Below are positions 1 to 64,000 of a stretch of DNA of 64,000 nt, one piece after another. The stretch is taken from contig NC_043009.1 of assembly GCF_006345805.1 (NCBI RefSeq), positions 71,734,001 to 71,798,000 on the forward strand. The letters run 5' to 3'. The notes below the pieces were generated by a model. The model saw nothing but the letters and a program-made list of their open reading frames with translations. It did not search any database and was not told the origin of the DNA. How positions within the stretch are numbered: the stretch's first letter is position 1; every line of letters starts with the position of its first letter. A program made the translations under genes and the position numbers. This stretch comes from Octopus sinensis (Eukaryota).

Positions 1-356
1 TCCAACACTAATCAACAGAAAGGATTCTACTCATATGATGAACCCCTTAAATTATTCATTGCTACACAACGTTCCATGCGACTGTGTATAACTAAGCAGA
101 GTAATATAACTATTTCACCTGAAAAAACAAGATTTTTTGAAATGTTTTACAAAATATTATCACAAAAACGAATTCTATAGAGGAAGCCATAATAAAGTCA
201 TTGTATCTGATTGATTTACTGATCTTATAACAGTAAACCGATCAGAAGTTTTATAGAATATTAGACATTTACAATATCTCGACTGTTCACATTTTATAAC
301 TCAATTTCTGTCTCTTTTCACACGAAAATCAATGGCTGATGCTTGGTTGCCAATAG

Positions 357-359
<3 letters not shown>

Positions 360-401
<42 letters not shown>
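360..401. repeat. (TA)n microsatellite
   Basis: About 20 perfect TA units. Confidence 0.95.
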
Positions 402-405
<4 letters not shown>

Positions 406-473
406 AACAGACCTCATTTGTTAATTTTTTTCATAAATATATTATTATACATTATATTATACATTATATTATA

Positions 474-3274
474 AACTGCTAAGGGCCACTGACCAGATCT
501 GTGGATGGTGCAAAATCCCCTCTCGACCCAAGGTAATGTGGTGGTGGAACAATGTGGTTGACAGGGCTATTAGACAAAAGAAACAGGCTTGGAAGAACTG
601 GAAGAATGAAGGTAGCAGGGAATTGTATCAGACTGCCAAAAGAAAAGTTAGGAGACAGGTCTATTTAGCCAGAGGGGAAGCAGATAAGAAGAAATTTGCC
701 AATGTTCTGCGCCGTGAGGACCAAAGACTTGAGGTGTTTCGTGTTGCAAGACAGTGTGTGAGAGAGAATTGTGATGTCGTAGATGAGAAATGTGTCCGTA
801 TGGATGATGGTTCACTTGCACTAAACGAGGCTGTAAAGAGAGAGGTTTGGAGATGCCACTATGAAAGGTTGCTCAATAAAGAAAATGAATGGGAGAAAGA
901 GAGTCTGCCGAATGTCGACCCAACAGAGGGACCAGCTATCTGAGTTGACAGTACCTTGGTAGATAAAGCAATCAAGAGTATGAATGCAGGGAAAGCCCCA
1001 GGCCCATCAGGAATCACTACAGAGATGCTCAAAATATCTGGCAGTGTTGGCTATACCCTAGTCACCCATAAAGTTAACCAGGTGATACAAGAAGGAGTCA
1101 TATCCAATGACTAGAGTACCAGCACCATAGTCAACTGCTACAAAGGTGAAGGTGATGCTTTAGATATAAATAATTACAGAGGTATCAAGTTGTTGGATCA
1201 GGTAATGACGGTCACGCAGAGGGTCATAGCCCAACTAATTAGAGAGAGAGTCAGTTTAGATGAGATGCAGTTTGGGTTTGTGCCAGGGAAAAGCACCACT
1301 GATGCTATATTTCTGGTAAAACAGCTGCAGGAGAAATACCTAGCCAAAGATAAACTTCTGTACCTGGCTTTCGTTGACTTGGAGAAAGCCTTTGACAGGG
1401 TCCCCCGATCCCTTATCTGGTGGTCAATGAGGAAACTAGGGATAGATGAATGGTTAGTGAGAGCTGTGCGAGCCATGTACAGGGATGCCATCAGTAAAGT
1501 GAGGGTTGGCAACAAGTACAGTGAAGAATTCTAGGTAGAGGTAGGGGTCCACCAAGGTTCAGTCTTCAGCCCCTCCTATTTATCATAGTTCTCCAGGCAA
1601 TAACAGAGGAATTCAAGACAGGATGCAACTGGGAGCTCCTCTATGCTGATGACCTTGCTCTAATTGCTGAGTCACTTTCAGAACTAGAGGAGAAGTTTCA
1701 GGTGTGGAAGTGAGGATTAGAATCGAAGGGCCTTAGAGTCAACCTAGCTAAAACCAAAGTCCTAATAAGTAGGAAGGTAGACAAACCACAAACCCCTTCA
1801 GGTAGATGGCCCTGCTCAATCTGTAGAAAAGGCGTAGGTAGAAACTCTATAAGATGTACCCAGTGTAAGCTATGGACACATAAGAGGTACAGCAATGTCA
1901 AAGGAAGGCTAACTGGGAAGATAGTTTGTGTATGTGGCAGACGCTCAAGAGCAATAAATACTGAAAATGTGCAGAGAACAACTTCCGCCACATTCCAGGG
2001 AGAAAAACTAGAAGTAGTTGATAGCTTCCGTTACCTAGGTGGCCAAGTCAGTAGCGGGGGTGGGGGTGCTGAAAGTGTAGCTGCTAGAATAAGAATAGCT
2101 TGGGCTAAGTTCAGAGAGATCTTACCTCTGCTGGTGACAAAGGGCCACTCACTCAGAGTAAAAGGTAGACTGTATAATGCATGTGTATGAACAGCCATGC
2201 TACATGGCAGTGAAACATGGGCCGTGACTGCTGAGAACATGCGTAAGCTCACAAGGAATGAAGCCAGTATGATCCGATGGATATGTAATGTCAGTGTACA
2301 TACTCAACAGAGTGTAAGTACCCTGAGAGAACCTAAGAAGCATCAGTTGTGGTGTGCAAGACAGACGATTGTGTTGGTATGGTCATGTGGCAAGAATGGA
2401 TGAAGATAGCTGTGTGAAAAAGTGCCACATCCTAGTGGTTGAGGGAACCTATGGAAGAGGTAGACCCAGGAAAACCTGGGACGAGGTGATGAAGCATGAC
2501 CTTCAGACATTAGGCCTCACGGAGGCAATGACTAGTGACCGAGACCTTTGGAAATATGCTGTGCATGAGAAGACGTGGCAGGACAAGTGAGACCATAATG
2601 CATGGCCTTTACCAGGGATGTAGCCAGCCCACTTATGCATACCTTTCCTTCTTTGGACACAAAACTCTGCTTGCAAAGACCTTTTGAGGCAAATGAAATC
2701 GAAATTGAATTCGAAATCAAACCGAATTCGACAAATGGCACCCATGCAAACCTCCCTTCATTGGACACTAAACTCTGCTTGCGAAGACCTGTTGGGGCAA
2801 GTGAAATCGAAATTGAAATAATTCGATGACTGGTACCTGTGCCAGTGGAGTGCTAACAGCTCCATCCGAGTGGGATCATTGCCAGAGCAGCTGTCTGACT
2901 TCCATGCCAGTGGCATGTAAAAAGCACCATTTGAACATGATCGTTACCAGCATCGCCTTACTGGCACTTGTGCCAGTGGCACGTAAACAAAACATTCGAG
3001 CGAGGTCATTGCCAGTGCCACTTGACTGACTCCTGTGCAAAGGGGCATGTAAAAAACACCATTTCGAGCATGGCCGTTGCCAGTACTGCCAGACTGGCCC
3101 TCATACCAGTGGCACTTTAAAAGCACCCACTACACTCTCGGAGTGGTTGGCGTTAGGAAGGGCATCCAGCTGTAGAAACTCTGTCAGAGCAAATTGGAGC
3201 CAGGTGCAGTCATCTAGTTCGCCAGTCCTCAGTCAAATCGTCCAACCCATGCTAGCGTGGAAAGCGGACGTTAA

Positions 3275-3309
<35 letters not shown>
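474..3309 (+). mobile_element. RTE-clade LINE, 5'-truncated and decayed (RT region of ORF2 plus 3' UTR)
   Basis: ORF fragments 536-943, 1190-1534, 1969-2190, 2197-2403 and 2354-2590 carry RTE ORF2 motifs: QFGFVPGKSTTDAIF, AFVDLEKAFDRVP, YADD (1642-1653), FRYLG, HGSETW, RRLCWYGHV, RGRPRKTW. Several premature stops (e.g. 941, 1532, 1711, 2188) and a frameshift near 2330. Ends in (GAT)n. No endonuclease domain is present. Confidence 0.93.
2830..3130 (+). repeat. ~65-69 bp tandem unit x5 in the RTE 3' UTR
   Basis: Motif resembling TGCCAGTGGCACGTAAAAAGCACC recurs near 2833, 2902, 2971, 3034 and 3102. Confidence 0.75.
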
Positions 3310-4197
3310 ACATATGCATTTAAACTTACGCAGATACACGCACACACACACACACACACACGTGTGTGAGTGTCTATGTATGTAAGATTCAAGTAAAGAG
3401 CTTGTAGGATGCTTTACAAAGCTTCTCCACCGTTATTGGCTACCTGGTATCATCCTACATTGGACATGTTCGTATTACTGGATGTAAATCAAGAATTCCA
3501 TAGTAACTGTAGAGTTTATGTAAATAGACAGATGACAGAAAATAGAATTAGCAACATTATTTAAAATCACTACAATTGTTTTGACCCCCACACTTACACC
3601 GTTGCACAATCATTATCTCATAACCATGGTGTAAAATGTGCCTCCTCAGGCAACTGTTTAAATAAGTTAGATTCTCTTGCCATTTCACTACCCAGAGTGT
3701 ATACATACCCCGCCCCCTTGACATCACTCCTTCATTTCTATCAGGCATTCTGTATAACAAGGAACGTCATCAGACAGCATTTGCAAGGGTCCATAATTAA
3801 AATGAACCTGATGCAATCAGTGAAGGGTATTCAGCTGTAGAATTCATGCCAAGAATGGAATGTCTGAGAGAGGCAGAATCTCCAGTTATAATGTAATGAT
3901 CCATCCGACCCATGCCAGCATGGGAAGCAGGTGTAAAATAACATTGAAGATGATGATGATGATGTGTATGTGTGGGGGGGGGAGGTGCATAGGTGCAAGA
4001 ATTGTTTGTATTAAGTGCATCCCTTTGTTGGTGGATCAACCAAGAGTTTACAACCGACATTCTGGTGCAAGGGAATGCTTGAGATAAAATCATAGTCTTT
4101 GGAAAACTTCTTTACTTAAATACAATCTGATGATTGCCTTATTGGCAAGAAATTTAAAGTAATAGAAAATTAGCCGACTTTATTAATAATGGTATAA

Positions 4198-4267
4198 ATA
4201 CACACACACACACACGATATACACAACACACACACACACACACACATACACACTCACAAACAACACA

Positions 4268-4308
<41 letters not shown>

Positions 4309-4549
4309 CATACACAACACACTCACACACACACAAACACACACACACACACTCACAACACACACACACAAGTTTTATCAAGATAGATTTGAAAGTAGAA
4401 ATGATTGTTGCAGGTTCAGTGAAGAAAGTCAAGGAAAAGTGTGTAGGTTTGATGATGAATAGGAAACTTGAATATGGGAGGCGGCCGAACCCACTGTGTG
4501 GCAGGGATATAAATTTCCTTGATAAGTAGCAAAGCATAGAATCACACTA

Positions 4550-4592
<43 letters not shown>
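4198..4592. repeat. (CA)n-rich tract (4198-4370) and (GT)n tract (4551-4592)
   Basis: Direct inspection. Confidence 0.9.
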
Positions 4593-4594
<2 letters not shown>

Positions 4595-5389
4595 TGCACG
4601 CAGGTGTTTGAGAAGATAAATAGATGCAAGAAATTGAAAGATGAATGGCAAGAGAGGAAGAGAGCCAGTGAAAGGGAGAGAGATAGTGAGTACATATAAG
4701 GGGGGGGGGAAGAGAGAAAGAGAGAATCACAAAGCAGCCAACATTAGATAGACAGTTAAACAGCAATGAGGGTGAAAATGGCTGAACAGACAGATTCTTG
4801 AGTAAAGATTATGAAGCCGGGGGGGGGGGGGGTGAGAATCAGCTGTGAATGTCTTGCTTCAGACATTTTGTTTGGTCTAAATCACAAAACACACACAGAG
4901 ATAAGGGTGGGTGGCTTTGCCTGTTGTAGGGCAAAGGGGTACGTGTGGAGTGGATCCCTTCAATCCATGCCAGCAGAATGGATTGAAGGGATGTAAAAGA
5001 ATGATAGGGGTGGAGGTTGTGTTGGTGGAGGTTGTGTTGGTGATGATGATGTTGATATTGATGATGATGATATATTATGCTTTGCTCAGTGCACCTTCAC
5101 TATTAAGAATGGTTACTAAGTCTTCTAGAGAAAGTTAAATGTAAGAAAATGGCAAAACATCCGAGATAAGGTTTTACTACTGCTAATCCTTACAACTTGA
5201 ACTGAAGCAGATTAAAGGCCATAACAATCCTAAGAGGGAGAGAGAGGGAGAGGGAAAGCAAAGAGAGAGAGAGAGAGAGAAGGGGTGGGAGGGAGGGAGA
5301 GAGAGTAGAGAGAGGGAGAGAGATAAAAGAGAGTGAAGGTTGTTGCTAAGATACAGTTGGCAAAGGGTTAAATCCTTTTGTCTGAATTG

Positions 5390-6900
5390 CCTGCTTTATG
5401 AGCCACACATTTTGGCCAAAGTGCCTGGTATTTGTTTTTGCTAGTGTAGTCAGGAAATCACAGTTCTGTGTGATTCTTGGCAGACTTATCCATAACAATT
5501 GCCACCTGAAGCGATGTGCTATGGAGCAGGTGGATGATAAACTTAGCTTTGGTGCAATTCTAATACTTTGGGATCAACCGAAAGCTTCCTATAAAGTCAA
5601 CTATTGGCCCTTTTGTTGCTGCCCCAGTCTGTCCAGTCCCAATGTAGAACCGCATCAGAGATCAAAGTAAATGGTCAACCATGGAAAAGGTTTCAGATCT
5701 CAGGCTCAGATTGTGAAAGGTGTCCGCACTCATCACTCTTTCATGTTGTGGCTTTTGAGCAGCCATTGTTGCAAAAGCTAGAGGTATGGACAAGTGTTTC
5801 TCTTGAACATGGACAGTAATATCAGTAGACAACATCCCATGATCTCACTGGACACTTCAGAGTGACCAGAGTCATCCAGGAATGGGGTGGTGGCTTTTCA
5901 GGTGAGATCACACCTTTCTTACATGCCAGGCCCCAGTTTTTTTTTCCAATCAGATTAGAGTTTCTGCTTTTGCACTTCTTATGGAATGAATGCATTCCTC
6001 GTATCAGAAGGTTTATTTGCTGCCAATACCACTTGTGCAACAAAATCAAGATGCCATAGGTTAAGATGCAGAGGCATGTAAGGCAGTGAGATCTGCAAAA
6101 CTTTGGGAGACAGGAAGAAGTTGGTGTGGTCACTGTTTGTCTGACATGTCTTTCCACAATTTGGTTTTTTGATGAAGCTTTAGTCAATCTTTAGTCGGGG
6201 AAAGACAAAGATTGAGTGTCTGGCATTTGAAATTTTGTCAAGCACTCAGTTTTATACCAGTCAATGGTAGATCAATATTTGTATTCTGTAGAGGATTAGT
6301 AACACTGGACTCAGGCTGACCCTACATATTGACAAAGATCAACTGAATAACACTTTGGAGAATATTCATTGAATGGGAGGATTTTTGGAAGCTGTCCATG
6401 ATTTATGGACAACTTCCAGAAATCATTAACCAGTTAATGCTACTGGGAAGACTTGTTGACTTGGAATAAATTCTACAGGAATGGTAATTGCCATCAGCAA
6501 GACCTATCCATGATGTGTGCAGAGTAATAAAAGTATTGTATGCTCACTTGTTTGATATTTGAGCATTGGTGAGTCGCTAAATGAAACAGTTGTCGCTGCA
6601 TGTTTGACAGACCTGACTAATAAACATGAGAAGCCCCTTGTCATTTTCTTGCTTCCCTGCAGTGAATTCGCTGTGGGTGAGAACCACAAGACAAAACAGG
6701 AACATGTTAACACTCACCATCAGTTAAGATCAGAAGTCATCATTTTATCCGGTCGTAGCAGGTATTAGTTTCCATGAAGTCATCGTTCAGTTGAGATTTT
6801 GGCTGACAAATTTAAGTAGAAAAAAAATGAATAAGTTTTTACCTTTTTGCAGGAATTTACAGGCATTGCAAATGAATTGACAACCTTCTCGACCAATCAT
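5390..6900 (+). mobile_element. Highly decayed Tx1/L1-clade LINE ORF2 remnant (RT to C-terminal zinc knuckle)
   Basis: Colinear fragments across frames match Tx1-type ORF2: GRLIHNNCHL; LWDQPKASYKVNY (DQxKAFDRV-like, ~5570-5600); CPHSSLFHVVAFEQPLLQKLE (GCPLSPLLYVLALEPLLRKL-like); LLLHFLWNECIPRIRRFICCQ; LVWSLFV*HVFPQ; P*CVQSNKSIVCSLV (CPRC...H-like, ~6510-6550). Many stops and frameshifts. Confidence 0.75.
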
Positions 6901-7237
6901 ATATCTCGATATATCAATATGTCTACAATATGTTTGAAATCCACCCCACCCCACCCACCCCCATTCACACACTCAAAATAAATCTCTTTTGCGAACGTCT
7001 GCCCCACCACTCTCTCCCTGTGTTCATAACCATCAAATGAGACAAATTCTTCAGCCGTGAATCAATGATGGAACCTCTACATGGTTGCTCAACCTACTAG
7101 AAATAACAGCTGATTTCCCTTCTGTCTTTGAAAAACAAGTTAAGTTAGATGAGGTGATGTAGTCCAAAATAAACTATATCTTTAAAAAAAAATAAAAACC
7201 AATGAAATATCCACAAGCAGAGCACTTTGATCATGAC

Positions 7238-7239
<2 letters not shown>

Positions 7240-7277
<38 letters not shown>

Positions 7278-7410
7278 GCTTCCATCTACCAAATCCACTG
7301 AAGGCTTTGGTCAGCTTGAGGCTATTGTAGAAGACAATTACCCAAGGTGCCATGCAGTGGAACCGAACCCAGAACTAAGAGGTTATAAATCAAGCTTTTT
7401 AACCACATGC
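7240..7410 (-). mobile_element. tRNA-headed SINE family A, partial, with adjacent (CA)n
   Basis: Reverse complement of the family A head seen at 9891, 15358 and 31832. Confidence 0.75.
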
Positions 7411-7440
7411 CCATATCAATATATTTACACAAATGAAGCC

Positions 7441-7645
7441 AGCTAATGAGCAGAATCGTTAGCACACCAGGCAAAATGCTTAGAGACATTTCATCTGTCT
7501 TTGAGTTCAAATTCCACCAGGGTCGTCCTTGCCTTTCATACTTTCAGGGTCAATGAAATAAACACCAGTTGAGTATTGCAATCGATTTAATCAATGATCC
7601 TCCCCCCCGAAATTGCTGGCCTCGTGCCGAAATTAAAAACCGATA
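7441..7645 (+). mobile_element. SINE family B
   Basis: GCAGAATCGTTAGCAC...GAGTTCAAATTCC (B-box-like)...CCAGTTGAGTA; similar copies at 8161 and 58026. Confidence 0.7.
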
Positions 7646-8160
7646 TATTTACACATATGTACTGACCAATAAACATGCATGTAGAGTTTAAAGGATAGGG
7701 TGCAGGGGTGCGATATGCAGAAACAAGAGAGGAAAAGAAGGAAATGGTTTTGTGTAGGATCCAGGATGCGATAAGTCACGGAGATAAACTAAGATGTAAA
7801 AACGAGGAATGGTAAATTAGTATCTAAACAAAACTGCTGGTACACCCAGTATGGCTTTGGTTGCTAAAAGACCAAAGCATTGAATTAATTAGATTTGACC
7901 ATTCTTCGTATAAACCGAATTACCTCTCCAATTATATAACCTCTGAAATATTCCTGAAATAATGAAGATCAGATGTTGGTGAAACACTTGCAGGCTGTTT
8001 CTATTTAATCTAAAACTCGTTTGATAACGAGCTGCTCATCTGCGTCATTAATCCGATGCCCTGATAACGAAATATTAAGTGAAGAGTTTCCTACCCAAGA
8101 CTTTCCAAATTTCAGAATAGTTTTAACACAAATGATTGTTAATAATTATTGGTGCTTCTA

Positions 8161-8465
8161 AGGCAGCAACCTGGTAGAATTGTTGGTATACAGGACGAAA
8201 TGCTTAACGCCATTTCATCCGTCTTTACATCCTGAGTTCAAATTCTGCCAAGGTCGACTTTGGCTTTCATCCTTTTGGGGTTGATAAATTAAGTACCAGT
8301 TGCATACTGGAGTTGATCTAATCAACTAGCCCCCTTCCCCCAAATTTATATCCTTGTGCCTAGAGTAGAAAAGAATAAAATAAAGTACTAGTTGAGCACA
8401 GGGGTCAATGCCATTGACTTAAGCCCTCCCACCAAATTGCAGGCCTTGTGCCTAAATTTGAAATC
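8161..8465 (+). mobile_element. SINE family B with duplicated 3' part
   Basis: Same head and GAGTTCAAATTC box; the tail segment recurs at 8380-8465. Confidence 0.7.
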
Positions 8466-9171
8466 AATAAATATTGGTTCTTCAAATATTGTATTTTAAG
8501 AGAAATTAAAGAGAAAAACCAAAAGTTTGGATGAGATCTGAGACTTCTTTGAGATGAAACCATTCCTTTGCATTAAATCTATTAAAATATTTGGCAATTG
8601 TAGAATTTATTGATGTGTGTGTGTGTGCGGTGGCAGTGGTGGTGGTGGCAGTGGTGGTGGTGGCAGTGGTGGTGGTGGTGGTGGTGGTGGTGGTGGTGTA
8701 GCTAAGACTACATTATCCAATTGCACTTCTTTTTGAAGATGGTACAGTGTGAGCTGAGCAAGATTTTACTGCTATTTTAGCTAGTCAAGCAATCCTTTAA
8801 AGGCATTTGAATTAAGCTGGCATAGAGCGAAGTTATGTAGCTCACTGGATCTGATGAACAGAGGCTGTTATAGTAGCTGCAAAAGAGACAAAGAGAAGAC
8901 ACAGCACAGTATGTTGAGGAGTGGGTCTTTAACAATCAACCACTCGACCCTTTAAACAATGTAGGATGTTTGCATATAGCAGCAGCAACATCCTAGATGT
9001 TGCCAAATGTGACCCACACTGTCAAATATAAACTGATTAGTATTCTTCTTTATTTAACAGAGTCATTTTGCAATACGTTAATAGTCCTCAAAGTTTTTCA
9101 CTTTGTCGTGCACAGGTGATCAAGTAAAAAAAATTACAGGTGTACTTCACAATGGAACTAAAATATTTCTT

Positions 9172-9328
9172 GTGCACAAGCTGTGGTAAGAAGGTTGCTT
9201 ACCATCCACATGGTTCTGTGTTCAGTCCCACTGGGAAGTACCTTGGGCAAGTGTCTTCTACTATAGCCTCAGGCCAACCAAATCCTTGTGTGAGAATTTG
9301 GTAGATGAAAACTGAAAGAAGCCTGTCG

Positions 9329-9361
<33 letters not shown>
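9172..9361 (+). mobile_element. SINE family A head followed by (TA)n(GA)n
   Basis: GCTGTGGTAAG...GTTCAGTCCC...GGAAACTGAAAGAAGCC-type head. Confidence 0.75.
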
Positions 9362-9364
<3 letters not shown>

Positions 9365-9798
9365 CCCAGGAAGACATAGGATGAGGTGGTGAAGCATGAC
9401 CTTCGAACGTTGGGCCTCACAGAGGCAATGACAACAGACCAAAACCTCTAGAGATATGCTGTGATTGAGAAGACCCAGCAAGTAAAGTGAGATCACAGCT
9501 GTAGCCTATACCTGTGTCGCATAACCAGCCCACTCAAAAAGTACCATGGGTCGTAGGGTGACATGCTATGCTTGAGAAGACCTATTGAGTCAAGTAAATC
9601 AAAAATCAAAATTGAGATCAAATTAACCAGTGGCATGTAAATAGCACCCACTACACTCTCAGAGTGGTAGGCATTAAGAAGGGCATCCAGTTGTAGAAAT
9701 ATTGCCAGATCAGACTGGAGCCTGGTGCAGCCTCTTGGCTTGCCAGCCCTCAGTCAAACCATCCATCCCATGCCAGCATGGAAAGCAGACATTAGACA

Positions 9799-9833
<35 letters not shown>
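9362..9833 (+). mobile_element. 5'-truncated RTE LINE copy (ORF2 end plus 3' UTR, (GAT)n tail)
   Basis: Similar to 2462-2590 and 3120-3309. Confidence 0.85.
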
Positions 9834-9856
9834 ATATATATATATATATATATATA

Positions 9857-9890
<34 letters not shown>

Positions 9891-9892
<2 letters not shown>

Positions 9893-10047
9893 CACAGGCA
9901 TGGCTGTGTGGTACGAAACTTGCTTCCCAACCACATGATTCTGGCTTCAGTCCCACTGTGTGACACCTTGGGCAAGTATCTTACACTATAATCTCAGGCC
10001 AACCAAAGCCTTGTAAATGAATTTAGTGGGTGGAAACTGAAAGAAGC

Positions 10048-10083
<36 letters not shown>

Positions 10084-10249
10084 TATGCTTGTGTGTCTGT
10101 GCTTGTCTCCCCCCACTACCACCTGACAACCAATGTTGGTGTGTTTACGTCCCCATAACTTAGTGGTTCAGCAAAAGAGACCAATAGAATAAGTTCCTCA
10201 AGGTGGTGCCCCAGCATGGCCACTGTCTATTGACTGAAATAAGTAAAAG
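9891..10249 (+). mobile_element. SINE family A, full-length, with internal (TA)n
   Basis: A-box-like TGGCTGTGTGG at 9901, B-box-like GGCTTCAGTCCC, internal (TA)n at ~10052-10080, conserved tail ending GACTGAAATAAGTAAAAG. Confidence 0.85.
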
Positions 10250-11479
10250 CTATAAGATAAAAAGATTTAGAAAAATATGGAAAACTGTTGCAATGCTCCA
10301 GTCTGGCCTGGGATGCCAATTTCAAACGACTGTCTTACGTGTGCAGTTATGATGAACAAACAAGAGAACTTCTATGTCAGACACGGGCCACATGTAACAC
10401 TCTGACCACATGTAGCCCTTTATGACATGTAGGGCCACAACTAATGTTATGCTGTGGTAAACAAACTTTTTCTCAATAAAATTTGGGATTAATGTCTTTT
10501 TTTTTAATTTTATTTTTTAAATGTTTTTGAATTTCTTAAAATATTTTGTAATGTGGCATTTGGGTGATGTGGCTTCAATTGATGAAGAGTTAGAAAATAA
10601 TTCCCACCCATGCTTTGCATACTTGTTTAGCTGCCAAATCTCCCCGAGGTCCCTTTTCAGCATTTTACATGATTTCACCAAATTTATTCATATTTTTCAA
10701 AATTCAATCCCTTATTTTTTTGTAGCTTTGTAATTTCAAAGATGTGATTGTCTATTTTTAGAATGACATAGTAGGGTAGGTGTGTGAGGCCAGATCTGGT
10801 CAGTTTGAACGCAAAACAGGGAGAATATTTGGGGTGGACATGGGGCCAGTTTAAATATTAAAGGGTTATTATCTTAAACAGAAAATGTAGTCTTAAATGC
10901 ATTAAGTCTGCATTAATAAATAAATAGAATATAAAATCAAGAGGGGCTGGCCATGGCCAGAAGATCTTTTCACATGAGGTTTTACTAGATCTTCCTCACC
11001 CCTCCTCCTCCTCACTGAAGCATATTCATTTGATTTAAATGTATTTTCTCAACAGAATAGAATATGTTAGGCTGATGAGATCTCATAAGACCAAAACATG
11101 TATGAGGCTTTGACCAGATGGTTTTAAAGACAGATCCCTGCTGTGCAGACACCATTCCTCAAATCAAAAATTGTAATCAACTGATCTTAATGATGTTACC
11201 TTACTTGGTTTTAGACCATTTTTAAACACCCAAAAAGGGAGTTTTTGTTCACTAATTGCTTTGATAATCTCAACTAGTCCAAGTTTTCGACTCACAATAT
11301 ACGTGTGTGGCCCTCCTGTGTTTATTGTATACAGAATGCTCAACAAAGGTGTTTTCCTTTTTATTTTGAGTAGGAAGCTGGCGGCAATGCTGTCCACCCC
11401 TTCTCAAACTAACAGAATGGAATCGTCTATCAAAAGTTTTCTTTATCAACAGTCAGAATAAACCAAACAAGTCTTTGAG

Positions 11480-11744
11480 AGAGAGAGAAGAAGAAGAAGA
11501 AGAAGAAGAAGAAAGAGAAAAGAAAAGAGAAAAAGAAGTGCTACTCCCATTCTTTCTTTCTTTCTTCCTCTTTCTTCCTCCAACTACCACACAAGGAAAA
11601 TACATCAAGTGAAGAAATATGATGTGGCTGGTTGCTATAGAGAAGCTTTGAGTGGTGGTGGAGGGGCGGAGGAGAGATTGGATGGGGGCTGTGAGGGGGG
11701 GAGCTGCCACTACACAGCACCAGCAGCATGAGGGAGTGGTGATG

Positions 11745-11777
<33 letters not shown>

Positions 11778-12101
11778 TTGTCAGTTAAAGTGAGGGGAGG
11801 GAGGGGAGGAGGTTCAGAAGAAAAAGAGGGGGGGGGAGAAGTCAAGAAGAAGAAGAGAAGAAGAAGAAGAAAGAGAAAAGAAAAGAGAAAAAGAAGTGCT
11901 ACTCCCATTCTTTCTTCTTTCTTCCTCTTTCTTCCTCCAACTACCACACAAGGAAAATACATCAAGTGAAGAAATATGATGTGGCTGGTTGCTATAGAGA
12001 AGCTTTGAGTGGTGGTGGAGGGGCGGAGGAGAGATTGGATGGGGGCTGTGAGGGGGGGAGCTGCCACTACACAGCACCAGCAGCATGAGGGAGTGGTGAT
12101 G

Positions 12102-12134
<33 letters not shown>

Positions 12135-12235
12135 TTGTCAGTTAAAGTGAGGGGAGGGAGGGGAGGAGGTTCAGAAGAAAAAGAGGGGGGGGGAGAAGTC
12201 AAGAAGAAGAGAAGAGAAAAAGAAATTAAAACCTA
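11480..12235. repeat. Near-perfect tandem duplication, unit ~357 bp
   Basis: GTGCTACTCCC at 11538 and 11896; identical ORF starts at 11652 and 12009. Confidence 0.92.
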
Positions 12236-12280
12236 AAGGAAGAAAAAAGACAAAAAAACAACTTTTTATATTCTCATAAA

Positions 12281-12350
12281 CATCATCACCATCATCACCA
12301 TCATCACCATCATCACCATCATCACCATCATCACCATCATCATCATCATT

Positions 12351-12403
<53 letters not shown>

Positions 12404-12482
12404 CATCATCACCATCATCATCATCATTATCATCATCTTTAAATTACATATGTTCATTATCTCTATCATCATCACCATCATC
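12281..12482. repeat. (CAT/CAC)n trinucleotide tract
   Basis: Direct inspection. Confidence 0.92.
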
Positions 12483-12667
12483 TTTAGCATATTTTAACAG
12501 CTACTGATGCCATCATCATCATCATCATCTTCACTACCACCACCACCACCACCATCAAAATCCCCCTCCTCTACCTCATCATCATCATCATCATCGTTAA
12601 CATCTATCAACAGTGCAGAACTTCATCATCAGCAGAAATTTTGTTCTTTTCTCCCTACAACCAGCTG

Positions 12668-12870
12668 CACCACCGCCACCACTTCTAACCACCCTCGCCA
12701 CCACCGCCACCACTTCTAACCGCCCTCGCCACCACCGCCACCACTTCTAACCACCCTCGCCACCACCGCCACCACTTCTAACCACCCTCGCCACCACCGC
12801 CACCACTTCTAACCACCCTCGCCACCACCGCCACCACTTCTAACCACCCTCGCCACCACCGCCACCACCA
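12668..12870. repeat. 31-bp minisatellite, ~6.5 copies (CCACCACCGCCACCACTTCTAACCACCCTCG)
   Basis: ACTTCT recurs at 12681, 12712, 12743, 12774, 12805 and 12836. Confidence 0.92.
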
Positions 12871-13179
12871 CCACACCACTTGTATCTGACTCCATCATCA
12901 CAACTACCAAAACCACTACATCCTTCACTACCCCCTCACTAAAGCAGCAGCAATACCAACATCACCCCCGACCGCCGCCCCCACCGACTACTTTCACATC
13001 CGCACCACCACCACCACCACCACCGCCGCCGCCGCCGCCACCACCACCACAATCACCGCTGCCACCACTACCACTTCTACAAACGCCACTATAATCACAC
13101 TCACCACCACCACCACCACCGCTACTACTTCCACCACTACAATCCACAACAGCCACAGTAAAGTTGGAATCCACAAAAT

Positions 13180-13712
13180 GGTTTTATTTTGGTCTGGAAA
13201 TAGAATGAGACGAAGTTCGGACATCGCGAATGAGTTTGGTGTGAAGTGAAAGAAAGAAGAAGAAGAAAAAGAAAGGGAAGAAAGAAGGAGAATAGAAAGA
13301 AAATAAAAAAAGGAAGGAAAAGAAGAAGGAAGAGGGGGGCAAGAGAGTGCAAGGGAAAGTTGTCTGAAGAACAGACAACAACAACAACAAATCTAAACCA
13401 AATTTATCAGCAAACTTATTCCAATTTGGAAGTTGAAGGAGGAAGAAGAGGAAGAAAGAAGAGAAAGTTTTAAGACAAAACTACATCCCCCCCGCCACTG
13501 CTGATACTACTACTACTACTAAGGCGCTAGCAGAATTCTGATGAGTGGCCGAGGAGGACCCCACGAAGTACTTTTGTGACTGGACTGTGATATTTACCCT
13601 ATCAGTCACATTGGTCAGGATCCTTGTTTTAACTGGTCAAGAAAGTTGGCCTTGGATAATCAATACAGACCCGTAAAGAACGATCTTGGCCTTGTGATTA
13701 CGTTTCCCCAAG
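13180..13712 (+). promoter_or_regulatory. Candidate CpG-retaining first (5' UTR) exon of an unidentified gene
   Basis: Unique sequence with retained CpGs, ending in a consensus donor CAAG|GTAAGT (GT at 13713-13714). No long ATG-initiated ORF. Confidence 0.4.
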
Positions 13713-13941
13713 GTAAGTGATTGATTATCAATTAGTAAATTATTTGGCATTCTAATATTTATTTATTTATTACGTGTAGGCTTTTTACACCCTGGTTAAG
13801 CTATGTTTATGGGGTGAATTTTGTGTTTTGAAATTTTATTGGGATTTCATGCATAGAGTGTAAATTATGTGTGTGAACAGATTGCTGATAAATATACGGC
13901 TGTATTCTAATAGATATTATATACATATTTATATATGTGTG

Positions 13942-13954
<13 letters not shown>

Positions 13955-13979
<25 letters not shown>

Positions 13980-14405
13980 CATGGATAAAAAAATAAGAGC
14001 ATGCAGTGACAAATATGCTGAAAAACTCTCTGCATATACATACATATGTATATAAGTGTGTGTATGCATGTACACACACACACACACGTATTCACACAGA
14101 TATTAATAGTTGTGTACTTTGACAATTGCTTAGAGTGAAAGCAGCATGTGCGAGTCTGTGTATTGTGTGTACGTATGTATATATATATATATTATATATA
14201 TATATATTATACATGGATAAAAAAATAAGAGCATGCAGTGACAAATATGCTGAAAAACTCTCTGCATATACATACATATGTATATAAGTGTGTGTATGCA
14301 TGTACACACACACACACACGTATTCACACAGATATTAATAGTTGTGTACTTTGACAATTGCTTAGAGTGAAAGCAGCATGTGCGAGTCTGTGTATTGTGT
14401 GTACG

Positions 14406-14420
<15 letters not shown>
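13955..14420. repeat. Near-perfect tandem duplication, unit 232 bp
   Basis: ATGGATAAAAAAATAAGAGC at 13981 and 14213; identical peptide starts in minus ORFs ending at 14125 and 14357. Confidence 0.92.
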
Positions 14421-14463
<43 letters not shown>

Positions 14464-14503
14464 TGTATTTGTATACAAAAATATAAATGCGCGTTCAGAT
14501 TAC

Positions 14504-14546
<43 letters not shown>

Positions 14547-14900
14547 ATGTATGTACGTATGTATATAGTTATGTACATGATAAATAGATAGAATGATAGG
14601 TAGACAGAAAGCGATATGTTTGTCTAATGATTGCTAAATAAAACACTAGCTGCGTGTGTATATTATCTGAGTGTGGGTGTGGCTGCAATGTCCAGCAAAT
14701 AAAGTAAGTGAGGAATGTATAGTCACTAGGGTATATACGCATACCCTGGTGTATATCTAGACACAGTTATGGCCAAGTGGTTGTGAAGTTTGCTTCACAA
14801 TTATGACATCAGGGTTCAATTCCGTTGTTTGACACCCTATAAAATGGTCTTTTAGCATAGCTTCAGTTTGATGCCGGCCACGTGAACGAACTTCTGGTTC

Positions 14901-15168
14901 CAATGGCTCCTCAACCAAGGTCCACATGACCCTTAAGGGTCTATATAAGAATTTCATTGTTAAAATTTATCTGCAACAGATTAGAGCTGAAACTTTGACA
15001 ATACACCAAAAATATTTTGACAATTTTTTGATATAATTCCTAATAATATTTAATCAAAAAAAATCCAAGAAGATTTTTAAGCATCAAATGGTCATGAAGG
15101 TCTATCCAAGTAAAATAGGAATGAAAAGGAGGGGTGGGGCATAGTGAGAAAATGGTTGAGAACCACTG
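14901..15168. mobile_element. hAT-type MITE
   Basis: Termini CAATGGCTCCTCAACC and GGTTGAGAACCACTG; same family as 52870 and 62057. No clear TSD. Confidence 0.65.
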
Positions 15169-15357
15169 GGGGTAGACTCTGCTTATCACTGGAAAGGCAA
15201 ACTGTCATGAAATGTTCTGTGGTTGCATTGGAATGCTCAACCATTTCCACTCAATATGCGGAGAGAGTTCCGTTGATCAAACAAGTGGAATGTTTTACTG
15301 TCCACACCAACAAAGATTTGTTATGTCATAAAAGAAAATCTTTTTTAAAACTGTGGA

Positions 15358-15522
15358 GGTGCAGGGGTGGCTGTGGGGTAAGTAGCTTGCTTACCAACTA
15401 CATGGTTCTAGGTTCAGTCCCACTTTGTGGCACCTTGGGCAAGTGTCTTCTACCATAGCCTCGGGCCAACCAAAGCCATATGAGTGGATTTGGTAGATGG
15501 AAACTGAAAGAAGCCTGTCATA

Positions 15523-15571
<49 letters not shown>

Positions 15572-15596
15572 GTATGTATATATATATGTATATATA

Positions 15597-15642
<46 letters not shown>

Positions 15643-15675
15643 ATATATATATGTATGTATATATATATATGTATG

Positions 15676-15706
<31 letters not shown>

Positions 15707-16266
15707 ATATATATATGTATGTATATATATATATGTATGTATATATATATATGTATGTATTATATATATGTATGTATATATATATGTATGTATATATATA
15801 TATGTATGTATATATATATATGTATGTATATATATATATGTATGTATATATATATATATGTATGTATATATATATATGTATGATATATATATATGTATGT
15901 ATATATATATATGTATGTATATATATATGTATGTATATATATTATATGTATGTATATATATATATGTATGTATATATATATATGTATGTATGTATATATA
16001 TATATGTATGTATATATATATATATGTATGTATATATATATATATCTATATATATATATATATTATATGTATGTATGTGTGTGTCCCAACATCGTTTGAC
16101 AACTGATGCTGGTGTGTTTACATCCCCGTAACTTAGCGGTTTGGCAAAAATGACCTATAGAATAAGTACTAGGCTTACAAAGAATAAGTCCTGGAGTCAA
16201 AAATGCTCAACTAAAGGCAATGCTCCAGCATGGCTGCAGTCAAAAATGATTGAAACAAGTAAAAGA
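15358..16266 (+). mobile_element. SINE family A with ~560 bp internal (TA/TATG)n expansion (15519-16081)
   Basis: Head 15358-15518 and tail 16082-16266 are colinear with the copy at 9891. Confidence 0.88.
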
Positions 16267-16868
16267 ATTATACACACATACAAACAAGTGTATATGGTGT
16301 GTCTTTAATCGTTTGCCATTCAAATCACTCTGTCAAGTTTGATGTTTATTCAATCCCATTATGAATTAGTCATGAGTCATCTTGGAGCTTTGAGATTTTG
16401 AACAACATTGCAGGATAAGTGTAAGAAGCCAGATATGGTTGGTTTCGACAGAAAGCAGTTTGCATATTGGAGCCGGTTTGAATGCTAAAGGGTTAATGAC
16501 AATCACATCACAATCCATTTCCATATAAAACAAATGTGTGTGTGTGTGTGTGTACACGTGTGTGTACATGTGTGTGTACACGTGTGTGTACGTTGATGTA
16601 TTTGTAAATGCAATTAATATCTGTTTTCCAGGTTGGCATGGGTTAGAGAGGGGGGTGTTGTGTTGTTCTTCCTGTCAACTTGACTTGTTTTTCTACTAAT
16701 ATATATACAAACATTACATATACATACAATATACACAAAGTTTTATGTATATGACACACACACACACACATTTATGTAGGTGTATATGGATGTTTCCATG
16801 GAAACATGAAAATAAGAGTCCGTCTTGTGAGTGTGTGTCTGTATATTTATTCAAAAGAAGATGCATAG

Positions 16869-16902
<34 letters not shown>

Positions 16903-16933
16903 TGTGTGTGTATGTGTGAGTGTGTGTGTGTGT

Positions 16934-16992
<59 letters not shown>
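16869..16992. repeat. (GT)n microsatellite
   Basis: Direct inspection. Confidence 0.92.
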
Positions 16993-16993
<1 letters not shown>

Positions 16994-17749
16994 CTGTAGG
17001 TATGATTTGATGCACCTGATACAACAACTAAACAATTATATATATAAACATGCATGCACACGCACACACATGTATACATGTATGTATGAATGTATGTGTG
17101 GCTAAGAATTGGTTTCAGGTTCAGTCCCACCGTGTGACATCTTGGGCAAGAATCTCCTGCTATAACCTTGGGCTGACCAAACACTTGTGAGTGGATTTGG
17201 CTGATAGAAATTAGAGAAAGCCTCAGACGTGTGTGTGTTAGAGTCTGTATGCTTTAACATCCTGTAGTAGCTGTAAATGAGTGTCACCGTCACACAAGTG
17301 ATATTTCCAATCTTCTGTAAAAACATGTCTGGTCTTAGGGAAATATTATTTTTGCTTGCAATCAAGAAGGTTGGCAACAGAAAGGGGATCCAGGCATGGA
17401 AAATCTGGCTGGATCAATTCTGTAACACTTATGGGAGCATAGAAAAGAAGAAACACTAAAAACAATAGTGATGATGATGATGTTGATATCCATCCATCCA
17501 TCTGTCTGTCTGCCTGTCTGTCTCCCCCCCCCCAGGAAATGACAAGGGACCAAAAGATGTGGCGATTTGCTGTACTTGATAAGACACGTCAAGCTTAGTA
17601 AAATCGCTGCCTTCCCCACGAGCAGGCTTCTCCTTTCAGGTGCCGGTGCCACTTAGAATGCACCTGTGCTGCTGCTGCTGTCTTGATGCACCTGTATGTA
17701 TACATATATGTATACATATATGTATGTGTGTGTGTATATATATATATGT

Positions 17750-17780
<31 letters not shown>

Positions 17781-17781
<1 letters not shown>

Positions 17782-17894
17782 TTATTATATAGAAGGAGCT
17801 TCTACAGGACTAGAACTGTTTCATTCAAGAGAAATGAAGATTTCTCTTGAATGAAACAGTTCTAGTCCTGTAGAAGCTCCTTCTATATAATAAA
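17781..17894. repeat. Perfect inverted repeat: 55-bp arms, 4-nt loop (GAAG)
   Basis: 17781-17835 is the exact reverse complement of 17840-17894. Confidence 0.95.
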
Positions 17895-17961
17895 TTAATT
17901 TTACTCTACTATGTATTGAGTACCTTATTTACTGTGGTTAACCCCGAATCAACCCGGGACC

Positions 17962-17995
<34 letters not shown>

Positions 17996-17996
<1 letters not shown>

Positions 17997-18830
17997 TCAT
18001 CATCGTTTAACGTCTGCTTTCCATGCTAGCATGAGTTGGACGAATGACTGAGGGCTGGCGAACCAGATGGCTGTACCAGGCTTCAATCTTGATCTGGCAG
18101 AGTTTCTACAGCTGGATGCCATTCCTAACGCCAACCACTCTGAGAGTGTAGTGGGTGCTTTTACATGCCACCGGCATGGGGCCAGTCAGGCAGTACTGGC
18201 AGCGACCTTGCTCGAATCTTTTACACATTCCACCAGCACAGGTGCTCTTTAAGGTGATGCTGGAGGCGATGCTGGTAACGATCACGCTCAAATGGTGCCT
18301 TTTAGGTGCCACTGGTATGAAAGCCGGTTGGCCGCTCTGTCAATGATCACACTCGTATGGTGCTCTTTGCACCCTGCTAGCACAGACGCCAGTCATCGAA
18401 TTTGATTTTGATTTTGATTTTTTATTTCACTTACCCCAACAGGTTTTCGCAAGCAGAGTTTTAGTGTCCAAAGAAGTAAAAGGTACGCATAAGTGGGCTG
18501 GTAACGCCCCTGGCATAGGTCACAGGTTATGGTCTCATTTGGCTTGCCAGGTCTTCTCAAGCATAGCATATTTCCAAAAGTCTCAGTCGCTAGTCATTTC
18601 CTTGGTGAGGCCTAATGTTCGAAGGTTGTGCTTCACCACTTCATCCCAGGTCTTCCTGGGTCTACCTCTCCCACAGGCTCCAGCAACCATAAGGGTGTGG
18701 CACTTTTTCACACAGCTGTCCTCATCCATTCTCACCACATGACCATACCAGCGCAATCGTCTCTCTTGCACACCACATCTGATGCTTCTTAGGTCCAACA
18801 TTTCTCTCAAGGTACTTACACTCTGTCGAG
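17996..18830 (-). mobile_element. 5'-truncated RTE LINE copy
   Basis: Minus ORF 18583-18879 contains QERRLRWYGHVVRM and GRGRPRKTWDEVVKH; 3' UTR and (GAT)n tail as in 474-3309; (TA)n on both sides. Confidence 0.92.
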
Positions 18831-18843
18831 TATATATATATAC

Positions 18844-18917
<74 letters not shown>

Positions 18918-20364
18918 AAGGTAATGTTTTGCATATGCATGTACTTGGAAATGTAAAAACAAGTGGTGTAGAATGAATGAGAAATGTTGCGGAGAGAGAG
19001 AGAGAGGGAGAGGACAGCTTTTAATTTCTGTTTATCTAGCTTGTTCTGATGTCTCCACTTTTTGATGCTGGTTGAGTTCTGCCACAAAGTGAAAATGGTT
19101 TTGAGTTCCATTTGTATAGATTATTCCATAGCCAATGCCAGGCTGAGAAGTGTTGCTCTCTCTCCCTTTCAATGGTGCAATTAATTTGGGAAAATGGTAA
19201 CAATCAAAACTTTGTTGGATTGCATGTGTGTATGATGCAAGTAAGTCTACATGGTGTGTGCATGTGGGTTGCGATATCATGTGCACTTTCATACAAGTGA
19301 GTCTGTAAAATGTGAATGAGCAATGATGTACATATGTTTCAGTTTACACATCATACATATACATACATATACATACATATACATACATATACATACGTGT
19401 ACGATTTACATTCTCAGCTACTATGCCTTCTTTAAAGAAAACTGAGCCAGTTTGTAAAGTTGATGATTTTGTAATGAGGTTTGGCTCACATTTGTTTTCT
19501 GTGAGTTGAAGGTGCTCTTTGCCAGGGTTGATCTGGAATGTTTCATAGTTACAGTATCTGAGTTAATCCTTGACAATGGATTTTCTGTCCTTGCCAACAG
19601 GTTTGTGATTGTTCCAACTGAAGTAAACAAATAAAGCAGACAAAAGGTGTTGTTTTTGGTATCATGTTGTCTGTCAGAAAACTTAGCTTTAAAAGGTGAA
19701 AAGCAGAGAGTGGGGAGCCATACAGTGCGGGGTGGGGGTTATGGTGTTCCGTGGTTGTTTGATAAGCTGAGTTATTATTGAGGTTGTAGTAAGTTAAACC
19801 AGCTAATTCAAAAAGATATCATAGCAGTTATCAGATAAAGGCCATTTGATCAAGATCACCAATAGAGATGTGAGAGGCAACAATAAAGTGGACTTGTTTG
19901 TGAATTCTCATTTAGTTCCTCCTATCTGTCATGAGAAGGTAGAAGAAGAAAAAACACTAACAATGTTTGCAATGTTCTTAAACAACACATGTTTATTCCG
20001 AAATATTTATAAAGAAGAACTTTCTCTGAAATAAAAACTCATGCAAAGAAACATAAAAATTTTTAATTGCACATAAAAGCTACTTTGGAATTAACATGTA
20101 GCATTCCACATATGAATTGCAATAAATTTTATATGCTTGTGAAGAAAAAAACAAGTTGTTAAAATATTGCTGAATATTTAGGAACTGGAAATCAACATTT
20201 GTGGTCTGTGAAGTAACAGAACCGAAAACAGAGCAAACTGAATGTTTTGTTCTGTTGAAATATATTTTGTATTTAAGACAGACAGAAGCCAGAGCAGACA
20301 ATGACTAATTCTACCGTTTCTTTGCTTTGGTTGAGTTGCTGACAAGAGATAAAGTCTTTTAGAT

Positions 20365-20612
20365 GAAGGGTTCTCACCCGTTTTTTATTTTTGCCTTTGG
20401 GCCCTGTTGATTCTTATTTTGCTTTCCTGGACCTCCAAAGCCAGTCAATGTCAAAAAAAACAACATATTTTTATAATTAATTATTATAAGAAACAGTGAA
20501 GAAAAAAAGTTATTAAAATATTTTTGTGTTGCAATTTATTGCCCATAAATATTAACAACAAAATCTTGAACGGCCCCTCAAGGGTCATGTAGATCTTGTT
20601 TGAGAATCACGA
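20365..20612. mobile_element. Degenerate hAT-type MITE
   Basis: Termini resemble GGTTCTCAACC and GGTTGAGAACCAC. Confidence 0.45.
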
Positions 20613-20862
20613 CTATCCAAGGAAGAGAAAGTCTATTTGGAGATGACCTTTCTCTACCTTGTTACAGTTCCGTCACAGTCTAGCTACAGAGTTTAATGAT
20701 GCCAGAGTGCCATGTATTGGGATGCTGGGCGTGGATGGTGACTGCTGCCAGTGACAGTCTGTGATTGTTTTATTTGCTATCAAACGGAATTATTCACAGC
20801 TAACCTCTGTAACTGCTTCGAACCAATTCTACTGTTCACCACTTGCAAACATATGAAGGGAC

Positions 20863-20903
20863 GTGTGTGAATGTGTGTGTGTGAGTGTGAGTGTGTGTGT
20901 GTG

Positions 20904-20938
<35 letters not shown>

Positions 20939-20991
20939 TGTGTGTGTGTGTGTGTGTGTGTGAATGTGTGTGTGTGTGTGTGAATGTGTGT

Positions 20992-21054
<63 letters not shown>

Positions 21055-21174
21055 TGTGTGTGAGTGTGTGTGTGTGTGTGTGGTGTGAATGTGTGGTGTG
21101 TGTGTGTGTGTGTGTGTGTGAATGTGTGTGTGTGTGAGTGTGTGTGTGTGTGGTGTGTGTGTGTGTGTGTGTGA

Positions 21175-21209
<35 letters not shown>

Positions 21210-21270
21210 TGTGTGTGTGAGTGTGTGTGTGTGTGTGTGTGAATGTGTGTGTGTGTGTGTGCGTGTGTGT
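20863..21270. repeat. Interrupted (GT)n tract with GAAT/GAGT variants
   Basis: Direct inspection. Confidence 0.92.
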
Positions 21271-21624
21271 TTAAATAGACATATATGTCTCTATGTGCGT
21301 GACTAAGTCTAAAGATGTGGCAGTCAGTCCCAAGTCATGGCTGGCTGGCTGCAGCAATATATTACATAATAACATTTGCTTATGCGGGTGCCTGTGTCTG
21401 TGTGTATACAAACATGCATGCGTACACACACACACACACACACATGTATACGGGGTGGGGGCAGCTTTCCCCTAGCACACTTGGTACTCTTGTATATGCA
21501 CATGCACGCATAATCTCAAACGTAAATTGATATCAAGCTGTAAAGTTATATGTGTGTTTGTGTGTTTATATGAGAACATATACACGAGCCTGGGTGTATG
21601 TGTGCGTGTGTGTGTGTGTGTATT

Positions 21625-21657
<33 letters not shown>

Positions 21658-22064
21658 ACACACACACACATGCATTTATAACAAAATCCAAATTCTTACT
21701 TATGAGAGAGAATGTGTTTTGATGTATAAATAAATGTGAAGAGTACGCAACAATATTCATGCAATAAATATATTTTTCTCTCTTTCTCTCTCTCCATACA
21801 CATACTACACATATTTATATATATACATACACACATGCACACACGCATGCACAAATATATATACATGTATGTATACATATGTATGTATGTGTATATATAT
21901 ATATTCAACTGGCTGGAACCAAATCTGGTTGAAACTGACTTTCAACCAATTTTTGTTCCAGATGACCAAATTATATATACATATGTACATACATCTATGC
22001 ATAGATATATATATATGTATATACATACATACATGCATACACACACACATATATAAATATATAT

Positions 22065-22132
<68 letters not shown>

Positions 22133-22519
22133 ATGAATATATATATATATATTCTCTATATTAAAAAAAAATGTTCAATAGTGTGTGACGTATCAGTTCT
22201 ACATGTTTTGATCATTTGCTAAAAAATTCAGACCTACTTTAGCCTGTGTATGTTTACTCTCTCTCTTTCTCTCTCTCTCTCTCTTTCACACACACACACA
22301 CACACACGTTATGTATGTGTGTATTTGTAAATATGGTACCAGCAGACATCAAAGAAAACACCAACCAAAACTGTAGAAAGAAAACCGATATTAATATTTC
22401 AATTTCCTCATCCTCCCCCTCATCATCATCATCATCATCATCATCTTCATCAGTTCTATAGCCATTTCAAATCTATAAGGTACCTGTGGAACTATATGCT
22501 AAATAAAGTAGCCTGTTAC

Positions 22520-22586
22520 CTTTGAAACCACAGTCTGTTTATTGTCTTTAAAAATGGCAATGTTGGACAAAGCAGTTCTGAGTTCT
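22520..22586 (-). CDS. Candidate 67-nt internal exon (ELRTALSNIAIFKDNKQTVVSK), unidentified gene
   Basis: Acceptor ctttctttcctctgccactgaacag|, donor AAG|GTAACA; one open frame; joins in frame to 31497-31528. Confidence 0.3.
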
Positions 22587-23935
22587 CTGTTCAGTGGCAG
22601 AGGAAAGAAAGGTTACATCTGGAATACTTTTGACCACTGGTCAGCATTTACATTCAAACAAAGACTCAATAACATTCCGATTTCCATTCTGTATTCATTC
22701 ATTTTTTAATCTTTTTTTCTGTTCTTTGAGAATTGGTCCCTTGTCTCCTTCAATGCAAATTATCACACAATATGATGGGCCCCAAGAACTCCCACCAAAG
22801 ACTTGACCTTCATGGAGTGCCTATCGAGAGCAAGAAAGCCTGCAAAAGCCCATGATAAATGTAAGTTGCAAGAATATGTTGGAGGGGTCCTCAGACTTGT
22901 TGGCATCAAGTCCTAGCAAGGGGTGTTCATAGTCATTGGCAAGTGTGTGTGTGTGTATTTATATAGGGATCCTATGATTCAGCTTTTGTCTTTACCCCCA
23001 GAACATAATATAAGTTTTGATTTTCCATTCCTATATTCTGCTGTGTTTTCAGAAAAGCTCAACTTACAAGAAATTAAACTCTAAGGCCATGTGAACTGGA
23101 TATTGAACAACAAACCAATAGGTTGTGAGTTCAAATCTCCAACTATGAATTTATTGTTTCCAGCCCTTAACAGTCCCTTTGCATTTTAAGAAGTACCTCA
23201 TGAAGACACTCAGGAAAAGTGTGTCCCCTTACAACAGTGAACCTTCCCATAACTCTAATCACATTTACTTTTCTGTAACTGGTTGCCTGGCAACACTTCC
23301 ATGCTAGAAATAGCACCTAAGTTTCACATCATAATACTTATCTGTGACATGTTGCAATATAGACAGAGAGGAAGTTCCAGTTGGATGCAGTTGAAGAAAC
23401 AAAGGATTGGGTAACGAAATAATAAGAGCAGGGATGATTGACAAGTATGTCAAGTGGGCCTGAAAGCAGGTGTTAGGCTAGGGTTAGGGGATTGGAGTGA
23501 CATGTAGCCACCTAATTCCCAGGGGCAAAGACTGTTTGTGGGGCTGTTGTAATGAGAAGAAACATCTGTAAACCAAGTGGATGTAGAATGTTTGATAATG
23601 AATAAATCTTTACTCAGGGCCGACATGCATTTTAGGGGCTGACAGCATTTCTGTCCCCTGTTTACTAATGCCCTTGTGAACAGTTTAACAGCCACAAATA
23701 CCTTGTTTTCAAGATTTGTGTCAATAAAATATTTCACTATAAATTATTTGTGTGTAATATCCATTTTTCCCAGAATTTTAAATCTGAAAATTAGTGGGGC
23801 ACATTATACAAAACAAATAATATGCTACCCTTCTTTTAGTTTTCTTGTTTCCCTTGTGAAGGGCCATATTTTGGGACAACATAATCACAAGTAATAAGTG
23901 ATATCTTTTGTCCAGGAATAATGATGTGTGAGTGC

Positions 23936-23970
<35 letters not shown>

Positions 23971-24019
23971 TTGCCAGTGCTGCCTGACTGGCCCCTGAGT
24001 CATTCCATCTGTTGAACAT

Positions 24020-24075
24020 CCATTCAAGCAATTCCTAATGGATAATCCCTTCCCAGTCCCACCATACAGTCAAAG
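24020..24075 (-). mobile_element. Short mariner transposase fragment
   Basis: Translates to LTVWWDWEGIIH*ELLE, matching the mariner VWWDWxGIIHYELL motif. Confidence 0.65.
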
Positions 24076-25373
24076 CAGCACTGGCATTCAGACAGGCATT
24101 CAGCAGCAGGGCCTCCCTAATGCTATGATGGACCTTGAAGTCTGGCATAGCATAGTAAATTCCATTGTCTCGACCACTGATGATGATTATACAGGGGGAG
24201 GGGAGTAAATGTCCTAGACTCATATATACCATCATCATCATTTAACATCCGTTGTCCATGCTGGCACATATACAAATATTTATGACAAGCTTCTTTCAGT
24301 TTCCATTTACAAAATTCACTAGCAAAGCTTTGGTCAACCCAAGGTTATAATAGAAAGCACGCAAGGTGCCATGCAGTGGGACTGAACCTGGAACCAGGTG
24401 ATTGGGAAGCAAACTGCTTAACTATACAGCCATGCCTGTGTATTTCATCCTGTTGATAATAACCTCGTTATTATTGCCATTGGTTCTCATAATAGAAGAT
24501 ACATGCTTCAGGCCACTAGGCTGACAAACAGATTACATTCTTAATTCATGGTTGGGTGTTTTAGAATAAGAAAGGGTTTTTTACTGAAACTATCATCATA
24601 TTCATTTCTAACAAGAACAAGAACACCATGTCTGCCAAAACCATCACTACCATCATTGGAATCACTTTTACATCTGATTGCTACTTTCCTTATTAACAGC
24701 AACAACCTCCCCACCCCCACCCCCACCCCCACCACCACTCCTTAGATTCGTCCCAGCATGTCTGAGTTGTAGGGTTCTTGGATTGGCAGGCAGAAAGCAT
24801 GGAAGAACTGCAACAACAGGCTTGTACTCTCTCACCGCTACAAAACTGCTGCCACGTCTGGCTGTTCAGCCAATCACCAACCAGTTACCATTGGAAGGCT
24901 CAAAGTTGACCTGGTACCACAAGATTACCACAATGGCAACAACAACAACAGGAACAACATGCAAAACCCTAATTTGTGAGATTATTTTAACAGGGAACAA
25001 GGAAATGTCTTGGATAAATTATTGCCTTTATCATTATCATCATCATCGTTGTCATCATCATCGTCCTTAGTGTCATCACCCCCATCATCATTTTTACATT
25101 CATTCCTCAGTGTGGCATGGTTTGCAAATATTTTCAACTGGGAATTGAAATCAGAACTGTAGTTTGACTTCCAGATGCCTTGCTTTTAGTATTGATGTTT
25201 TGGTTTATTCATAGAGGACTGAAGAAACAGAAATGGTAATGGTACCAGGCTGAAGAGCTTGCTCTCTTTTAGTTTCATGCCTCACTCAACTGGGTTCAAT
25301 TCTTGCCAGGATTAAATTTGCTTTTTCATTCTTACAAATTTGTTGAAATAAGTACCAGTAATATACTGCAACA

Positions 25374-25680
25374 TGGAGGCACGTGACCTGGTGGTTAGAA
25401 CAGCAGACTCACGGTCAAGGGATCATGGATTTGAATCTTAGACTGGGTGATGTGTTTGTTTATAAGCGAAACACCTAAGTTCCATGCGGCTCCAGCAGAA
25501 AGTAATGGCAAACTTCTGCTGACTCTTTCAACACAACTTTCTCTCACACTTTCCTCCTGCATCTAGCAGCTCACCTGTGATGGACCAGCATCCTATCCAG
25601 GTGGGGAAGCTATACGCCAATGAAACTGTGAAACCGGCCCTTATGAGCCAGACATGGCTCAAGAAGGAACAAACAATAAC
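25374..25680 (+). mobile_element. tRNA-headed SINE family C, complete, with 14-bp TSD
   Basis: TSD AATATACTGCAACA at 25360-25373 and 25681-25694; tRNA-like head; central GATGGACCAGCATCCTATCCAGGTGGGG; inserted into a family B copy. Confidence 0.88.
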
Positions 25681-25982
25681 AATATACTGCAACAGTCTGA
25701 CCCATACAAACATTCAAAAGTGAATGTTAAAAGATGATGATGATATTGGTGATGATGATGACGACGATGATGATGACAACGATGACGATAATTGCTCAGT
25801 GAAACCTATTTTTTTCTTCTTATATATAAAAAAATAACACTGAGTCACATTAAATAAAATTAGGCAAAACAATTCAGAATTGTTGTGCAAAGAGGAAGAA
25901 GACGAATGGGATTAGGGGGATTAGGGGCCTTGGATGCTGGGATGCCAAAGGGTTTCAATGAACCTGCTCTTCAGTTACAACA

Positions 25983-26013
<31 letters not shown>

Positions 26014-26771
26014 TTCCACTGCCAACGGTGATGACAACCATGAAGATTACTGTTTCTGCAAGTAGCATCGTCCCCTTAAGGGTCAGCCACATTTAGGTGG
26101 CAAATATACTTCACAATGTCGTGCTGCTACTGTTTACATCTCGCTCAGAGATTTATTATTGTTTCTTCTGGACCACCAACAAAAAAATAGACCTGATCTG
26201 ATCCGGTTGGTAGAAATAATACAATGATAATAATAAAAATAATCTTTTCTGCTAGAGGCACGAGACCTGAAGTTCTGGAGGAGGGGACCAGTCGTGTTAA
26301 TGATTTCCCCAGTTTGCTGTCCTAATAATAATAACGGCAATAATAATAATAATAATAATTACACAGTGCACAATTTGTGAACGCAGGTTTGGACTGAAGG
26401 TAGAATTCAGACTCTAACGTATTATAATTTATAGCAACAATCAAAGTACAAATTATATTGAAATATTTGTAAAAATGTATGTTCATAAGTCAATTAGAAA
26501 CTTTGTGTTGTAGAAAAACGTGTTATAAAAAATGCCTGTGCACACGCACAAATATATTTGGTCACTTGACCATAGGTCAGAAAAAAAGCACATTCTAAAA
26601 GAGAATTTGAGACGTTTGACTTTTATATTGTTGAGTAGTGTATTCCTGGTTATGGCATTGACTGGTCAAAAAAAGTTATTATGGGTTTCCTGTCTACTGT
26701 TGCACTTAGCAAGACAGAATGGAAGTGACCACATACATATATATATATATATACATATATATATGTGTGTG

Positions 26772-26803
<32 letters not shown>

Positions 26804-27281
26804 TATGTATTTGTGTGTGGTTGGGGGTGTTGAGTGCATACATTTTCCATATCGTTTTTCTACAACACAAAGTTATGTAATTGACCTATGTACATTTTTA
26901 CAAATAAATTGATGCAATGTGTACCTTGATTAATGATGTAAATTACTTCTCCATCTCTGTCTCTCTCTCTCTCACTCTTGCTCTTTCTATATATATTTGT
27001 GTTTTACAATATAAAGTCAATTGAATTATGAATTAAGTGCTGCTGAAAGTTTTACAGAAATTGTAGCTACTACTCTAACTCATGCCAGCATGGCAGCAGG
27101 ATTCTAAATAATAATAATGGAGATGATATATCCATGTTTATATGTTAAAATGTTTACCAACAGATAATGCTTAACTGCAAAAGAAATTTTCTTTTGAAAT
27201 TATTCTGGCAAGGCAGAGGTAAATAGTTAAATGTAGCAAGGAGTGGAGGAAAACAGATTAGCCATGACTGGATGTGACAGG

Positions 27282-27312
<31 letters not shown>

Positions 27313-27596
27313 TTAAGTGTTCAATTTAAAAAGCTCCAGAATGGTCTCCAGTCTTTGATTGGTTCATGCAATACACAAGGAGACTATGACAAAACTGAAA
27401 TATTTTCATAAAGACATCATGAATGCCAAATAGAATGTAGCAATGTTCCTTTACTTTTGTGAGTTCAAATCCTTTTGGGATTTACTTAAAGAACGTGATA
27501 ATCCTTATTATAGCAACTCTAAGTCTCTTTAATCTTCTGTGGTCAATAAATTAAATATTACTGATTGACTGAAATCTATTTAACCAACAACAAAAC

Positions 27597-27710
<114 letters not shown>

Positions 27711-28312
27711 TCACACACACACACACATTGAAGCAGTGTGACCAAAGCCTTCCCAAATCCTAAACTTTGAAATGTCTTTGATCTTGGGTTCAAGATGAAT
27801 TTGCAACTAAACATCAACAACAAAATCAATAAGGTGAACACCCCCACCAGCATCTCCTCCACCATCATCTCCTCCACCAAAACCATTGCAATAGATATCA
27901 CTACCATCACCACCAACCCAACAAATTTGAATTAACTGGCAACAACAATGGTAATAGCATGAGAGTAATATCTGTAGCTACATATGTTGTATGACAGCTC
28001 AACATAGTGCATGTGTGTAACTGTGTATGTGTGTGTGTGTGAGTAGAGTGTGGTGGAGGTTTTTGGGCTGAAGTCAGAGATGTATGGAGCAAAGTGCCCA
28101 TACATCTCTGATAACCTTTAAACTAACTGTAACCACACAGAACTTCCTCCCACTTCACCTCTTCCATATTCTCATTCTCTCATTCTCATCCATAGGAATA
28201 AGACAACAATCTTTTACTCTCACAAAATTCTTATTTCTTGTTGTGCGTTTTGTTTTTTTTTATTGCATATTTCTTGTGTTTGTTGCTGCTTTGGACTTGT
28301 CTTCGATTCAAG

Positions 28313-29760
28313 ATGTCTGGAAAGAAGACATCAAGAGAAACTATAAGCAGTCGGGAAAAGTGGGAAATGCAAAAGAATTGCACTGGACGTTTTAATGAGG
28401 TTTGATACAAGAGACGTAACGAGCCACATTGCCAAAACATTAAAGCTTATAACATTTACAGTGGAAACAATACACGACAAAAGACAATGGAATTAAGTAT
28501 TCCAGAAACTATTCCAGAAACTGTTCCAGAAACTGTTCCAGAAACTGTTCCAGAAACTGTTCAAACTATTTTTTTTTTTTCCATAGATCTAATGTAAGGT
28601 TTACAATGGAATGGCTCTGAAATGATTGGCCTGGGGATCACACCTGAAATATGCCAATAAGTGTGAGAGTCTTGTAAAAAAAGTGAAATGTCTGTTGATG
28701 ATTTGCAGAAAAAGGAAAATGAGGATTTTGCTGAAAAACCTTTTCTGGTTAGTAGAGGTTGGATTGAAAAATGTAAGAAGAGCTTGAATTTGCACAGCAT
28801 GAAAATGACTGGTGAATCTGGGGGTGGGGATACAGAGGCTAATACTAATTATTCTGAGCAGTTGAAAGAAATATTTACTGGAAGGAGCTACACACCGGAG
28901 CAAAGAAACAATCTCAATGAAATTGTAATTTCCTGGAGGGTCATATCTGGAAAAATTCATATTTTGTTAAAGGAAAAAAAAAAAGTCAATAGCAGTATTT
29001 CAAGCTTCCAAAAATCATCTGATGCTTTTTCTGGGAGGTAATGCCAAAAAATCGCCACTGGTGATGTGAAATTGAAACCTTTACTCATGTATCACTCCAA
29101 AAATCCAGTTTAATTTGTCTCTGATTTGGAATTTAATTAAGTAAGGGCCTATCAAAGAATGGTTTGCAAACTATTTTTTGTTTTTCTGTGGAGAGGTACA
29201 GTGTAAAACATAATATTCCCCAAAAGCATTCCTCCTTTTAGACAAGGTACCAAATCCCTCAGTGATAATGTGAAAGTAGAAGATATCCCCAAGAATATGA
29301 CATCTTTGCTCCAACCAAAGTATGAAATGCGGTTGATTCGCTAGTGTCTCACAGGAAAAGTTTATCTAAAAAGGGGCTGATGTTGTTAGAACAAGAGCAA
29401 ATTGAGAACAGAGATGAGAACACGGAAATTCCAGCAGCTCCACTTGAATTAATTGCAAAGAATATTGCTAAAGTATTGGCACTTACAGAGGAATGGCTTC
29501 AAGATTTTGTTGATAACAACTCTGTGAAAGTATCAAATATTACAAGAGGAGTTTACAATGAGCTCATTTTCTACCCTGAGCTGTACAAAGAAATGACAAG
29601 CCATAAACATTAAGGAATTGTAGATAAGTTCTCCGCACCTTGGCAGATGTTGATGATGATGATGGCAAGCAAGATAGAAGACAGTGTCTTTCATCCTCCC
29701 AGCAACTCATATTCTGACACCACCCTCCCGCACACTACAATCAACATCTCTTAGATATAA
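28313..29760 (+). mobile_element. Decayed Tigger/pogo-family (Tc1/mariner superfamily) transposase
   Basis: CENP-B-like N-terminus (KRIALDVLMRFD); FLVSRGWIEKCKK; KMTGESGGGD; YTPEQ; GDVKLKPLLMYHSKNP; KAFLLLDKVP; NMTSLLQP. First and third catalytic Asp positions appear lost; several frameshifts. Confidence 0.85.
28498..28567. repeat. 12-bp tandem repeat T(A/G)TTCCAGAAAC, 5 copies plus a partial
   Basis: Direct inspection; lies within the Tigger remnant. Confidence 0.9.
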
Positions 29761-29798
29761 AAAAACATACCCTATTACCATATTACAATTCTTATTTA

Positions 29799-30089
29799 TG
29801 GAGTAAAGATTGTTTGCCAACATAACATGGCAGTCCTGGTTTAGGACGAATGTTGCTGTAATTTAGCCCCAGGAGTCATCATCTCCAGCTGGCTATATGA
29901 CATGATTTGTGTACTTATATTTTCAAACAAGGGAATCTAGCGCCCCCACTCAGCTCCCTTGTTTGAAAAAATGACAGAGATTGTGTCGTGTAGCCCACAG
30001 GCTATACGATGTCTCCTGGGGTTAAATTACAGCAACATTCGTCCTAAACCAGGACTGCCATGTTATGTTGACAAATAATCTTTACTCCA
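29799..30089. mobile_element. Foldback MITE with ~78-bp TIRs and a nested internal inverted repeat
   Basis: TGGAGTAAAGATTGTTTGCCAACATAACATGGCAGTCCTGG is mirrored at the end (CCAGGACTGCCATGTTATGTTGACAAATAATCTTTACTCCA); inner TTTTCAAACAAGGGA / TCCCTTGTTTGAAAA. Confidence 0.88.
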
Positions 30090-30341
30090 AAGTACAGTTG
30101 CTGAATATCTCTTGTTGTGAAATTTACAAATAGTAATTTTCTAATTCTTATTTATTATCAAACGAATTTCCTTCAAATATTTCCATGTCTCCATATTGTT
30201 CTGAGCGTGTTTAGAAATTGCTAGTTTCATGCATAAAAGTGGTTGTGCTGAATTTTAAAAAAGATTACTTGGAAAATATCCATCAGATTACATTATCACT
30301 TTATGAAAATAAACGGGAAAATTAATTTCATGTTATACCTC

Positions 30342-30671
30342 GACTGGCTTCTGTGCCGGTGGCAAATAAAAAGCACCATCTGAACGTGGCCGATGCCAGT
30401 GCCGCCTTGGCTGGCCTCCATGCCGGTGGCACGTTAAAAGCACCAACCGATCATGGCCGATGCCAGACTCCCCTGGCACCTGTGCAGGAGGCACGTAAAA
30501 AGCACCCACTACACTCGCGGAGTGGTTGGCGTTAGGAAGGGTATCCTGCTATAGAAACACTGCCAGATCAGACTGGAGCCTGGTGCAGCCCCTGGCTTCC
30601 CAGACCCCAGTCGAACCATCCAGCCCATGCTAGCGCGGAAAACGGACGTTAAACGATGATGATGATGATGA
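30342..30671 (+). mobile_element. RTE 3' UTR fragment with (GAT)n tail
   Basis: Matches 2900-3309. Confidence 0.85.
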
Positions 30672-30740
30672 CTACTTTGCCCTGCAGTGAATTTTGGATA
30701 AAGTGAGGATTCTTGAACACACACATACACACATATATAT

Positions 30741-30925
30741 AGGTGCAGACACGGCTGTGGAGTAAGAAATTTGTTTTCCAACCACATGGTTCCAGGTTCA
30801 GTCCTACTGCATGGCACCTTGGCCAAGTGTCTTCTACTATATGATCAGGCTGACCAAAGTCTTCTGAGTGGATTTGGTAGGCGGAGACTGAAAGAAGACA
30901 TTCATATACATGTGTGTGTGTGTTG
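30741..30925 (+). mobile_element. SINE family A head
   Basis: Colinear with 9891-10050. Confidence 0.8.
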
Positions 30926-31496
30926 ACAAATGAAAGTAAATGATACTCAACACATTTGGAAAAAGAACGCCAGACAGAGTTAATTAGACTTGGGGAGGGG
31001 TGCCTTGTGATTAAAGTGCGGACATGTGTATCTCCCTCTGTTTATAATATCATTTTGTCAACATCTGTAATTAAATTATATATTGTTAGGTATGTATCCA
31101 TGTGTGTGTGTGTGTGTGTGTGTGTCTGTTCAGTGACACCTATGTGCCACAGATGAAGACACACAGTTACAAACATTATAATAATAATAATACAGCAAAT
31201 ATATCTAAAGGATGAAGAGCTTGCTTCTTGTGATAGCAATTAAAGATGTAGTCTTATGATCGTGGTGGTGGTGTCAGTGGTGGTTGGTGCCAGCGGGGAT
31301 GGGGTGGCAGAAGCAGCGATGGTGGTGGTGGTAGTAGGGGGGGCAGTGATGCTGTGGTTGCAGTCTTAGCGCTTGGTTGGTGGTTGATTATGTTGATGGT
31401 GATGGTGATGATGGATGGTACTGGCAATCCTGATGTGGCATTGGTGGTAGTAGTGGTGTTGGTGTTGGTGCTAGTGTGGTAGTAATTGGTACTTAC

Positions 31497-31528
31497 CTCA
31501 GCATAGCTGCTTGGATCTGTCTTAAACG
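31497..31528 (-). CDS. Candidate 32-nt exon (RLRQIQAAML+AG, or FKTDPSSYAE), unidentified gene
   Basis: Acceptor gttatttcatctccacag| and consensus donor GAG|GTAAGT. Caveat: the pyrimidine tract overlaps a family E repeat remnant. Confidence 0.3.
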
Positions 31529-31675
31529 CTGTGGAGATGAAATAACAGCTAAAAATCCCTCTCAAATCACATAGTCACAGTTTATCTAGGAATAAACAAT
31601 GTGTAGGTGCAGCTGTAAGTATTTATGAGTGTATGTATATACATATATGCATGTATGTGTATACATATACGTATT

Positions 31676-31720
<45 letters not shown>

Positions 31721-31831
31721 CACACACACACATATACATATATACATACATGCATACACACACGTGTCCCTATATGTTGTCTATGAGGTCATATAATCTG
31801 GTGAAGATGCTAGTTATCTACATATATTTTA

Positions 31832-32247
31832 AGGAGTGGCTGTGTGGTAAGAAGCTTGCTTCCCAACCACATAGTCCTGGGTTCAGGCTTACTGCATGGC
31901 ACCTTGGGCAAGTGTCTTCTACTATAGCCACGGGCTGACCAAAGCCTTGTGAGCGGATTTGGTAGATGGAAACTAAAAGAAGCCCACTGTATATATATAT
32001 ATATATAGATATAGATATACATTTATATGTATGTATGTATGTATATGTTTGTGTGTTTTTGTTTATTCCTCCTAACATCACTTGACAACCGATGCTGGTG
32101 AGTTTACGTCCTCGTAACTTAGTGCTTTGGCAAAAGAGACTGATAGAATAAGTACTAGGCTTGCAAAGAATAAGTCTTGGGATCAATTTGTTCGACTAAA
32201 GGCAGTGCTCCAGCATGGCCACAGTCAAATGACTGAAACAAGTAAAT
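31832..32247 (+). mobile_element. SINE family A, full-length
   Basis: Head, internal TA/TATG tract and tail as at 9891. Confidence 0.85.
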
Positions 32248-33524
32248 AAATATATGCGCACGCACACACATACACACACACACTTATAGACACACACACA
32301 CACACATATATATATATGTCAGAATATGTATGTTTTTTTATACTTTATGTGTATATAAATATATACATGCACATTTGTGTGTGTGAGTATTGTGATAATA
32401 GCATTACTGGTTAATTGTGTGCATATGTGAGAGATCGTAAAGGTAGGAAGATATTATTCTTGTGTGTACTTCGAGGGGTGGTGGTGGTGGTGGTGGTGGT
32501 GGTGGTGATACTGTTTGACTGAGGTTTAGCCCTGAGCAAGATGACTTATGATCAAAGACAATACCGTCATTAATATCGTATCCTTTTTTTAATTGGCAAA
32601 GTGAACCTAGGATCACATTCTCTAATGCGTTCTTCCTAGTTTTACAACAGTGAAATGGGATTTGAGTGATGCTTGGCTACCGTTTCTTGCAGCTCAACCA
32701 ACCACATAGTGGCACCTCCCTTCATTGGCTCATTTTTCAGAGGAAGTAATTAAGTGTTGGTTGCTAGGTGAGTGGGTGGGAGTGAAAAGTGAAGTGGGTA
32801 GGAGTAGAAATAAGGAAATGGGAGGAGGTAGTGTTTGGGAGATGAGAGAGAGAGAGAGAGGAAATGTGAGGCTGGTTGGACTGAGTTGGTTGAATGGATT
32901 AAATGGTACCAGTTTGGTATGTTACCATTTAGTCAGCAAGATTGAAAAGGCTTATATATGAAGGAAATTGTTGTAAACAATGAAAGATGTTTCAATCATG
33001 ACCATCCTGTCAACATGTATCTAAAACTAAATTAGTCAATGTGTCCAACAAGGTTTTTTTTTTCAAAGTTAGAAGTTGAAGGAGATTTGACTGCTACTAC
33101 TAGCAGGTAGAGTCACTCTCTTATCAGCACGCTACTGTTGTTGTTTTGCTCCAAATCCTTGAGTGATTCCCTGATCAAAGATATTCCGTCCATGACCAAC
33201 ATGTCTTTTAGCTGACCTCATTATTTAATGAGTTTTTTACTTTCCTGAGAGGGAGGAGTGTAGTTTGAGGCAAATTTGGCTGCTATTTATAGCAGGTCAC
33301 ATTCACACATGGAGACTTCATCATATGAAAAGGGTGATGTGAATGTTGTCATGTGGGACGTTTGCTACATGTGAAGTATGTATGACTGCAAGGGGTAAAG
33401 CCAAGCAATTCGTGCACATGTATACATGGGATTGATGTTATTGTTATTTAACCCCAGGCCAATCATAATAGAACATATAGACCTATGATGAAAGACCATT
33501 CCAACTATAACTTTACCATCTTTT

Positions 33525-33900
33525 GGATCTCTTTGGTTTGAACGCCAGTTTTTTCTAGCGGTGTCATATGAAATTGTCACCCATAATTATGACCCTAGTA
33601 TCGATCTATTGCATTTCAATCTGTTTTAGGGTTAGGGTTAGGGGGAAGGCTATCTTTTTTTCTTCACAAATGTAAATAAATCCAATCTGTTTCTTAAACA
33701 AGGGACATACTCGTCAGTGATTGGTTGAAATTGCAGAAATTGAAGAAAAAACAACAAATATCTTACAAACTATAGAATTTTCTCAATAAAGCCAAGAGAA
33801 AAAGATGTTTTATAAACACATTCTACCAGTATACGAAGTTTAAAATTTTTTAGTTACCTAGAAATTATGTTAAAAACTGCCGTTCAAACTGAAAAGATCC
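33525..33900. mobile_element. 376-bp MITE with GG...CC termini, ~29-bp TIRs and 8-bp TSD
   Basis: TIRs GGATCTCTTTGGTTTGAACGCCAGTTTTT and AAAAACTGCCGTTCAAACTGAAAAGATCC; TSD CATCTTTT at 33517-33524 and 33901-33908; contains (TTAGGG)3 at 33626-33643. Confidence 0.9.
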
Positions 33901-34659
33901 CATCTTTTTTCTGGAATAGTACATTCCTGACAACATTATCCAAGTGTTCTTAAATGTTGTAAGGTGTAGTTTGAGGGAAATTTAGCGACTGTTTCTAGCA
34001 GATAAAGTGACCACATAGAGGCTCCATTATTGATCCTTGTTTACAAATTGTTTCCTATTGATACCAACCCACCTGAGGCCACTTTTGTTGAATGACACAA
34101 ACTTTCTGATTGAAAGTAAATCCTTCCACCAAAATTTCATTTTGGTTTGTACCAAAAAACAGCTGAAAAATGATAAAATTATTTTAATAAATTCTTCCTT
34201 ATTTTTGAAATTAATTGAAACAGAAGTAGAATATTTCATCAGAAATATGGTAAGACCAGTGCCTGGCCCGAGTTTACCTTTTGCAGAAATTCCCTTTATT
34301 GTTATCTATATTCAACCACAAAGAATATAGAGAACAAATTGAAGAATGGATTGTAGGTATTTGACACCTATTTCTAGCATTGGCAATGGTCATTTCCAGT
34401 AGCCCGTAACTATATTTTTATAAACGTAAAAATATACATATATATGTATATATATATATATAGATAGATAGATAGATAGATATAGATATAGAGATATATA
34501 CATGCACACATTTTTACATAAACACACACACACACATGCACTCACACACTTTCCATTCTTCTGTCTGTTTTTGCTTTTAGTATTACTTCCTCCTCCATAG
34601 AACACAGCCATTTCCTTGTTTTATATACAAAACAGTTAGATATATGTTTATTTATATAC

Positions 34660-35420
<761 letters not shown>

Positions 35421-36044
35421 GGAGTGCACATGCATATTCCTAAAAAATACACGTATCCATAGATAAGTATCCGTCTACAGTTTTTATTACTACCATCTTG
35501 TCTACTTGAGCCAGATTTTCTCCTAATTTACTTCATTTCTGTTTTACATTCAAAGCTGCCTGTCTGTCTGCCTTCCTGCCTGTTTGTCTGTCTGCCTGCC
35601 TGTCTGTTTATTTATGTCCCACACTCCTGTCTTGTAACAGACGCACACTCACATACACGCACGCAGCATCACAAATATTTATATCATCATCATCATCATC
35701 ATCATTGCTTTAATGGCCATTTTCTCAGAGTTTATTGAAGCTGATTTTTCAACCGGATGCCTTTCCTGTTGCTAACCCTCACCCGTTTCCAAACAAGGTA
35801 ATATTTCCCCTCCATGGCCAGACGTGTTTTTCACAGAATATTGGAAATGGACAACTTTGCTTGTGTCACAGAAACACTCATTTACAATTATCGCAAAAAT
35901 CTGTAAAACTTTTCAGAAGTTTATCATTTAAATATATATGAGCATGTCTAGATATGCAACTATATGCATGAGAATACATACATAAAACATACAATGCACA
36001 TACATACATACATACATACATATAAACAAACAAACAAAAATACT

Positions 36045-36145
36045 CTGTTATTGATGTTGAAATTCCAATGAAGGAATCTTGGATCTAGATTAGAAACCGG
36101 TTCTTTCTCTATTGGCAAGAAATCTTGAAATAAACTGAATAATGA
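36045..36145 (+). mobile_element. Penelope-like element 3'/pLTR fragment (tentative)
   Basis: Hammerhead-like geometry (CCAATGAAG, stem AATCT/AGATT, GAAAC), AATAAA, adjacent to a microsatellite; family assignment is from recollection. Confidence 0.4.
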
Positions 36146-36405
36146 CATACATACATACATACATACATACATACATACATACATACATACATACATACAT
36201 ACATACACACACACATGCATACATACATACACACATATATACATACATACATACATGCATACATACATACATGCATACATACATACATACATACATACAT
36301 ACATAAATACATACATACATACATACATACATACATACATACATACATACACACACACATGCATACATACACACATATATACATGCATGCATACATACAT
36401 ACATG
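36145..36405. repeat. (CATA)n microsatellite
   Basis: Direct inspection. Confidence 0.92.
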
Positions 36406-38184
36406 CACACGCATCATCATCTCTCCTAAGGACTCACAGTATGTAAAAGCACTCGCAATTATATTGTTGACAAGCAAGAACGGTGTTGCTTCGGCTGTCG
36501 GAACTGCCAAGTCGTGTTATTTCCTCCCAGACTACATCTGTTCATCACACACACACACACACACACACATAATGCCTAAATTGTTCAAGAAGTTGACAAT
36601 GTCTGGGTTGCTTCTTTGGTTGGTGGTTAGAGCCATGAGCACAGCATGGCCTGCTTTTCCATTTCTTGCATCATGGAATCTGCCTTGTTGATGCCATCAA
36701 TACATCTCTGCAAGAGAAAGTTATAATTTGGCACATTCCACATAGCATTACATTTACAACCTGCAAAAGTTTATCAACACACACCCAGAACACACCTGCC
36801 TGTGCATGTGTGTGTGCATTCACATGTAACAAATAAATGCTGCATGAAGTGCGAACAAAGATGAGGTGGTCTAGGCTGGATTGCTTTTTTCTTTTGCTTT
36901 TTTTTTTTTGATCAATATTGTCCCAGGCCGAAACAACAAAGCCCAAAACACGTCCTGATTATTTGAAGCAGGGCACTGAAGTAGCACAAACAACAGTGTT
37001 GAAATGTTTCGTTTTATTTACCTACAAACCTTTGTGTTGTAGGTTCAAGTTCCCTCGAGGTTGGCACTGCCATATGTTTTTGTTTTGAATCTCTTCAGTA
37101 TTGATAAAAATAAGCTCAAATCCTATACTAGAACCAAATCTCTAAGACTCTTCCTCTGCCAGTATTATTAGTCTGGTGCCAATGTAAGAAACCATTAATC
37201 TACATTCTGTCCATTTCCCTTCATAATGTTCTGTGGGGTCAAGCATTGGCTTTATTCTAATTCATTGAGACCATAAAGCACGGTCTAGATGCTGCTGGTC
37301 TCCCTTCCCAGTGGGGCTAGACCAAGGCAATGGTAAAAGACCTGACAGTATGACAACTTTTCCAGTCTGGGGTGGTAGGGTCCTCACCTGGAAGGTCATA
37401 TTCTCTGACACCTTCTCCAGTAGTGTGTTCAGCTTCTGGCCCTGGCTCCACTGCTTATCAGGCTGAGAGTATTGGTCATTTTCTAATAGGTTTGTGGTCG
37501 ATCTTGTGACAGTGGGAACCTCTGGGCATTCTTGACCCCAGGACCAGATTTTTGCTTGCTCCTATCAGGGTGCAGATGGCTATCTGCAAGCGCAAATCCC
37601 CATGTGTCCGAGTGGCTGGTCCAGTGTATCTCCCTTGTCATCCTCAGAGGACTATGAGGTGAACTGGCAAGCCATTTTAGATATTTCTTTGCTCTGAGGA
37701 AGAGGAAAGGTAAGATGATTCCGACAGGGCCCTTCATCAAATTTATAAAATCGTTTCATTAAACATTTTAATTTTGTCGACCACTGAGGCAGAAATAGAC
37801 TGGAAACCCTTCCCTGAACTACATCTTCTCTTTCCCATAAAAAAAACATGTTTGGCTTTGTGTCAATGCAAGAGGTCTTCATTTAATAGAGAGAGAAGAT
37901 ATCGCGGGGCAAGGATGGAAATAATTTGATTTTTAACAAAACATTTCGTTAAAACAGAATGGTTGGAATGAAGTATTGAATGATATTAGCCAAGACCTCC
38001 TTTTTCGAATAAGCTGAGACAATATGAATTGAAATTCAAAGTATTTCATTTGTATTTCATTTTGCATTGTTCCAGCCTTGTCTCAGAAGTTGTTTAGCCC
38101 CAGGTCAGTCCCGACCCAGTGGAGGAAAGACACTCCACATGGAACCATTCTGGTCTGCATTCATTGCTCAATGTATCCATTTTT

Positions 38185-38292
38185 ATTTGCGCTATGGCGG
38201 TACATATTGTACAATTCGAATGATACAGAGAAGATTGGCATGGCCCCTGCACAAGGATGACACGCAAATTTGTGAAGTGTTCCATATTTTTT
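38185..38292 (+). pseudogene. U6: U6 snRNA retropseudogene, full-length
   Basis: Gap-free alignment to the canonical metazoan U6 as I recall it: ACAGAGA box at 38225-38231, GCATGGCCCCTGCACAAGGATGACACGCAAA, terminal CCATATTTTTT. About 4 mismatches in the 3' 67 nt, including the AGC triad changed to GGC (38237). No TATA at about -30. Confidence 0.93.
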
Positions 38293-38451
38293 CACTACAC
38301 TCTCGGAAGCACATCCAGCTGTAGAAATACTGCCAGATCAGATTGGGGCCTGGTGTAGCCTCCTGGCTTCCCAGACCCCAGTCGAACTGTCCAACCCATG
38401 CCAGCATGGAAAATGGATGTTAAACGATGATTATGATGATGATGATGATGA
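38293..38451 (+). mobile_element. RTE 3' tail fused directly to the U6 3' end
   Basis: CACTACACTCTCGGA...CATCCAGCTGTAGAAA...CAACCCATGCCAGCATGGAAA...(GAT)n matches 3128-3309. Confidence 0.9.
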
Positions 38452-39131
38452 CAGAATTGTGTAAACTGTGGAAGTTTTGGTTATTTCTAGCAGATTGAAT
38501 GACTCATAGAATTTATCCTTGGTTCATTGCTGCAAAGTTTACTCAATTTGTATGAAGTGTTTGGCTTCTTTGAAATTCTCTGTCACAGACTGGCATCACT
38601 GTTGGCATGGTGGACAAAATGCTTAGTGTTTCACCCATCTTTATATTCTGAATTTTTAGGTTGATAAAATAAGTACCAGTCATGTACTGGGGTCACTGTA
38701 ATCGACTTACTCCTACACCTGAACTAACTGGATTTCTGCTAGAATTTGAGACCAATATTCCATGTAAAGAAAACGGCTCAATTCTGCAAATACTGATGTT
38801 GCTGTTTCATCCCAAGCCTTTGATAGTAATAACACTTTCCTTTTATCTTAAGACGTTAGTAAAGGATTTTAGGAAACTTTGGCTGCTGTTTCTAATGGAT
38901 CTATCACCTTTGTAGAAGCCAATTTGTTGCCTCGTACAAATAGTTGTTATTAAACTGTGGTCAGCTCTCACCAACCAGAACTATGACCAAAGCCATTCAA
39001 GTGACCATTTGAATGATATAAGTGTGTGTGTGTGCATGCATGTTGTGTGTATGTGCATGTATGTGTGTGTGTGTATACTGAAGCATGACTGCAGCTGCAA
39101 TGGCTGGCATGTATAAAAACAAATCAAAGAA

Positions 39132-39482
39132 TAGCAGTGTGGTAAAAAGTTTGCTTCCCAACCACATGGTTCCAGGTTCAACCCCATTGTGTGGCACCTG
39201 ATAATGATCAAACCCTTATGAGTGGATTTGAGAGATGGAAACTGAAAGAAGCCCACTGCATGTGTGTGTCTGAGTTTGTGTTTGTCCCCCACCACCACTT
39301 AACAATCTGTGTTAGTTTGCTTACTTCTCTGTAACTTAGCAGTTTGCCAAAAAGAGACTGATATAAGAAGTATCAAGCTTAAAGAAAAACAACCTAAGTC
39401 CTGGGATCGATTCATTCGACTAAAAGTTCTTCAAAGTGGTGCCCCAACTTGGCCACAGTCTAATGACTTAAACAAAAATAAA
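39132..39482 (+). mobile_element. SINE family A
   Basis: Colinear with 9891-10249. Confidence 0.8.
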
Positions 39483-39504
39483 AGACACACGCACACACTG
39501 TATG

Positions 39505-40695
<1,191 letters not shown>

Positions 40696-41030
40696 TAGGG
40701 AGTAAATCCAAACTTACAGGGAAAAATTAGATTTAGGATTAAATCAAATTTCACAGTATAAATATAAATTAGATTAGAGATAAAACCACTATTAGGCAAC
40801 TCAAACAGTGAAAAACATAAACCAAAACATAAAAATAAATATAATTAATATAATATACAAAATATATAAAATATAAAATTTAAAATTAAATTAATTTAAA
40901 TTAAAAATTTTTAATTTATATTTATAAATTTTTATATTTTTTTATATTTTTTAAATTTATAAATTTTTAAACTTTTAATTTTTTAATATTTATATTTATA
41001 TATACATATATTTTATATATAACTAACCTG
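40696..41030 (-). mobile_element. Penelope-like element terminal fragment (tentative)
   Basis: TTAGAGATAAAACCACTATTAGGCAA (~40775) is shared with ~59185; abuts (TA)n; family assignment is from recollection. Confidence 0.4.
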
Positions 41031-43936
41031 GCTCCATCAAACTCAATCTCGCAGATGGGACTATCCACAATACACAAGACCGTCACAGCAAATAGACCCA
41101 AGGTGGACACCACCGGCAACAGCATACACATCATCTCGATGCTCCTACTGAACATCAGAGGACTGCTAACACTCAGTAACAGGACAAAAATCCCGTTCTT
41201 GAGAGACTTTGTTGCATGCAATCAAGCCTTATGCATAGCACTTACGGAAACACACCTGAAACTGGACATAGCAGATGCGGAAATACACATACCACAGTAC
41301 GTTGTACTACGAACCGACAGAAAAGAAAGGAGTCATGGAGGAGTTGCTATGTACATCTGCGAGGACCTCACACCCCAGGTCCTTTTGTCATACTCAAATT
41401 CGGTATGTGACACACTAATTGTACATATAAGGCAACTTGCTGTAGTTATATGTGCTACATATCACCCTCCAGATGCCCCAAGCCATGTAGGCAAGTTTGA
41501 AGACTGCCTTATAAAAATAGAAGTTCTAGTCACATTAGAACAACATATAAGTGTACTTCTTATGGGAGACTTCAATCTACCCAATGTCAGATGGCCCGAG
41601 GGCCTTTCTCTCCCAGGAATGACATGATGCGAACAAGGACAGGCGAGGTCCCTCCTGAACCTCATCAACACTCTGAACATGGAGCAAGTACTACTCCAAC
41701 CAACCAGGGCAGGTAACATACTGGATCTCTGCTTCACAAATAATATGGATCTCATCCATAATGTGAAAGTGACACCGACACTACTCTCGGATCACAACAT
41801 GGTAGAGCTGACCATGTACGGGCCAAAAGAAAGCATGGACATGCAGCCTACAAGAAACTCTCAGAATCTTTCCAGCTTGAACTTCCATAAGGCAAACTGG
41901 AAACAAATTGAGAAAGAGATCCTCAAACAAAACTGGCCTGAATGTCTCTCCTCGCCAGACATTGACATGAAACTTCAACAATTCATGTCTGTAATGCAAG
42001 CTATATGCTACAAATGTGTCCCAGAGAGAAAGGCCACTGTACACAAGAACAAAATCCCCAGAGAGGGGAAAATTCTAATGAGACGGCGTACAAAAATTTC
42101 AAATTGCCTAAACAAACAAATTGAAAGCAGTGAAAAGTCCCGCCTGAAAATAAAACTGTTGGAAATTGAAAAATGTCTGCAACTCTACCATGAAAAAGAA
42201 AGAGCAGACAAAGAAGCCTGGGCTATAGACAACATAAAATCTAACCCCAGAGCTTTCTACAGGTATGCCAAAGAAACAGCTACGGAGCACTGTAGGATAG
42301 GGCCACTCCTTGAAAAGGATGGCACACTCACAGGAAATCCAATGAGGGTAAGTGAAATACTAAATGAGCAATTCAAGAGTGTTTTCAATCCACCCCTAGG
42401 GCATTTTCAAGACAGCAATCCAACTGACTTCTTTACCACTGCAGATATAAAATCAGAGGCAGCGATGATTGATTACATCAATATAAAGGAAGATGATGTA
42501 ATAAAGGCTATAGATGAAATGAAAACAAACTCAGCTACTGGCCCCGATGGATTCCCAGCAATCCTTCTAAAAGTATGTAAGAGAGTCCTAGCAAGACCAC
42601 TGCAGTTCCTCTTTCAGAGCTTCCTTCCAACTGGCAAACTTCCAAGAAAACTAAAGGAAGGTAAAATATGCCCTATTCATAAAGGAGGTAGCAGAGCGGA
42701 GGCCAAGAACTACAGACCTATCTCTCTGACCTCACACATCAGCAAGGTCATGGAACGAATAGTCAGAAGGAAACTAATCACCTTCCTTGAAGAAAATGAC
42801 TTGCTGCCTGACACCCAACATGGTTTCCGACCAGGAAGAAGCTGCTTAACTCAGCTCCTAAAATACTATGACTGGGTGCTGAAATGACTGCTCAACCACT
42901 CAAATGTGGAAGTGATATATCTCGACTTTGCAAAGGCCTTTGATAAAGTCAATCATGGAATGATATGTCACAAACTGCGTGATCTTGGCATAGTTGGAAA
43001 ACTGGGAGAATGGCTTCATGACTTTCTGAAGGATAGAAGTCAGGTGGTAGTAGCCAATGGGGCCACTTCCATTAACACGCAAATAGTGAGCAGTGTTCCG
43101 CAAGGCACTGTTTTGGGACCACTACTGTTCATAATGGCCCTCTCAGACATGCCCTCAGCCACGCAGAGAGCCACGGTCACAAGTTATGCAGACGATACAA
43201 AAGTTTCACAGGCAATACAGAACCCTGAAGACACTAAGCACCTGCAATGTGAGCTGGACAAAATATACAAGTGGGCTGAAAAGAATAGCATGCAGTTCAA
43301 TGCTGAAAAGTTTCAAGCTTTATGCTATCAGCATGCAAAACTAAATGCAATACCCAATAAATACACTGGACCTAGAGGGATTGCAATCCCAGAGGCACAA
43401 TCAGTGCGAGACCTGGGTATTTACATGAGTGATGATGCAACCTTTCATGTGCATATTGCTAGTTTGGCGGTGAAATGTAGGCGGCTGACCGGATGGATTC
43501 TTAGAACCTTTAGAACAAGAGGCCTGGAAACCATGATGGTCCTCTGGAGGACACTTGTTCTAAGCCACTTTGACTATTGCTCTCAGCTATGGTCACCATC
43601 CAGTGTCAAGTTAATCACAGAACTTGAAGTGATCCAACGAAGCTACACGAAGAAGATAGCCTCTGTGCAGCATATAAGCTATTGGGAAAGACTCAAGAGA
43701 TTGAGACTCTATTCCTTAGAGCATAGGCGAGAAAGATATGCCATAATATACATCTGGAAGATCCTAGAAGGACTTGTCCCAAACTTTGGCATCAAGAGTT
43801 ACACAAATGCCAGAACTGGGTGCCACTGCATGGTGCCAAGGACTCCAAATTTGCCATCAAGATGTAGGACAAGATACTGTGAAAGCCTGGGCTTCCGAAG
43901 CCCACAGCTCTTCAATATCCTCCCGAAGAACCTAAG
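41031..43936 (+). mobile_element. CR1/Jockey-group LINE ORF2 (APE endonuclease plus RT), nearly intact, lacking ORF1 and the 3' end
   Basis: ORFs 41055-41627, 41679-42887 and 42906-44003 share one frame, broken only by TGA at 41625 and 42885. EN motifs LNIRGL, ALTETHL, YHPP, GDFNLP, LDLCF, SDHNMV. RT motifs QHGFRPGRSC, YLDFAKAFDKV, VPQGTVLGPLLF, YADD (43185-43196). Similarity ends near NILPKNLR. Confidence 0.95.
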
Positions 43937-44086
43937 AAAAAGTAATAAAAACATGGATTTTTCTTTTTCTTTTGTCTTGATTACGTTTTGGTTGTTTTGC
44001 TAAATTTTTCTCGAACATTTCTTAGTGGTGAGACCATAGCGGATCTATTTCTAACATATGGGTGTCCACATAGGGGTTTCCCTCAT

Positions 44087-44087
<1 letters not shown>

Positions 44088-44119
<32 letters not shown>

Positions 44120-44340
44120 GTTTAACGTCCGTTTTCCGCGCTAGCACGGGTTGGACGGTTTCGACCGGGGTCTAGGGAGCAAGGGACTGCCCCAGGCTCC
44201 AGTCTAGTCTGGCAGAGTTTCTACAGCTGGATGCCCTTCCTAACCCAACCACTCCGCGAGTGTAGTGGGTGTTTTTTACGTGCCACCTGCACAGGTGCCA
44301 GAGGGGTCTGGCATCGGCCACGTTCGGATGGTGCTTTTTT
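44088..44340 (-). mobile_element. RTE 3' tail copy
   Basis: (CAT)n followed by the reverse complement of the RTE 3' end. Confidence 0.88.
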
Positions 44341-44598
44341 TTTTATGTGGGGGGGGGTGCAGAAATATAGGGGAGCACCAGTGGGGAGGGGTGGTTCAGA
44401 GAAATGATGACAGGTTCTAGGCAAGTAGAACGTAGGATATCAAGAGAGGGGTAATGCATGGTGAAATAGCGTATTGAAGAGGGGGGTTCGAAGAGTAGAC
44501 ACCTATTATGGTGGTGGGAGAAGCGACATCCGGTATAGATAGAGCAAAAATATAGAGATATCCAGTATTGGTGGTGGGGGTGGGCAGGGCGGGTGCAC

Positions 44599-44962
44599 CG
44601 CGAATACACGATGGTTGATGAATACACGAGAGGCGAGATGGGTAATGGATAAATTACTTAAAATAATTAGATAGATATAGAAATTAGTTAAAAATAGTTA
44701 GATAGATAAGAAAGCATGTATGATTGATGGGGAAGTGAAATAATAAATAAGCATTCAACTTATCTGTTAGATGAATGAATGAATGAAAGAGCAGAAGTTT
44801 GGGGCTGCGTTTTTTTTTAAATAAAGATTGTCCGGAGGAAGAAGGCGCGAATACACGATGGTTGATGAATACACGAGAGGCGAGATGGGTAATGGATAAA
44901 TTAGTTAAAATAATTAGATAGATATAGAAATTAGTTAAAAATAGTTAGATAGATAAGAAAGC

Positions 44963-44968
<6 letters not shown>
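44599..44968. repeat. ~120-bp direct repeat, offset 248 bp
   Basis: GCGAATACACGATGGTTGATGAATACACGAGAGGCGAGATGGG...AAGCATGTAT at 44599-44720 and 44847-44968. Confidence 0.88.
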
Positions 44969-45008
<40 letters not shown>

Positions 45009-45027
45009 TGCACTACATATATTTTTA

Positions 45028-45358
45028 TTCTTCTACTTGTTAATCAAAGAAATCGACCCCAGGACTTATTCTGTGTAAGCCTAGTACTTATTCTATCAGT
45101 CACTTTTGTTGAACTGCTAAGTTATGGGGGACGTAAACACACCAACATCAGTTGTCAGGTGATGATGGGGACAAACAGGCACACACACACATGCAAATAC
45201 ACATACACACGACGGGCTTCTTTCTGTTTCCATCTAGCAAAATCCACTCACAAGGCTTAGGTTGACCCAAAGCTATAGTTGAAGGCACTTGCCCCAGGTG
45301 CCATGGAGTGGGACTGAACCCAGAACCATGTGGTTGGGAAGAAAGCTTCTTACCACAC
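45028..45358 (-). mobile_element. SINE family A
   Basis: Reverse complement of family A. Confidence 0.82.
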
Positions 45359-45399
45359 ACACACACATATACATACACACACATACTCATGCATACATA

Positions 45400-45400
45400 C

Positions 45401-45454
<54 letters not shown>

Positions 45455-45524
45455 TATATATATATATATACATATATATATTATATATATATATATATAT
45501 AATATATATATATATACATATATA

Positions 45525-45607
<83 letters not shown>

Positions 45608-45620
45608 TATATATATATCA
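45400..45620. repeat. (TA)n tract
   Basis: Direct inspection. Confidence 0.92.
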
Positions 45621-45772
45621 AAGCGACAAAAATATTTTGGCAAATTAAATTAAAATGTTGAAGTGAATCTAACAGTTTTTGTGTTTTTTAAATGGCATGC
45701 CATGCTGCAATTGTTTTTGTTCCAGCACATGATCTCAGATCAGATCACTTGCTATGCAAGTACATCTCCGTA

Positions 45773-45812
<40 letters not shown>

Positions 45813-45831
45813 CAACAATTGAGGGTAAAAT

Positions 45832-45874
<43 letters not shown>

Positions 45875-46347
45875 TATACAGAGAGGGAGAGAGTGAGAGA
45901 GATGTGTTGTTTTACACTCTCTCTTTCTTCTTTCTCCTCTCCTCTTTACCTTACTCTTTCTCTCTTTCTCTTTACCCTTAACTTCATATTCTCTCTTTTC
46001 TCCTGCCCCCTCCTCTGTGGGCTGTATAACCCTTTTCTTCTTTTTTTTTCCCTTCCCCTTATCTTACAAACACACTGATTCCACCCCTTCACCTTTCCTA
46101 TTCTTTCATTCTTGCTTTTGGTTGTTCATTGCTCCCCCTCTATACCCTATCCACCCCTCTCCTATCTCCTCCCCCTCCATTCCCATTAAATCTTTGTAAT
46201 TCTAACTCCCCTTTTTTCTCAAACCTCTTCCTTTCATCATAATTCTTCTTAATTTATCTCCATTTGTCAGATTCATAGGAAATTCCTCTCCCCCATCATT
46301 ACCTCCCCCACTCCATTTCTCTTATATTTTTCTTTCTTTTCTATTTA

Positions 46348-46379
<32 letters not shown>

Positions 46380-46709
46380 TATTATTATTATTATTATTTC
46401 ACCAAATCAGTGAACTGGAACCAAACACATTCTTTATTTGAAGAATTTCTTTTAACAGGTTTACATCCATTTTACAATGATAAAATTGGTGGGAAGGTTC
46501 GGCACACTTTAATGGAATTTAACCATTTCTTTATCTTCTTTTAATGCCATGCAAGAGTTTTGGGTCAGATTCTTCTTTGCAGGAGATCAACTTTGTCTCT
46601 TTTCTATGGAAAAGGGTCAATAAAATAATTAAGCAATCTCTGATTAAATCCAAATTAATTGACCAAACTTTATTCTGACTTTGTGGCATTATGGTTTTAT
46701 GCTTAACAT

Positions 46710-47074
46710 CTTCTTGCTTTCAGTCACTGAACTGTGGCCATGCTGGAGCACTGACTTGAAGGATTTACTACAACAAATTGCCCCACCATCACCACCACCA
46801 CCAGCATGTATTTTTAAGTGTGGTAGTTATTCTGTCAATCTCTTATGCTAAACGATTAAATCATGGGGATGTAAATAAACCAACCCTAGTTGTCAAGCAA
46901 CACACGCATATACAACAGGCTTCCACACAGTTTCCTTCTATCAAATTCACTTACAAGACATTGGTTGGCTATAGGTTAGAAGACTTTTGCTCAAGGTGCT
47001 GCCTAGTGGAGGGATTGAACCTGGAATTGTGTGGTTGCAAAATGAGCTTCTTAACCACACAGCCGTGCCTGTAC
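46710..47074 (-). mobile_element. SINE family A, degenerate
   Basis: Reverse complement of family A tail and head. Confidence 0.72.
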
Positions 47075-47088
47075 TTAGAAACAACCTA

Positions 47089-47165
47089 GATTCCAGGGAG
47101 TATTGAACTCATAACCTTCTGCATTAGGCAGATGGGAAAACCACTACACCCTGCCATGGGGATAC
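47089..47165 (-). pseudogene. tRNA-Val-like pseudogene or tRNA-derived head
   Basis: Minus strand GTGTAGTGGTTTTCCCATCTGCCTAATGCAGAAGGTTATGAGTTCAATACTCCCTGGAATC resembles eukaryotic tRNA-Val; anticodon loop collapsed and acceptor stem disrupted. Confidence 0.5.
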
Positions 47166-47168
47166 ATG

Positions 47169-47200
<32 letters not shown>

Positions 47201-48416
47201 CACATGCACACACACACACACACACACACATGGAGCCACTCACACATACGTCCACGCACACAACAAGCTTCTACATAGTCTCTGCCTACTAATTTACAGT
47301 CAAGCTGAGGAGGCTAATACCATGTAAACAGAAAGCCAGTTCCAGCCATGACCATCTCACCTAAATATATATATATCAAGGATTATAGTATCAGATTCTT
47401 CTTCATCTTAGACAATGGAGTGTGGTTTTAACAAGATTTAACTGCTATTTTTAGTAGATTTAAGCAACCACCTCGAGGTTCCTGGGTTGGTTCAGGGCTC
47501 CAAGCTAAATGCTGCAGGATGTTCTTTGATTAAACCTCAGCACCGGCTTTAAAATAGATAAGAACAGGAAAAAGCAAGAAATAAAAACTAAATTTTATCT
47601 GCAAAACTGAGACTGGCAGAAGTTTGTTGTGTGAAGTGTTTATATTTTGTTTTCGGTGCTGCCTCATTTCTGAGATAATCTTTTATCTTTATATTATTTG
47701 GAAGAAAAAAGAAGTCTTGGAGGTCTTCACTACAACTGGCAAATTTGGTAAAGCGCAATATCTGTAGAGAGGGCAGATTTGGATTGGGTTTTCTTTCAAA
47801 GGATTATTTTTAGCTTTATGGTTAACCTAAGAGTAACTGAGAAGATATCAAGTGTGTGCACACACACACACACACACACATGCACAGACACGCATGTGTG
47901 CACATACACATACACACAGGCATTCATACACACACATGTACATAAACACACAAACACATGGACTTACACACACACACACCACATTCGCATACACACACAC
48001 AGCTGTACACATTTACACATGTACACACACTGGGGGAGTAAATTAAGACCATCAAACTGTAGGCATACGGTTTTTAAGTTCATGTCCAGTTGAAGTCAAG
48101 ATTTGTACTCTTTGACAAGATCTTCATCACTACTTGCACAGCATATAAGATAGTGACAAAACATACTTAAAATTGGGAAAATAAATCTAAGAATATTGAT
48201 CAACAGCTGACCCCAAACTGCTATACTACCCCCCACTACCCAACACCTTGTACCATGAAGAAAAGGTCACATGGGTTACAATGTTTGTGTATGAGGTTAT
48301 ATTTTTTTACTAGTTTCAGGCCATGCTGGAGCTCTTTGGTGTAACCATATTTGGAGAGTTGGATATTGATTTATATAAAGCATGGAAGGAAAGAAGAGAA
48401 ATAAAGAGAAAAGAAA

Positions 48417-49457
48417 GTGGGTGACATGGTGACAACTTACCACATGGAGAAAGTGGGTGACATGGTGACAACTTACCACATGGAGAAAGTGGGTGACATG
48501 GTGACAACTTACCACATGGAGAAAGTGGGTGACATGGTGACAACTTACCACATGGAGAAAGTGGGTGACATGGTGACAACTTACCACATGGAGAAAGTGG
48601 GTGACATGGTGACAACTTACCACATGAAGAAACTGGGTGACATGGTGACAACTTACCACATGGAGAAAGTGGGTGACATGGTGACAACTTACCACATGGA
48701 GAAAGTGGGTGACATGGTGACAACTTACTACATGAAGAAACTGGGTGACATGGTGACATCTTACCACATGGAGAAAGTGGGTGACATGGTGACAACTTAC
48801 TACATGAAGAACTGGGTGGGTGACATGGTGACATCTTACCACATGGAGAAAGTGGGTGACATGGTGACAACTTACCACATGAAGAAACTGGGTGACATGG
48901 TGACAACTTACCACATGGAGAAAGTGGGTGACATGGTGACAACTTACCACATGAAGAAAGTGGGTGACATGGTGACAACTTACCACATGGAGAAAGTGGG
49001 TGACATGGTGACAACTTACCACATGGAGAAAGTGGGTGACATGGTGACAACTTACCACATGAAGAAACTGGGTGACATGGTGACAACTTACCACATGGAG
49101 AAAGTGGGTGACATGGTGACAACTTACCACATGGAGAAAGTGGGTGACATGGTGACAACTTACTACATGAAGAAACTGGGTGACATGGTGACATCTTACC
49201 ACATGGAGAAAGTGGGTGACATGGTGACAACTTACTACATGAAGAAACTGGGTGACATGGTGACATCTTACCACATGGAGAAAGTGGGTGACATGGTGAC
49301 ATCTTACCACATGGAGAAAGTGGGTGACATGGTGACAACTTACCACATGAAGAAACTGGGTGACATGGTGACAACTTACCACATGGAGAAAGTGGGTGAC
49401 ATTGTGACAACTTACCACATGGAGAAAGTGGGTGACATGGTGACAACTTATCACATG
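48417..49457. repeat. 36-bp minisatellite, ~29 copies (GTGGGTGACATGGTGACAACTTACCACATGGAGAAA)
   Basis: Direct inspection; open in one + frame (VGDMVTTYHMEK)n and two - frames. Confidence 0.96.
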
Positions 49458-49506
49458 GCGAATTCAAAGAGTTAAAACTGTATAAAATATAAAAATAATC
49501 ATAATA

Positions 49507-49870
49507 TGCAGACGTGGCTGTGTGGGAAGGAGGTTGCTTCCCAACCATATGGTTCCAGGTTCAGTTCCTGTGTGTGGTAGCTTAAGCAAGTGTGTTCTAC
49601 TATAGTCTCAGGTTGACCAAAGCTTTGTGAATGGATTTGGTAGACGGAAACTGAAAGAAGCCTGTTATGTGCATGTGTGATTGCCACAACTTCACTACTG
49701 GTGCAGGTGTGTTTCCATTCCTGTAACTTAGCAGTTTAGCAAAAGAGACTGATAGAATAAGTACCAGGCAATAACAAAAATGAGTCCTGGATTGGATTCA
49801 TTCAACTGAAAGTTCTTCAAGGCAGTGCCCCAGCATGGCCACAGTCTAATGAGACTGAAACAAGTAAAAG
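49507..49870 (+). mobile_element. SINE family A
   Basis: Colinear with 9891-10249. Confidence 0.82.
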
Positions 49871-50294
49871 ATAAAATATATTATTTAAAAGTTGTCATGA
49901 ACATTATAACAAATGTTATGAGTAATTTTCTTGGGGGACACAACCATATTTTCCTTATAATTAATTCAGCCAATAACACTCAAAGTTTGTATTTGTTCAA
50001 AATTAATCTTTTATTTATACGAAATTCCCTCAAGCCAACTGTCAGTCTTTTTTTTATTATTATTGTTGTTGTTGTTGTTGTATCAAAGAATATTTAAATA
50101 GACTTCATCATGCAATTTTGTCTTTGTTCTGTTTTGGAGAATTACTTTCTAGCATTCTTGAAACACTAATCACTTCTGTTTATCCTAAGAATCATTAAGT
50201 AAACAATAAAAGACATAATTACTTCAAATTAATTGATTCTATAATAATAAACCCCTTTTTTTTGTTAAACACGCAACCCTTCACACTCATCCTT

Positions 50295-50325
<31 letters not shown>

Positions 50326-51160
50326 TTCTCTCCCTCTCTCTCTCCCCCTCTTTTTCATGAGAGAGAAAGAGCAAGAGAGTGTCTCTATTACAAAATATCA
50401 ACTAATATGGCCTTCAAATTTTAGCACAAGGCCAGCAATTGCGAGGGTGGGGATTAGTTGAGGGTGGAGGTTAACTGGTAACTACTTCATCAACCCTGGA
50501 AGGATGAAAAGCAAAGTCAACCTCAGTGGAATTTGAACTCAGAACATAAAGATAAATGAAATGCCACTCATCATTCCACCCTGCATGTTAACGATTCCGT
50601 CAGAAGAATTCATCAACAAATAAGAAAAGCCTTCATTCATTTCCAGGTATTTCTGTGAATTTCCTGGTAAATGAAAAGCAATCAGTTAATTTCTACCTGC
50701 AGCATTCATATGAGTTGGCAGTATTTCCTGCCAGTACTTTGTGTTCTGTGTTCAAATTCATTTGCTGTCGACTTTGCCTTTCATCTCTGCAGGGTTCATA
50801 AAATAAAGTACCAAGCGCTGGGTTAGTTGTAACAGCTGCTCACCCCACCCTGCCCTTCCAAATTGCCGGCCTTGTGTCACCGTTTCCCATGCTGACACGA
50901 GCTGGACTGTTCGACAGGATCTGGCAAGGGAGAAAGCTCCTATTGGCTGCTTTGGCCCAGTTTCTAAGGCTTGATGCCCTTCCTAACAGGACAACTGGAG
51001 CCTGGTGCAGTTCCCTATCTTTGCCAGCCCCAGTCAAACCGTCCAACCCATACCAGCACAGAAAACAGACAACAAATTTTGATGAGAATGACACAAGGCT
51101 TGCAACTGGAGTGGGGTGGGGGTAGTTAGCAGGTACAATTGACCCAAATAAGAAACAATT

Positions 51161-51197
<37 letters not shown>

Positions 51198-51630
51198 CTT
51201 AGAAAAGCAACAAATTATAAACTATAAGGAATGAAAGTGAGTTATTAGTTGAGAAGAAAGACATCTTTTTATGTCAAGTCAGATGGCAGAAAAAATGGCT
51301 AAAACTTCATTTCTGTAAGAAACTTGTTTGGGAATATAAGGGACTTTATGAGTAATTACTTAAATATGTTAAGGATAAAGAAGAAACACCAGAAAAAGGG
51401 ACATTATGTGAAGCTGTCTTTCATAAATCTCCCTCCTTTGTTGTTAGCAGTTCTACTCTAATAACCATCATCATCACCCCCAACACCTCTTTCATCCCAA
51501 TTCTTACTCTAAACCTTTATGCCAGGGATTCCTAACTTGTTTTTTTGTTGTTTTTGCCTGTGGACCCTTTTAACTTTGATTTTACTCTTCTCGGTCTCCA
51601 TACTCATTTGGCATTTAAAAAAACCCTGTT

Positions 51631-52188
51631 CATCATCGTTTAACGTCCGACAGTTCAACTGGGGTCTGGGAAGCCAGGAGGCTGCACCGGCCCAGTTTGA
51701 TCTGGCTGTGTTTCTTCATCTGGATGCCCTTCCTAACGCCAACCACTCTGAGAGTGTAGTCAGTGCTTTTTACATGGCACCAGCACAGGCTAGAGGGGGC
51801 TGGCATCAACCACGATTGGATGGTGCTTTTTATATGCCACCAGCACAGAAGCCAGTCAAAGTGGCACTGGCATCGGTCATGTTCGGATGGTGCTTTTTAC
51901 GTGCTACTGGCATGGGAGTCACAACTACAATTTCTATTTGATTTGATATTAATGTTGATGTACTTGACTCCTCAAGCACAGCATGTCACCCTATGATCCA
52001 AGGTACTTTTGGAAGGGCTGGTTATGGTGACACTGGTGTCGGTTACAGCCGTGAACTCACTTTATTTGCTGGGTCTTCGCAGTCACAGCATATCTCCAGA
52101 AGTCTTGGTCTTTTATCATTGCCTCTGTGTGGCTCAACGTTCAAAGGTCATGCTTCACCCATGTCTTCCCGGGTCTCCCTCTACTCCA
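51631..52188 (-). mobile_element. 5'-truncated RTE copy (ORF2 end plus 3' UTR)
   Basis: Reverse complement of the RPRKTW...KHDL...LG region and the 3' tail. Confidence 0.85.
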
Positions 52189-52869
52189 TATTTCAATAAT
52201 TAGATATTATTAGGAATTGTATAAAAAAAAATTGTTATTGTTAAAGTAGAACCAATTTCTTGGGCATAAAATCTTCTATGGACCCCTAAGGGCCATTTGG
52301 ACCCTGGTTGTGAGCCACAGCTTTATGCACTTGATTACCTTACAAATAATAGCAGCCAATTCTCCTTCAAATCACTTTTAAAGATATTTCACTTATCAGA
52401 ACACTTGCCTAAGGTGCCATGCAGTGAGACTGAACCTGGAACCATGTGGTTGGTAAGCAAGCTACTTATCACACAGCCATTCCTGCACCTACATCATCAT
52501 CATTTAACGTCCGTTTTTTTAAGCTGGTATGGGTTGGATGATTTGACTAAAAACTGGTCGGCTGGGGAGCTGCACTGGGTTCCAATCAGATTTCTGGTTT
52601 GGCCTGGTTCCAATCAGCTGGATGTCCTTCCTAACGCCAACCTGGATGGGTTCCCTGCATATAGGAATGGAACAGGATGGTCACTGCTGGAATGCTTTTG
52701 ATCACAAGTCTGCTCAATCAGAGCTGACCTGGGGTTAAATAACAACAATTATCACAGTTGTGAGCCAACAAAGCAGCCTGTACAGAGTCACTTGACCTGC
52801 TAGAAATAGCAAGCAAATTTTCCTCAAATCCCATCTTACAGTGTCTTGAAAATAGAGTACACATTAAAG

Positions 52870-53144
52870 CAGTGATTTTCAACCAGGGTCCATATAAGAT
52901 TTTAAGGGCCCCTGAAAAAGATTTGCTTTAGATGTATGCATTGGTCTGTATTGCAAGAAACAGCTGGGTTTCTTTCTCTGACCTTTTACATGGTTCAACC
53001 TACACAAATTAATGTGAGAAAAACAAAGTACTTTGAAAGGAGTTTCTATAAAACCAGTTTTTAGACATGGAATGGCTTTGGGGATCAACCGGAATAAAAT
53101 AGTAGTCAAAGGGGTTCATGATGACAAATGGTTGAGAACCCCTG
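52870..53144. mobile_element. hAT-type MITE with 8-bp TSD
   Basis: Termini CAGTGATTTTCAACC and GGTTGAGAACCCCTG; TSD CATTAAAG / CATTAAAC (7 of 8). Confidence 0.82.
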
Positions 53145-53387
53145 CATTAAACAATGTAATTGTTTTATATATACCAAATGATGGGTTGGTCATGGATGGA
53201 ATGCTTTTGATCAGTGTTGCCTATCACAATTACCACCACTCCCACCTCAAGCACTAACTGCCATTAGGATCAGTAGCAGCAGCTTTGCCAACATTATTAT
53301 TATCATTATCCTAAGCAGCTGTTTAAGCCATCACTTGAAGCCAGCTGAGAGGAAAGAAGACACTGATGCTGCTGTCCATCCAAGGAG

Positions 53388-53518
<131 letters not shown>

Positions 53519-54379
53519 TCCACCACCTCCATTATCAATCCTTACAAGAGAAACAGAGACAGGCAGGCAGCACTGGAATGTTTGATCCCCTGCACAGATA
53601 GAAGGAGTGTCACCCAAAGGAGTGAGCCAGTCCCTTCTCTGTTATGCTTAGGGACCTGCTGTTTATCTTCTCAGCTTTCACTTCTAGTTTATCTCTACTT
53701 CCCTCCCTCACAACCCCAGCTCACTTCACTCACTCTCTCTCTCTCTCTCTCTCCTTCTCTCTTTCTCTGGCCTGCTGCCCTACCCACCACCACAGCCCTC
53801 TAAACACTTGTAGCAGAACCATCACCTAAAGCATCCCATGTCAGTGACCCCCTAATTACTTTAAGACACAACAACATTCTTCTCAAATTCCACATTCCCA
53901 AAATGCAGGAACCAAGAAAACCAGGGAATTGTCATAGACCAGGTTTATAGCCAAACACCAACATTATACACACACACGCATTCTTTTATTCATTAATTCT
54001 TTTGCTTGTTTCAGTATATATATATGGGTGTATATATTCTATTCACAAAGTGTTAGCTACAATAAAAGACATTTCTTCAAGGTGTTGCACAGCAGCATCA
54101 AACCTAGGATCACACGGTTGCAAAGGGAGCTGGGGTTTTTATTTTAGCTATACCACCAGTGAAGTGGTCAAGGCTGGAGAACATCTGATTAGAATTCATT
54201 CAATCAAACCTGACCTGGGGCTAAACAACAACAACAGTACTTGTTTAACCTTAAAAAAAAGCATAACAAGGAGAAGAAAGGGACAAAGAGAAGAACTCTT
54301 TGAGTTGCACAAAACTTGCAACAACAAAATTTGAGAACATTGAACATGGTCCGTATGGCTCTACTATCATCATCATCAT

Positions 54380-54450
54380 CACTATTATTATTATTAATTA
54401 TTATTATTAATTATTATCATTATTATTATCATTACTATTATTATTATTAC

Positions 54451-54501
<51 letters not shown>

Positions 54502-54502
54502 C
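54380..54502. repeat. (ATT)n microsatellite
   Basis: Direct inspection. Confidence 0.93.
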
Positions 54503-55352
54503 ATAAGGTACATGTTTATACTCTGTGTATGTATATATTATATGACAGAACTTGGGATATTCAATAGCAGTAAAAATTGTGTATATGTATGTATATATGT
54601 GTCCTTTACTTCTGTCATATATATATATACATATATTATATATGTGTGTGTGTATGTATGTATATTTACATATATATAGCACTCTCAGGCACACACACAC
54701 AGAGACACACACACACACACATATATATTAAAATATATTTGTGCATAGATATATGTTTACATATGAGAGAAAGAAAGAGAGTGTGAGGTAAACAGTGAGA
54801 TGAGAGGCTGAGAAAAGGATACACCTTTTAAAAAGTAAAAAAAGAAGAAGAAAAAAAACAGACAAGGAAATCACGAGAAACAACAATAAGCGATTCAGCT
54901 CAAATGAGAAGCTCTGCCCCACTCTGTCAGCTTTCTTAATGTTTATTTAACAAGAAACCATTATCAACAACATCATCATCATCATCATTGGTAGCAACAT
55001 AATAATAATAATAATAACAATAACAACAACATAAATAATAATAATAATAATAATAATAATAAAGAGAGTTCTAACTGTTGCAAACCATCCGCATCAACTA
55101 AGAAGAAAACTAGAAAGAAGAATTCTTGCACAGATGGCGTATTGGGTTGCATGAGTTGTGGCACTTGTTAAATCATCAATAGATACGCATACATACGTCT
55201 ACTTATACTCACACACACATGCACACATGCATACACATGCACAATATGCATCATGCATGTGGGTGTGTGCGTGTGCAGACACACACGTATACGCACGTTT
55301 CATTACCTATAAAAGCAGACACAGATGATGTCATACATATGCATGCAATGAG

Positions 55353-55384
<32 letters not shown>

Positions 55385-55803
55385 GTATGTGTGTGTGTGT
55401 GTTCAGTAAAGAATCTTCTCTGAGTTGTGGAGACCAAGAGAAGCCTAAAGTAATATGTGGTAGAGGTGGAGATGGTGGTAGTGGTGGTAGTACTTGTGGT
55501 TGTGGTGATGGTGGTAGTGGTAGAGTGTTGCCAGTAAACTGCAAAAGGGTATTGTGTACCCAGGGTTGTATTTCTGGATAAACAGATTTCACAGAATATA
55601 ATATAAACAATGGTAGAAATGAAGTGAAACCACAATGGAGATGGTGGCGGGGTGGGGGTGTTGATGCAGGAGGATTAACAAGGGGTTATAGGGGTGAGGG
55701 TGTTGTTGCTATCTGGGTAGGTAATGGGGGTATTGTTGTTATCTAGGTAGGTATATGTGAGGATCAAAGAGACACACAAGGAGAAGTATGCGAGAGGGCT
55801 TTG

Positions 55804-55840
<37 letters not shown>

Positions 55841-55935
55841 CGTGTAGCACTTATACAAAGTGCTGATGTATTTCATCTCCAAAGAAAACATTGATTCTAA
55901 ACACACACACACACGCACACACACGCGCACACACT

Positions 55936-55970
<35 letters not shown>

Positions 55971-55976
<6 letters not shown>

Positions 55977-56134
55977 GGCTTCTTTCGGTTTCCGTCTGCC
56001 AAATCCATTCACAAGGCTTTGGTCAGTCCGAGGCTATAGTAGAAGACACTTGCCCAAGGTGCCATGCAGTGGGTCTGATCTCAGAACCATGTGGTTGGTA
56101 AGCAAGCTACTTACCACACAGCCAATCCTTCGCC
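55971..56134 (-). mobile_element. SINE family A head
   Basis: Reverse complement of the family A head, next to (TA)n. Confidence 0.83.
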
Positions 56135-56579
56135 TATGTGAGTAAATTTCATTTGAAGCCTCTATGTAGTTGTTTGATCAGCCTGTAATAGCAGCCAAAT
56201 ATCCTTTAAATCCCACCATGCCATCTTAGAAAGGAAAGAACATGTTGAATGGTTTGGTCTGTTTAGGCAAAGCTGACCCTGGGTTAAACAACAACAGCAG
56301 CAACAGCATGAACATTGTAGTTGTGGCTAATTAGAAGAAGTATTGATACTGCTGATCCTGAGGGCATGAGTTCAAATGTGTGCCAGGTGTTCTATTGTGT
56401 TTCTGGGCAGAACATTTTATTCTACATGACCCTAGACCTTACCACTTGGTCACCTGATAGAATCTGATAATGCAGCCCAGAAAGGAGCTGATGACTTATC
56501 CAGGAAACTATCTCAAACGTTTGCTTAATGCCAAGAAATCTAATCTTAGAACTGCCCTTTAAAATCTTATTTAAAGCTT

Positions 56580-56617
<38 letters not shown>

Positions 56618-57145
56618 TGGGGGAGAAAAAGAACAGATAAAATCTTCCCCCAAGTGGACTTCCTCAAACACAAACCTTGATGTAAAAATTTTTTTTTTAA
56701 ATGTGGATGAGATTTCTTTGATTATATTTCTACTTAATGAAGGTTAATTTGTGTCTAAGCAACATCTACAACCACTCTGATACCCTCCCCCAAAACTTCA
56801 TCTTTCAGTCACCGAAACCTAATCTGTAGAAGATAAAAGAACTTTCTGATAAATGGTCAACCCCTCCAGAATCCTGTCCTTGTCCATATTTTTCTGGCAG
56901 TTATCATCCTGCAATTGTTCAAAAACAATGACCAATGCATCAACACCATCTGTCAGGAGGGGAGGGCCTGTGAGGGCCTGTGAGAGTCTGTGAGGCCCAT
57001 GGAAACATTGTTGTTGTTATTGTTAATACAACAATGGAATAACAAATATGTTAATACCTGATGAAGGGATTATGTTAGCTTTAAACTCTGAGATCAAGCT
57101 GTACCATAGATTAACTTCATCTTCCATATCCATGGAATTAGCAAT

Positions 57146-57205
<60 letters not shown>

Positions 57206-58025
57206 GGAGAGGGAGAAAATTGATCCCAGTATTTGACACTTTATCAATTCCAGAAAAGCAAAGGCAAATTAAAACTTGGTGTGACTTGAACTCAGAATGC
57301 AGAGACTTGGATCAAGTAAAAGCTCAACTTATAACACCCTCCACCCACCCCCACCGCCCCACTTTCTCTATCAGAATTAATCTTTAAGATAATGATTATT
57401 TCCCACAATACAAACGTAAGTGTCGTTAAATTAAAAATCATTTGGCTCGTTACATGAAGTCTGTTAGCACCGAATGAAGTAATGCCATTGATTCTCAATA
57501 CCTGTTTGATATCTTTGACACTGTCCCCAGACAGGAAGTGATCAATCAGAGAGACTTACTTCTGGTCTTAGACTCTCACAAGAAGGAAAAAATATATATA
57601 TATAAAATAGGAAACATAAAAGAATAAAATAAAAACAAGTCAGTGCAGCAACCAAAACATGTTGGTGGTCTCAGACAGGATCGCCCCCCCCCTCCCCCAC
57701 CGCCATCTCCGTCTGCTTGTTCTGGAAGAAAGAATTACATTAAAGGGGCAGAATATTCAAAAATACAAAGCCTAGGGAAGAAGAAGAACAACAACAACAA
57801 TGACAATAACATCACCATGGTGATGAGGATGGTGACTGGTGGGCATGAGAGAGATACAACAATAACAGCAACAACAACAACAAAGTGGCTGATGTCTTTT
57901 TCTTGGAGGTGGTGGGGCTGGTGGTGGGAAAGGGTCTTTTGACAGATTTTCTTCTGAACCAGATTTCAAAATAGAAAGAGAGGGGTGGGGGGAGAAGATG
58001 TAGCTTTCATCATCATCATCATCAA

Positions 58026-58215
58026 CTGGAAGAATGGTTAGGACGCTGGGCAAAATGCTTAGCAGTATTTCTGAGTTCAAATTCCGCTGAGATTGGCTTT
58101 ACCTTTCATCCTTTCGGGGTCGATTAAATAAGTACCAGTTATGCATTGGGGGCGATGTAATCGACTTAATCCTTTTGTCTGTCCTTGTTTAGTCCCCTGT
58201 GGGCAATAAAGAAAT
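58026..58215 (+). mobile_element. SINE family B
   Basis: Colinear with 8161-8375. Confidence 0.75.
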
Positions 58216-59138
58216 AAAAAAATCATAATTATTATTATTATTATAATTTTTCCCTCGCCTTCTTTTAACCATTCGTCTTCACTGCGTAACAGAGTGCAGC
58301 TCTGTGCACTTTGGTTACATAGAATTTTCCCCTATGGCTTTCTGTTTCCCAGAGTCCTTGTTTTTCTATAGTATTATGTAATAAAGTGTTGTGAGATTAA
58401 CGGTGCCATTTTCTGTATGTTCTAAGGATCCCTGTACACTTGACAACTACCTCATTAGGCCACAATGTTGAATTTATTTCTAGCCACAGGAAAAAGGGTC
58501 ATGTGCAATGCATAGCATTTAAAGGATGATGTAACTCACAGTTCGGGTTTAATACGTGCCATACGAGTTAATAGTATTCCATGGAGATAACATACAAAAC
58601 TGTACAGTTGTGTTTGAAGTGAAAGTGTTATTCAGTATCCTGCATGTTATGTAGGGATCAACGCAGGGTTCAGGTATACAATAAGAGCAGCACTGAGAGA
58701 TTGGTATTCTGTTGGTAGTTAAAATACCAAGATGAAGAATATTACTAGTTAAGACAGGTACAAGATGTTGTGTTAATTAGTAGTAAATTACAAATTAAAA
58801 GGTGATCCCCCCACCCGACCTTCAGACAGAATGTCGCTAATACAAATGCCATCAGTTCACTGTTAAGGCATACTGTGTTACAAAGCTTAACACTTGTAAA
58901 CTGTAATGCTAAATAAAAAAATAACGGGTCGTCCAGATATCCAGCAGACTATTATTAATAAAGTGTTATTCTAAATAAATGGGATAATTTCAATAAGAAG
59001 TCTGTAGACATGTTTCTGAGTGTGTGTCTAGATACACACACACACACATGTATATAGTAGATAGATAGATAGATAGATATACATATATATACACATATAT
59101 ATGCATATATATATATACATATATATGTACATATATCT

Positions 59139-59171
<33 letters not shown>

Positions 59172-59226
59172 TATATTATATTAAATTAGAGACAAAACCA
59201 CTATTAGGCAAATCCCTAATATTATA

Positions 59227-59455
59227 TCATCATCATCATCATCATCGTTTAATGTCCGTTTTCCGCGCTAGCACAGGTTGGACGGTTCGACCGGGGTCTG
59301 GGAAGCCAGGGGCCGCTCCAGGCTCCAGTCTGATCTGGCAGAGTTTCTACGACTGGATGCCCTTCCTAACGCCAACCACTCCGTGAGTGGAGTGGGTGCT
59401 TTTTACGTGCCACCTGCACAGGGGCCGGGGGGTCCGGAATCGGTCACGATCGGTT
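59227..59455 (-). mobile_element. RTE 3' tail copy
   Basis: (CAT)n plus the reverse complement of the RTE 3' end; closely similar to 44088-44340. Confidence 0.88.
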
Positions 59456-59462
59456 CATATAT

Positions 59463-59499
<37 letters not shown>

Positions 59500-59500
59500 G

Positions 59501-60026
59501 TATAATTATAATAATAAGGGTTTTTTGCAACAAGTTGCTTAAACCACATACCGACAATTTTAGAAATAGCAGCCAAAAGACTACTATTTCCTTTTACTAC
59601 AAAAATGAGTCTCCACAGACAACAATATTTGTAACTCACATAAGGCAAAAAATGATGAAATCACACAGTCTTCACTTGTCTATATAAATGTGGATATGCT
59701 GATTAGCTTTTATATTTTTCGATGTTGCTTGATCGAAAATATAGGAGATAAGTTTTCCTAGCATTTCTAGATTTATAGGAATATTATGTCGATAAAGGAA
59801 ACGAGTCTTATGATTCTAATCCAGAAACGTACGTCCATAATTAACTGAAGACTGTTTGATTTCATTATTTTTCTTCTTTTTTTGCCATATGTGAGTTACA
59901 AATATTGTTGTCTGTGGAGACTTTTTTTTGTAGAGAAAGGAAATAGTAGTCTTTTGGCTGCTATTTCTAAAATTGTCAGTATGGGGTTAAGCAACTTGTT
60001 GCTAAACCCTTATTGTTATAATTATA
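59501..60026. mobile_element. ~526-bp foldback MITE with ~150-bp TIRs
   Basis: 59501-59650 mirrors 59876-60026; the ORF track gives the same peptide start (MPYVSYKYCCLWRL) on both strands. Confidence 0.9.
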
Positions 60027-60127
60027 TAAATTTTTACCAAATATGGTCCTTTTCCATACCAAAATACTACTAGGTGAAATTTGTTGATTTTATTAAATTA
60101 ATTATATTTCACCCTATATCTGTAATG

Positions 60128-60158
<31 letters not shown>

Positions 60159-60497
60159 ATATATATATATTTGTAAAAAATGAAGTTCGAAAATGCTGCT
60201 ATATTATACAATTTTTAATTTTTATATATACATTATAACATGTTTCAGTTCCTGAAATGAACCTTATCAAAAAAAGTTATATATAAAAAAAGACAGCTCA
60301 TGCCGTCAAACACAAGAAATTCATTTATAATACACAACGGAGTCAGACATCTTAGAGTTCATGTATAGTTGATATATAGTTTGAAGTAAGTTCATTCATG
60401 CTATATGTTCAAAGTGTTTGATGCAGTGGCCCACGGTGGCGATACGTATTCAATACCAAAAACAGATCAAAGTGGTGGAAAGCAGTCAATACAGAAG

Positions 60498-60540
<43 letters not shown>

Positions 60541-60542
<2 letters not shown>

Positions 60543-60927
60543 TGGCACTTCGTTGGTTATGATGACGAGGATTCCAGTTGATCCAATCAATGGAGCAGCA
60601 GCTTGCTCATGAAATTAAAATGAAAGTGGCTGAGCACTCCACAGACACATGTGTACCCTTAACTTAGTTCTCCGGAAGATTCAGTGTGACACAGAGTGTG
60701 ACAAGGCTGGCCCCTTTGAAATACAGGTAAAACAGAAACAGGAAGAAAGAGTGAGAGAAAGATTTGGTGAAAGAGTCCAGCAGGGTTCCCCACCCCACCC
60801 CTGCTGGAGAATCATGGATCTTTAGGTGTTTTTGCTCAATAAACACTCACAACACTCAGTCTGGGAATCGAAACTGCGATCCTATGACCATGAGCCCACT
60901 GCCTAACTACTGGGCCATTGTGCCTCC
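60541..60927 (-). mobile_element. tRNA-headed SINE family D
   Basis: Minus strand GAGGCACAATGGCCCAGTAGTTAGG...GTTTCGATTCCCAG head; 5' part resembles family C, 3' part differs. Confidence 0.75.
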
Positions 60928-60938
60928 ACATATATATA

Positions 60939-61161
60939 TTAGGTTGGTGCATAATTATTGTGGCTTTTTTTTTCAATAAACTTTATTCAACAAAAACAAT
61001 AACAGCATTTAACAAAAACATTTTTAAATGATTATTCTGGAGCATATTCATCATCTACTTCAATTTCTGCTTGGTGTTTTGTTTAAATTGGTATTTTGGT
61101 TAAATTTTTTGTTGAATAAAATTTATCAAAAAAGACCCACAATAATTATGCACCAACCTAA
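60939..61161. mobile_element. Mariner-type MITE, 223 bp, TA TSD
   Basis: TIRs TTAGGTTGGTGCATAATTATTGTGG and its reverse complement, Hsmar1/MADE1-like; TA at 60937-60938 and 61162-61163. Confidence 0.92.
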
Positions 61162-61838
61162 TAGATATTTTATATATATATATATGATGATATATATAAA
61201 TGCATAAGCATATATATATGTATATATACATGCATATAGATGTATGTATGTGTGGCTGGATGTATATATATATATATATGCGATGCAGCCATGTCCTATT
61301 CCTGTATAAGCAGCAACAGATGCAGTACATACATCCGTATGTATTCATCGTGTTAATCTCAACATCATCTTTTTTAATTGGATTTACTCTTTTTTGTTAT
61401 TGTTATCATCATCATCATCACCATCATCATCACTACTGTTGCTGTGCTTATTTGACTTATGCTTTGCTCCACTTCCCCTACACCTCCTCCCCTCCTACAA
61501 ACTTCTTTTTTCCTCCTCCCTTCCTTTCTTACTTTCACTTTTCATCGTTCCCCCACCCCCCACCCCATCCCCACCCGTTATACCATTACCTCAACTCGTC
61601 TGGCAAATCTCCAAGAGATTCAATCATTGGTTACAAGTTGTTCTCTCTCCTCTAAACTTGTCCCAGAAAGCATCAACACTTCTCAAGACTTTCACACAAA
61701 ACACCCGACTCCTTCCTTCTCTTCCACAAAACAAACTAAAAAAAGCAGAAAAAAAGAGAACTTCGTCTGCTTCACTGTTTGATTTCTTTATTTTTTCAAT
61801 GTTTAATTGTTTTCTTATGTAGAGAGAAAGAGAGAGAG

Positions 61839-61869
<31 letters not shown>

Positions 61870-62056
61870 GTTTGATATTTCTTTCTAAGACAGAAGAGAA
61901 ATGAGATGCTGTGATATTCATGCCTGTCTCGGGAGCATCAATAACAAAGAGGAATAAACTTGTTGTTGTTGTTTAACACCAGGTCAGCCCTGATCCAACA
62001 GACTTGTCATCGAGAGAATTCCGATCGTGGCCATCTCATCGTTTCCATCTCTAGAA

Positions 62057-62317
62057 CAGTAATTCTTACCTGGGGGTCTACCTGACCCTTTCGGGGCCAA
62101 TGTAGGATTTTGGTGTTAAAAATTTATCAGCAATAAACTTCTTGTAGTTTTACAAAACACAAAATATTTTAATGACTTTTTAAATACAATTCCTTAAAAG
62201 ATTTAATTATAAAATAAAATTAAAATAATCTTTTAAACATGAAATGTCCAGGAGGGTCCAGTAGAGTAAAACATGAACCAAAGGGTCCACAGGTAGAAAA
62301 GGGGTTAACAACCACTG
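62057..62317. mobile_element. hAT (Charlie-like) MITE with NTCTAGAN TSD
   Basis: Termini CAGTAATTCTTACC and GGTTAACAACCACTG; TSD CTCTAGAA (62049-62056) and ATCTAGAA (62318-62325). Confidence 0.8.
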
Positions 62318-63285
62318 ATCTAGAACTACATTCTTCAATATGTCTTTCCTTTCTCATTGTTGATTCCCCCCACCCCCCAGTCAGATCTGATCTAACATAC
62401 CCCATGTACAAAAACATTCCAACTGTGACCTTCTCAACTTGTTTTTGCAGACATAACACATATAACATGTCATTCTCTTTATTGACCCTTGAGTTAGACA
62501 ATTTTAAAAGAGGAGCATAAAGCTGATTCAGTCAGCTCCCCAGTACATTACTGGTATTTATCAGCATAGAAGAGAGAGAAAGCAATATCAATCCCAGCTG
62601 GATTTCAAGTCAGAACTAAATACTTCCAAAACTGGATTATAATATCAATAATAAGATTAACACTTGTGCTTCAGAAGAGGGAGATTTCTCTCTGCATGAA
62701 ACCAATGGTAGCCTTGTTAATCTACAAATAAAGAATATTTATCTACCACTGATTGTTGAACACTCATTCTCACTGTTCAATACAAGCGTGTGTATATATA
62801 TGTGTGTGTGTAGATAGATACATACATACAGGGATGTCTGTGTAGCCAAGAAGTTCAATGAGCTTTTGAAGCTGATTTGACTACCATTTCTTGCAAGCTG
62901 AAATCCTCACATGGAAGCTACTTCATTGACTCATAGGAGTAAAGTGTGTATTATGTAGACAGGTGAAAGTGAAAAGAGGAATTGGTGAACATCTGGGTTT
63001 GTTTTAGAAACAAGGAAATCACTATCATTTGGGACTCCATCAACCTGGCTCTTGGCATCTCTCCAGACTCTCTCTCTCTCTCCATCCACACAAATGTGTA
63101 CAGGATGTTTGCTCTTTGCAAAGGGTTAAACAAATACAAAAGGATGGTGAGGTGGAGGAAAAATAATGAAAATGGAAAACAGTTTTTAAAAGAACAAATT
63201 CTAAACCCTTAGCATTATTAATCAGAATGGGATCTTCGCATCTTGTGATTATTGTATGCATCTTATGTAAACAGTACAACATACA

Positions 63286-63316
<31 letters not shown>

Positions 63317-63761
63317 ACCTGAGAGAAGGGCTGAAACCAAAACAATAAATCAATCAAATATAACAATGGAAGCACACACATGCATGCATGCACATGCGTG
63401 CGCACACACACACACACATGCATCTTTTATCTTTTCTCTAGCTCCAATCATTAGACTGTGGCCAAATGGGAGCAACCGTCTTAAAAAATCTTGGTCAAGC
63501 GAATTAATCCCAGTTCTTAATGTTTCTCTTTCTTATACCTTGTATTACTTATGCCACCCTGACTGTTCATTGTGGGTAAGCCCTCACTCTCTTGTTCCAA
63601 CTGTCTCTCTAACTCTCTCCCAGCTTCATCTTCTTCCTCTTCCTGTAGCACCCAAGTATCCCCTCGACAGTAAAAGGGCAACCTCTGTCCTTCTGTCAAA
63701 CTCTAACCTCTCAGTTCCACTCCTTTTCTCAGATGACGGGGTCCTTGTCTTGTGAGCCCAT

Positions 63762-63958
63762 GGGTGCTAGTGCCATGTAAAAAGCATCCACTACACTCTG
63801 TAAAGTGGTTGGCATATTAGGAAGGGCATCCAGCCATAGAGACTATGCCAAAACAGATAATTGAAGCCTGATGTAGCTCTCAGGCTTGTCAGCTCCTTTC
63901 AAATCTTCCAACCCATACCAGCATAGAAAACGGACATCAAATGATGATGATGATGATG
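63762..63958 (+). mobile_element. RTE 3' tail copy
   Basis: Matches 3100-3309 and ends in (GAT)n. Confidence 0.83.
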
Positions 63959-64000
63959 CATGTGCCTTAAACGTGTTTCCCAGGTAGAACCAACATGGCA

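What the first reader, a model, noticed from the sequence alone, without database searches (positions are those of the whole stretch)
38185..38451. U6 snRNA-RTE LINE chimeric retrocopy
Seen: a full-length U6 copy (ACAGAGA box, ISL, terminal T6 at 38287-38292) is joined with no spacer to the last ~160 nt of the local RTE family, ending in (GAT)n. The whole unit appears to split a family E repeat (38088-38184 left, 38452-38515 right), and no U6 TATA is visible. No TSD is detectable. Established: mammalian U6/L1 chimeras join the U6 oligo-U end to a LINE 3' fragment and have been attributed to RtcB ligation of the U6 2',3'-cyclic phosphate or to template switching. Inference: the same RNA-ligation/retrotransposition route operates with an RTE-clade LINE in an invertebrate, probably a cephalopod. 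I do not know of a description of this in molluscs.
Basis: partly seen in the sequence, partly recalled or inferred. Interest (0 to 1): 0.75.

Follow-up and report, generated by a model that had tools for sequence, protein, structure and literature searches.

The report
Old U6–LINE chimeric retrocopy in octopus
A decayed full-length copy of the U6 spliceosomal RNA is fused head-to-tail to the last ~160 bases of an abundant octopus LINE and sits as one inserted block inside an older repeat; this structure is already known from mammals, platypus and lizard, and this appears to be a first mollusc example.

Summary
Rfam finds one full-length U6 at 38189-38291 (95.7 bits). Its T6 run (38287-38292) abuts 38293-38451 with no spacer. 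That stretch is the 3' end of a LINE family with at least 10 other copies in the window, all ending in (GAT)n. A profile built from 12 other copies of the flanking repeat "E" matches the two flanks joined together as one colinear hit (E = 2.4e-9). So U6 plus tail is a single inserted block. There is no target-site duplication (TSD) and no TATA. The U6 catalytic AGC triad reads GGC. U6 (~12% diverged) and tail (~14%) look equally old.

The best reading (about 0.65) is one LINE-mediated retrotransposition of a two-part template, joined by template switching or by prior RNA ligation. Sequence alone cannot separate these two routes.

The main rival is a U6-headed multicopy family. It cannot be tested without the genome. 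An octopus repeat annotation does list a "SINE/U" class.

The kind is not new. Doucet et al. 2015 reported U6 chimeras with RTE-clade (RTEX-2), L2 and L1 elements in the lizard Anolis. I found no mollusc report. Assignment of this LINE to the RTE clade is plausible but was not formally tested. Verdict: new member of a known kind, with modest interest.

The parts
38185..38292 (+). Full-length U6 snRNA retrocopy (pseudogene), including the terminal T6 at 38287-38292. ACAGAGA is at 38225-38231; the AGC triad reads GGC at 38237-38239.
   Evidence: Rfam RF00026 at 38189-38291, 95.7 bits, model 1-105/105.
38293..38451 (+). 5'-truncated 3' end of the abundant LINE family (RTE-like). It starts at CACTACACTC just 3' of the family's 66-nt repeat array, has an internal 16-nt deletion near 38305-38308, and ends in a (GAT)n tail at 38427-38451.
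   Evidence: BLAST to at least 8 other copies at 80-86% identity. Alignment with upstream context. 86.3% identity to the window consensus.
38088..38184 (-). Left part of the interrupted E repeat, which is the target. In + orientation it begins (GTT)n-AGCCCCAGGTCAG, so E's own sense strand is the minus strand and ends in (AAC)n.
   Evidence: CCCCAGGTCAG motif found 5 times against 0.59 expected. Alignments. HMM positions 91-211.
38452..38540 (-). Right part of the same E repeat. It starts at the first base after the (GAT)n tail.
   Evidence: An HMM from 5 other copies hits 38452-38540 at model positions 90-184, E = 6.6e-5 in the whole window. One colinear hit across the joined flanks.
430..3312 (+). 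Longest copy of the same LINE family in the window. It has a reverse-transcriptase plus PHD ORF with frameshifts, a stop near 2605, a ~690-nt 3' UTR with 66-nt tandem repeats (2905-3086), and a (GAT)n end. It was used as the family reference.
   Evidence: Translations; alignment with the copy at 17993-18836; tandem repeats; homologues 84% identical in Octopus with RVT_1 and PHD domains.
52492..52642 (-). Independent, more diverged tail of the same LINE family, inserted at about the same position of another E copy (E-left 52661-52744, E-right 52307-52395). It is a comparison case, not part of the chimera.

Best explanation
This is a single, old retrotransposition event in an octopus genome. The reverse transcriptase of the abundant (GAT)n-tailed LINE family started target-primed reverse transcription on the 3' end of its own RNA, at an AT-rich spot in the middle of an E repeat. 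It copied about 175 nt, up to the 3' edge of the 66-nt repeat array. It then continued onto the 3' oligo-U end of a mature U6 snRNA and copied that RNA to its first base.

The joint arose in one of two ways. Either the reverse transcriptase jumped templates (my preference, about two thirds of this hypothesis), or U6 had already been ligated to a 5'-OH fragment of the LINE RNA (the RtcB-type route, about one third).

The LINE tail is there because this type of LINE recognises its own 3' end. U6 is a passenger. The product has no promoter, was dead on arrival and has decayed since.

Shown: the anatomy, the single-block insertion, the lack of promoter and TSD, and the similar age of both halves. 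Inferred: that the LINE enzyme did it, and how the joint was made.
For: - U6 is complete from +1 to its T6 and is in the same orientation as the LINE tail, with zero spacer.
- The tail runs to the family's natural (GAT)n end, as target-primed reverse transcription requires.
- A profile of 12 other E copies reads straight across the joined flanks (26.1 bits, E = 2.4e-9) but splits on the real sequence. Three or more contiguous E copies show the same left-to-right order. So U6 and tail occupy one site.
- The 5' edge of the insert coincides with U6 +1 within 0-4 nt. A jump to the end of a template predicts this. It would be a ~0.3% coincidence if U6 were internal to a randomly 5'-truncated LINE.
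- No TATA is present, the upstream DNA is the E repeat, and the AGC triad is mutated.
- Divergence is similar in both halves: U6 88% identical to an intact U6, tail 86.3% identical to the consensus.
- Ten other tails in the window lack U6, and five more on an O. vulgaris locus show no match to the U6 stretch among the listed hits. Kojima's criterion for chimeras versus SINEs expects this (PMC4494074).
- The same architecture was published for L1, L2 and RTEX-2 elements and attributed to template switching (PMC4476161) or to RtcB ligation (PMC6789731 abstract).
- A T6 Pol III terminator between head and tail, together with U6's external promoter, makes autonomous SINE-type transcription unlikely (established knowledge).
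Against: - There is only one copy, so recurrence is untested.
- There is no TSD, so the classical proof of a single event is missing. The paralogue-based empty site replaces it, but it rests on an old, gappy repeat family.
- There is no microhomology at the U6/LINE joint (TTTTTT|CACTAC against family ...GCACC|CACTAC).
- The first 5 bases of the U6 copy are poorly conserved, so its exact 5' end is uncertain by about 4 nt.
- The 16-nt deletion in the tail is unexplained.
- An octopus repeat annotation lists a SINE/U class (369 kb), so a U-snRNA-headed family may exist.
Confidence: 0.65

Rival explanations
1. The copy is a member of a multicopy U6-headed non-autonomous family (a SINE-like family with a master copy). 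One founding fusion of U6 to the LINE tail was transcribed repeatedly and mobilised by the LINE. The founder could have arisen by template switch, or by an RTE tail landing just behind a U6 gene with terminator read-through. This copy would then be one of many with an identical joint.
For: - This structure (small-RNA head plus LINE 3' tail) is how SINEs are built (PMC5786205; PMC4494074).
- The O. vulgaris repeat annotation lists one "SINE/U" family (369,490 bp; 19 recent insertions averaging about 730 bp) and one "U-L1" family.
- The 16-nt deletion could be a subfamily marker.
Against: - No second U6 was detected in the 64 kb, and none of the listed O. vulgaris (L003) matches covers the U6 stretch. 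Tails without U6 are found every 4-6 kb.
- U6 has no internal promoter, and the intact T6 would stop Pol III before the tail.
- The SINE/U family reported for octopus is about 730 bp long, not 267 bp, and which snRNA heads it is unknown.
- An exact-joint scan of metagenome contigs gave only chance hits, but octopus DNA is hardly represented there, so this is weak.
Confidence: 0.2
2. Two independent insertions happened to abut. A U6 retropseudogene and a 5'-truncated LINE tail landed at the same spot of the E repeat at different times.
For: The middle of E looks like a preferred landing site. A second E copy carries an independent tail of the same LINE family within about 5 nt of the same E position. 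Several family copies lie in (TA)n tracts.
Against: - The zero-base spacer, the same orientation, and a U6 ending exactly at its natural oligo-U with no poly(A) or other LINE tail of its own all count against it. A U6 cDNA has no way to integrate through a 3'-end-specific LINE without that tail.
- The E profile leaves no extra target bases between the two parts.
- The two halves have similar divergence.
Confidence: 0.08
3. A genuine, or recently genuine, U6 gene whose terminator was hit by a LINE insertion.
For: U6 is full length with an intact ACAGAGA box and T-run.
Against: - There is no TATA at -40 to -15, and the upstream DNA is a dispersed repeat that continues on the far side of the LINE tail.
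- The AGC triad reads GGC, GGAACG reads CGAATG, and 12-16% of positions are changed, including most CpGs.
Confidence: 0.03

Closest known systems
U6/LINE chimeric retrocopies of non-L1 clades: U6-RTEX-2_Acar and U6-L2_Acar in Anolis carolinensis, U6-L2/Mon-1 in platypus (Doucet et al. 2015, PMC4476161)
   Same: U6 is fused through its 3' end to a 5'-truncated 3' piece of a LINE that recognises its own tail. There is no poly(A), TSDs are short or absent, and the LINE ends in a simple repeat. These chimeras are read as template switching during target-primed reverse transcription.
   Different: The host here is a mollusc (Octopus) and the LINE family is different. U6 is full length here, whereas most platypus copies are 5'-truncated. 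Only one copy is known here, against 3 to 40 there.
U6/L1 chimeric pseudogenes of mammals (Buzdin 2002; Garcia-Perez 2007; Moldovan et al. 2019, PMC6789731)
   Same: A full-length U6 with its oligo-U is joined directly to a variable 5'-truncated L1 3' end, inserted as one unit without a promoter.
   Different: The L1 copies end in poly(A) and have 7-20 bp TSDs at TTTT/AA sites. Here the end is (GAT)n and there is no TSD. RtcB ligation has been shown only for the human L1 system.
snRNA-headed SINEs (SINEU; Kojima 2015, PMC4494074) and the 'SINE/U' class annotated in O. vulgaris (PMC13282606)
   Same: An snRNA-derived 5' part is followed by a LINE-type 3' part, and template switching is proposed as the origin.
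   Different: SINEU heads are U1 or U2, and the families are high-copy with shared diagnostic deletions. No partner LINE shares the SINEU-1 tail. Here the partner LINE tail is everywhere and U6 is seen once.
MINE and tripartite chimeric retrogenes of Magnaporthe grisea (PMC2104539)
   Same: This is a non-vertebrate case of a LINE 3' end fused to another cellular RNA by template jumps.
   Different: The host is a fungus, the partner RNA is WEIRD rather than U6, and the LINE is MGL.

Membership tests
U6/LINE chimeric retrocopy | U6 copy that reaches its natural 3' oligo-U end and, for the L1 type, is full length at the 5' end | tested here: met
   Rfam model positions 1-105 of 105, 95.7 bits. 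T6 at 38287-38292. +1 at 38185 in the ungapped register against an intact U6; the 5' end is uncertain by about 4 nt.
U6/LINE chimeric retrocopy | Direct fusion in the same orientation to a 5'-truncated LINE piece that runs to the LINE's own 3' end | tested here: met
   TTTTTT|CACTACACTCTCGGA; the family sequence resumes at the first base after T6 and ends in (GAT)n.
U6/LINE chimeric retrocopy | Both parts inserted as one unit (classically shown by TSDs around the whole unit) | tested here: inconclusive
   There is no TSD. The E-repeat profile reads colinearly across the joined flanks at E = 2.4e-9, which supports one site. Missing TSDs were also reported for the opossum U6-RTE cases, and TSDs of only 1-9 bp for 72.5% of platypus U6-L2 chimeras.
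U6/LINE chimeric retrocopy | No U6 promoter upstream (a processed copy, not a gene) | tested here: met
   No TATA-like motif at -40 to -15, and the upstream DNA is the E repeat.
U6/LINE chimeric retrocopy | Several independent copies in the genome with different LINE break points | not testable with these tools
   No octopus genome can be searched by DNA here. The ORF-based and joint-pattern searches found nothing.
RTE-clade LINE (partner element) | Reverse transcriptase that groups with RTE elements in a phylogeny | not tested
   No reference RTE sequences were at hand. The C-terminal pattern (ETW ... GH..RM ... GRGRPRKTW.D ... DRDLW) resembles BovB/RTE, but that is from my memory and is a lead only. 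The closest homologues are unnamed Octopus proteins with RVT_1 and PHD domains.
RTE-clade LINE (partner element) | 3' end made of a short simple repeat rather than poly(A) | tested here: met
   (GAT)n at the end of all 10 or more copies. Microsatellite tails are described as common in RTE and in the octopus RTE-2_OV element (PMC9115989; PMC5786205).
RTE-clade LINE (partner element) | Single long ORF with an AP endonuclease plus reverse transcriptase, and ORF1 absent or rudimentary | not testable with these tools
   All copies in the window are 5'-truncated. The longest starts inside the linker before the reverse-transcriptase domain.
snRNA-headed SINE (SINEU-like) | Many copies with the same head-tail joint and shared diagnostic indels | not testable with these tools
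   One copy in 64 kb, and none of the listed matches between the 21-kb O. vulgaris locus and the window covers the U6 stretch. The genome-wide count is unknown.
snRNA-headed SINE (SINEU-like) | A head able to drive its own transcription through the tail | tested here: not met
   The U6 promoter is external (PMC4494074), and none lies upstream here. An intact T6 terminator lies between head and tail.
Functional U6 snRNA gene | Invariant catalytic and base-pairing residues, and an upstream TATA and PSE | tested here: not met
   AGC reads GGC at 38237-38239, there are 13-17 substitutions, most CpGs are decayed, and there is no TATA.

The most novel reading that the evidence does not exclude
U6-LINE chimeras could be recurrent in cephalopods with this (GAT)n-tailed, RTE-like family. 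This would extend the template-switch or RNA-ligation route from vertebrates to lophotrochozoans. It might also identify the origin of the snRNA-headed "SINE/U" family annotated in Octopus vulgaris, which would be a U6-headed family caught near its birth.
Probability: 0.3. Interest if true: 0.5.

Novelty: new member of a known kind. Interest (0 to 1): 0.3.

Why it matters
If it is confirmed genome-wide, the capture of U6 by LINE reverse transcriptases would be shown in a protostome with a tail-specific LINE. That supports the view that template switching, or U6 ligation to RNA fragments, is an ancestral and general property of non-LTR retrotransposition, and a route by which SINEs acquire LINE tails. 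Such copies could also date bursts of this LINE family in octopus genomes, as U6 chimeras do for L1 in mammals. As a single old dead copy it has no expected function for the host.

Tried and rejected
- **ORFs across the joint.** I used spurious ORFs that span the U6/tail joint to fish other joints out of the 5.8-billion-protein collection. The minus-strand 71-aa ORF gave one hit, which was only the antisense of an intact U6 gene on two ENA contigs. The 85-aa plus-strand ORF and the 402-aa ORF of the neighbouring LINE are not on record. Octopus small ORFs seem not to be in that collection, so this is uninformative.
- **Exact-joint pattern.** TTCCAYATTTTTN{0,4}CACTACAC in metagenome contigs gave 34 stretches. 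None has a U6 core upstream, so all are chance hits.
- **Permissive Rfam scan of the window.** I looked for other small-RNA pieces at LINE 5' ends and found only microsatellite-driven miRNA noise. ARAGORN found no tRNA.
- **Orthologous empty site.** I did not pursue this. No annotated gene within reach anchors the locus. At 12-14% divergence the insertion probably predates the O. vulgaris / O. bimaculoides split (13-33 My; JC 0.09 is about 25 My in PMC13282606).
- **First flank search.** Plain BLAST found no E copies. Only relaxed scoring, nhmmer and an iterated profile revealed the family.
- **E-left plus tail as one composite SINE.** I considered this because a second E copy shows the same neighbourhood. 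I rejected it because E-right resumes after that insert too and at least 3 E copies are contiguous without any tail.
- **U6 as an internal part of a LINE subfamily's 3' UTR.** I rejected this because no other copy shows it, and the insert's 5' edge coincides with U6 +1.
- **RTE clade assignment from the literature on PHD or RTEX.** Nothing decisive was found.

Full report
**What is there**

The window has one real U6 match. Rfam RF00026 hits 38189-38291 on the + strand at 95.7 bits (gathering cutoff 44), E = 1.8e-23, covering model positions 1-105 of 105. A permissive scan of all 64 kb adds nothing except microsatellite-driven noise. The ACAGAGA box (38225-38231) and the internal stem-loop region are recognisable, and the copy ends in T6 at 38287-38292.

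I compared it with an intact U6 gene that turned up on two ENA metagenome contigs (L001 and L002). It shares two variants with that gene (TGCACAAGG and AAATTTGTG), so these need not be decay. The rest is decay:
- The catalytic AGC triad reads GGC (38237-38239).
- GGAACG reads CGAATG.

No TATA-like motif lies at -40 to -15, and the upstream DNA is a dispersed repeat. This is a dead processed copy, not a gene.

**The tail**

Bases 38293-38451 match at least eight other places in the window at 80-86% identity (E down to 6e-42), and all end in (GAT)n. With upstream context, the other copies read ...GTAAAAAGCACC|CACTACACTCTCGGAGTGGTTGGCGTTAGGAAGGGCATCC.... The copy here reads TTTTTT|CACTACACTCTCGGA-AGCACATCC.... 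So the family sequence begins at the first base after the U6 T-run with no spacer. The copy also lacks 16 bases between two GGA repeats.

The family is a LINE. The longest copy (about 430-3312) carries a frameshifted reverse-transcriptase ORF that stops near 2605. A ~690-nt 3' UTR with 66-nt tandem repeats follows, then (GAT)n. Its reverse transcriptase is 84% identical to proteins of Octopus bimaculoides and O. vulgaris and carries RVT_1 and PHD domains. A 21-kb O. vulgaris locus shares the window's repeat families, including at least five tails of this LINE. The host is therefore an Octopus or a close relative.

The 5' ends of the eleven copies differ, as expected for 5'-truncated LINE copies. 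The U6 joint sits exactly at the 3' edge of the 66-nt repeat array. The retained piece keeps the long hairpin predicted for the tail, though covariation support is weak.

I did not test the label "RTE" with reference sequences. The simple-repeat tail fits (PMC9115989; PMC5786205). The C-terminal pattern resembles BovB/RTE from my memory, which is only a lead. The other LINE in the window (41055-44003) has a different C-terminus that looks CR1-like, again from memory.

**One insertion or two**

Plain BLAST found no relatives of the flanks. Relaxed scoring and nhmmer did. The left flank begins (GTT)n-AGCCCCAGGTCAG, a motif present five times against 0.59 expected. The right flank holds TATTTCTAGCAGRT, present nine times against 1.5 expected. 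Several copies carry both parts in the same order without anything between them (33125-33350, 47330-47520, 32584-32738, 56154-56259).

A profile built from 12 copies, none of them this locus, matches the joined flanks (38089-38184 plus 38452-38537) as one colinear hit: model positions 91-309, 26.1 bits, E = 2.4e-9. On the real sequence it breaks into two hits of 10.2 and 6.2 bits. A smaller profile places the start of the right part exactly at 38452.

So the 267-base U6-plus-tail block interrupts one E copy at ...CCATTTTT^CAGAAT.... There is no target-site duplication.

**Age**

The tail is 86.3% identical to the consensus of the window's copies, in the middle of the family's range of 69-94%. 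The U6 half is 88% identical to an intact U6. The two halves look equally old. On the scale used for O. vulgaris (JC 0.09 is about 25 My; PMC13282606), that is roughly 30-40 My, a rough inference.

**Mechanism**

The anatomy matches U6/LINE chimeras:
- a full-length U6 ending in its oligo-U;
- direct fusion, in the same orientation, to a 5'-truncated LINE piece that reaches the LINE's own 3' end;
- one insertion site;
- no promoter.

The most likely history is one target-primed reverse transcription by this LINE's enzyme that ended on U6 RNA. Two routes give this product: template switching (favoured for tail-specific LINE clades by Doucet et al. 2015) or prior ligation of U6 to a LINE RNA fragment (RtcB, shown for human L1; PMC6789731). 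The DNA product is the same, and there is no microhomology at the joint to help decide. I put 0.65 on the single-event chimera and lean to template switching within it.

**Rivals**

- **A U6-headed multicopy family (0.2).** This is the real open alternative. Against it, U6 has no internal promoter, the intact T6 would stop Pol III before the tail, and U6 appears once against ten or more U6-less tails in the window. Five more tails on the O. vulgaris locus show no match to the U6 stretch among the listed hits. Kojima's criterion expects this pattern for chimeras. In its favour, the 2026 O. vulgaris repeat annotation lists a "SINE/U" family (369,490 bp; recent copies about 730 bp long) and a "U-L1" family. 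Their composition is not given.
- **Two independent insertions (0.08).** This is hard to reconcile with the zero spacer and with U6 having no tail of its own. However, the middle of E does look like a preferred landing site (see below).
- **A live U6 gene (0.03).** This is excluded by the mutated triad and the missing promoter.

**Comparison with what is known**

U6 chimeras are not restricted to L1. Doucet et al. 2015 found three U6-RTEX-2 copies, three U6-L2 copies and three U6-L1 copies in Anolis, and about 40 U6-L2/Mon-1 copies in platypus, with TSDs of only 1-9 bp. They also found two doubtful U6-RTE cases in opossum without TSDs. They concluded that template switching to U6 is a general property of LINEs. 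Fungal MINE elements show the same principle with another RNA (PMC2104539).

I found no paper in the held library that reports U6 chimeras in molluscs or other invertebrate animals, but the library is incomplete. This is a new member of a known kind.

**Limits**

No octopus genome could be searched by DNA with these tools. The attempts to get round that all failed or were uninformative: ORFs across the joint, exact protein look-ups and a joint pattern in metagenome contigs. Recurrence, the orthologous state and RNA evidence remain open. The E-repeat argument rests on an old, gappy family.

**In passing**

A second E copy (minus strand, 52744-52307) is interrupted within about 5 nt of the same E position by an independent, more diverged tail of the same LINE. 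About 85 nt of a tRNA-like SINE head follows that tail. Several family copies sit in (TA)n tracts. This suggests a target preference, which I did not resolve.

Noticed in passing
window 52307-52744 (minus strand): A second E-repeat copy is interrupted at about the same E position (within ~5 nt) as the U6-tail unit. The insert is an independent, more diverged tail of the same LINE family (52642-52492, starting TTGGCGTTAGG), followed by ~85 nt of the 5' part of a tRNA-like SINE (52478-~52397), before E resumes at 52395. This could be a landing hot spot or an odd composite; it is unexplained.
   Followed up: partly
window 38088-38540 and at least 12 other places (e.g. 33125-33350, 47330-47520, 32584-32738, 56154-56259, 8702-8804, 7033-7184, 52746-52914, 54040-54262, 61945-62160, 38844-38921): Repeat family 'E' is about 220 nt long and old. 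On its own sense strand it ends in (AAC)n or (ACC)n, so it looks like a SINE-like retroposon with a trinucleotide tail. It is unclassified.
   Followed up: partly
window 17993-18836 (-), 9356-9834 (+), 59226-59455 (-): Copies of the (GAT)n-tailed LINE family lie in or next to (TA)n microsatellites on one or both sides. This suggests a preference for TA-rich targets.
   Followed up: no
window 41055-44003 (+): A second, unrelated LINE has nearly open endonuclease and reverse-transcriptase ORFs (190, 402 and 365 aa). Its C-terminus looks CR1/L2-like. A minus-strand tail of the (GAT)n family lies just after it, at 44086-44339.
   Followed up: partly
L001 1037-1133 and L002 319-415 (ENA metagenome contigs): An intact U6 gene with a T7 terminator shares the TGCACAAGG and AAATTTGTG variants with the window's copy. 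The organism is unknown, and L001 carries none of the octopus repeats.
   Followed up: partly
window 2905-3086 and the equivalent part of other copies: The LINE's 3' UTR contains a variable number of 66-nt tandem repeats, each ending GTAAAAAGCACC. The U6 joint lies exactly at the 3' edge of this array.
   Followed up: partly
window 48412-49462; 39501-40695; 11486-12224: There are three large repeat arrays: a 36-nt tandem array of 29 copies at 94% identity (it creates long spurious ORFs on both strands), a 1.2-kb (TA)n tract, and a 357-nt unit repeated 2.1 times.
   Followed up: no
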